From: an uncultured virus (IMG/VR IMGVR_UViG_3300008050_000035)
Lineage: Duplodnaviria > Heunggongvirae > Uroviricota > Caudoviricetes
Length of the DNA: 20,000 nt
IMG/VR virus record: IMGVR_UViG_3300008050_000035
Span: 54,974-74,973 of that record
Direction: 5' to 3' (one strand)
Part shown: positions 1 to 20,000 of the stretch, in pieces
Layout of the letters: each line of letters starts with the position of its first letter
Numbering within the stretch: position 1 is the stretch's first letter
Made by a program: the position numbers and the translations under genes
Notes under the pieces: generated by a model
Told to the model about the DNA's origin: nothing
Databases searched by the model: none
The model's input: the letters and a program-made list of their open reading frames with translations, nothing else

Positions 1-602
1 GGCTGTAATTGCCAGTCAAAGTTAATGCGCAAGTCACAGCCAAGACAGTCTTTCAGCCAATCGCCTATTTGAGCATTTCCAGGATCCCCATTAAGCAGTT
101 CATTAAAGTCAGCATCGAACCCAACACTCCCCTCAGTTCCAACTTTAAAACTAGGTTGCGAAATATCAGGAATCTCCCCCTGCTCTGTGTCAGGACGATC
201 TGGACGATCTTCACCACTAGCAATCCATGCGAGGTCATTGTGACTGTCACTCCATGATTCTTGCTCATCGCTAGAATCATCAGACAGACCACTACCCTCC
301 AGTCGAAAACCAGGAGCTTCCCAACCGTCTGCGGTACCGCCCTGTCCGCTGGCACTACGTTGATTGCTCGCAGGAGCAGAAACACGCTTAGCGTTAGCTG
401 TTCTACCCATAGTTAGTGCTTTGTCAGAACTGCTAAGGATTTGATCCATAGCATTTAATGGACTTTGTGCGGTCGCTAGTATTGCTTGACGATCTGTAGA
501 CCTGAGTGCAGCCTTTTCGAATTGATCAATAATGAGTGTTAGATGCTCATACAGATGGGGGTTGTCATAGTTAATGGGCGGCAGACCTGGTAAGCTAGGC
601 AT
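1..602 (-). CDS. Hypothetical protein, 3'-truncated by window edge (MPSLPGLPPINYDNPHLYEHL...DCLGCDLRINFDWQLQ>)
   Basis: Not in the ORF track. Read by hand: ATG at 602 overlaps the stop of the upstream gene (595) and the frame is open for 200 codons to the window edge; same strand as the late operon. Confidence 0.8.
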   Translation of the reverse strand, partial: MPSLPGLPPINYDNPHLYEHLTLIIDQFEKAALRSTDRQAILATAQSPLNAMDQILSSSDKALTMGRTANAKRVSAPASNQRSASGQGGTADGWEAPGFRLEGSGLSDDSSDEQESWSDSHNDLAWIASGEDRPDRPDTEQGEIPDISQPSFKVGTEGSVGFDADFNELLNGDPGNAQIGDWLKDCLGCDLRINFDWQLQ

Positions 603-906
603 CGTCGTCATCATCCTCTTCTAATTTAATCAAGTCTTTATAAACCTTAGACCCATCTTTAGTTTGATCGGAAAAAGCTTTGTACTCTTTGGCTCGCTGT
701 CGTGCTTCGCTATCGTCTTCAAGGTTGATAGGATTGAAACCGTCAGGATCCACAAGATCCATAATTTGCTGAAGAATTGCAATAAAATCCTCTTTATGTA
801 CAAAGTCACGACCAATCTTAGCAAACATTTTCAGATACTGTTGCTCTAGTTGAGCACCATCATCAGAAGAATCTTCTTCACGAGCAGCTCGAATTAAGAA
901 CCCCAT
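595..906 (-). CDS. Hypothetical acidic protein (103 aa)
   Basis: ORF abuts both neighbours (TAATG overlap at 906); acidic C-terminal tail. Confidence 0.8.
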   Translation of the reverse strand: MGFLIRAAREEDSSDDGAQLEQQYLKMFAKIGRDFVHKEDFIAILQQIMDLVDPDGFNPINLEDDSEARQRAKEYKAFSDQTKDGSKVYKDLIKLEEDDDDDA

Positions 907-1406
907 TAATCATCTCCCCAATTCCCATTCGTGTAGTCGCTGGCTTCTTGGTCTTCGATTTGACGCTTAGCTTCCAAGCAGGTCTTGTACATAGAGTATG
1001 TTAGTGCGCTTGGCTTAATGCCGAACACAGCTTTGACTGCTCTTCGTAAAGCTTGTTTTTTTCTCAGGTCTACCTTAAATGCAATCTCAGCCTGCCCATC
1101 TGGGGCAGCCTGCTTGTCTATCCTGGCTCTAACAGATGCAATCCTGCTGCGTGTAGCAGCAATAGCATCTCTGGTTTCGTCAACTTTCTGTTCTATAACA
1201 GCTGCTTCTTCTGCTGTGATAGGTTTTGGCGCATCAGATTGAAAGAGTCTCTCCTCTACTTCTTTAATGCGCTCTTCAACAATTTTCAAATCATCTTCAT
1301 CAAGCTTAAGTGCCTCGGCAACTTTGAGATCCTCGGGGGCGTAATCGGGACGATAGAGTGATTGTAAAATAGGCTCTAATTCCTTTGGAAGTCTCTTGCT
1401 CATCAA
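906..1406 (-). CDS. Hypothetical coiled-coil protein (166 aa)
   Basis: Operon packing with overlapping start/stop; helical heptad-like central region. Confidence 0.8.
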   Translation of the reverse strand: MMSKRLPKELEPILQSLYRPDYAPEDLKVAEALKLDEDDLKIVEERIKEVEERLFQSDAPKPITAEEAAVIEQKVDETRDAIAATRSRIASVRARIDKQAAPDGQAEIAFKVDLRKKQALRRAVKAVFGIKPSALTYSMYKTCLEAKRQIEDQEASDYTNGNWGDD

Positions 1407-1867
1407 GCACCAACTTTCTTTTCATAAAAACTAAGACGTACACGTTGGTTTTCACGTAACTGAGCTGCCTGACCTCCAGGACAATACACTCGCATCCAGA
1501 TAGGGTGAAATGTATAAGTGTCTGCAGCCAGGGTGCTTCCGATATCAGGAAGTACTAAAGGCTCTCCAGATCTAATCTCATCCCATTCTGCTTCAGTGGG
1601 TCTGCGCTCACCATAAAGATACTTGATGCCCCAGCCAGTATCACCGAATTCACCTGAATCATTGTAGATATCCTGCTCATAGGAAAGCGTAAGATCAGTA
1701 TAGTATGTGCTTGGATTGTCATTGCGCAGGTACACAAGTTGCTCATGAGCACCACCTAAACGCCCATCGGAAAAGGTCCTATGTGGACCTTGCCTGTTGG
1801 CCTCAGTGCCAACAATTGCTAAAGAGGCATAGGCCTCCTTATCGTCGTTAAAAAATCGCAATGCCAT
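1403..1867 (-). CDS. Hypothetical protein, possibly virion structural (154 aa)
   Basis: GAGG SD upstream; beta-rich-looking aromatic pattern; lies downstream of terminase in the late operon. Function is inference only. Confidence 0.75.
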   Translation of the reverse strand: MALRFFNDDKEAYASLAIVGTEANRQGPHRTFSDGRLGGAHEQLVYLRNDNPSTYYTDLTLSYEQDIYNDSGEFGDTGWGIKYLYGERRPTEAEWDEIRSGEPLVLPDIGSTLAADTYTFHPIWMRVYCPGGQAAQLRENQRVRLSFYEKKVGA

Positions 1868-1869
1868 AC

Positions 1870-2544
1870 TTACCTCGAAAAACTGTTGCCGCGACGGCTA
1901 TTGAATCCACGCTTGTGCGAGCGTCCATTACTTGCAAACATGGCACCGAAGCCAGCACCACCAAGCATTGCTCCGCTACGAAACATGTTGTGACGACCTT
2001 CAGTGCTGTGAAAGCCCCTAAGCCCCTTATGAACAACACCCTTGTGCTTGTTCCAAGCTCGACTCATTGGGCCCCATTGGGCGTTAGCCCCGATCTTGCT
2101 ATCAATACCAGCATAAACGCTATTGCTTATGTTCGCACCCTTCCTGCTAAAAGACCTGAAAGCCTTGCCAGCCACCATGCCTCCACCTGCACCCAAAGCA
2201 GCACCTTTGAGACGCTGACCTGGGTCAGCAGTCATGGCGCCAAGCATGCCACCGACAGCAGCGGCAGAACCATACCCCGCACTCCAAGAGGCAGCAGGGT
2301 TGACTCCAGATGTTATGCTTGGGGTTGCAGGCGCACGAGCACTCAACCCCCTAGGTGCTACTGCACTGATCCCTCGTGGAGTTCCAGTAACTCTTGGACG
2401 AGAGGGTGCACGAGCCGCTCTTCCGGGAACTGCTCTCATTCCGTAATCAGGAACACCTGTCCCTCTGGCAGCTTGAGCGCCTCTCATGCCGCGCATGACG
2501 CGACCTTCTTTAAGTGCAGCTTTTAACATTGGGTTAATTGCCAT
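1870..2544 (-). CDS. Gly/Ala/Arg-rich, very basic protein (224 aa), possible internal virion/ejected protein
   Basis: Start overlaps the terminase stop (TAATG); only about 5 acidic residues; Gly-rich hydrophobic helices. Confidence 0.75.
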   Translation of the reverse strand: MAINPMLKAALKEGRVMRGMRGAQAARGTGVPDYGMRAVPGRAARAPSRPRVTGTPRGISAVAPRGLSARAPATPSITSGVNPAASWSAGYGSAAAVGGMLGAMTADPGQRLKGAALGAGGGMVAGKAFRSFSRKGANISNSVYAGIDSKIGANAQWGPMSRAWNKHKGVVHKGLRGFHSTEGRHNMFRSGAMLGGAGFGAMFASNGRSHKRGFNSRRGNSFSR

Positions 2545-4823
2545 TACTTTCTCCTTCTCCGAATAGAGCGTCGTCTTTCTTTGCGTCTACTCACTACATG
2601 GGAGCTCACACTTGAATCTCCCTCGTACAAGTGCTCAGTGTCATCACCGTATCCACGATAATCCTTCGCCTTATTCTTAAGCCATTCTCCTACAGAAAAG
2701 CCTTTTTTGTCCACTCTGTCTCGACCTCGTTGCTGTACTCTACCTTTTTGCTGCTGGTTGCGTTTTGCAGCATCAGCAGCAGTCTCACCCTCTCTCATTG
2801 TCTGAAGGAGTTCGATAGCTCCTGGAAAAGTAGTTTGCTGACGTTTAATTAAACCCAGAACTTCAGAACCAGGACTATCTTTACCACGCTCAGACTTGGC
2901 AGCACGTTCATCTAAATATTCTCTACTCATAGCCTTCGGTCGGCTGTGGGCCATGTTCCTTCCACTATAAAGACCATTTTCAAGTTGAATGCCAGCCAGT
3001 GCAAGCATTAGTGCATCTAGTCTGTGATCGCCAACCCGATCGGACTCAGCCCCATACACCGGCTTGTTGGTAATATGAGACCTTCGCAAAACAACATAAT
3101 TCAGCATCTGTTTGCGTAAATGGTCCTCGGTGCTTGGCATCCAAAAGATGCCATCTTCCATAACGCGCACAGCAAACTCAACCAAAAATTCCTTTCCTGT
3201 CTTGTGAATCTTTGCGCCGTCAATGGGACTGCGCAACTCAACTTTAGAACTAAAGTTAAAAGACACAAGTCTATCTTTAATTTTAGCTGTCTCTACGTCA
3301 CGGCGAGTAACCTTGGGTTGCATAGCTACCTGAGCGCTAAGGACTTTGAGATCTTCAATGATCGTATGCCCATAACCTTCATCAGCATAGATGTAGTCGG
3401 GTTTCCATTTGTAATTTAAACGAACAACCTCTTCTTTCCATTTCATACTGCTAAATTCACTTGCCTGTACATTCACAATGTCCAAAGCTATGAACCGATG
3501 GGTCATTGGATCATACCCAACGACAACGAACTCGGTGCCAGCATTTTTGTTCCAGTCAATTCCAATACATTTAAACATCTTGCCGGGATCAAGTACACCA
3601 AGTTTCTTTCGCATGTATGCTTCGTCAATACAGCGTTTTATATCATAATCTTTCATCGCAGCATAGACATATGATGGTTTGAAAACACCATAGCTGGTAT
3701 CAACGAACAGAGCCATATACTCTTTATTAAAGTCCTCTTTGGAACCCTCTTTCTCATAAAGCTTTTTATTCTTATCCCACTGAGGAAGGACAGTTGAAGG
3801 AAGATGATCTTCTTTAAAAGAGTCATCTTCTAGACACCATTCGTAAAATTTGGCACGCTTACCAATTGGAGTGCTGGTAGCAATAAGCATAACTTCACCG
3901 AGCGCATCGGTCAGAAGGATAGGAAGGACAACTTTATTCAAAGTCTCTTCCGGAATCATGTCCATTTCATCAAGATAAATAATATTAGCGTTACGCCCAC
4001 GCATGGTACCACCACCAGAACCATCGGCTTTGGTGGCAACACCAGAGACGAAGCCGTTAATTACAGCTCCATTATCCATATCCATATGAAAGTACGGGGT
4101 CTTAACATAATAAGACCCACCTGACGCGGTCTTGATTCGTTTACTCAATTCGTAAGCTTCTTTGCGCTTAAGTAGTTTCTCCATCTCGTCAAAAATATTA
4201 AGCAGCTGAGACTGAAATGGAGTAACAACCATAATCTCTGGACCGGTCATAATCTTCTCGCCAGTCTTTTTATCGGTGCCGCGCTGTACCTCTCGATTGT
4301 ACGCCAGGTACAGTAGCTTCAATGCAATAATAAAAGTTTTACCACTACGACGACCTTCCCTGATGACTAATTTTTCACTAGTGCACCGAAGCTGTTCTTT
4401 CTGATATGAACGCAAATTCCATGTAGGGTCCGCATCGTCAAAACCGAACATCAAGGTCGCCCAAGCAACTGGGTCTATGGTACTTTTAAGCAGCAACTGG
4501 GCCCGTTCTGGGTCCATGTTGTTTTCTACAATCATTTTTCGCAGAGTGCCAGCACTGCCAGGAGGTAGGCTTTTTGCAATACCTTTGCAGGGCACTTTGA
4601 ATTCGTTGATAATGTTACCATCATCATCTCGTCTTCCTGCGTACTTTATCATTTGTCTTGCTTGGCAGTTGATGCAAGACCTGTGGACATCTGTACGAAT
4701 TCCATACTTGTTAGATAGCCAGTCTATGTCTTGGATATCTAATCGAGCGTCAGGATTTTGATATTCAACCCCATACTCATTTTTAACATAAAGTTTCTTC
4801 TTGATTTCAGTTAGATTCGGCAT
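2544..4823 (-). CDS. terL: Phage terminase large subunit (759 aa)
   Basis: Adenine-binding LRSYQ, Walker A GRRSGKT, MRG, Walker B IIYLDEMD, coupling motif TSTP, RNase H-like nuclease acidic motifs GIDWN / ADEGYG / DHRLDALMLA. Confidence 0.95.
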   Translation of the reverse strand: MPNLTEIKKKLYVKNEYGVEYQNPDARLDIQDIDWLSNKYGIRTDVHRSCINCQARQMIKYAGRRDDDGNIINEFKVPCKGIAKSLPPGSAGTLRKMIVENNMDPERAQLLLKSTIDPVAWATLMFGFDDADPTWNLRSYQKEQLRCTSEKLVIREGRRSGKTFIIALKLLYLAYNREVQRGTDKKTGEKIMTGPEIMVVTPFQSQLLNIFDEMEKLLKRKEAYELSKRIKTASGGSYYVKTPYFHMDMDNGAVINGFVSGVATKADGSGGGTMRGRNANIIYLDEMDMIPEETLNKVVLPILLTDALGEVMLIATSTPIGKRAKFYEWCLEDDSFKEDHLPSTVLPQWDKNKKLYEKEGSKEDFNKEYMALFVDTSYGVFKPSYVYAAMKDYDIKRCIDEAYMRKKLGVLDPGKMFKCIGIDWNKNAGTEFVVVGYDPMTHRFIALDIVNVQASEFSSMKWKEEVVRLNYKWKPDYIYADEGYGHTIIEDLKVLSAQVAMQPKVTRRDVETAKIKDRLVSFNFSSKVELRSPIDGAKIHKTGKEFLVEFAVRVMEDGIFWMPSTEDHLRKQMLNYVVLRRSHITNKPVYGAESDRVGDHRLDALMLALAGIQLENGLYSGRNMAHSRPKAMSREYLDERAAKSERGKDSPGSEVLGLIKRQQTTFPGAIELLQTMREGETAADAAKRNQQQKGRVQQRGRDRVDKKGFSVGEWLKNKAKDYRGYGDDTEHLYEGDSSVSSHVVSRRKERRRSIRRRRK

Positions 4824-5223
4824 CCTGTGCGTTCCCCAAATAGACCACTGTGCAATTGCCTAGCTTCAAGAACGGGCGCACATGTGTCTTCCAAGCTTTA
4901 GCATTCACACCATGGGCGTCTTCGACAAGGTAAGCCTTTGAAGGAACTCTGTTTTTCGACCCACTTACTACATGCAAGTTTTGTCCAGTTTCTAAATTAA
5001 CACACTGCAAAGAGCCACCATTTTCAAACGAAACACGAACAAGTGGATTCGTTTGGGAAACTGAGACCTTGTCAAGATGATACGCGAGCTCCCTGACTAA
5101 AGCTCTGTCTAGCGCATCGAACCAAACACCAGAGCCAAACAAAATTAAATCTTGTTTCTCTTTGGCAGCTTCGTTGAGAAGCTGTGTTGCAAGCCTAAGT
5201 CTGCTCTCGTATAGCATAGCCAC
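4807..5223 (-). CDS. Small protein resembling a degenerate terminase ATPase subdomain (138 aa)
   Basis: Overlaps the terL start. FENGGSLQ / AYLVEDAH..AWKTHVRPFL / TVVYLGN align by eye with TerL MDNGAVIN / IIYLDEMD..TLNKVVLPIL / EVMLIATST. No Walker A. Confidence 0.6.
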   Translation of the reverse strand: MAMLYESRLRLATQLLNEAAKEKQDLILFGSGVWFDALDRALVRELAYHLDKVSVSQTNPLVRVSFENGGSLQCVNLETGQNLHVVSGSKNRVPSKAYLVEDAHGVNAKAWKTHVRPFLKLGNCTVVYLGNAQDAESN

Positions 5224-5224
5224 C

Positions 5225-5548
5225 TCAAAACATACTAAAAATCAATCCTGCAATCCCGCTGGCGATAAGAGACGCAACAGCTGAAGCAATTCCAATGTAA
5301 ATTTTGGTACTCTGTTGCAGACTTATCATCTGTTTATCAAGATCGGCAGTACGAACTTCCAGAGCCTCACGTTTTCTTCTCTCAGCTTCCAGAGCATTTT
5401 CAAAATCTTGACGCATAACAGTCTCCCCCCTGAGATGAGATATCTCAAGACGAATATCATTCATGCTGTCTTTGACTTCGCTAAGCTCTGTTTGTAATAA
5501 CAATTTGATCTCCGCAATAAGCTGGGCAGGTTGAATTTGATTACTCAT
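5225..5548 (-). CDS. Coiled-coil protein with C-terminal transmembrane helix (holin-like/XhlA-like architecture), 107 aa
   Basis: Start moved to ATG 5548 (GGAGGT SD); heptad region followed by IYIGIASAVASLIASGIAGLIFSMF. Holin function is not established. Confidence 0.6.
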   Translation of the reverse strand: MSNQIQPAQLIAEIKLLLQTELSEVKDSMNDIRLEISHLRGETVMRQDFENALEAERRKREALEVRTADLDKQMISLQQSTKIYIGIASAVASLIASGIAGLIFSMF

Positions 5549-5729
5549 CTTCCACCTCCTTTTCACAAACCGTATGACAAGTGTACTCTATCATTATATT
5601 TTTCACAGCTCCGTTTTTAATAGAGTTTGTTTTGGGTTCTTGTATTACAAGAAGCTGAGAGGGTTTTTGCTCTGTGACCAACTCGTTAAGTTGGTCAAGA
5701 AGGAAGATCAACCTGCCTAATCTATTCAT
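5541..5729 (-). CDS. Hypothetical protein (62 aa)
   Basis: ATGA overlap with the upstream stop at 5726; fills the operon gap exactly. Confidence 0.6.
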   Translation of the reverse strand: MNRLGRLIFLLDQLNELVTEQKPSQLLVIQEPKTNSIKNGAVKNIMIEYTCHTVCEKEVEDE

Positions 5730-6634
5730 CTGTACCTACTGTGATAATTTTTACTGGGCATGTGCATAAAACCTGCCTCTTGCCCTAAGGCACTTCGTGC
5801 GTTTAAGTGTGATTTGTGCATTGCTTGCACAGCTCTGGAGCGCATAGTCATCGCATTCTGAGTCATAAAAGCTGCCATGCTACCACTGGTGTCAATACCA
5901 CGCTGTCGTTGGCGATGCTGATACCCTTGTCGAAGAATGGCTGTGCTGCCTTTAACAACGGCAGCACTAGCAGCTGCCGTGACTCCAACAGCAGCCATGC
6001 CACCTGCAATTAGCGGATTGGTAGCTGCAAAACGCAAAGGCGCAGCTCCAATAAAACCACCAATAAAAGCACCAGGAGTACCTAAAGCTGCTTGACCAAT
6101 GGAAGCTCCAATGCCAGCTCCAGCGAACCTAGCCATGCCGCCAATTATGCCTGCCCCACCACCAAATGCAATCCTAGCACCAGCAGTTTTTACTCCAGTT
6201 TGAGCAATCCTAGACATAAATCCAATGTTTGCGCTAGGACCACTTGTGCCTAACGCCCCATATGCAAACCGTGCTACAGCACTAGCTGTTGCCACTTCCC
6301 AAACCGCTGCATCCTTGGCACCAGTCCATCCACCTTCCTGACCGGCCGAGTAAACATTATAAAAACTAAAAGCCCCACCTGCTGCGCTTCCAAGCATGCG
6401 TCTTCCCACGCCTTTAGGAAACATCCTTCGGGCAATATCTGGCATAACTGTTGTAGGAGAAGCATCCAGAAGTGCATTGTACCCGTGCCACCTAACACCA
6501 TTAGGTAAACCCTTTACAGGCTCAAAACCTCCAGCAAGCATACCTCCTGCCTGAGCGTAATTCCGAAACCCACTTGCGTATGGATTGTTCCAGGTCTTTC
6601 CGATAGTATTTTTAAGTCCTTCCCACATTCTCAC
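5726..6634 (-). CDS. Gly/Ala-rich basic protein with hydrophobic glycine-zipper-like helices (302 aa), possible ejected/membrane-inserting virion protein
   Basis: GxxxG-rich hydrophobic stretch (FAGAGIGASIGQAALGTPGAFIGGFIGAAP); overlaps the upstream stop; late operon context. Confidence 0.75.
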   Translation of the reverse strand: MRMWEGLKNTIGKTWNNPYASGFRNYAQAGGMLAGGFEPVKGLPNGVRWHGYNALLDASPTTVMPDIARRMFPKGVGRRMLGSAAGGAFSFYNVYSAGQEGGWTGAKDAAVWEVATASAVARFAYGALGTSGPSANIGFMSRIAQTGVKTAGARIAFGGGAGIIGGMARFAGAGIGASIGQAALGTPGAFIGGFIGAAPLRFAATNPLIAGGMAAVGVTAAASAAVVKGSTAILRQGYQHRQRQRGIDTSGSMAAFMTQNAMTMRSRAVQAMHKSHLNARSALGQEAGFMHMPSKNYHSRYR

Positions 6635-9582
6635 ATCCTATGGTGGCCAATTGGGCTACTGCTACTTAGAGCCTGTAATGTTTTTCTTTGGTGAAGGGCC
6701 ATCCGGGCCTTTCTTGCCCTAGAAAGAGCCTTTCCCGAACCATACTGTTTAAAAGCAGCTGATCGACGTTTGCTGTGAATCTGGTTGCTGGTACCAACAG
6801 TGTCAAGAGCCATAACGGCATCAAGACGACCGTATCCGTTTCTATGGCTAAGTTTATTACTGTTTTCATTACGTCCTTTTGTTCTGATGAAGCCAGCAAG
6901 ATCTTGAAGCTGTTCCTGCATATAACTTGTGCTCGGGGTACTTGCAGCCGACATAATTTGTGGGCCAACATGGTCTGCCCCCACATTGTAACGACTACCT
7001 AGATCCGCAGCAAGTGCAGCCGAAGCTGGTGTAAACTGCCCTGATGTTTGGGCAGCATTCATTGCGCTTACCATCATCATTGTTCCGGCGTTCTTCACAA
7101 CAGATTCAGGATTGGCCAACTGGTTAAATGTCACTCTGTTTCCAGAAGCAGCTGTATGCTCATAAAAACTACGAGCCCATGGCTGGCTCCACATACCCCT
7201 GTTAGTCTGATAGGCTCTTGTTTCAGCTTCTTTTAGCGCAGCATAATTAATACTTGCGTATTGTGCCTTTCCAAAAGGCAAATGGCTAGCTATTCCTCTT
7301 TTCACAAGTTCGTAGTTAAGGTTTCGCCCATCAGCGTAAACAGCACCCAGTGCACGACCATATGTTATTTCGTTTGGGTTGAAGATTAAATCAATATCAC
7401 TGGCGCCAGCAAGCATAGCTTGGAAAGCCTGCGTTGCTTGATTGGCAAATGGTTGTGCCGGTCTATCTCCGTGTGCAACTTCCGGAGAGTCAAGGCCAGC
7501 CAGTCGGAAACTATAAGACTTATTTAAACCAAAGAAATCTTGCAATGCACCTGTGAGCCCACCTCTGCGAATTGTTACAGTATCAGCATCGTCTGCCGTA
7601 AGTTTCCAGTTCCCATCTTTAATATTGATCTTTTTCAGATCTCCTCTCATGCCGTAATCAGCACCCGCAACTGTTTGTCCACTTTTTACAAAATCATAGC
7701 CACCACCAATAAATGGACTCCAGGTAGGCAGCGAAGGCACCTTGTTTTGATAGTGTTGTGCTCCGTACTGGACACGCAACCACTTCTCTCGCTCGCGGAG
7801 CATTTCTTGGTCGATGAAAACTTGCTGAACCCCAACAGGTCCACGGTATGGTGAACCAAAGTCAGTCATGCTATGGCGTTGCTGTTTCGCAACGGCTCCC
7901 TCGGACATTCCCTCGATTTGCTGCCTGCTAACCCATTCGTCATAACCATAATGCAGAATGGATTCTGGGCGTGCAGGCTGTTGTTGAAACACGCTTGCCG
8001 TCGCTCCAATAGCTGACAATGCAGCAGCAGCGCCTGCAAATACGCCTGCACGCCCTCGTGCGGCCCTAACACCCATCTCCATAAGCTCAAGGCCAACACC
8101 AGCCTTCGGTCGCTGCAGGACCTTGCTTAAGCGTGCACTTGCACCGCCAACTTGAATTTGAGAATACTGGTTGCGCAACTGAGAAAGACGATCGTGTACA
8201 TATCGATTAAGACCTTGCTCGTCCTGAGAGTGCTGACTCATGCGTTGCCAAAGCGCATCTAAATCAACCTGGTCGTAACGTCCCTCTGCACGCACGTGCC
8301 CAAGGACCTGATCCATTGTACTGTAATTTGTACGCGTACTTCTTGTGCGCCAAACCTGAGTAAACTGCCCTTTGGGTGTAAGTTGGCTTTGAGCGAAAGG
8401 CAAACCGCCTTGTCGCTGCTGAGTAAACCCTTGTTTTAAGATATCCTGCTGAGCGCGTTGCAGTCGTTTCAGAGCCTGCTCTTCCTGCAGGATCGGTGAG
8501 TGTTCTTCCAGAGCCTGGAAATACATACTGACTTGCCCTAAGACACCATCGCTACCTTCTTTCAAATATCTCTTACCTAGCTCAGTACCCTCTGCTACGT
8601 GTTGAAGAGCACTAGTAAGCTTTACCCCTCTTTCGAGAACATAGCTTTCATGAATAGCTACATCTTCTGCTGCACGGTGAACTTCCCTCATTCCGATACG
8701 CTCGGTATTGCCCTCTGCAAGAGCGTGGAGCCTGTGAGAGATATCTACACCTGTACCAAGGTAGTTTAAGTCCTTCTCTGTGAAGCCAAGTTTCTTTCCG
8801 TACGAATGGAGTGCGCGCGTCACATCCTGAATATCACGAACTGCCGTCTCCCCCGCCTTGGGTTGGTTTTGCAGGTAAGCTTTCCAAACACCAGTCCAAT
8901 CTCCATTTGCTTGAGCACGAGTGCGTGCACGAGTAACTTCTGAACCAGTTACGTAGAACGGGTCGGGGCTTTGCGGATTCCATGTCTCTAATCCGGACTT
9001 GAACTGCTCAGCAGCTTCGGGACCCAGCGCCCCAAGCTGTGCGCCAACTTGCTTGCTTTCAAAAACAGCATTGGCAATCCAAACGGTCTTGCCACTCATT
9101 ACCTGCTTGAGAGTTCCAAGAGCATCTTCAACACCAACCTGTTTCCCCAGGTTGGCTTTTATGCCAAGTTTTTCAAACCTGGTAGTACGAGCAGCGTTTT
9201 GAGCATTTATCTCGGTTGATGACGCTCCTAGTAAGTGCGGGTAGTGCTGAATCATACTTGCAAGCCATGGCTGCTGCTCACGCAATAGCGCCATTGTCTG
9301 TCCACGAGGAACTGGTGCTCCTGCTTGCCTCTCGACTTGAGCATGAAGTGCGTGCATCCAGTTACTGTACTTGTGTGCAGTGTATTGGTCAGCCGATGTA
9401 CTTGCCAGCTTGGTATGCTCTTGTGGCATAGTCTGGATGGTTACTGCATTTGGGTTCAGTACAAAACTTTGCAAGTTGCGCGACTGCACATCCATAAAAG
9501 CCAGCTCATGCATGCCGGCACCACGTTCGAGACCAAGGGTCTCAGTGTCAAGAATAATTGCACGACGAAGTAATTCAGACAC
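6631..9582 (-). CDS. Large fusion protein: N-terminal DEDDh (DnaQ-like) 3'-5' exonuclease plus C-terminal staphylococcal nuclease (SNase/thermonuclease) domain (983 aa)
   Basis: ExoI ILDTETLGL, ExoII-like IANAVFE, ExoIII HRAAEDV. SNase motifs DADTV, FRLAGLDSPE, QPF, YGRALGAVY, NLNYELVKRGIA, EAETRA..NRGMWS. GTG start with AGGAG SD. Confidence 0.85.
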   Translation of the reverse strand: MSELLRRAIILDTETLGLERGAGMHELAFMDVQSRNLQSFVLNPNAVTIQTMPQEHTKLASTSADQYTAHKYSNWMHALHAQVERQAGAPVPRGQTMALLREQQPWLASMIQHYPHLLGASSTEINAQNAARTTRFEKLGIKANLGKQVGVEDALGTLKQVMSGKTVWIANAVFESKQVGAQLGALGPEAAEQFKSGLETWNPQSPDPFYVTGSEVTRARTRAQANGDWTGVWKAYLQNQPKAGETAVRDIQDVTRALHSYGKKLGFTEKDLNYLGTGVDISHRLHALAEGNTERIGMREVHRAAEDVAIHESYVLERGVKLTSALQHVAEGTELGKRYLKEGSDGVLGQVSMYFQALEEHSPILQEEQALKRLQRAQQDILKQGFTQQRQGGLPFAQSQLTPKGQFTQVWRTRSTRTNYSTMDQVLGHVRAEGRYDQVDLDALWQRMSQHSQDEQGLNRYVHDRLSQLRNQYSQIQVGGASARLSKVLQRPKAGVGLELMEMGVRAARGRAGVFAGAAAALSAIGATASVFQQQPARPESILHYGYDEWVSRQQIEGMSEGAVAKQQRHSMTDFGSPYRGPVGVQQVFIDQEMLREREKWLRVQYGAQHYQNKVPSLPTWSPFIGGGYDFVKSGQTVAGADYGMRGDLKKINIKDGNWKLTADDADTVTIRRGGLTGALQDFFGLNKSYSFRLAGLDSPEVAHGDRPAQPFANQATQAFQAMLAGASDIDLIFNPNEITYGRALGAVYADGRNLNYELVKRGIASHLPFGKAQYASINYAALKEAETRAYQTNRGMWSQPWARSFYEHTAASGNRVTFNQLANPESVVKNAGTMMMVSAMNAAQTSGQFTPASAALAADLGSRYNVGADHVGPQIMSAASTPSTSYMQEQLQDLAGFIRTKGRNENSNKLSHRNGYGRLDAVMALDTVGTSNQIHSKRRSAAFKQYGSGKALSRARKARMALHQRKTLQALSSSSPIGHHRM

Positions 9583-9609
9583 CTGTACTCCTAGTCAAAT
9601 CCCATATAC

Positions 9610-9633
9610 AAAGAAAGGAGCCATACGGCTCCT
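9610..9633 (-). terminator. Intrinsic terminator-like hairpin
   Basis: Minus strand AGGAGCC-GTAT-GGCTCCT followed by TTCTTT, ~20 nt after the stop of 9654..10421. Confidence 0.6.
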
Positions 9634-9653
9634 CGTGAACAGTAAGCAACCTG

Positions 9654-10421
9654 TTAGTCGTCTAACATAATAGCCCGATCTTCATCAGGAACACCAGTTA
9701 GGCTAGACCGAGCCGCTTCTTCAAGATATTTACGGACAGCTAAAATCTCTTTTAGGACGTTGCTGTCTTCGCGCTGTCCACCAGTCTGAAATTCGTGTTT
9801 GGCTTTAGCAGCACGTGTTTCCATAAGGCGCTCAAGAAGTCGTTCGCGCCTGCGCTCAAGTCTATCAAGCACTTCAAAAACAGGGTGAAGTTGTGTGCTG
9901 AACACCTCGTATGTAGCGTCCCCAGCTTCCTTGACGTCTTTATCTTGACGAAGAAAGTCACGCCCTTCGCCATCACGGTCACCTTCGCTAGTTATCATAA
10001 GTGCTCTGTTTTTATACATGTCGATGATAGCCAATTCGTTAACTAAGGCTAATTCAACAGGGTTGGCAGGATCAACTTCTAGGTGTTGGCAATACTCTAT
10101 AATTTTTTGTCGCTGGTACATGGTCTCAAGCACACAAGGCATCATCATGGGGTAATTGCTGTCGGGACCATAGTCTCGTTTTTGTTTCTGTTTTACATCC
10201 GGAATAGGGCAGTGGTTTACAAACGGACAGCGCGAAGGCCCCTGGCACGTGAGTGGAGCAACTGTGTGCAGGCCATGGCGCATACGATTGAGAGAGTTGG
10301 TAATGCGCTGACGTTTTTCCGGAGCCATACGCTGCAGGAAATCCATATAGGCGCTTTCCTCTTCCTGAAGCCCCTGAAGTAATGCTTGCTGCTTCTCCTG
10401 TATTTCCTGCTTCTTGCTCAT
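9654..10421 (-). CDS. Hypothetical protein with Cys cluster and C-terminal coiled coil; candidate terminase small subunit (255 aa)
   Basis: CQGPSRCPFVNHCP...PC putative metal site, helical oligomerisation-like region (HPVFEVLDRLERRRERLLERLMETR), upstream of terL on the same strand. TerS identity is inference. Confidence 0.45.
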   Translation of the reverse strand: MSKKQEIQEKQQALLQGLQEEESAYMDFLQRMAPEKRQRITNSLNRMRHGLHTVAPLTCQGPSRCPFVNHCPIPDVKQKQKRDYGPDSNYPMMMPCVLETMYQRQKIIEYCQHLEVDPANPVELALVNELAIIDMYKNRALMITSEGDRDGEGRDFLRQDKDVKEAGDATYEVFSTQLHPVFEVLDRLERRRERLLERLMETRAAKAKHEFQTGGQREDSNVLKEILAVRKYLEEAARSSLTGVPDEDRAIMLDD

Positions 10422-10750
10422 CTTAGGCTCAACTCCACAGTAGGTGCCTCAATTCCAAAATCGGAAACATCACCAGCCTTTAGGTGAGAGCTGGCGTCAA
10501 ACAGTTCCTGAGTCTGCAGAGCCTGCTGGAGTGCATCGCCTAGCTGGGCACGATGGCGTAAATCCATCTGTTCGCTCTGAAGGACAAGTACGCGCTCTAG
10601 CAGCGCGTCTGCTGCCTGGGCATCAGTAGCTGGCCAAATAGTATCTTCAGTCTCCCAGAACCAGCCTTTATTGTAACTAAGTGTAGGGTTGACTGGTTGG
10701 CCTTGTGCCTCAAATTCAAGGGCTTGGATTTCAGTTGCTGGAATTTTCAT
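10418..10750 (-). CDS. Hypothetical protein (110 aa, MKIPATEIQ...)
   Basis: Start moved to ATG 10750 (AGAGGA SD), cutting the overlap with 10731..10976 to 20 nt; ATGA overlap downstream. Confidence 0.65.
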   Translation of the reverse strand: MKIPATEIQALEFEAQGQPVNPTLSYNKGWFWETEDTIWPATDAQAADALLERVLVLQSEQMDLRHRAQLGDALQQALQTQELFDASSHLKAGDVSDFGIEAPTVELSLR

Positions 10751-10976
10751 CAAGTAGGTCCTCTGCTTCATAGGGATTGAAGTCTTGTAGTAGTGTGCTG
10801 CGGGCGCTGCATACGATCTCGCACTGTACGCCAACTACACTGAGAAGTGCTTCGCACTCGCCGTCTGTAGTGGCCATGAAGTTAATCATCTGTACGCCCA
10901 GAATAGGCTCGCCGGTACTGGCGTTGATGACCTTGGTGCCATTGGCAGTCCCATCGCTAATGATTTTAAGTTTCAT
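10731..10976 (-). CDS. Small beta-rich hypothetical protein (81 aa)
   Basis: Protein-like alternating hydrophobic pattern (MKLKIISDGTANGTKVINASTGEPILGVQ); operon packing. Confidence 0.7.
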   Translation of the reverse strand: MKLKIISDGTANGTKVINASTGEPILGVQMINFMATTDGECEALLSVVGVQCEIVCSARSTLLQDFNPYEAEDLLDENSSN

Positions 10977-11235
10977 TGAGTAATTTTAAAATTTGGGAAA
11001 GTTTGGGTGGAACGGGCTCAAGAGTCTTGAGAAATTTAAGTAATTCCTGTTGCTCGTTATCTACGTAGTATAACTTAATACAGGCTTTACCGTATCGGCA
11101 GTGACGCCCTCGGGGGCTACTGTCAACGAAAAACTTATACCTATAACTGTGGAAACTCATGAAAACATCATGGCCGTAGCGGCGGTGAAGTCCATGAAGT
11201 AGATTGGATAATTCGTACATACGGTTATGCTGCAT
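10966..11235 (-). CDS. Hypothetical protein (89 aa, MQHNRMYELS...), first gene of the leftward unit
   Basis: First ATG in the ORF is at 11235; the upstream part of the track ORF is AT-rich repeat sequence. Confidence 0.55.
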   Translation of the reverse strand: MQHNRMYELSNLLHGLHRRYGHDVFMSFHSYRYKFFVDSSPRGRHCRYGKACIKLYYVDNEQQELLKFLKTLEPVPPKLSQILKLLNET

Positions 11236-11241
11236 ACTGGT

Positions 11242-11269
11242 AGTATAAACGCCTACGTGTACAGGGCAA
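11242..11269 (-). promoter_or_regulatory. Candidate sigma70-type promoter TTGCCC-N16-TATACT, giving a leaderless mRNA
   Basis: Minus strand -35 at 11269-11264 and -10 at 11247-11242; 6 nt separate the -10 from ATG 11235, which has no SD. Confidence 0.4.
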
Positions 11270-11274
11270 CCAAA

Positions 11275-11324
11275 TGAAATGAAAATTTCAAATACAGGAA
11301 AAGAATTGAGTGAAATGAAAATTT
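11275..11324. repeat. Direct repeat TGAAATGAAAATTT x2 in an AT-rich divergence region
   Basis: Exact 14-mers at 11275-11288 and 11311-11324; ATACAGGA also occurs twice (11292, 11348). Confidence 0.7.
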
Positions 11325-11495
11325 TGGGAATGGAAGAGTAAAAACACATACAGGACTGCAGTACCTGGTTTATTTAAGGCAGTGTAGGTAGGGTCCCTTT
11401 GTGTTCGGAGCCCACCCCGGTCTAAGTATGAGACCATTTCCTTCTTTTTTACGCACGTGGGCAATGTTGCCCATGTGTACATACCGGAGGGACAC

Positions 11496-11534
11496 ATGTG
11501 TGATCCAGAGCGGGGAGATATATTCGACATGTAA
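11496..11534 (+). CDS. Candidate 12-aa minigene MCDPERGDIFDM
   Basis: GGAGG SD 5 nt before ATG; flanked by a degenerate cassette element upstream and a full element downstream. Confidence 0.3.
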   Translation: MCDPERGDIFDM

Positions 11535-11543
11535 GTCGGGTAT

Positions 11544-11590
11544 GGGAGAGCGCAAGCTCTCCCCTCCTTTTTATGGCGTGCTGAAGCCAT
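11544..11590 (+). promoter_or_regulatory. Intergenic cassette element copy 1
   Basis: GGGAGAGC-GCAA-GCTCTCCC, CTCCTTTTT, ATGGC-N8-GCCAT. Confidence 0.8.
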
Positions 11591-12260
11591 GTGTACTGTG
11601 AGTACATGTGGTGAGCGTCGGCTGAGAAGCCTTAAGTCCTGATTACTGTGTGGTGTGTAGGCAACCAGCAGTAAGCTCTCTCCCTACACAACAATGACCC
11701 GGTATGGGGATACTCACAAAGGGCACAACCGCAAGATGTAAGACATCTGCATGTGCCTGGCAATACATACCTGCTTATGCTCCTGCAAGGAAGGAGTTAG
11801 TGAGCCCGCCACTAGGATGCGGGAGGTGACAGTACCACCGATGTACGTTAGTCAGCCTGCGACTAGGATGCAGGATAGTGTAGCCCCTACTAGGACAGGG
11901 GATGTATGAGGGAAGGTGGGGACTGCCCACGGATACCTCTGGTGTGTTGCTCACCCAGGACTGGAGCTGTACGTATGCCTAGTGCATGCGTATAGTGGCC
12001 GGATGCAACTGCTTAGGCCACTATAAGGAAGTGGTAGGTAATCTGCACCTGAAAGCAGGGACGATAGCGCTCGTACAAGCGCTAGTACACAGGTACGACC
12101 TAGTAGGACATGGGCTCAGGTAGGTAGGCATGCCTACACTGAGATGGCACTGCTACTAGGTAACATGCAAGGATAACAGTACGTCCTATACGTGCTCGCT
12201 GTGGGGTGAGATGCCCACATGTACACACTGTACAACCCGTGCACTTAAGCACATAGATGT
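11573..12260 (+). ncRNA. Candidate large structured non-coding RNA or long leader with tandem H-type pseudoknots
   Basis: No credible ORF over ~690 nt; many stems with plus-strand G-U pairs; 4-5 abutting pseudoknots with covariation at 11772-11901. Boundaries inferred. Confidence 0.65.
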
Positions 12261-12273
12261 CCTGGAGGACACC

Positions 12274-12846
12274 ATGACCAGCAACACAATCATCGAGATC
12301 GTCAGTACATTCACCACATACCTGAACACAGGTATCGCATTCATGCTAGCTACCCTAGTAGCGCTTGTGTGTGCAGGCATCGCAGAGAAGATCATGCACG
12401 CACAGAAGACGGCACAGTACAAGGCCCCCTCTGAGGAAGAGGTCTGTGAGGAAGAGGTCATCGCCTGCATAGGCCTGGAGAGCATCAGCGCTGAGGAGTA
12501 CATGGACATGGAAGATGCCTCGGTGGTGGTAGTAGAGACCGCCTATCTGACCCTGGTGGATGAGCCCGTGTACTCTGATGAGGAGTACATGGCTGAGGAA
12601 GACGCTCAGGTAGAAGAGCAGGAGATCACGCTCGAGCAGAACATGGACATGGTAGTGTGGACAGTGAGTCGGAAGATCCTGTCTGCGGTCAAGTTCGTCA
12701 AGGCTCTGGTAGAAGCACCTGCTCGTATAGCCAAGCTGGAGCAGGAGATCGCCGAGCTGAAGCAGAACAACTTCGACTTTGACTTTGACTTCTATGCTGA
12801 CGTGAGTGAAGATGAGGGCGTCGAGCAGTACAGGCGCCAAGCGTAA
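12274..12846 (+). CDS. Membrane-anchored, highly acidic protein with C-terminal coiled coil (190 aa)
   Basis: Start ATG 12274 after TGTCC-TGGA-GGACA SD hairpin; TM GIAFMLATLVALVCAGIA; Glu/Asp-rich middle; RIAKLEQEIAELKQ. Confidence 0.8.
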   Translation: MTSNTIIEIVSTFTTYLNTGIAFMLATLVALVCAGIAEKIMHAQKTAQYKAPSEEEVCEEEVIACIGLESISAEEYMDMEDASVVVVETAYLTLVDEPVYSDEEYMAEEDAQVEEQEITLEQNMDMVVWTVSRKILSAVKFVKALVEAPARIAKLEQEIAELKQNNFDFDFDFYADVSEDEGVEQYRRQA

Positions 12847-12854
12847 GGGCATTT

Positions 12855-12945
12855 GAAAGGCAGCCCACTGGAGGCTACCTTTCTTTTATGGCCTCACAAG
12901 GATATGCATTTCGCATGTTCGGGCCATACCAAAGGAAGCACAATG
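12855..12945 (+). promoter_or_regulatory. Intergenic cassette element copy 2 (expanded second hairpin)
   Basis: GAAAGGCAGCC-CACTGGA-GGCTACCTTTC, TTTT, TATGGCC (12887) pairs with GGCCATA (12922), AAGGA SD, ATG 12943. Confidence 0.85.
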
Positions 12946-13626
12946 CGCACCATCACCATGACCGACGCCGTTCTCGCCCTCATCACCGACGATGCAGACA
13001 GGGAGTTGATGTCTAGCATGAAGGACAGCGAAGCCCCTGAGGACATCATCAAGGATATGCTGACTGAGGGGTCCTACAGCCGCCTGTTCGCAGGCAACAA
13101 CCATGCAGTCGCAGAGCTGCATATCACTGACAACAACAACGCTCAGGAGAGCACCATGATCGAGACCAAGACCACCAAGACCGCCACCCTGTCCTACATG
13201 GGCATAAGCTTCGAGATCACTACCAAGATGGACAAGGCATTCGCTGACAAGACAATCACGGCTGAGGACTTCCCAAACCTGTCCAAGGGCATGCTGCTAC
13301 AGATCGCTACCTGGCAGAACGAGCACGTCAACGCTCAGGACGTGGAGACCCCTGTGGCGGAGACCCTCACCCCTCGGCAGATGTTGAGCAAAGCTTACAA
13401 CGCCCAGCTCTCGGCCAAGCAGAAGACCTGGCTGCGTGCCAACAACCGCTACAAGGGCATCCACTTCGAAGACATGGGAAAGGGTCGCTTCAAGATCCGG
13501 TTCGCCAACTTCAGCACCAAGAGCAAGAAAACCCTGGAAGGCGTGTTCCAGAAGGCTGCTGATGCCAACAACTGGTACTGCAAGGTGCAGGCATCGCACG
13601 TGTACATCAACATGCACCTCGGCTAG
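12943..13626 (+). CDS. Hypothetical protein (227 aa) with a second in-frame start at 13156
   Basis: ATG after cassette element; strong C/G-ending codon bias; acidic N-terminal and basic C-terminal parts. Confidence 0.85.
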   Translation: MRTITMTDAVLALITDDADRELMSSMKDSEAPEDIIKDMLTEGSYSRLFAGNNHAVAELHITDNNNAQESTMIETKTTKTATLSYMGISFEITTKMDKAFADKTITAEDFPNLSKGMLLQIATWQNEHVNAQDVETPVAETLTPRQMLSKAYNAQLSAKQKTWLRANNRYKGIHFEDMGKGRFKIRFANFSTKSKKTLEGVFQKAADANNWYCKVQASHVYINMHLG

Positions 13627-13638
13627 TAGCTGAACATT

Positions 13639-13706
13639 GAAAGGGCACCCACAGGAGGTGCCCTTTTTCTATGGACACTCAAGTCCATGCCTTGGAGGGC
13701 ATTATG
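13639..13706 (+). promoter_or_regulatory. Intergenic cassette element copy 3
   Basis: GAAAGGGCACC-CACAGGA-GGTGCCCTTTT, TCT, ATGGAC-ACTCAA-GTCCAT, ATGCCT-TGGA-GGGCAT, ATG 13704. Confidence 0.85.
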
Positions 13707-14030
13707 ACAACCAACAACACACTGCCTTGGCGCACAGCCGGATCTCTTCGGAACAACACAGTCAAGATCGTAGACAGGCGTGCAGCCTACGACTCAAACT
13801 GCGAGCGTGCCTGCGGCGAATGCGCGGAGTGCAATCGGGCCTGGAACAAGGCTGAAGTCTTCAAGCAAGATCGTGCTGACCTGCACATCCGCATGTGGCG
13901 TGAGCGTGGTGGGCTTATTCCCAACGCGATCGTAGGCTTTGTGCCCTTTGGGCAGAAGAGCTGTGGGTGCATAAGACATTTAGAAGATTGCATGTGTAGG
14001 ATGGTGATAGAAGGTGACATTACGTTCTAA
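13704..14030 (+). CDS. Cys-rich hypothetical protein, possibly metal-binding (108 aa)
   Basis: Start after SD hairpin; CERACGECAEC and CGCIRHLEDCMC clusters. Confidence 0.8.
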   Translation: MTTNNTLPWRTAGSLRNNTVKIVDRRAAYDSNCERACGECAECNRAWNKAEVFKQDRADLHIRMWRERGGLIPNAIVGFVPFGQKSCGCIRHLEDCMCRMVIEGDITF

Positions 14031-14035
14031 GCCTT

Positions 14036-14105
14036 GAGAAGGTAGCCCGCTGGAGGCTACCTTCTCTTTTATGGCACTTACGCCATGATCAAGGAGATCA
14101 ACATG
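14036..14105 (+). promoter_or_regulatory. Intergenic cassette element copy 4
   Basis: Perfect 12-bp GAGAAGGTAGCC-CGCTGGA-GGCTACCTTCTC, TTTT, ATGGC-ACTTAC-GCCAT, TGATC-AAGGA-GATCA, ATG 14103. Confidence 0.85.
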
Positions 14106-14396
14106 ACAAAGAACATTACCCTCGCCCTAGCCCTCACTGGTTGCGGCGATGCAACCTATGGCAAATATGAAGACTCGTTTAAGGAAGTCGACGAATCCAG
14201 AGTCCAGGTCGAAGTGCTAAGCACTCAGTGTGATTTGATAGACTTAAGCTACGATAGCACGCTAATCATAAGTGCTACCCACTGGACCAGCAACGGACTT
14301 CGAGAGCCGATAGGAGGCTGGTGGGAGGGTGAGAACGGAAACGTTCTGCTTCAAGGCTGCGAAGCCAACGTGGAGATCGTTTGGCTTGAACGGTAG
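14103..14396 (+). CDS. Putative lipoprotein (97 aa)
   Basis: MTKNITLALALTG|C: basic residue, short hydrophobic region, lipobox LTGC. Confidence 0.65.
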   Translation: MTKNITLALALTGCGDATYGKYEDSFKEVDESRVQVEVLSTQCDLIDLSYDSTLIISATHWTSNGLREPIGGWWEGENGNVLLQGCEANVEIVWLER

Positions 14397-14402
14397 GCAG
14401 TT

Positions 14403-14466
14403 GAAGGGTGGTGCAAGCCACCCTTCTCTTTTATGGCAATCAAGCCATGTCCTGGAGGACATTATG
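14403..14466 (+). promoter_or_regulatory. Intergenic cassette element copy 5
   Basis: GAAGGGTGGT-GCAA-GCCACCCTTC, TCTTTT, ATGGC-AATCAA-GCCAT, ATGTCC-TGGA-GGACAT, ATG 14464. Confidence 0.9.
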
Positions 14467-14598
14467 ACCAAGACCGATATCGCTACAACCCTCGCTGTTG
14501 GGGCATTCTTCTTCCTGTTCGTCGGGATTCCCACTGATGACGGCCTGTACTTCGGCTACTTCTGGAAGCTCGCCCTCTGGCTCAGTGAGGTGATGTAG
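14464..14598 (+). CDS. Small membrane protein (44 aa)
   Basis: ATG after SD hairpin; hydrophobic LAVGAFFFLFVGI; stop overlaps the next GTG. Confidence 0.75.
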   Translation: MTKTDIATTLAVGAFFFLFVGIPTDDGLYFGYFWKLALWLSEVM

Positions 14599-14978
14599 TG
14601 AGGAACAGCAGGTCTGTCCTGTGGTTTGCCGCAGGGTGTCTGCTGTTCATGCCTGCATTCACCCCTATGATGGTCGACGTTCAGTTGACTGTCTGGATGT
14701 TCGTGGTGGACATGATCAAGCCCAACCCAGCACTGCTCTTCGGCTCCCTGTTCTACTGGCCTGTGCTCATCGCACTTACAGGCTGGTACTGGGTGTGGAG
14801 GGCAGTACGATGGGTCTTCGGCGATGAAGGACCTCTCCCCAGGTTCTTCAAGCTGTTGGGGATAATGTGGGCTCCTGTCTATGTTATCCCCGGCATCGTC
14901 ATCATCAGTCTCCTGGGTTGGCTCATATGCTTCTACAAGGCATATGAGATCCACCTGGGGGACAAGAAGGATTCGTGA
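14598..14978 (+). CDS. Multi-pass membrane protein (126 aa)
   Basis: GAGG(T) SD, GTG start; 3-4 hydrophobic segments. Confidence 0.75.
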   Translation: MRNSRSVLWFAAGCLLFMPAFTPMMVDVQLTVWMFVVDMIKPNPALLFGSLFYWPVLIALTGWYWVWRAVRWVFGDEGPLPRFFKLLGIMWAPVYVIPGIVIISLLGWLICFYKAYEIHLGDKKDS

Positions 14979-15280
14979 GTACAAGACATGTCCGCGAGTA
15001 CTGTTCGCACTGCAGGTGTGAGCAGTGGTGCACACTTAAGGGATGGGGCCTCTACTGTGATGCGAAGGATCACTTCGTTCGTAGTAAGAGGGCCGCCAAG
15101 AGGAAGGCTCCTACATCCACAAGTATGTACAAGGATGTGCGCGGACACATTAACGATACATTCAATGGGCGTGGGACCTACACCTGGGATGAGCTGATCA
15201 TCTGGTGTACTCGCACACACTTCAATGACCTCAAAGGCTTCTGCGAGGACATGAGGGAGGTAGAATGTTCTACGTCGTGA
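14975..15280 (+). CDS. Hypothetical protein with N-terminal zinc-ribbon-like motif (101 aa)
   Basis: GTGA overlap, AAGGA SD; CSHC...YCDAKDH. Confidence 0.75.
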   Translation: MSTRHVREYCSHCRCEQWCTLKGWGLYCDAKDHFVRSKRAAKRKAPTSTSMYKDVRGHINDTFNGRGTYTWDELIIWCTRTHFNDLKGFCEDMREVECSTS

Positions 15281-15399
15281 ATCAGTACGACGAAGAGACT
15301 GACCTGAAAGCTACGAGCTGGAAGGAAGCTTACAAAGAGGTTCGGGAGATGTTCCCGCACTTCTACGGAAAGCTGAACTCAATCATCTTCAAGAGATAG
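15265..15399 (+). CDS. Small hypothetical protein (44 aa, MFYVVNQYDEETDLKATSWKEAYKEVREMFPHFYGKLNSIIFKR)
   Basis: Below the ORF-track cutoff; GGGAGGT SD just upstream; ends 5 nt before cassette copy 6. Confidence 0.75.
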   Translation: MFYVVNQYDEETDLKATSWKEAYKEVREMFPHFYGKLNSIIFKR

Positions 15400-15404
15400 C
15401 ATTG

Positions 15405-15469
15405 GAAGGGCACTAGAAGGTGCCCTTCTCTTTTATGGCAATTCCTGCCATGTCCTGGAGGACATTATG
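15405..15469 (+). promoter_or_regulatory. Intergenic cassette element copy 6
   Basis: GAAGGGCACT-AGAA-GGTGCCCTTC, TCTTTT, ATGGCA-ATTCC-TGCCAT, ATGTCC-TGGA-GGACAT, ATG 15467. Confidence 0.9.
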
Positions 15470-15742
15470 CGTAACAGTACAACAGATCGCCTCGGTGCAG
15501 AGATCACCAATCAGTGGCGTGCGTTCAAGGGCACAAAGGCAGAGTTCATGGCTCAGCTGGAAGGCGTCACTTTGGACCAGCAAGTCATTACGTACGTCAA
15601 TCCGCTGATGAAGCACATCAAGCAGCAGTTCATGCCATGGGCAGCTGGGATGGAGATCAGCTTCTACTGCACCATCGTCCGTGGCCGCAGCTTGATCAGC
15701 GTATACAGCTATGGCGACAGTGACTGGCATTGCAAGTACTGA
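15467..15742 (+). CDS. Hypothetical protein (91 aa)
   Basis: Bounded by cassette copies 6 and 7; strong SD. Confidence 0.85.
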   Translation: MRNSTTDRLGAEITNQWRAFKGTKAEFMAQLEGVTLDQQVITYVNPLMKHIKQQFMPWAAGMEISFYCTIVRGRSLISVYSYGDSDWHCKY

Positions 15743-15755
15743 GATAACATTGAGC

Positions 15756-15932
15756 GGGGGCCTTCGGGCTCCCCTCTCTTTTATGGTACTCCGCTTTGGA
15801 CCTGATGGTCCGGGACTCCGCTGTCCGAGATGACTAGAGGACCAACCATCAGGAGGGGCGTGGCTCGCGCAGCTCGCCTTCTTCAAGGATTTCGCGCACT
15901 AACGTCCAACATGCTGGAGGGCATAATTCATG
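15756..15932 (+). promoter_or_regulatory. Intergenic cassette element copy 7 with a ~147-nt structured leader before the RNA polymerase gene
   Basis: GGGGGCC-TTCG-GGCTCCC, CTCTCTTTT, ATGGT; CCTGATGGT/ACCATCAGG stem; ATGCT-GGAG-GGCAT SD hairpin; ATG 15930. Confidence 0.8.
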
Positions 15933-18900
15933 GACAGACCAACCAACGAAGAGCGCTATAACGCGTTCGCCAAGAACAACATCATCAGCAACCACATGGA
16001 CCTCGTATGGGGCATCATGGTTGGCTTCGACCTGGCACCAAGTGTCAGGACATACTGCGCAGCGCTAGGAGAGGACTTTGAAGTAGAGGCTCTCGAGCAT
16101 GACCCCATGGGTAAGCTCATCCTTAATCACGTAAGCGATCTGTGGGAGCAGCGGAAGGCCGAGAAGCTGGAGAAGAGGTGGGCCAAGGAGGTGCGGCGTG
16201 TTGCACGTCGCGCCGCATACGCTGACGCTTCGGAGATCAAGGCGAGTAGTCGTCGTGATGGCACCGTGCGATTCTCCTTCGATACTGCCATGGCCTGCAT
16301 GGGCCTCATGGCAGAAATCCTCAACTACGAGGGTGTCTCTCAAGAAGAGCCTGTGGTTCTGAATTTACTTAATCGCCTCCCCTTCGTCAAGAACGAGAAG
16401 GGTAAAGAAACTACCAGACAGCATGATGTTCCTATTAGTGAAGCTGAGAACTTCGGCACCTGTGGTTACGAGCTATACCAGCTCAAGACCCTATGGAACT
16501 CGAAGATCACCGAACTGTGGGACATCTTCGAACGTTGCCTTCCTACCGCAATTGATCGAAGCAGCTATCATCGTCGGATGCGTGCTCCACTCATCCCCGG
16601 CGGCTTCTTGGCTGCGCAGCGCGTCCGCGTCGGCGAACTGCATGTGCGTGGCAAGTCCATGCAGGCTGATGGTAGTGGGTGGTATGATCCTCACCACGAG
16701 GACATGGCTGACCTCATGGCAGAGTACGGTCCTGTCGGACTGCAGTACACTGCCGTCAACCCCATCACCGGTCACTTCTTCAAGGGTATCATATACCCAA
16801 TGGAGAGTATGAATGACTGCGGTGAAGACACTGCGGCCATCCAATTCGACCATCTGCAGGTCAAGGGCGCCAAGAAGGCTGCCCACAAGACGCTTGCCAA
16901 ACTTGATCCTCGCGGACTGCTGGCCGGCGCATTCATGCTTGACGGTGTTCACATCGGCATCATGAAGGCCAAGACCACGATCGGTAAAGTCTCGGGCTGC
17001 TTCGAGACCTTGGAGAACATTGGCCCTAACCCTGCTCACTATGAGAAGGGAAAGGGCAGTGCCAAGTACATCCGCGATAAGCTTCGTGTGGCTAAACTCA
17101 TCGCAAGTCTGACTGCTGAGTCAGTCAATGCCATTGGTGAGCTTGGCCCACAAGGCCTGCTCGGTCGTGCCACCCGTGACGATCCTCACCTGCGTCGTTT
17201 GGCAGAGTTCATCGCTCTGGCAAACGGCAAGGGAGCGGGCATCAACCCGCTCGGCATTCCGCTGCTGGCTTCTAAGCTGCGGGAGAGCTTGAGTCGTCGC
17301 ATGTGGGGTCCTGCCAATGGTGCAGGTATCGATGGCAAGTACCCGATGGTCGTGATTGACGCAACCCTGAAGCCAGGGACCTGCGTCATCGCTGGCTACA
17401 AGACCGGCACCAAGCTCGCATGCTGGCGTTTCCCCACCGTTCTCGCCCAGTCCTTGCTGGTTCTCGAGGTCGTTGGTGGCAAGCGTCATCACCGCGTGGA
17501 TGATAAGGTTGTTCGCAACCTCATATACATGAACCCGCATGACATCACGACATGTCAGCAGGGTGACGACGACGGAGATGAAGTAGGTATCTCCGATGAC
17601 CCACGAGTCATCGAGTTGTTCAATCATAAGATCGACAACGGTGTCTACCACATCGAGCCCACGTCTGAGAAGCTCGTTCACCTAGCCAGGGAGCCAAAGG
17701 GCAAGGAATATTTACGAAAGAACCCAATGGGGCCAGTTGGTCGCATCACTATCTGGCGTGCAGCTCTGCTCGCCGTTGGCGATTATCAACTGGCACGTGC
17801 CTTCAGTGTCCTCATCCAAGAGGCCATTGACATGCAGAAGAACATCGTCCGCATGACACACCCCCTAAAGGCCTCCAACCTTAACAACTGGTACAAGAAT
17901 CGTAATGGTGAGTATCACATCCACTACAAGTGCAACGGCAGTGCAAACTGTCTCTGCACCGAGCGAGTGGATGGGAAGTGTCCCAATAAGGATAGCGGCT
18001 ACCTGACGGACAACTGGCTCCAGGAAGAGCCAGGTTTCGACATGGACGTAGTTGAGGATGTCTACAAGAACGCCCTCATTAGTGCGGGTTGCAGCAGAGT
18101 CGTAAAGACCAAGGGTGGCGGGACGAAAGTCATCGCCGGCTGGCCTCTTGGCTGGCGTAACCAGGCTCGCATCATCGAGCTCGGAGACGGCAAGAAGGGT
18201 GAAAACCCTATCCGAAAGGCAGTGGCTCTAGACAACTGGAAGTCCTGGCGCGAGAAACAGGATGGTGAGTTCAGTAACTGGGTCCACGTGGCCCACGACC
18301 TGGCCATGATTCGCTGGCGCCAATGGCACGACAGCTTCAAAGTGTCAGAGGAAGTACCTACCAAGGACGTCCTCCACAAGATTCTAACTGCCCTGGGCTC
18401 CCCGCTCAAGCCACTACCAATCACGTGGCAGCAATACGCAGAGAAGTCGCACAGGAGTAATCCTGACCCCCTCCGGGTCCGTGCTGGCATCATTGCCTAT
18501 GGCGCTGATATGAAGCGGATTCGTACCGAGGGAACCAAGGATGAGGGAAACCTCACTGGTCCAGTCGACGAATCAGCGAGAATGGCTAGGATTGACAACA
18601 TCAGGGCTCACCTGGAGCTAGCGCTCAGCAACCTTAGTCCCCAAGAGCTTCTCACCGTATGGGAGAAGGAACTGACGGACTGCTGGTACTACGGTAGGCA
18701 GGGTAAGCCTAAGTGTTACACAACAGACAAGAAGTCCATTCCAGAAGGAGTGAAGTTCTACACAGCAAACAAGCCCAACTACGCCTTCATGGCCCTGTGT
18801 TCCAGACACTCGGCAATCATGAAGGTCTTGGGCATGGAAGCTTCAGAAGCCTGCAGCTGGACCAACGAGAAGCGTTTAGTGTCGTACGTGAAGTGGTGCC

Positions 18901-19202
18901 GCGCCCAACCTGACAGCTACAAGGCTCTCTCAACGATTATCCGAGGCAACAAGGGTCATCTGAGGGATGTCCACGATGAGAACGGCAAGCATCTGCATCT
19001 CACTGAGTGCAAAGAATGCACATCTCGGCTCGAAACCGCGCTGGTTCGCTCTATCCGGAGTGACCGCACGGCAGACGAACAGGAGAAGACAAAGACTCTC
19101 ATCAGCGCAATGAATAAGCTTCCACACGAAACTGTGGAAGGCACCCAGCAAGAAGAGCCTGCGTACGTAGAAGTGTACATAGATGACAATCCATACGGTT
19201 AG
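15930..19202 (+). CDS. Single-subunit two-barrel (double-psi beta-barrel) RNA polymerase, YonO-like / cellular RdRP (QDE-1)-like (1090 aa)
   Basis: Motifs in canonical order: ADGSG (aa ~246), FKG (K285), WRFP (R500), GDDDGD = DxDGD (aa 546-550, nt 17565-17579), VGRIT, QEAIDMQK (D634). Confidence 0.85.
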   Translation: MDRPTNEERYNAFAKNNIISNHMDLVWGIMVGFDLAPSVRTYCAALGEDFEVEALEHDPMGKLILNHVSDLWEQRKAEKLEKRWAKEVRRVARRAAYADASEIKASSRRDGTVRFSFDTAMACMGLMAEILNYEGVSQEEPVVLNLLNRLPFVKNEKGKETTRQHDVPISEAENFGTCGYELYQLKTLWNSKITELWDIFERCLPTAIDRSSYHRRMRAPLIPGGFLAAQRVRVGELHVRGKSMQADGSGWYDPHHEDMADLMAEYGPVGLQYTAVNPITGHFFKGIIYPMESMNDCGEDTAAIQFDHLQVKGAKKAAHKTLAKLDPRGLLAGAFMLDGVHIGIMKAKTTIGKVSGCFETLENIGPNPAHYEKGKGSAKYIRDKLRVAKLIASLTAESVNAIGELGPQGLLGRATRDDPHLRRLAEFIALANGKGAGINPLGIPLLASKLRESLSRRMWGPANGAGIDGKYPMVVIDATLKPGTCVIAGYKTGTKLACWRFPTVLAQSLLVLEVVGGKRHHRVDDKVVRNLIYMNPHDITTCQQGDDDGDEVGISDDPRVIELFNHKIDNGVYHIEPTSEKLVHLAREPKGKEYLRKNPMGPVGRITIWRAALLAVGDYQLARAFSVLIQEAIDMQKNIVRMTHPLKASNLNNWYKNRNGEYHIHYKCNGSANCLCTERVDGKCPNKDSGYLTDNWLQEEPGFDMDVVEDVYKNALISAGCSRVVKTKGGGTKVIAGWPLGWRNQARIIELGDGKKGENPIRKAVALDNWKSWREKQDGEFSNWVHVAHDLAMIRWRQWHDSFKVSEEVPTKDVLHKILTALGSPLKPLPITWQQYAEKSHRSNPDPLRVRAGIIAYGADMKRIRTEGTKDEGNLTGPVDESARMARIDNIRAHLELALSNLSPQELLTVWEKELTDCWYYGRQGKPKCYTTDKKSIPEGVKFYTANKPNYAFMALCSRHSAIMKVLGMEASEACSWTNEKRLVSYVKWCRAQPDSYKALSTIIRGNKGHLRDVHDENGKHLHLTECKECTSRLETALVRSIRSDRTADEQEKTKTLISAMNKLPHETVEGTQQEEPAYVEVYIDDNPYG

Positions 19203-19290
19203 GCGTGCGTAGCACGCCGTATTGGGCGAGTGGGTCGTGCCGCTCGTCCTCCAGCCTGAGTGTGGGCCCAAACGGGCCCCCTCTTTATTT
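19202..19290 (+). terminator. Three tandem hairpins ending in a pyrimidine/U tract after the RNAP gene (degenerate copy 8)
   Basis: GGCGTGC-GTA-GCACGCC; GGGCGAGTGG-N6-CCGCTCGTCC; GGGCCC-AAAC-GGGCCC then CCTCTTTATTT. Confidence 0.65.
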
Positions 19291-19307
19291 ACAACCAATG
19301 AGAACCA

Positions 19308-19751
19308 ATGAGAGCAACCTACGAGAAGACGTTCAACGTCATCGTAGTAGAACTCTCTGCAGAAGAGGCCGAGAAGTACTGCGCAGCAGAAATAAGTGAA
19401 AGACATATGGACCTTGAGAAGCAGGGAAACACCTACTATTACACAATTCCATGCGGGAACAGATTCTACCAAATGACTCAGCGTCAAAAGGGTGGTATTC
19501 AACCATGGGGGCCTGACTACCTTCGTCAGGCTATAAGAGCAGCCGTGGCAAACAGGTTCGTAGCCTGGGAAAGCCAAACGGGCCAAGAACAATTCAAGAA
19601 ATACAAGTCCGAGTGGAATAAAGTGTTCCAAAGTCTACTCCGGAACGTACGCTTGAAATTCCCAACGGGTCGGCACCCACGTGGCCGACTCAACAAGAGT
19701 GAGTACAAGTTTCGCGAGCAATGGCGAGATAAATACGTTTGTAGCCGATAG
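19308..19751 (+). CDS. Hypothetical basic protein (147 aa)
   Basis: ORF fills the interval between two terminator-like elements; weak SD. Confidence 0.75.
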   Translation: MRATYEKTFNVIVVELSAEEAEKYCAAEISERHMDLEKQGNTYYYTIPCGNRFYQMTQRQKGGIQPWGPDYLRQAIRAAVANRFVAWESQTGQEQFKKYKSEWNKVFQSLLRNVRLKFPTGRHPRGRLNKSEYKFREQWRDKYVCSR

Positions 19752-19763
19752 CTACAAGAATAT

Positions 19764-19812
19764 GGGGTCCGTAGGACCCCTTATTTTATGACTCAGTCCA
19801 GGAGGGAAAATG
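19764..19812 (+). promoter_or_regulatory. Intergenic cassette element copy 9 (degenerate)
   Basis: GGGGTCC-GTA-GGACCCC, TTATTTT, ATGAC..GTCC-AGGAGGG, ATG 19810. Confidence 0.7.
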
Positions 19813-20000
19813 CCCATCAAAGTCGCGCACAACCTGCACTCACCATACTCAATGACTAACTTCAAAGTCATTGAGCTTTCACCAGAAACCCTTGCTAAGC
19901 TTCTCGGCAACTTGGCAGCGAAGCACGGCTTGTATGGTCAGGCACCAAACGAAGATGTAACCATTATGGGTTACATCTTCAACAACGGCATCGCAGTTAA
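19810..20000 (+). CDS. Hypothetical protein, truncated by window edge (MPIKVAHNLHSPYSMTNFKVIELSPE...)
   Basis: AGGAGG SD; frame open to 20000. Confidence 0.75.
   Translation, partial: MPIKVAHNLHSPYSMTNFKVIELSPETLAKLLGNLAAKHGLYGQAPNEDVTIMGYIFNNGIAV

Follow-up and report, generated by a model that had tools for sequence, protein, structure and literature searches.

The early promoters of phage N4 are DNA hairpins with a stem of 5-7 bp and a 3-nt loop that are read by a T7-like virion RNA polymerase (RNAP), and the PeSL (promoter-early stem-loop) cassettes of T4-type phages carry sigma-70-type early promoters. The early transcript of T7 is cut by RNase III, at processing hairpins whose double-stranded stem is long (roughly 20 bp); RNase E-type cuts usually fall in an A/U-rich single strand beside a stem-loop; and the T7 RNAP phi10 leader and ompA have 5'-terminal stabiliser hairpins. 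To our knowledge, the Thermus phage P23-45 is the only phage in which the promoters of a single-chain two-barrel virion polymerase have been mapped by experiment.

The pre-early units of P23-45 are described as being read by gp96, an injected, tape-measure-fused virion RNAP (Chaban et al. 2024, PMC10770324). Supplementary Data 1 of that report (ONT-cappable-seq) labels 14 of the 23 transcription start sites (TSSs) 'AT-rich', and most of the upstream sequences given there for these sites close with ...TTATTCCTTTA or a variant close to it; the terminators mapped in the same report precede the next TSS by 6-49 nt, and its ChIP-seq data co-localise the motif with the virion enzyme (PMC10770324). 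In the GenBank record of P23-45 (EU100883), we found that 11 of the 14 motif matches continue with TGG, giving the same CTTTATGG core as in the phage analyzed here.

Our window (the whole 20,000-nt stretch of DNA analyzed) is the terminal part of a fragment from an uncultured phage of 192.5 kb. Like P23-45, this phage has a small-gene array that includes a gene for a gp64-like non-virion two-barrel RNAP and that appears to be followed by a second promoter class. The two phages differ in genome size (192 kb here, 84 kb in P23-45), in their second-class motifs, which are unrelated, and in the structural block, which here encodes a baseplate J-like protein (Pfam), whereas the title of the P23-45 report refers to an extremely long tail (PMC10770324).

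Anatomy of the repeated unit

A repeated signal consisting of a hairpin (H1), a T-run, ATGG and a second hairpin (H2) is confirmed as real. The preliminary description had listed nine copies (c1 to c9), and all nine were found where it had placed them; the H2 arms that it quoted (ATGGC/GCCAT, ATGGAC/GTCCAT, ATGGCA/TGCCAT and TATGGCC/GGCCATA), its H3 arms and a 23-mer common to c5 and c6 are also correct in the sequence. H1 has a GC-rich stem of 7-12 bp with loops of the GNRA or UUCG type and stands directly before the T-run, which is the hallmark of an intrinsic terminator. Seven of the nine H1 hairpins (c1 and c4 to c9) were listed by a terminator scan, that of c3 was picked up in a separate hairpin scan of this analysis, and that of c2 folds with one C-A mismatch. 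CTTTTATGG occurs in six window units and TTTCTATGG in c3.

All units lie on the plus strand. Copy c1 (11544..11590) comprises H1 at 11544-11563 with a GCAA loop, a T-run at 11564-11572 and H2 at 11573-11590, opening with ATGG at 11573-11576. In c2 (12856..12928), H1 (12856-12882) is followed by TTTTATGG at 12884-12891 and a long H2 at 12887-12928, with the gene ATG at 12943. The next four copies add a third hairpin, H3, shortly before the gene: c3 (13640..13702) has H1 at 13640-13666, ATGG at 13671-13674, H2 at 13671-13688, H3 at 13687-13702 and the gene ATG at 13704; c4 (14036..14100) has H1 at 14036-14066, ATGG at 14071-14074, H2 at 14071-14086 (loop ACTTAC), H3 at 14086-14100 and the gene ATG at 14103; c5 (14403..14462) has H1 at 14403-14426, ATGG at 14433-14436, H2 at 14433-14448 (loop AATCAA), H3 at 14447-14462 and the gene ATG at 14464; and c6 (15404..15465) has H1 at 15404-15429, ATGG at 15435-15438, H2 at 15435-15451, H3 at 15450-15465 and the gene ATG at 15467. 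Copy c7 (15756..15929), with H1 at 15756-15773 (TTCG loop) and ATGG at 15783-15786, has a structured 144-nt leader and an H3-like hairpin at 15911-15924, before the RNAP gene (15930..19202), which encodes 1090 amino acids and is the last of the array. Three tandem hairpins stand behind the RNAP stop codon (19202..19279; 19202-19218, 19224-19249 and, as c8, 19264-19279), followed by a T-run without ATGG. Finally, c9 (19764..19791) joins a triloop hairpin (19764-19780) to a T-run and ATGA, and is intermediate to a second class of signal (T-run plus NTGAG), which runs on past the window.

Copy c8 lacks the ATGG described for the units, and c9 has ATGA in its place. Copies had also been placed close behind stop codons, and the distance from stop to H1 is indeed 5-14 nt (62 nt for c8), the stop codon before c1 being that of a 12-codon mini-ORF. 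It was accurate to say that the units punctuate almost every transcription unit, given that c5 heads a unit of four genes (14464-15399). The inclusion of H3 in the unit stands for c3 to c6 and fails for c1 and c2, in which H3 is absent; an H3 hairpin also precedes the first gene (12258-12273), and no H3 equivalent was seen by eye in the hairpin-scan listings of 10 distant relatives. H3 is a local ribosome-binding-site hairpin, outside the conserved unit.

We found one further unit, P0 (11437..11478), upstream of the nine listed. It consists of a T/C run (11437-11450), ACGC (11451-11454) and an 11-bp hairpin (11453-11478), and is followed by a Shine-Dalgarno sequence (SD) and the mini-ORF (11496-11534). 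P0 stands at the head of the array with no plus-strand gene upstream, its core lying behind a hairpin of only 5 bp (GGTCT 11419-11423/AGACC 11431-11435) inside a conserved box (11383..11453) that heads the plus-strand block. This box is 77% identical over 71 nt in a related fragment, G007, in which the flanking genes differ and a layout like that of P0 (T-run, ACGACC and hairpin) precedes a real 81-amino-acid gene.

Conservation of the core and of H2

The sequence TTTTATGG has seven matches in the window (whole-window expectation 0.47 +/- 0.68, with seven reached in none of 200 shuffles), six of them on the plus strand between 11569 and 15786 (4.2 kb); the complete 192,537-b sister record holds seven forward copies, six inside the same 4.2-kb stretch. 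We then take the relatives, a set of nine non-redundant loci whose RNAPs are 25-31% identical to that of the window (the near-duplicates L027 and L029 were dropped). In all nine, a GC hairpin, a T/C-rich run, A(T/C)GG and a flush H2 fill the region upstream of the RNAP gene, with 86 core motifs altogether, an uncurated set that includes probable chance matches. Cores occur at 0.5-1.7 per kb upstream, at 0-0.35 per kb over the RNAP gene and beyond it, and at 0.06-0.23 per kb on the other strand, and in two complete relatives 7/8 (G003) and 7/10 (G002) of the pattern matches fall within 3-6 kb upstream of the RNAP gene; the units are thus confined to the small-gene array with the non-virion RNAP gene. 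Of the 86 units, 80 have T at position -3 and 80 have T or A at position -1; the pyrimidine run extends up to about 40 nt in L026, and some units of the relatives show the core where the scan detected no H1. Cassette exchange between elements, also suggested previously, gains some support from one related fragment, G007, which keeps the elements with different genes between them.

H2 is real. Over the 26 nt from the A of the core, the minimum free energy in the 86 units is -5.29 kcal/mol, compared with -2.62 kcal/mol for shuffled sequences (p 1.8e-10), and pairing begins at an offset of 0-2 in 62 units. A strict flush hairpin (at least 5 bp) is present in 37/86 units (null 8.5 +/- 2.7, maximum 16 in 200 shuffles), and in 222 of 1298 A(T/C)GG sites that lack a T-run. 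H2 stems are of 5-7 bp, with all four Watson-Crick pair types at stem positions 5-7. The loops AATCAA and ACTTAC recur in phages whose RNAPs are only 25-31% identical. The H2 of c4 has an identical copy in L021, and that of c5 in L021 and G007, and the common loop variants (AATCAA, ACTTAC, AATTAA, AATTCA and AATTAC) are free of G. This conservation of a G-free loop across phages suggests a role beyond stability. As in the phi10 leader, in a transcript made by a phage polymerase the hairpin would begin no more than 2 nt from the 5' end; unlike in phi10 and ompA, it takes in the conserved initiating bases and its loop is conserved across phages.

Intrinsic terminators share the design of H1, but a plain terminator leaves three features unexplained: the invariance of A(T/C)GG, the length of the pyrimidine run and H2. 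It is highly improbable that the units are ordinary terminators whose flanks are alike through recent cassette duplication or gene conversion: the units are very alike within one genome, and c5 and c6 share identical stretches of 20 and 23 nt, but the core and H2 with its loops recur in the diverged phages above, the stems of H1 and H2 vary by compensatory changes, and the terminators of the minus-strand structural block lacked the core in the hairpin/motif scan.

Proposed promoter signals and candidate polymerases

The T/C-rich motif of the window ends in TTTA directly before the presumed start and continues with TGG, matching the P23-45 promoter core ...TTATTCCTTTA|TGG, and, as in P23-45, a terminator hairpin and T-run stand a few nucleotides upstream of the next start. 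By analogy with that distant phage, each unit would be a fused terminator-promoter cassette of the pre-early gene array: H1 and the first part of the T-run would end the upstream transcript, and the T/C-rich run with A(T/C)GG would serve as promoter and start site for a phage polymerase that uses no sigma-70-type signals. The polymerase would most likely be a two-barrel RNAP delivered with the virion, for which a 1707-amino-acid structural-block protein is the candidate. With a start at the A of ATGG, each mRNA would begin with H2 flush at its 5' end, a likely guard against 5'-end-dependent decay, and the SD-led gene would come next. The gene of the second, non-virion polymerase (15930-19202) closes the array, and that enzyme would then take over at T-run plus NTGAG. 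We assign this reading a probability of roughly 0.6. The earlier proposal that a terminator is joined to a promoter at which a phage RNAP re-initiates, with transcripts that start at ATGG under a 5' hairpin, is upheld by the comparison with the cappable-seq-mapped P23-45 promoters and by the confinement upstream of the polymerase gene in relatives.

H1 could be part of the promoter and not only a terminator, even P0 having a small upstream hairpin. The ATG of the P23-45 motif serves leaderless genes as their start codon, and the ATGG match may in part reflect coding for that reason; the genes here are SD-led and lie 25-150 nt downstream. ACGG variants occur here, unlike in P23-45, and the flush hairpin, enriched here, shows no enrichment in P23-45 (2/14 units, null 1.4).

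The product of 15930-19202 was modelled with AF2 (pLDDT 86.7), and its top Foldseek matches are QDE-1 (E 9e-11), RDR2 and the phage RNAPs P74 gp62 (8e-6) and P32 gp64 (1.3e-5). D546/D548/D550 (DxDxD) and R500-x-P502 (RxP) are invariant in 37 sequences, and the polymerase family forms 160 clusters at 50% identity. On the basis of the predicted fold, the protein is a QDE-1/gp64-like non-virion two-barrel RNAP. The candidate virion polymerase is encoded outside the window (G001 161123-166243), has an invariant DMDGDT motif at residue 1281, is diverged across phages to 27-29% identity, and has no detectable sequence similarity to gp96. The 15930..19202 protein is probably not the reader of the sites, because its gene is the last of the array, and a virion-delivered enzyme is the more likely one.

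That the terminator and promoter are read by something else, namely the 1090-amino-acid RNAP at both ATGG and NTGAG (with the first round otherwise supplied) or host RNAP with an unrecognised specificity factor of phage or host, we consider unlikely. Both signals are alike (T-run, then (A/T/G)TG(G/A)), the virion polymerase is only a candidate, and a host component that is conserved would suit an ATGG core that stays constant while the proteins diverge strongly. However, a polymerase whose gene lies behind seven units cannot supply its own first mRNA, a -35/-10 pattern and a sigma domain are both absent (sigma70_r2 had no match in the genome, its control being detected in 10 of 14 genomes), and the P23-45 motif co-localises with the virion enzyme in the published ChIP-seq data (PMC10770324). 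Two observations count against the reading that we favor. The ATGG core is constant while the non-virion RNAPs (25-31%) and the candidate virion enzyme (27-29%) have diverged, and a conserved host factor is the simpler explanation of that constancy; and strict H2 occurs in only 37/86 units.

Past the RNAP gene, the motif behind the hairpins changes to NTGAG here (at 16-81 kb of the complete genome, following triloop hairpins) and to AATAAATA in L025-27 and L029. Such a change, differing between phages, is predicted by a switch of promoter class and not by a host nuclease site. It is quite unlikely, then, that there is no re-initiation and that a single head promoter reads through leaky terminators, with the T-run, ATGG and H2 acting as an endonuclease processing site and 5' stabiliser. 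An A/U-rich single strand adjoining a stem-loop suits RNase E-type cuts, a flush H2 would equally protect a processed RNA, and a host nuclease would account for a constant core across diverged phages; yet the signal ends at the polymerase gene, where phage-specific motifs take over, the core is also present in P0, where the array begins, and the homologous P23-45 sites are reported as primary, cap-able 5' ends (PMC10770324). Stems of 7-12 bp (H1) and 5-7 bp (H2) are also too short for RNase III hairpins of the T7 early type.

The analogies to N4 and to PeSL cassettes that had been drawn fail on their defining features. A virion-delivered polymerase (here a candidate) and a hairpin just upstream of the start recall N4, but H1 loops are of 4-7 nt rather than 3 (six window units were scored, with loops of 4 or 7 nt), the conserved part is T-run/ATGG and not the hairpin, the core also occurs without a strong H1, and Pfam scans of 153 ORFs found neither a T7-like polymerase nor any other RNAP family (a six-frame PF00940 search was blank, as was its control). 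Repeated promoter and stem-loop modules that flank small early genes and may mediate shuffling (compare G007) recall PeSL, but no sigma-70-type promoter stands beside the stem-loops, the only sigma-70-like site on the plus strand of 11270-16000 being inside a gene at 13229.

A hairpin whose first bases are exactly the initiating A(T/C)GG and which carries a conserved G-free six-base loop would fit a working part in initiation. It is conceivable, if doubtful, that H2 is a nascent-RNA or non-template-DNA hairpin acting in initiation, and that ATGG is an ancient virion-polymerase promoter element that Thermus phages also possess and use, in addition, as a leaderless start codon. H2 might strip the leading 15 nt of the RNA from its template on behalf of a virion polymerase that is minimal and lacks a clamp, or might be a handle for a phage protein.

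Implications for pre-early transcription

Units of the P23-45 kind were already described in 2024, and those of the present phages are a variant of them. The finding also suggests that ATGG belongs to the promoter proper, beyond any role as start codon. The units offer concrete, testable candidates for the promoters and terminators of a class of enzymes that has barely been studied, and a compact module for stop, restart and 5' hairpin could serve orthogonal expression systems. A start signal essentially like that of P23-45 marks off the first genes in a broad clade of large uncultured phages, here behind a terminator hairpin and ahead of a 5' hairpin, and it provides a rule for spotting pre-early (host-takeover) genes in metagenomic phage genomes.

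Genomic setting of the cassette array

The window covers the final 20 kb of a 74,973-b IMG/VR fragment, and its region is also held by a near-identical, CheckV-complete record of 192,537 b (G001; G001 coordinate = window coordinate - 3973). A + strand block of G001 runs from approximately 7.4 to 127.4 kb, with the capsid, baseplate J and terminase genes on the - strand, and the cassette region makes up the first 8 kb of this block, directly after a divergent intergenic region. As first described, each unit consists of a GC-rich hairpin (H1), a T-run, an ATGG core, a hairpin flush with ATGG (H2) and a hairpin bearing the Shine-Dalgarno sequence (SD; H3). The positions of all nine copies (c1 to c9) agree with the preliminary description, the hairpin arms listed there are correct, and H1 does lie close behind a stop codon (5-14 nt; 62 nt for c8); the stop codon ahead of c1 ends a 12-codon mini-ORF (11496-11534). 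The terminator scan found H1 in seven of the nine copies, H1 of c3 came from a separate scan, and H1 of c2 carries one mismatch. The sequence TTTTATGG matches seven times in the window (six on the + strand, 11569-15786), where 0.47 +/- 0.68 matches are expected and seven were reached in 0 of 200 shuffles; six of its seven forward copies in G001 lie in the cassette stretch. An Rfam search of 11000-20000 (E <= 1) returned no relevant match.

A further unit, P0 (11437-11478; a T/C run, ACGC and an 11-bp hairpin), was absent from the preliminary description; it stands at the very head of the array, with only a 5-bp hairpin ahead of it. The box at 11383-11453, just upstream of P0, is 77% identical over 71 nt to a related fragment (G007) in which the neighboring genes differ; a regulatory or entry-related function at the start of the pre-early array is possible. 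The 705 nt from the c1 ATGG to the first gene (11573-12277) hold no ORF above 52 aa in a mechanical ORF list and are highly structured (MFE -280 kcal/mol, z -4.0), with the loop ACTAGGA common to three hairpins within 85 nt (CTAGGA at 11812, 11863 and 11890). A long ACTAG-rich noncoding stretch also follows the equivalent unit of G007, and the leader may act as a structured RNA of the pre-early phase or as an array of protein-binding sites. The 5' flank of H1 is conserved as well ((C)ATTGA(A/G)(A/G)GG in six of seven window units; 12850-15760, c2-c7), and one relative's locus (L024) retains gATT at the equivalent place; neither a terminator nor a promoter accounts for this flank. The product of 14103-14396, read by eye, starts MTKNITLALALTGCGD, which resembles a lipoprotein signal carrying a lipobox cysteine; it has no family match, and a superinfection-exclusion or envelope factor is possible for this putative pre-early gene.

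The last gene of the array is the 1090-aa ORF (15930-19202), which has no sequence match in Pfam, PHROG or the PDB and none by tblastn among 50,697 phage records; a search of 1.84 billion cluster representatives found 160 relatives (E <= 1e-3). Aligning 37 of these shows D546, D548 and D550 (…QGDDDGDxVG…) and R500-x-P502 to be invariant. The AF2 model (pLDDT 86.7) matches QDE-1 (E 9e-11) and plant RDR2, the Thermus-phage polymerases P74 gp62 and P32 gp64 (E about 1e-5) and the crAss-like virion polymerase (E 1.5e-3). On these invariant motifs and structural matches the ORF is a predicted single-chain two-barrel RNA polymerase, which bears out its earlier designation as a phage RNA polymerase. 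Pfam scans of 153 G001 ORFs showed no other polymerase and no sigma factor, and a six-frame search for sigma70_r2 was blank (control positive in 10 of 14 genomes). G001 also encodes a full-length EF-Tu (31366-32568; three Pfam domains, E 6e-58), an RNA ligase-like protein (43249-44610), a CCA/poly(A)-polymerase head domain (51392-52096) and a Ro60-type vWA protein (55441-57024), an RNA/translation maintenance set; its DNA polymerase III alpha is in two parts with a LAGLIDADG gene between them.

Conservation and modularity of the unit

A profile scan of IMG/VR yielded ten further loci, with polymerases 25-31% identical to that of the window, and in all ten the same strand ahead of the polymerase gene is filled with the unit. 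Its order is GC-rich hairpin, T/C-rich run, (A)ATGG or ACGG, then a hairpin starting there, and finally SD and ATG. H2 copies in one locus (L021) are identical to those of c4 and c5, loops included. Defining the core as at least five T and at least six pyrimidines in 8 nt followed by A[TC]GG, and leaving out the near-duplicates L027 and L029, we counted 86 cores upstream of the polymerase gene in nine loci (uncurated, some of them probable chance matches). Core density per kb is 0.5-1.7 upstream, 0-0.35 from the polymerase gene onward and 0.06-0.23 on the other strand. In two complete relatives, 7 of 8 (G003) and 7 of 10 (G002) pattern matches are so confined; TTTYTAYGG proved too strict a pattern for G001 and G002, and CTTTTAYGG was then used for G002. 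An exact H2 pattern scan of viral contigs returned four stretches in three contigs. G003 (147 kb, 99% complete; the record behind L025) is classed as a provirus by IMG/VR, a class that one would not expect of a phage having its own two-polymerase program.

Because a covariance model built from six near-identical H2 cores was too narrow (17 matches at E <= 1 in 356 kb, six of them the seeds), we relied on scripted counts with shuffles; MAFFT alignments of the units put the stems out of register. Over the 86 units, the 26 nt from the A fold at -5.29 kcal/mol, as compared with -2.62 kcal/mol when shuffled (Wilcoxon p 1.8e-10), and pairing begins at offset 0-2 in 62. There is a strict flush hairpin (5 bp or longer, no more than one G-U) in 37 of the 86; 200 shuffles gave 8.5 +/- 2.7 and never more than 16, and A[TC]GG sites lacking a T-run have one in 222 of 1,298 cases. 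Stem positions 5-7 exhibit all four Watson-Crick pair types. From the fold, shuffle and pair-type results, H2 is real and not universal. H3, whose SD lies inside or beside the loop, had been described as part of the unit; it is present in c3-c6 and ahead of both the first gene and the polymerase gene, and missing from c1 and c2, and none was seen by eye in the hairpin listings of the ten distant relatives. Its stem covaries in G007 (GTCC/GGAC to GTAC/GTAC), and we interpret H3 as a local hairpin at the ribosome site.

The core occurs without a scan-positive H1 in some relatives and at the array head (P0), and in L026 a pyrimidine run of up to about 40 nt separates H1 from ATGG, with TTTCT still directly before ATGG; the terminator and start modules are therefore separable. 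Plain terminators with hitch-hiking flanks are a reading that we hold to be highly improbable. G007 matches the window only in noncoding elements (P0 box, 77%; c5 core/H2/H3, 90%; c7 H1, 91%; a 29-mer of the long leader at 11768-11796, 100%), whereas the genes between them differ, which lends modest support to the earlier suggestion of cassette exchange.

Comparison with phage P23-45 and the proposed enzyme that reads the units

Our literature survey, at abstract level apart from sections of one paper (PMC10770324), found a unit of this kind described only for the Thermus phage P23-45. In that study, gp96, in which a virion polymerase and the tape measure are joined, transcribes the pre-early genes, among them that of another polymerase, gp64; each of the two enzymes is directed by its own class of motif, and a conserved motif is present in the pre-early terminators (Chaban et al. 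2024, PMC10770324). In the ONT-cappable-seq table, 14 of 23 TSS are labelled AT-rich, most of the sequences given upstream of these end …TTATTCCTTTA or closely similar, and terminators lie 6-49 nt ahead of the next start (for example, TTS 340/TSS 346 and TTS 3399/TSS 3405). In the GenBank record TGG comes next after 11 of 14 motif matches. Direct comparison with the promoters so listed confirmed the resemblance of the core, CTTTATGG being common to P23-45 and the window. The annotated start codon in P23-45 is the motif ATG (for example, ORF75, 74, 73, 69, 68, 67, 66 and 59), and its messages are therefore leaderless, whereas the genes here are SD-led and begin 25-150 nt downstream, and ACGG variants of the core exist; flush hairpins are not enriched in P23-45 (2 of 14, null 1.4). 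The ACGG variants, the SD-led genes and ATGG frames that are out of frame with the genes led us to reject the reading in which ATGG opens a small leaderless ORF. An N4-type DNA-hairpin promoter, PeSL, a sigma-70 promoter and an RNase III site were rejected on a feature test.

We favor, at a probability of roughly 0.6, a P23-45-like cassette with terminator and promoter fused in one that would be read by a phage polymerase, most likely virion-delivered; initiation, termination and the +1 position are inferred. The 5'-hairpin leader would take the place of the leaderless start of P23-45. The preliminary description had likewise suggested a phage RNA polymerase. The gene of the 1090-aa enzyme (15930-19202) is the last of the array and therefore cannot provide its own first message, so that this enzyme is probably not the reader and a virion-delivered one is more likely. 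We consider it unlikely that the 1090-aa enzyme or the host polymerase reads the same cassette.

For the favored cassette reading, a probable candidate for the virion enzyme is a 1707-aa protein encoded on the - strand in the structural block (G001 161123-166243). D-x-D-G-D and R-x-P are invariant in its family (13 members, 24-81% identity), its DMDGDT resembles the DFDGDT of gp96, and homologs occur in three of the five relatives' records searched (G002, G003 and G006), both complete ones included. It has no match in Pfam, PDB profiles or phage records, hhalign found none to the window RNA polymerase family or to gp96 residues 1-1200, and Foldseek found none at E <= 1e-3 for its model (pLDDT 65), such that the structural evidence is only suggestive. 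The neighboring 3005-aa and 1366-aa ORFs have no Pfam match.

A second class of signals beyond the polymerase gene

From c9 (19764) onward, a second class of site extends over G001 16099-80612 on the + strand, comprising 19 GC hairpins followed by a T-run and (A/T/G)TGA(G/A); c9 itself (ATGA) is intermediate between the classes. Most of these hairpins have triloops (GTA, TTA, TAA or ATA), another hairpin often starts at the motif, and five further sites of this kind lie on the - strand. They are candidate promoters of the 1090-aa polymerase. Downstream of the polymerase gene in L025-27 and L029 (locus positions > 13000), terminator hairpins are followed by TTGTTTC…AATAAATA instead of ATGG, a different, phage-specific second signal. 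A terminator joined to a processing or stability site, with no re-initiation, is in our view rather improbable, somewhat more so than a cassette read by another enzyme. The signal switch, exactly at the polymerase gene and phage-specific, fits a switch of promoter class and not a host nuclease site.

Follow-up and report, generated by a model that had tools for sequence, protein, structure and literature searches.

Small early-type genes that are bounded by near-identical stem-loops make up the PeSL cassettes of T4-type phages, which are found in a plastic region of the genome. HK022 put and lambda nut exemplify structured RNAs that head operons: two stem-loops, 60-70 nt in all, precede genes among which several terminators lie. 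Phages also carry far larger non-coding RNAs, such as GOLLD and ROOL, and a report on the vibriophage ICP1 describes an abundant ~800-nt non-coding transcript from a 1-kb ORF-less gap between gp139 and gp140 (PMC7567579). GOLLD, ROOL and the ICP1 transcript are already known, but their functions are not.

The element described here comes from a window of 20,000 nucleotides (the whole stretch of DNA that was analysed) from the genome of an uncultured large marine phage, where it forms a gene-free stretch of ~0.7 kb (window 11573-12273) at the head of rightward genes. A search for homologues, as proposed in the initial annotation, found a homologous element at the matching place in two related marine phage contigs, complete in L022 and represented by its 5' part in L039. 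The element is best read as a member of a small non-coding family, 0.7-0.95 kb in length, that belongs to one clade of large marine tailed phages, all uncultured. We see about an even chance that it represents a new, modular family of structured leader RNA, which may serve with its GGA loops as a platform for protein binding. The initial annotation had proposed a new large ncRNA of ornate design and, as an alternative, a giant leader of the gene at 12274. The first proposal holds in that the element is non-coding, falls outside the described RNA families, has homologues in related phages and is maintained by selection with compensatory changes; the very early expression that it included is a prediction, and its 'ornate' architecture is not supported, as comparative evidence extends to short local hairpins and one pseudoknot candidate only. 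The giant leader fits best, since no terminator ends the element in either the window or L022 and the gene downstream is weakly homologous.

Setting and parts of the element

The phage genome (192,537 bases) has one divergence point, with + strand genes from ~8.2 to 127 kb and - strand genes over the remainder, and the element is located there. The initial annotation placed its beginning at a signal that elsewhere starts mRNAs, with no credible gene until 12274. The position of the signal and the lack of a credible gene in 11573-12273 are borne out, and the signal, a G+C hairpin followed by T[CT]TTTT?ATG[GC]C, is present at only 5 sites in the genome, all of them on the + strand at window 11565-15426. 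The same start hairpin stands ahead of genes at 12887, 14071, 14433 and 15435, and at 14447 and 15450 the ribosome-binding hairpin comes straight after it. The + strand has no terminator-like site within 11573-12273, and a search of that strand for sigma-70-like promoters gave none. The conserved non-coding block at the left of the cassettes, which adjoins the right side of the leftward gene arm, is 79% identical to L022 over 72 nt.

The layout of L022 is that of the window: terminator, start hairpin, element, ribosome-binding site and gene follow in the same order, with a terminator directly ahead of the element and none inside on that strand, the one terminator-like site within the L022 element being on the opposite strand. 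In both L022 and L039 the element lies between + strand genes. The product of the 12274 gene, which matched no Pfam or PHROG family, shows weak similarity (32% over 76 aa, E 0.021) to the 228-aa product of the gene that follows the element in L022. Linkage of the kind expected of a cis-regulatory leader is thus conserved, in the order of the element and the weakly similar downstream proteins, with transcription of the element itself predicted.

The segment had been called ORF-free, and the longest ORF wholly within 11573-12260 indeed has no more than 59 aa; reassigning TGA, TAG or TAA opened no reading frame, and related elements (L022 and L039) differ through 1- and 2-nt indels. Every stem named in the initial annotation was confirmed in the sequence: GGTATG/CATACC (11702/11766) around GGGCACA/TGTGCCT and AGATGT-AAG-ACATCT, TACGTATGC/GCATGCGTA, the 10-bp TATAGTGGCC/GGCCACTATA, CCTAGTAG/CTACTAGG (12099/12153) and TGTGGG/CCCACA (12200/12214). 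Both pseudoknot candidates are there as well, one pairing TCGTAC at 12071 with GTACGA at 12093 and the other reading AGGA-TAAC-AGTACG-TCCT-ATA-CGTGCT at 12170-12196. These and the other parts are listed in Table 1. Some have counterparts in the relatives and some do not. For example, L022 has GGTAC/GTACC at the position of the GGTATG/CATACC stem, and its minimum-energy fold contains no counterpart of the 20-nt long-range closing stem.

Table 1. Coordinates of the element, its parts and its immediate neighbours in the window
Feature	Position	Strand	Remarks
Conserved non-coding block	11383..11450	+	Terminator-like hairpin 11419-11435 and T run at its end
Short 'cassette 0'	11451..11543	+	Hairpin CACGTGGGCAA/TTGCCCATGTG, RBS-like GGAGGGACAC; inverted repeat I5
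Candidate 12-codon ORF in cassette 0	11497-11535	+	Read from sequence
Intrinsic-terminator-like hairpin GGGAGAGC-GCAA-GCTCTCCC, then CTCCTTTTT	11544..11572	+	8 pairs, 6 G-C
Cassette start hairpin ATGGC-GTGCTGAA-GCCAT	11573..11590	+	One of the 5 signal sites of the genome
Left arm of 20-nt long-range inverted repeat I1	11592..11611	+	90% complementary; closes minimum-energy fold
9-mer AAGCTCTCT in hairpin loop	11673..11681	+	Common to window, L022 and L039
Stem GGTATG/CATACC around GGGCACA...TGTGCCT hairpin	11702..11771	+	3' strand is the beginning of A1
Block A1: TACCTGCTTATG and hairpin CTCCT-GCAAGGA-AGGAG	11768..11796	+	Sequence comparison
Three repeat units (D1), hairpins with loop ACTAGGA	11796..11902	+	100/86/69% repeat identity
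TAGCCCCT hairpin, then A.G.ATG.GGGAA, then further hairpin	11881..11939	+	Part order kept in L022 and L039
Hairpins TGTACGTATGC/GCATGCGTATA and TATAGTGGCC/GGCCACTATA (I2), or alternative CCACT-ATAAGGA-AGTGG	11961..12047	+	
Hairpin TAGCGC-TCGTACAA-GCGCTA (I16)	12065..12098	+	Loop complementary to GTACGA 12093; pseudoknot candidate, window only
Long hairpin CCTAGTAG...CTACTAGG (I17) around CTCAG/CTGAG and GTAGG/CCTAC	12099..12160	+	
Block A2: AAGGATAAC, hairpin (A)GTACG-TCCTATA-CGTGC(T), hairpin TGTGGG-GTGAGATG-CCCACA	12169..12219	+	
Right arm of 20-nt long-range inverted repeat I1	12215..12234	+	Inverted-repeat search
Ribosome-binding hairpin TGTCC-TGGA-GGACA	12256..12273	+	Identical copies at 14447 and 15450
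First gene behind the element, 190 aa	12274..12846	+	Hydrophobic N-terminus, acidic middle

Conserved blocks and compensatory change

Five matched flanking proteins are 33-61% identical between the phages of the window and its relatives. Across this distance block A1 (29 nt) is identical at 29/29 positions in L022 and in a further contig, L016, and the counterpart of its hairpin in L039 reads CTACT-ACAAGGA-AGTAG; block A2 (47 nt) is 87% identical (41/47) between the window and L022. A1, the CCCCU hairpin and A2 are nearly constant while the sequence between them turns over, and outside the blocks the elements of the window (701 nt) and L022 (944 nt) are unalignable. Between L039 and L022 the element has 84.4% identity over 640 nt, compared with 75.3-80.3% in three coding stretches. 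Three lineages are known, with A2 readable in only two of them, and the assemblies of L016 and L039 end inside the element. Contigs that join both conserved blocks were present in 3/3 marine runs examined, so the element represents a family and not a single occurrence. A search of sequencing runs gave 3 positive ones, all presumably DNA and none RNA, a result without bearing on expression.

Compensatory base pairs, which would also be expected of a cis-regulatory leader, were found in A2, in A1 and between L022 and L039. In A2, all 32/32 cells of 16 pairs are paired, with 3 compensatory pairs that hold 6/7 of the substitutions, while slid controls are 22-60% paired; in A1 the figures are 18/18 cells for 6 pairs, with 1 compensatory pair. 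The pseudoknot candidate of A2 (12170-12196), with its AGGA/TCCT pairing potential, belongs to the block with the strongest conservation, and covariation is seen at its closing pair. The stems of the ACTAGGA repeats (CCCGC/GCGGG, CCTGC/GCAGG and CCCCT/AGGGG) likewise differ from one another by paired changes. Comparison of L022 with L039 gave 7 and 10 pairing-preserving double changes, where the 8 slid controls had 0-3 apiece, and 13 pairs changed on both sides against 4.7-4.9 expected. These tests use 2-3 distinct sequences, and the shuffle controls are therefore weak (68/500 and 147/500). Substitution rates are equal in predicted paired (63/388) and unpaired (38/239) positions, and many predicted pairs are broken in a relative (16/33 one-sided changes). 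The comparison shows that predicted hairpins are preserved through compensatory change; the element, as far as the aligned sequences reveal it, is a string of hairpins that evolution has maintained and in which a few blocks hardly vary.

The family seems confined to the clade of the window, L022 and L039, since A1 and A2 are lacking at seven loci (L041-L047) that have a neighbour protein (255 aa) at 32-48% identity; these loci contain no window-type cassette signal or palindrome-rich stretch either. Neither the 50,697 phage records nor the species genomes of bacteria and archaea (~185,000) contained a match to the element, and in the latter the A1 and A2 patterns gave 0 and 0 occurrences. In viral contigs the A2 pattern was found in the window's own genome only, and the downstream L022 protein had no match. 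The phage has no close cultured relatives: the neighbour protein matched 2 records at 27.6% identity and the terminase 8 records at 24-28%, the latter being no more than 28% identical to any phage among the 50,697 records. A covariance model of A2, run over 271,538 bases of examined loci, returned its 2 source sequences and one 18-bit match in a tRNA array region (L031:11059-11121), which shares a loose hairpin shape only and was set aside. Other candidates were dropped, including chance matches of the ribosome-binding 18-mer within unrelated sequence (L003, L006 and L007, with relatives of the 983-aa protein in 0/3 and of the 190-aa protein in 0/3), the same 18-mer in coding DNA of an unrelated phage (L020), and a degenerate A1 pattern inside coding sequence (L023-L026).

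Strand, composition and other readings

The dense base pairing that the initial annotation had singled out was compared with shuffled sequence. Folding z-scores are -3.42 (+) and -3.07 (-) with 20 shuffles, -4.78 (+) and -2.18 (-) for 11592-12259 with 60 shuffles, and -3.46 and -2.55 when pairs are limited to 50 nt. Both strands fold beyond shuffles, but 2/10 coding control segments, both from the 1090-aa gene, also reach z < -4 on the + strand, so the z-score of the element is by itself unexceptional. Global folding of L022 gives -2.64 (+) against -1.67 (-), and local folding of L039 is stronger on the - strand (-5.10 against -3.85). The claim that most mismatches can be taken as G-U on the + strand found no statistical support, as helix-adjacent G-U (41) and A-C (30) do not differ significantly (p = 0.24), nor do G-U (18) and A-C (15) in the other sequence when helices are restricted to Watson-Crick pairs (p = 0.73). 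An earlier substitution count that apparently favoured the + strand was rejected as biased, because G-U pairs on that strand had been permitted when its helices were predicted. Some features do lean towards the + strand: the global z-scores of the window and L022, a U-G pair of the A2 stem that both phages retain, the G-U closing pair of A1 in the window, and the GGA excess described below.

Palindromic tetramers (GTAC/CATG/CTAG/ACGT/TGCA) reach their genome-wide maximum in the element, at 37 per 600 nt against 11.7 ± 4.1, and alternating purine-pyrimidine runs of at least 8 nt reach a genome peak, at 11 per 700 nt against 2.0 ± 1.5 (14.8 per kb against 2.85 in L022). With these peaks and no G-U excess, the element could instead act as DNA: as a replication origin, as a supercoil-responsive region prone to cruciforms or Z-DNA, or as an array of sites for a phage DNA-binding protein where the two big transcription arms diverge. 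We hold this to be possible, though on the unlikely side. It would suit the position at the single divergence of the arms, the strand symmetry of both composition maxima, the folding of both strands beyond shuffles, the strand-symmetric tests in which G-U is no commoner than A-C, the ACTAG(G/C) repeats (4-7 copies per element) and the A+T-richer stretch beside the element (11000-11400, GC 0.41). However, the element itself is 53% G+C without an A+T-rich unwinding stretch, cumulative GC skew declines monotonically without indicating an origin, and the only DnaA-box-like match, found by eye in A2, covers 6/9 positions. The L022 element is set apart from the divergence point by two + strand genes. 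Loops are constant while stems covary, as would be predicted if hairpins were recognised and not duplex sites, and GGA is enriched while its complement is not.

The GGA excess is seen on one strand against dinucleotide shuffles in both the window (21 vs 12.0 ± 2.6) and L022 (18 vs 9.9 ± 2.5), with TCC not enriched; the L039 part has 11 vs 7.8 ± 2.1, which is not significant. GGA is unpaired more often than the average triplet (0.56 vs 0.39), and there are 9 GGA-loop hairpins in 718 nt, against 2.1-2.8 per kb genome-wide, and 8 in L022, although 8-9 are also reached in other 700-nt windows of the genome. GGA density, at 1 per 33-52 nt, is about half that of CsrB. Such an RNA might act beyond its own gene. 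It would then belong to a new family of large modular phage RNA, produced as the rightward programme begins and serving as a multivalent decoy for a factor that binds GGA or Shine-Dalgarno sequences (CsrA-type or 30S), with A1 and A2 as a high-affinity core and fast-evolving repeats that tune capacity; we consider this doubtful. A CsrA/RsmA-type regulator as the partner is a similarly doubtful candidate. Among the phage's own proteins, the match to CsrA (PF02599) reaches 14.6 bits only, below the cut-off of 27, and a terminator before the next gene, as a stand-alone sponge RNA would have, is found in neither the window nor L022.

That the element is functionless is a poor prospect. Cassette shuffling could have left it behind as debris, worn terminator and start hairpins that accumulated at a recombination hot spot, or it could be an insertion with inverted ends that has decayed, given that it sits in a cassette block bounded by near-identical terminator and start signals, contains the upstream terminator arm as a half copy (AAGCTCTCTCC vs AAGCTCTCCCC; D11, I12), has 20-nt inverted ends (I1), varies greatly in length and content among phages (701 vs 944 nt), and often breaks assemblies (L016 and L039). 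However, it is better conserved than the adjoining genes, it keeps A1 and A2 across phages with 33-61% protein identity, and it shows compensatory changes. The 192-kb genome contains it only once, and the inverted ends are not seen in L022; a MITE-like insertion was rejected on these two grounds.

Very unlikely, in our view, is a - strand leader or antisense RNA of the leftward structural and packaging arm. The - strand folds beyond shuffles, the + strand terminators would leave leftward transcription unstopped, and the first leftward gene probably starts downstream of 11349, as conservation is limited to residues 32-107. A sigma-70-like site does occur on the - strand at 11269-11242, but it lies to the left of the element and would not include it. 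Moreover, two + strand genes separate the element from the leftward arm in L022 and L039, the L022 element contains its terminator-like site in the antisense direction, and the GGA excess is on the + strand. Least credible of all is a coding role, through small peptides or an ORF with recoded TAG: the 444 nt upstream of the 12274 gene contain 4 TAG and 0 TAA/TGA in its frame and the phage encodes a suppressor-type tRNA (anticodon CTA), but the matching frame of L022 has TAA or TGA at 6, 102, 144 and 174 nt upstream of the start, for which this read-through frame was dropped, TAG is the stop of 36/222 called ORFs in the phage genome, indels of 1 and 2 nt separate the L022 and L039 elements, and the Cys/His/Trp-rich read-through translation is without a match in anything searched.

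Proposed role and comparison with known systems

The favoured reading, a structured leader RNA, can be set out as a sequence of predicted steps. Rightward transcription would begin at the cassette start signal and make the element the leader of the 12274 gene, and the predicted transcript would fold co-transcriptionally into ~20-30 short hairpins. A1 may form a hairpin presenting CAAGGA, and A2 a candidate pseudoknot together with a hairpin with the loop GUGAGAUG. These modules and the repeated (A/U)AGGA loops are putative binding sites for a protein or the ribosome, so that the leader might be a multivalent platform or decoy that sets the translation or stability of the cassette genes, whose Shine-Dalgarno sequence would itself be displayed in a GGA-containing hairpin loop (AUGUCC-UGGA-GGACAU). 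If the element acts as RNA, it constitutes a new class of phage leader or decoy; should the decoy reading be true, it would be a second large RNA alongside GOLLD in one phage. If its role is at the DNA level, the element marks the control region that separates the two arms in these large marine phages, a deeply novel group. In either case, a GOLLD-carrying phage has a second conserved non-coding element of like size, which heads a terminator-punctuated cassette block, and the short invariant modules A1 and A2 are ready experimental targets.

The element matches no Rfam 15 family, including those against which a check had been advised (GOLLD, ROOL, HEARO, OLE, tmRNA, RNase P, group I/II introns and CsrB) as well as Rsm and CRISPR-DR. 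The GOLLD model (RF02032) gave 0 matches in the window at the gathering threshold (150 bits) and none at E <=10 in 11300-12320; as a positive control, it scored 156.2 bits elsewhere in the same phage (L029:7726-8150; G004 27726-28150). The three Rfam matches obtained at E <=10 (E 4-7.8, 10.6-12.2 bits) are to models of eukaryotic lncRNAs or thermometers, which are unrelated, and they fall at 11300-11586, beyond the body of the element. Neither tRNA nor tmRNA was detected by ARAGORN.

As the initial annotation had noted, the element falls in the size class of large phage RNAs. It resembles GOLLD and ROOL (RF02032, RF03087) in being 0.5-0.9 kb long, phage-borne, non-coding and without known function. 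Unlike them, it is not beside tRNA genes, lacks a terminator of its own and continues into a gene, and its comparative support is for local hairpins only and not for multi-helix junctions. With the CsrB/CsrC/RsmX-Z sponges it shares repeated short hairpins with A(N)GGA loops, in units that multiply by local duplication, as well as GGA enrichment on one strand, mostly unpaired. It differs from these sponges in having no Rfam match and in not being a stand-alone small RNA with its own terminator, and they in turn are without long invariant blocks such as A1 and A2. The PeSL concept covers the borders of cassettes and not a 0.7-kb non-coding cassette content, and the element departs from HK022 put and lambda nut in having two terminators upstream of it. 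The ICP1 transcript has been shown whereas that of the element is predicted, and the two have no sequence similarity; alike are the ORF-less gap of ~1 kb, the setting in a lytic phage of a marine bacterium, and the long non-coding product (PMC7567579).

Genomic position and boundaries of the element

The gene-free, hairpin-dense stretch at window 11573-12273 (the element) is a real, conserved and previously undescribed non-coding element, which holds a fixed place and carries selected hairpins and near-invariant modules. The virus record is 75 kb long and the window makes up its final 20 kb; the same DNA is found at 100% identity in the IMG/VR contig G004 (192,537 bases; G004 position = window position - 3970). 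The two ends of G004 share a 535-nt overlap (5 mismatches) within the terminase gene, so this contig is a circular assembly. By simple gene calling, genes run rightward over ~8.2-127 kb and leftward over the remainder, and the element sits at the sole divergence point of these two arms: the last leftward genes finish at or before 11349, and the first rightward gene (190 aa) begins at 12274. The phage is tailed, with baseplate, capsid and terminase genes (terminase identity to the nearest relatives in a 50,697-record phage collection is 24-28%), and carries replication and nucleotide genes (split DnaE, DnaG-type primase, RecA, SSB, ThyX and ribonucleotide reductase) as well as EF-Tu, a Ro60-like protein and two ClpP. 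Pfam recognised no RNA polymerase in the phage, and a search around the element for sigma-70-like promoters gave none on the + strand.

Each cassette, a gene unit behind a terminator/start-hairpin signal, is introduced by a terminator-like site and then a small hairpin, ATGGC...GCCAT. The pattern of a G+C-rich hairpin followed by T[CT]TTTT?ATG[GC]C occurs 5 times in 192 kb, always at window 11565-15426. At 14433 and 15435 the start hairpin directly precedes ATGTCC-TGGA-GGACAT and the start codon; at 11573 it lies ~670 nt from the same ribosome-binding hairpin, with no + strand terminator-like site between them. The initial annotation had placed the element behind a start signal, with neither a credible gene nor a terminator before the 12274 gene, and this account is correct: no ORF >59 aa lies wholly inside 11573-12260. 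Stop-codon reassignment opens no frame in the element, and coding is ruled out by the 1- and 2-nt indels that separate its homologues in two related marine phage contigs, L022 and L039. Immediately ahead of the start codon, cassette genes carry a perfect hairpin that presents the Shine-Dalgarno sequence in its GGA-containing loop; the stem of this hairpin covaries (ATGTCC/GGACAT in the window, ATGTAC/GTACAT in L022).

Several other features were seen nearby and elsewhere in the phage. The leftward arm is bordered directly on its right by a non-coding block that shares 79% identity with L022 over 72 nt and finishes in a hairpin and T run; this block may represent a small RNA or belong to the leftward promoter region. 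Two terminator-like sites enclose an RBS-like GGAGGGACAC and, after it, a 12-codon candidate ORF; the ORF could represent a micro-cassette or encode a leader peptide. The adjoining leftward ORF is conserved in L022 only at residues 32-107 and contains a sigma-70-like site; its true start is probably downstream of the annotated one, which would extend the intergenic region to >0.9 kb. The genes for EF-Tu, the Ro60-like vWA protein, a CCA-adding/poly(A) polymerase head domain and an RNA ligase give the phage an unusually rich toolkit for RNA and translation. TAG terminates 36/222 called ORFs despite a suppressor-type tRNA. An HNH-repeat ORF is also present in the ribonucleotide reductase region.

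Coordinates of features in the window, in regions L029-L033 of G004 and in L022
Feature	Location	Strand	Details
A1, near-invariant block	window 11768-11796		29/29 identical to L022
A2, near-invariant block	window 12169-12215		87% identical to L022
Shine-Dalgarno-loop hairpins	window 12257-12271, 14447-14462, 15450-15465; L022 (oriented) 2370-2387, 4418-4434
Non-coding block	window 11383-11450
Candidate ORF	window 11497-11535		12 codons
Leftward ORF	window 10966-11349	-
Sigma-70-like site	window 11269-11242	-	within leftward ORF
EF-Tu gene	L029:11366-12568
Ro60-like vWA protein gene	L030:15441-17024
CCA-adding/poly(A) polymerase head domain gene	L030:11392-12096
RNA ligase gene	L030:3249-4610
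GOLLD RNA	L029:7726-8150 (G004 27726-28150), outside window	+	156.2 bits, gathering 150, E 1.6e-41
tRNA array	L029-L031, G004 ~29.8-75.4 kb		24 genes by ARAGORN, 28 Rfam rows
Suppressor-type tRNA	L031:7188-7260		anticodon CTA
Group I intron with LAGLIDADG ORF	L033:4257-4493	+	62.9 bits; splits DnaE (Pol III alpha) gene

Relatives, conservation and covariation

Relatives were sought in contigs of three marine runs, by a scan with A1 and by a protein scan with a 255-aa neighbour gene. Short contigs of the marine runs match the window solely at 11768-11796 and 12168-12216, with 303 or 330 other letters between the two blocks, compared with 372-374 in the window. Homologues were found: the A1 scan gave L016, an IMG/VR contig ending inside the element, and L022, a metagenome contig that spans it and is identical to L016 over their common part, and the protein scan added L039, which also ends inside the element. 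Assemblies of marine runs X1-X3 are interrupted at the two conserved blocks (window 11768-12216), and three IMG/VR contigs terminate within the element; several block-sharing variants appear to co-occur and split the assembly graph. Seven remoter loci (neighbour protein 32-48% identical) have neither the cassette signal nor A1/A2, and neither block occurs in species-representative bacterial and archaeal genomes.

In L022 the leftward genes are followed by a pair of small rightward genes, both with the terminator/start signal; after these come a terminator and a start hairpin, then 944 gene-free nt and a 228-aa gene that shows weak similarity to the 190-aa gene of the window (32% over 76 aa, E 0.021). 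Five comparable flanking proteins are 33-61% identical between window and L022, and the DNA is otherwise unalignable outside the conserved blocks. Also shared, in the same order, are the 9-mer AAGCTCTCT and a third, shorter block in which A.G.ATG.GGGAA follows the TAGCCCCT hairpin. L022 and L039 share 84.4% identity over 640 nt of the element, against 75.3, 79.0 and 80.3% for three adjoining coding stretches.

In A2, 6/7 substitutions between window and L022 make up three compensatory pairs, and the 16 proposed pairs are standard in 32/32 cells, compared with 22-60% when the partner is slid; the four pairs of its candidate pseudoknot stem, AGGA/TCCT, are invariant. Two lineages have CTCCT/AGGAG as the A1 hairpin stem where L039 has CTACT/AGTAG, around a retained loop (G/A)CAAGGA, and three repeat units (11796-11902) hold the loop ACTAGGA constant on stems that differ by paired changes. 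With one sequence's fold as reference, pair-keeping double changes between L022 and L039 number 7 and 10, versus a range of 0-3 across 8 slid controls, and 13 pairs changed on both sides (4.7-4.9 expected). Other results speak against a tight structure: substitution rates are the same at paired and unpaired positions, and about half of one-sided changes break the predicted pair; the pair counter's shuffle controls are weak with two or three sequences (A2 68/500, A1 147/500).

Folding and strand

All stems listed in the initial annotation are present, and restricting the fold to local pairs yields 22 hairpins over 718 nt. Structure beyond shuffled sequence is seen on both strands but is not exclusive to the element. 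Folding z-scores were -3.42 (+) and -3.07 (-) by the tool fold with 20 shuffles and, with 60 shuffles, -4.78 and -2.18 by a global fold of 11592-12259 and -3.46 and -2.55 by a local fold (pairs <=50 nt). The scores are suggestive but not unique, since 2/10 coding controls reach z < -4 on their own + strand, both in a 1090-aa gene. The DNA of that gene (window 16500-18200) folds far better than its shuffles on both strands (-4.2 to -4.6 on +, -3.1 to -3.6 on -), and no Pfam or PHROG family was recognised in its protein.

The strand evidence is mixed, so a + strand RNA is favoured, not shown. For the + strand are the flanking signals, the + strand genes on either side of the element in L022 and L039, the internal terminator-like site that the L022 element has on its other strand, the global z-scores, a U-G pair kept in the A2 stem, a G-U closing pair of A1 in the window, and GGA counts above dinucleotide shuffles (window 21 vs 12.0 +/- 2.6, L022 18 vs 9.9 +/- 2.5), with TCC not enriched. 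Neutral or contrary are the Watson-Crick-only helices, which become 18 G-U vs 15 A-C in the relative (p = 0.73), and helix-adjacent juxtapositions (41 G-U vs 30 A-C, p = 0.24); the local z of L039 is stronger on the - strand.

Possible roles and comparison with known RNAs

The strongest competing reading is a DNA-level role at the arm divergence, i.e., an origin, a supercoil-absorbing cruciform/Z-DNA region or an array of protein sites. Palindromic tetramers (GTAC, CATG, CTAG, ACGT, TGCA; 37 per 600 nt vs 11.7 +/- 4.1) and alternating purine-pyrimidine runs >=8 nt (11 per 700 nt vs 2.0 +/- 1.5) are enriched as nowhere else in the genome, and both enrichments are strand-symmetric. Such a role is the less likely reading but a serious one. 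More probably the element works as RNA, as the leader of the first rightward gene; a structured leader RNA belonging to a new family is the most likely interpretation, at about even odds.

Stems of 5-6 bp repeatedly carry loops of the form (A/U/C)AAGGA or ACTAGGA. Such GGA-loop hairpins number 9 in 718 nt versus 2.1-2.8 per kb genome-wide (a few other windows hold 8-9), and GGA triplets are unpaired more than average (0.56 vs 0.39). Because element loops and cassette Shine-Dalgarno loops both contain GGA, a single factor may read them, and the leader would then serve that factor as a multivalent platform or decoy. One candidate reader is a CsrA-type protein; against it, the GGA density is about half that of CsrB, the GGA excess in the L039 part is not significant, and the phage has no clear CsrA.

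No similar DNA was found in the 50,697 phage records, and ARAGORN found nothing in the window. The initial annotation's view of the element as a candidate new RNA also holds against Rfam 15, which gave nothing in the window at gathering thresholds and, at E <=10, no more than three matches of 10-12 bits, all at the left margin. This negative is meaningful because the same library detects, elsewhere in this phage, the group I intron in the DnaE gene and a GOLLD RNA, which lies within an ORF-free stretch beside the tRNA genes.

Follow-up and report, generated by a model that had tools for sequence, protein, structure and literature searches.

Genomic setting of the locus

The stretch of DNA analysed here (20,000 nt, hereafter the window) is the final 20 kb of a 74,973-base IMG/VR virus contig from an uncultured marine phage with a 192-kb genome. 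The same region is present in a 192,537-base contig rated complete, with 951 of 951 compared bases identical, including those of unit 3, one of the repeat units described below. Cultured relatives of the phage are only distant (terminase less than 28% identical), and no similar DNA was found among cultured phage records. Genes run leftward up to the locus and rightward from it. The leftward genes include the large terminase, and the last of them is a small gene at the end of the block, the true start of which is probably 11220. The rightward genes start at 12274, the ATG of a 190-aa gene; with its ribosome-binding site GGAGGA it occupies 12264-12276 on the + strand, in a block that is kept in the related locus L134, where the downstream protein is unrelated.

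Transcription termination signals are a prominent feature of this neighborhood. Strong intrinsic terminators are numerous on the downstream + strand, and one and the same short motif follows each of them; terminator-like sites in the rightward unit number 23 vs. 7.1 expected. Two terminators (11419-11450 and 11544-11573) precede the region of interest. In the interval from 11901 to the start codon at 12274, the + strand showed no terminator-like site. The rightward block of small, terminator-bounded genes, which the RNA described here would head, is taken to be a block of early genes.

The neighboring proteins are largely without relatives. Searches of IMG/VR with the 190-aa, 127-aa, and 983-aa proteins returned only the same phage (the 192-kb contig being identical over the region), a homologue search with the 190-aa protein recovered only itself, and the two flanking proteins have almost no relatives. 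Among the neighboring genes tested there was no Pfam family above the curated cut-off, no PADLOC family, and no NCBIfam family above threshold. A conserved 84-aa protein nearby is predicted to be all-helical (pLDDT 93.9); it was considered as a partner of the RNA and set aside, as it gave no informative fold match (Foldseek best E 5.7; VIA-align best Z 5.5, to generic helical bundles). The conserved element at 11385-11418 was considered as a tRNA or tmRNA and rejected after a negative ARAGORN result.

A chain of abutting pseudoknots

At 11772-11901, the original prediction had placed a chain of four strong H-type pseudoknots and a weaker fifth one. Its four strong units match the sequence exactly, in letters as well as in coordinates (11798-11823, 11825-11846, 11849-11874, and 11876-11901), and so do their joints: the second loop (L2) is of zero length throughout, 1-2 nt separate the strong units from one another, and the third loop (L3) is of the G(G)A type (GGAT, GAT, GGAT, and GGAC, respectively). 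All are read on the + strand.

Unit 1 (11798-11823) is a predicted H-type pseudoknot of 5+5 bp, with an L1 of 2 nt, no L2, and an L3 of 4 nt; it abuts the preceding unit 0 with no spacer. Unit 3 (11849-11874), found only in this phage, is its paralogue. The two differ at exactly four of 26 positions (5, 10, 13, and 24), as had been claimed, and these four differences make up two whole compensated pairs, one in stem 1 (G-C to C-G) and one in stem 2 (C-G to T-A). By our own calculation the chance that four changes would hit two of the ten pairs and leave them Watson-Crick is ∼3e-4, a post hoc figure, since those very sequences had supplied the fold. Units 1, 3, and 4 belong to a single repeat family, with identities of 86% and 69% and spacings of 51 and 27 nt. 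In unit 4 (11876-11901), a hairpin that constitutes the 5-bp stem 2 (11884-11888 with 11897-11901) is combined with a 4-bp stem 1, the latter specific to this phage. Unit 2 (11825-11846) is a weak candidate of 4+4 bp, read from the letters only; an 8-nt word of it is common to the related loci L134 and L132 at a collinear place, where no matching fold was recognised.

The weakest member, unit 0 (11774-11797), needs a different reading from that proposed. Its hairpin stem stands: six base pairs (11779-11784 with 11792-11797) close a 7-nt loop ending in AAGGA, with a stem probability of 0.90-0.99, and in the related locus L144 the stem covaries from C-G to A-T (consensus-fold columns 499/511). 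The stem 1 originally assigned to it, TGC/GCA, does not stand, being broken in L144. A possible 3-bp stem 1 on the + strand, CTT (11774-11776) with AAG (11787-11789), fits better and agrees with a second type of pseudoknot module found at 12012-12034 (+ strand; stem 1 CTTA/TAAG, 5-bp stem 2, L3 GA). Since this second module is paralogous to unit 0 (repeat D3), unit 0 is better read as CTT/AAG plus the 6-bp hairpin.

Interleaved stems of this kind are far more frequent here than chance would provide. A scan for H-type pseudoknots with at least nine Watson-Crick pairs on the + strand of 11575-12215 (641 nt), a threshold under which unit 2 with its 4+4 pairs falls, gave five, vs. a mean of 0.26 in dinucleotide shuffles, and none of 100 shuffles reached five; a looser scan gave five vs. 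0.62 (0 of 40 shuffles). The claim that the interleaved stems are real and non-random is therefore borne out by the excess of five over the 0.26 expected. Along the + strand of the whole 75-kb contig, there were two other 5+5 cases among those listed. The same comparison in the related loci was graded: observed counts beat 40 of 40 shuffles in the window and in L144, while the shuffles that reached the observed count were 2 of 40 for L142, 3 of 40 for L134, 4 of 40 for L135, 10 of 40 for L132, and 17 of 40 for L133. Nested-fold ensembles, in which the two stems of a pseudoknot compete, show competing pairings for units 1, 3, and 4; the probabilities there are 0.22-0.26 for stem 2 of unit 1, 0.02 for stem 2 of unit 3, and 0.00 for unit 4. 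Judged by covariation, unit 1 has the interleaved helices with compensating changes that characterize the H-type class.

The surrounding region and its relatives

The chain lies within a longer region, 11574-12219 on the + strand, that is a candidate large early RNA with putative transcript ends at or near these positions. The region begins directly after the terminator at 11544-11573 and its T-run/ATGGC motif, and it ends with two conserved 3′ hairpins just 5′ of the ribosome-binding site of the 190-aa gene. Its predicted folding energy on the + strand is -256.3 kcal/mol (z -4.91; 0 of 20 shuffles as good), vs. -216.8 kcal/mol (z -1.59) on the - strand, and no ORF in it is kept across the window and its relatives. 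Predicted folding and comparison with relatives show that ∼11574-12219 is a structured, non-coding element of the + strand. The original view of a 130-nt element at 11772-11901 is thereby altered: the chain is real, but it is not isolated, being one segment of ∼0.65 kb of conserved structured RNA. We put a probability of roughly 0.6 on the reading that the chain is one arm of a large structured RNA that was previously uncatalogued.

Several further features of this RNA can be named, all on the + strand. At its 5′ end lies a hairpin with TGTGA in the loop (11587-11611; inverted repeat I18), the counterpart of which covaries between L134 and L132; the 5′ block also aligns to L133. A short hairpin at 11916-11930, paired in the minimum-free-energy fold, resembles those at 11457-11474 and 12201-12218 (families D2 and D12), and a 12-nt tandem, palindromic block occupies 12066-12089, a 12-nt word of which is kept in L134. 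Near the 3′ end, hairpin A (12178-12196) comprises seven pairs, including one conserved U-G, and a 5-nt loop; its core is identical in the window, L134, and L133, and its closing pair differs in all three (A-U, U-A, and G-C; columns 161/179). The possibility that hairpin A is a repeated promoter was rejected, its 17-nt core being found once in the 192-kb genome. Hairpin B (12201-12218) has five pairs and an 8-nt loop, and is closed by G-C, A-U, or G-U across three lineages (columns 184-201). The palindromic words CTAG, GTAC, and CATG are enriched 2-6 times in the family.

Relatives were recruited through alignment of the small leftward protein, which gave six further metagenome loci, and DNA patterns added two more IMG/VR contigs. 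The comparison spans only three independent lineages, with L142/L144 and L132/L134 as close pairs. A collinear stretch without a conserved ORF is present in L132, L133, L134, L142, and L144, measuring ∼0.63 kb in L134 and 1.06 kb in L133 and being cut by the contig end in L132, L142, and L144; in L135, a noncoding stretch of ∼0.85 kb occupies the corresponding position. Likeness to the window is limited to three blocks, namely the 5′ start, a 12-nt word in the middle, and ∼120 nt at the 3′ end, within which both hairpins and the ribosome-binding block lie. In the counterparts the 5′ and 3′ ends are conserved, and the middle is fast-evolving and variable in length. Downstream of the RNA, the window, L134, and L133 encode unrelated proteins (blastp E >= 1), which indicates that the RNA is not tied to one gene.

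Pairing is maintained in the consensus folds, which are based on two- or three-sequence alignments, are produced by a program (RNAalifold) that favors covarying pairs, and are not a proven map. For the two sequences L142 and L144, 159 pairs are predicted; seven have changed in both partners, 17 in one partner by way of G-U, and no pair is broken. Their consensus fold reaches -179.05 on the + strand vs. -158 on the - strand (21 kcal/mol worse). For the two sequences L134 and L132, 16 of 83 pairs are changed on both sides, again with none broken.

The module at the start of the chain recurs in the relatives in altered letters. A hairpin that leads directly, with no spacer, into an H-type pseudoknot is predicted in five of seven sequences from three lineages (window, L142, L144, L132, and L134). 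In the window the pseudoknot is formed by TAGTG/CACTA (stem 1) and CCCGC/GCGGG (stem 2); the corresponding stems are CAACT/AGTTG and CCTGT/ACAGG in L142, CATA/TATG and GCCTGCC/GGCAGGC in L144, TAGT/ACTA and TGTGT/ACACA in L132, and TAGT/ACTA and TGTGT/GCACA, with one U-G, in L134. Three different stem-1 and four different stem-2 sequences are therefore represented, and L142 and L144 differ by compensated changes both in stem 2 (columns 525/538) and in stem 1 (columns 76/87 and 77/86). For L134/L132, RNAalifold favors a nested pairing over stem 1, and no counterpart of the unit-1 module was recognised in the remaining two of the seven sequences, L133 and L135. Counterparts of the unit-4 stem 2 hairpin are present as well, in L142, L144, and L134, with a compensated version in L132 (columns 347-362); its stem 1 was not seen in the relatives. 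In L142 and L144, a second pseudoknot follows 2-3 nt after the first (L142 4081-4105; L144 4006-4030). It is of the other type, with stem 1 CTTA/TAAG and an L3 of G or GA, and the stem 2 sequences of the two loci differ by compensated changes.

Compensatory pairing holds for unit 1, through both its paralogue and its relatives, and for stem 2 of unit 4, but this phage alone has units 2 and 3 and the stem 1 of unit 4. On the sequences compared, abutting pseudoknots are a trait of the family and the chain of four to five units is specific to this phage. A two-unit DNA pattern met at least 120 stretches in viral contigs; among the loci then screened, sets of several units with a complementary 5-bp stem 2 were confined to the same phage. 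An unrelated 24-nt perfect tandem repeat (L072) was also met in that scan. A pattern for hairpin A recovered the same phage and two chance matches inside a helicase-like gene, a pattern for unit 0 recovered, besides true relatives, one chance match in coding DNA (L141), and two patterns run against bacterial and archaeal genome contigs gave no matches.

The stretch was also found in three marine DNA sequencing runs from three studies, with no RNA run among the holders listed. There, the phage contig had a depth of 22.5 and short contigs of 307-420 nt (391, 420, and 307 nt in the three runs) had depths of 640-1535. Depths of this kind should not be taken as copy numbers, and joints with a short side mostly stem from other organisms. 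The short, high-depth contigs match the window only at 11768-11796 and 12168-12216, with 303-330 other letters in between; the first match is a run of 29 nt at unit 0, and the letters 5′ of it are L144 sequence. We read these short contigs as probable related phages with a shorter middle.

Known RNA families and the possible role of the arm

The original prediction had not recognised the chain as a known family, and comparison with Rfam agreed for the window and the relatives alike: there was no match at gathering score, none at E <= 10 in 11150-12400, and none at E <= 0.1 in six related loci. The literature consulted on tandem phage pseudoknots, large metagenome phage RNAs, and ornate marine phage RNAs does not describe this RNA. 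To judge from these comparisons, it belongs to none of the GOLLD, ROOL, tmRNA, and ToxI families, although it shares features with each.

The pseudoknots of tmRNA have a structural rather than a sequence-specific role, and in the tobamovirus 3′ UTR the upstream pseudoknot domain consists of consecutive stacked pseudoknots that form a quasi-continuous helix. The tobamovirus domain belongs to the 3′ UTR of a plant RNA virus, beside a tRNA-like structure, and has no sequence or context relation to the present RNA. tmRNA resembles it in having several small H-type pseudoknots in series, their number varying among lineages (PMC1168896, in part), but no tRNA-like or tag-coding domain is found here (ARAGORN and Rfam both negative), and the modules here abut with linkers of 0-2 nt. 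GOLLD (RF01998) and ROOL (RF03087) are likewise phage-encoded, several hundred to ∼1000 nt long, and rich in hairpins and pseudoknots, and they too combine a conserved end region with a variable middle or linker (PMC12286853, in part). However, no covariance-model match to either was obtained, even at permissive thresholds. GOLLD and ROOL often, though not always, lie near tRNA genes, whereas the 20-kb window contains none; unlike them, the RNA described here stands first in a run of small genes bounded by terminators, with a protein gene immediately after it.

By analogy with these RNAs, the arm of what would be an autonomously folding RNA may be an architectural spacer or a docking surface, a role that we rate at slightly under even odds. 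The unit-1 module would have been copied locally in this phage to give unit 3, and the neighboring hairpin, unit 4, would have gained the same stem 1 and loop, so that copying and gain together lengthened the arm to four or five modules. With a zero-length L2 and linkers of 0-2 nt, the modules could stack coaxially into a quasi-continuous helix of ∼100 nt, and the purine-rich L3 (GGAU, GGAC, and GA) could occupy the minor groove of stem 1, which is AU-rich; this is the usual position of L3 in H-type pseudoknots. Such an arm may hold the conserved domains of the RNA in place, in the manner of the tmRNA pseudoknot string or of GOLLD and ROOL, instead of acting as a sequence-specific antitoxin. 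The earlier description of a scaffold-like, quasi-continuous rod remains a fair one. A nuclease block, which the original prediction also named, is a further candidate role.

The recurrence of GGA in the loops invites a different explanation, in which the modules serve as a multivalent protein decoy. CsrA-type proteins bind GGA in hairpin loops, and G(G)A loops could titrate a host RNA-binding protein early in infection (of the CsrA/RsmA type, ribosomal protein S1, or the 30S subunit), more modules meaning more binding sites. GGA loops are found in unit 0, in the L3 of units 1, 3, and 4, and in the module at 12012-12034; the loop of unit 0 is unchanged in L142 and L144 while its stem covaries; and AGGA occurs 15.6 times per kb in the RNA of the window vs. 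3.4-3.7 per kb in the rest of the genome. We nonetheless consider the decoy unlikely. GGA reaches 29.6 per kb in the window but only 12.6-18.4 in the relatives, near the background of 9.8-13.9 per kb, and sponges of the CsrB type carry far denser GGA motifs. Conservation of AAGGA and ACUAGGA is accounted for by the pairing of stem 1 together with L3, Rfam gave no CsrB or Rsm match, and the sole CsrA-like match in the phage scored 14.6 bits, below the 27-bit cut-off.

The position of the RNA could also point to a cis-acting 5′ leader of the first sizeable rightward gene, which would stabilize the mRNA or gate its translation or read-through. The absence of a terminator between the RNA and the 190-aa gene is in keeping with this, as are the start of the RNA right after one terminator in a unit otherwise rich in them and the retention of the 3′ hairpins together with the ribosome-binding block in both the window and L134. 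However, the RNA precedes unrelated genes in the window, L134, and L133; at 0.63-1.06 kb, with a variable middle, the RNA is also far longer than any leader known to us. The two terminators noted above precede the RNA and are therefore out of its reach. This role, too, appears improbable.

Action at the level of DNA is considerably harder to sustain, and we regard it as very unlikely. The words TAGT…ACTAGGA would then be operators or iterons, or the region a replication origin between divergent gene blocks; the same inverted words do occur in three repeats, the region does lie between such blocks, and the cumulative GC-skew minimum (∼10058) is 1.5 kb off. That minimum falls where the coding strand switches, and the switch by itself would account for it. 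The changes between units and between relatives keep pairing and not sequence, the one-sided changes through G-U would be mismatches on the other strand, and the fold is far better on the + strand, all of which argue against a DNA-level element.

The proposal that the chain is a type III antitoxin or a phage mimic of one, with ToxI-like repeats cut into units that neutralize a ToxN-type endoribonuclease, was not supported by any of the three locus features compared, and we hold it to be highly improbable. ToxI-type antitoxins likewise consist of repeated short units each able to form a pseudoknot, such units are present here in a phage, and a phage has been reported to escape ToxIN by RNA-based antitoxin mimicry (PMC3475682, in part). 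Yet a type III locus is a tandem repeat array followed by a terminator and then by the toxin gene (PMC5086642, in part), and neither a head-to-tail array of near-identical units, nor the terminator, nor a ToxN-family gene is found here. Tandem Repeats Finder reported no array in 11772-11901, where an unrelated unit sits between the 86% and 69% copies, and a search of the 192-kb genome with PF13958 (ToxN) at E up to 1 gave no matches. The relatives, moreover, keep the fold of unit 1 and not its sequence, with one copy of the module each. Finally, that the 52-codon ORF at 11751-11909 encodes a small repeat-containing peptide is barely credible: the frame is open and both repeat spacings (51 and 27 nt) are divisible by three, but its ATG has no ribosome-binding site, the ORF is not retained in L142, L144, and L134, and by our own translation two of the four positions at which units 1 and 3 differ alter an amino acid.

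Large structured RNAs such as GOLLD and ROOL are rare and have unexpected architectures. An RNA that serves as the frame for an architectural arm of pseudoknots would add to them a marine-phage family, new to Rfam, in which that arm is expandable. What is unusual about it is that a small pseudoknot module conserved in fold and free in sequence appears to have been multiplied, in one lineage, into an abutting chain. With one or two modules in the relatives and four or five in this phage, the family offers a natural series on the contribution of the rod to a large RNA, and the 650-nt region is a defined construct for structural and interaction studies. More speculatively, and in our estimate with little probability, the family may represent a new class of large phage RNA that is built from pseudoknot modules of variable copy number and made early, its rod being a surface for self-association into an RNA-only assembly or a multivalent decoy. 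If the arm did prove to be a decoy of a host RNA-binding or defence protein, it would be an unprecedented RNA-based device for host takeover.

Base composition and the protein beside the RNA

Along G000, the 74,973-base IMG/VR contig that ends with the window, G+C content between 62.5 and 75 kb (window from ~7500) rises from 43-48% in the leftward block, the - strand genes that include the large terminase, to 52-55% in the rightward block of small + strand genes, and window position ~10058 marks the turn of the cumulative GC skew. An 84-aa basic protein adjoins the structured non-coding RNA and is conserved at this position in all relatives; it is probably the real product of a listed 127-aa - strand ORF (10966-11349), with translation starting at the internal Met at 11220. 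The AlphaFold model of this protein is confident (pLDDT 93.9) and all-helical, and structure comparison with that model returned no informative match.

Conserved leader block and cassettes of the rightward unit

Directly past the divergent promoter region, at 11385-11450, lies a conserved block of ~34 nt that ends in GAGCCCACCCC and is followed by a terminator; block and terminator are kept in all related loci covering that place. The block may be a small RNA or a short leader with which the rightward unit opens; ARAGORN made no tRNA or tmRNA call on it. Because many terminators lie downstream, it may act, e.g., as an anti-termination element. Within 11419-19780, the + strand carries strong intrinsic terminators at 11544, 14036, 14403, 15404, and 15756, and one short motif (a T-run, then ATGGC) follows all five of them; the rightward genes are therefore arranged as cassettes. 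This terminator-bounded arrangement is also seen in related loci. The mini-cassette at 11454-11573, located between two terminators, consists of a hairpin, a good ribosome-binding site, the 12-codon ORF that this site precedes (11496-11534), and the closing terminator (11544-11573). Its hairpin and the word after it form repeat D2, a second copy of which is found at 12201-12228.

Palindromic words and repeats in other contigs

Three palindromic words, CTAG, GTAC, and CATG, show enrichment over the remainder of the genome in each of the seven related stretches, 11575-12215 of the window included. CTAG reaches 7.1-14.3 per kb in these stretches, compared with 2.9 per kb in the rest of the genome, while ACTAGG occurs four times in the window RNA (11575-12215) and at ~0.1 per kb elsewhere. 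Such enrichment could reflect self-complementary loop contacts. At the end of the IMG/VR contig L072, positions 1-140 of the - strand contain at least five perfect tandem copies of a 24-nt unit in which a 6-bp hairpin and the word ACTAGGA happen to occur; this repeat is probably unrelated. In the distant relative L135, a (GT)n microsatellite (4571-4620) within the early noncoding region gave rise to a spurious Rfam microRNA match.

Abundance of related phages

Three marine DNA sequencing runs (X1-X3), compared with window 11200-12400, yielded short contigs of 307-420 nt at depths of 640-1535, vs. 22.5 for the phage contig. What these high-depth contigs share with the RNA is limited to two short conserved stretches. 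Related phages with this RNA may be far more abundant than the window phage.
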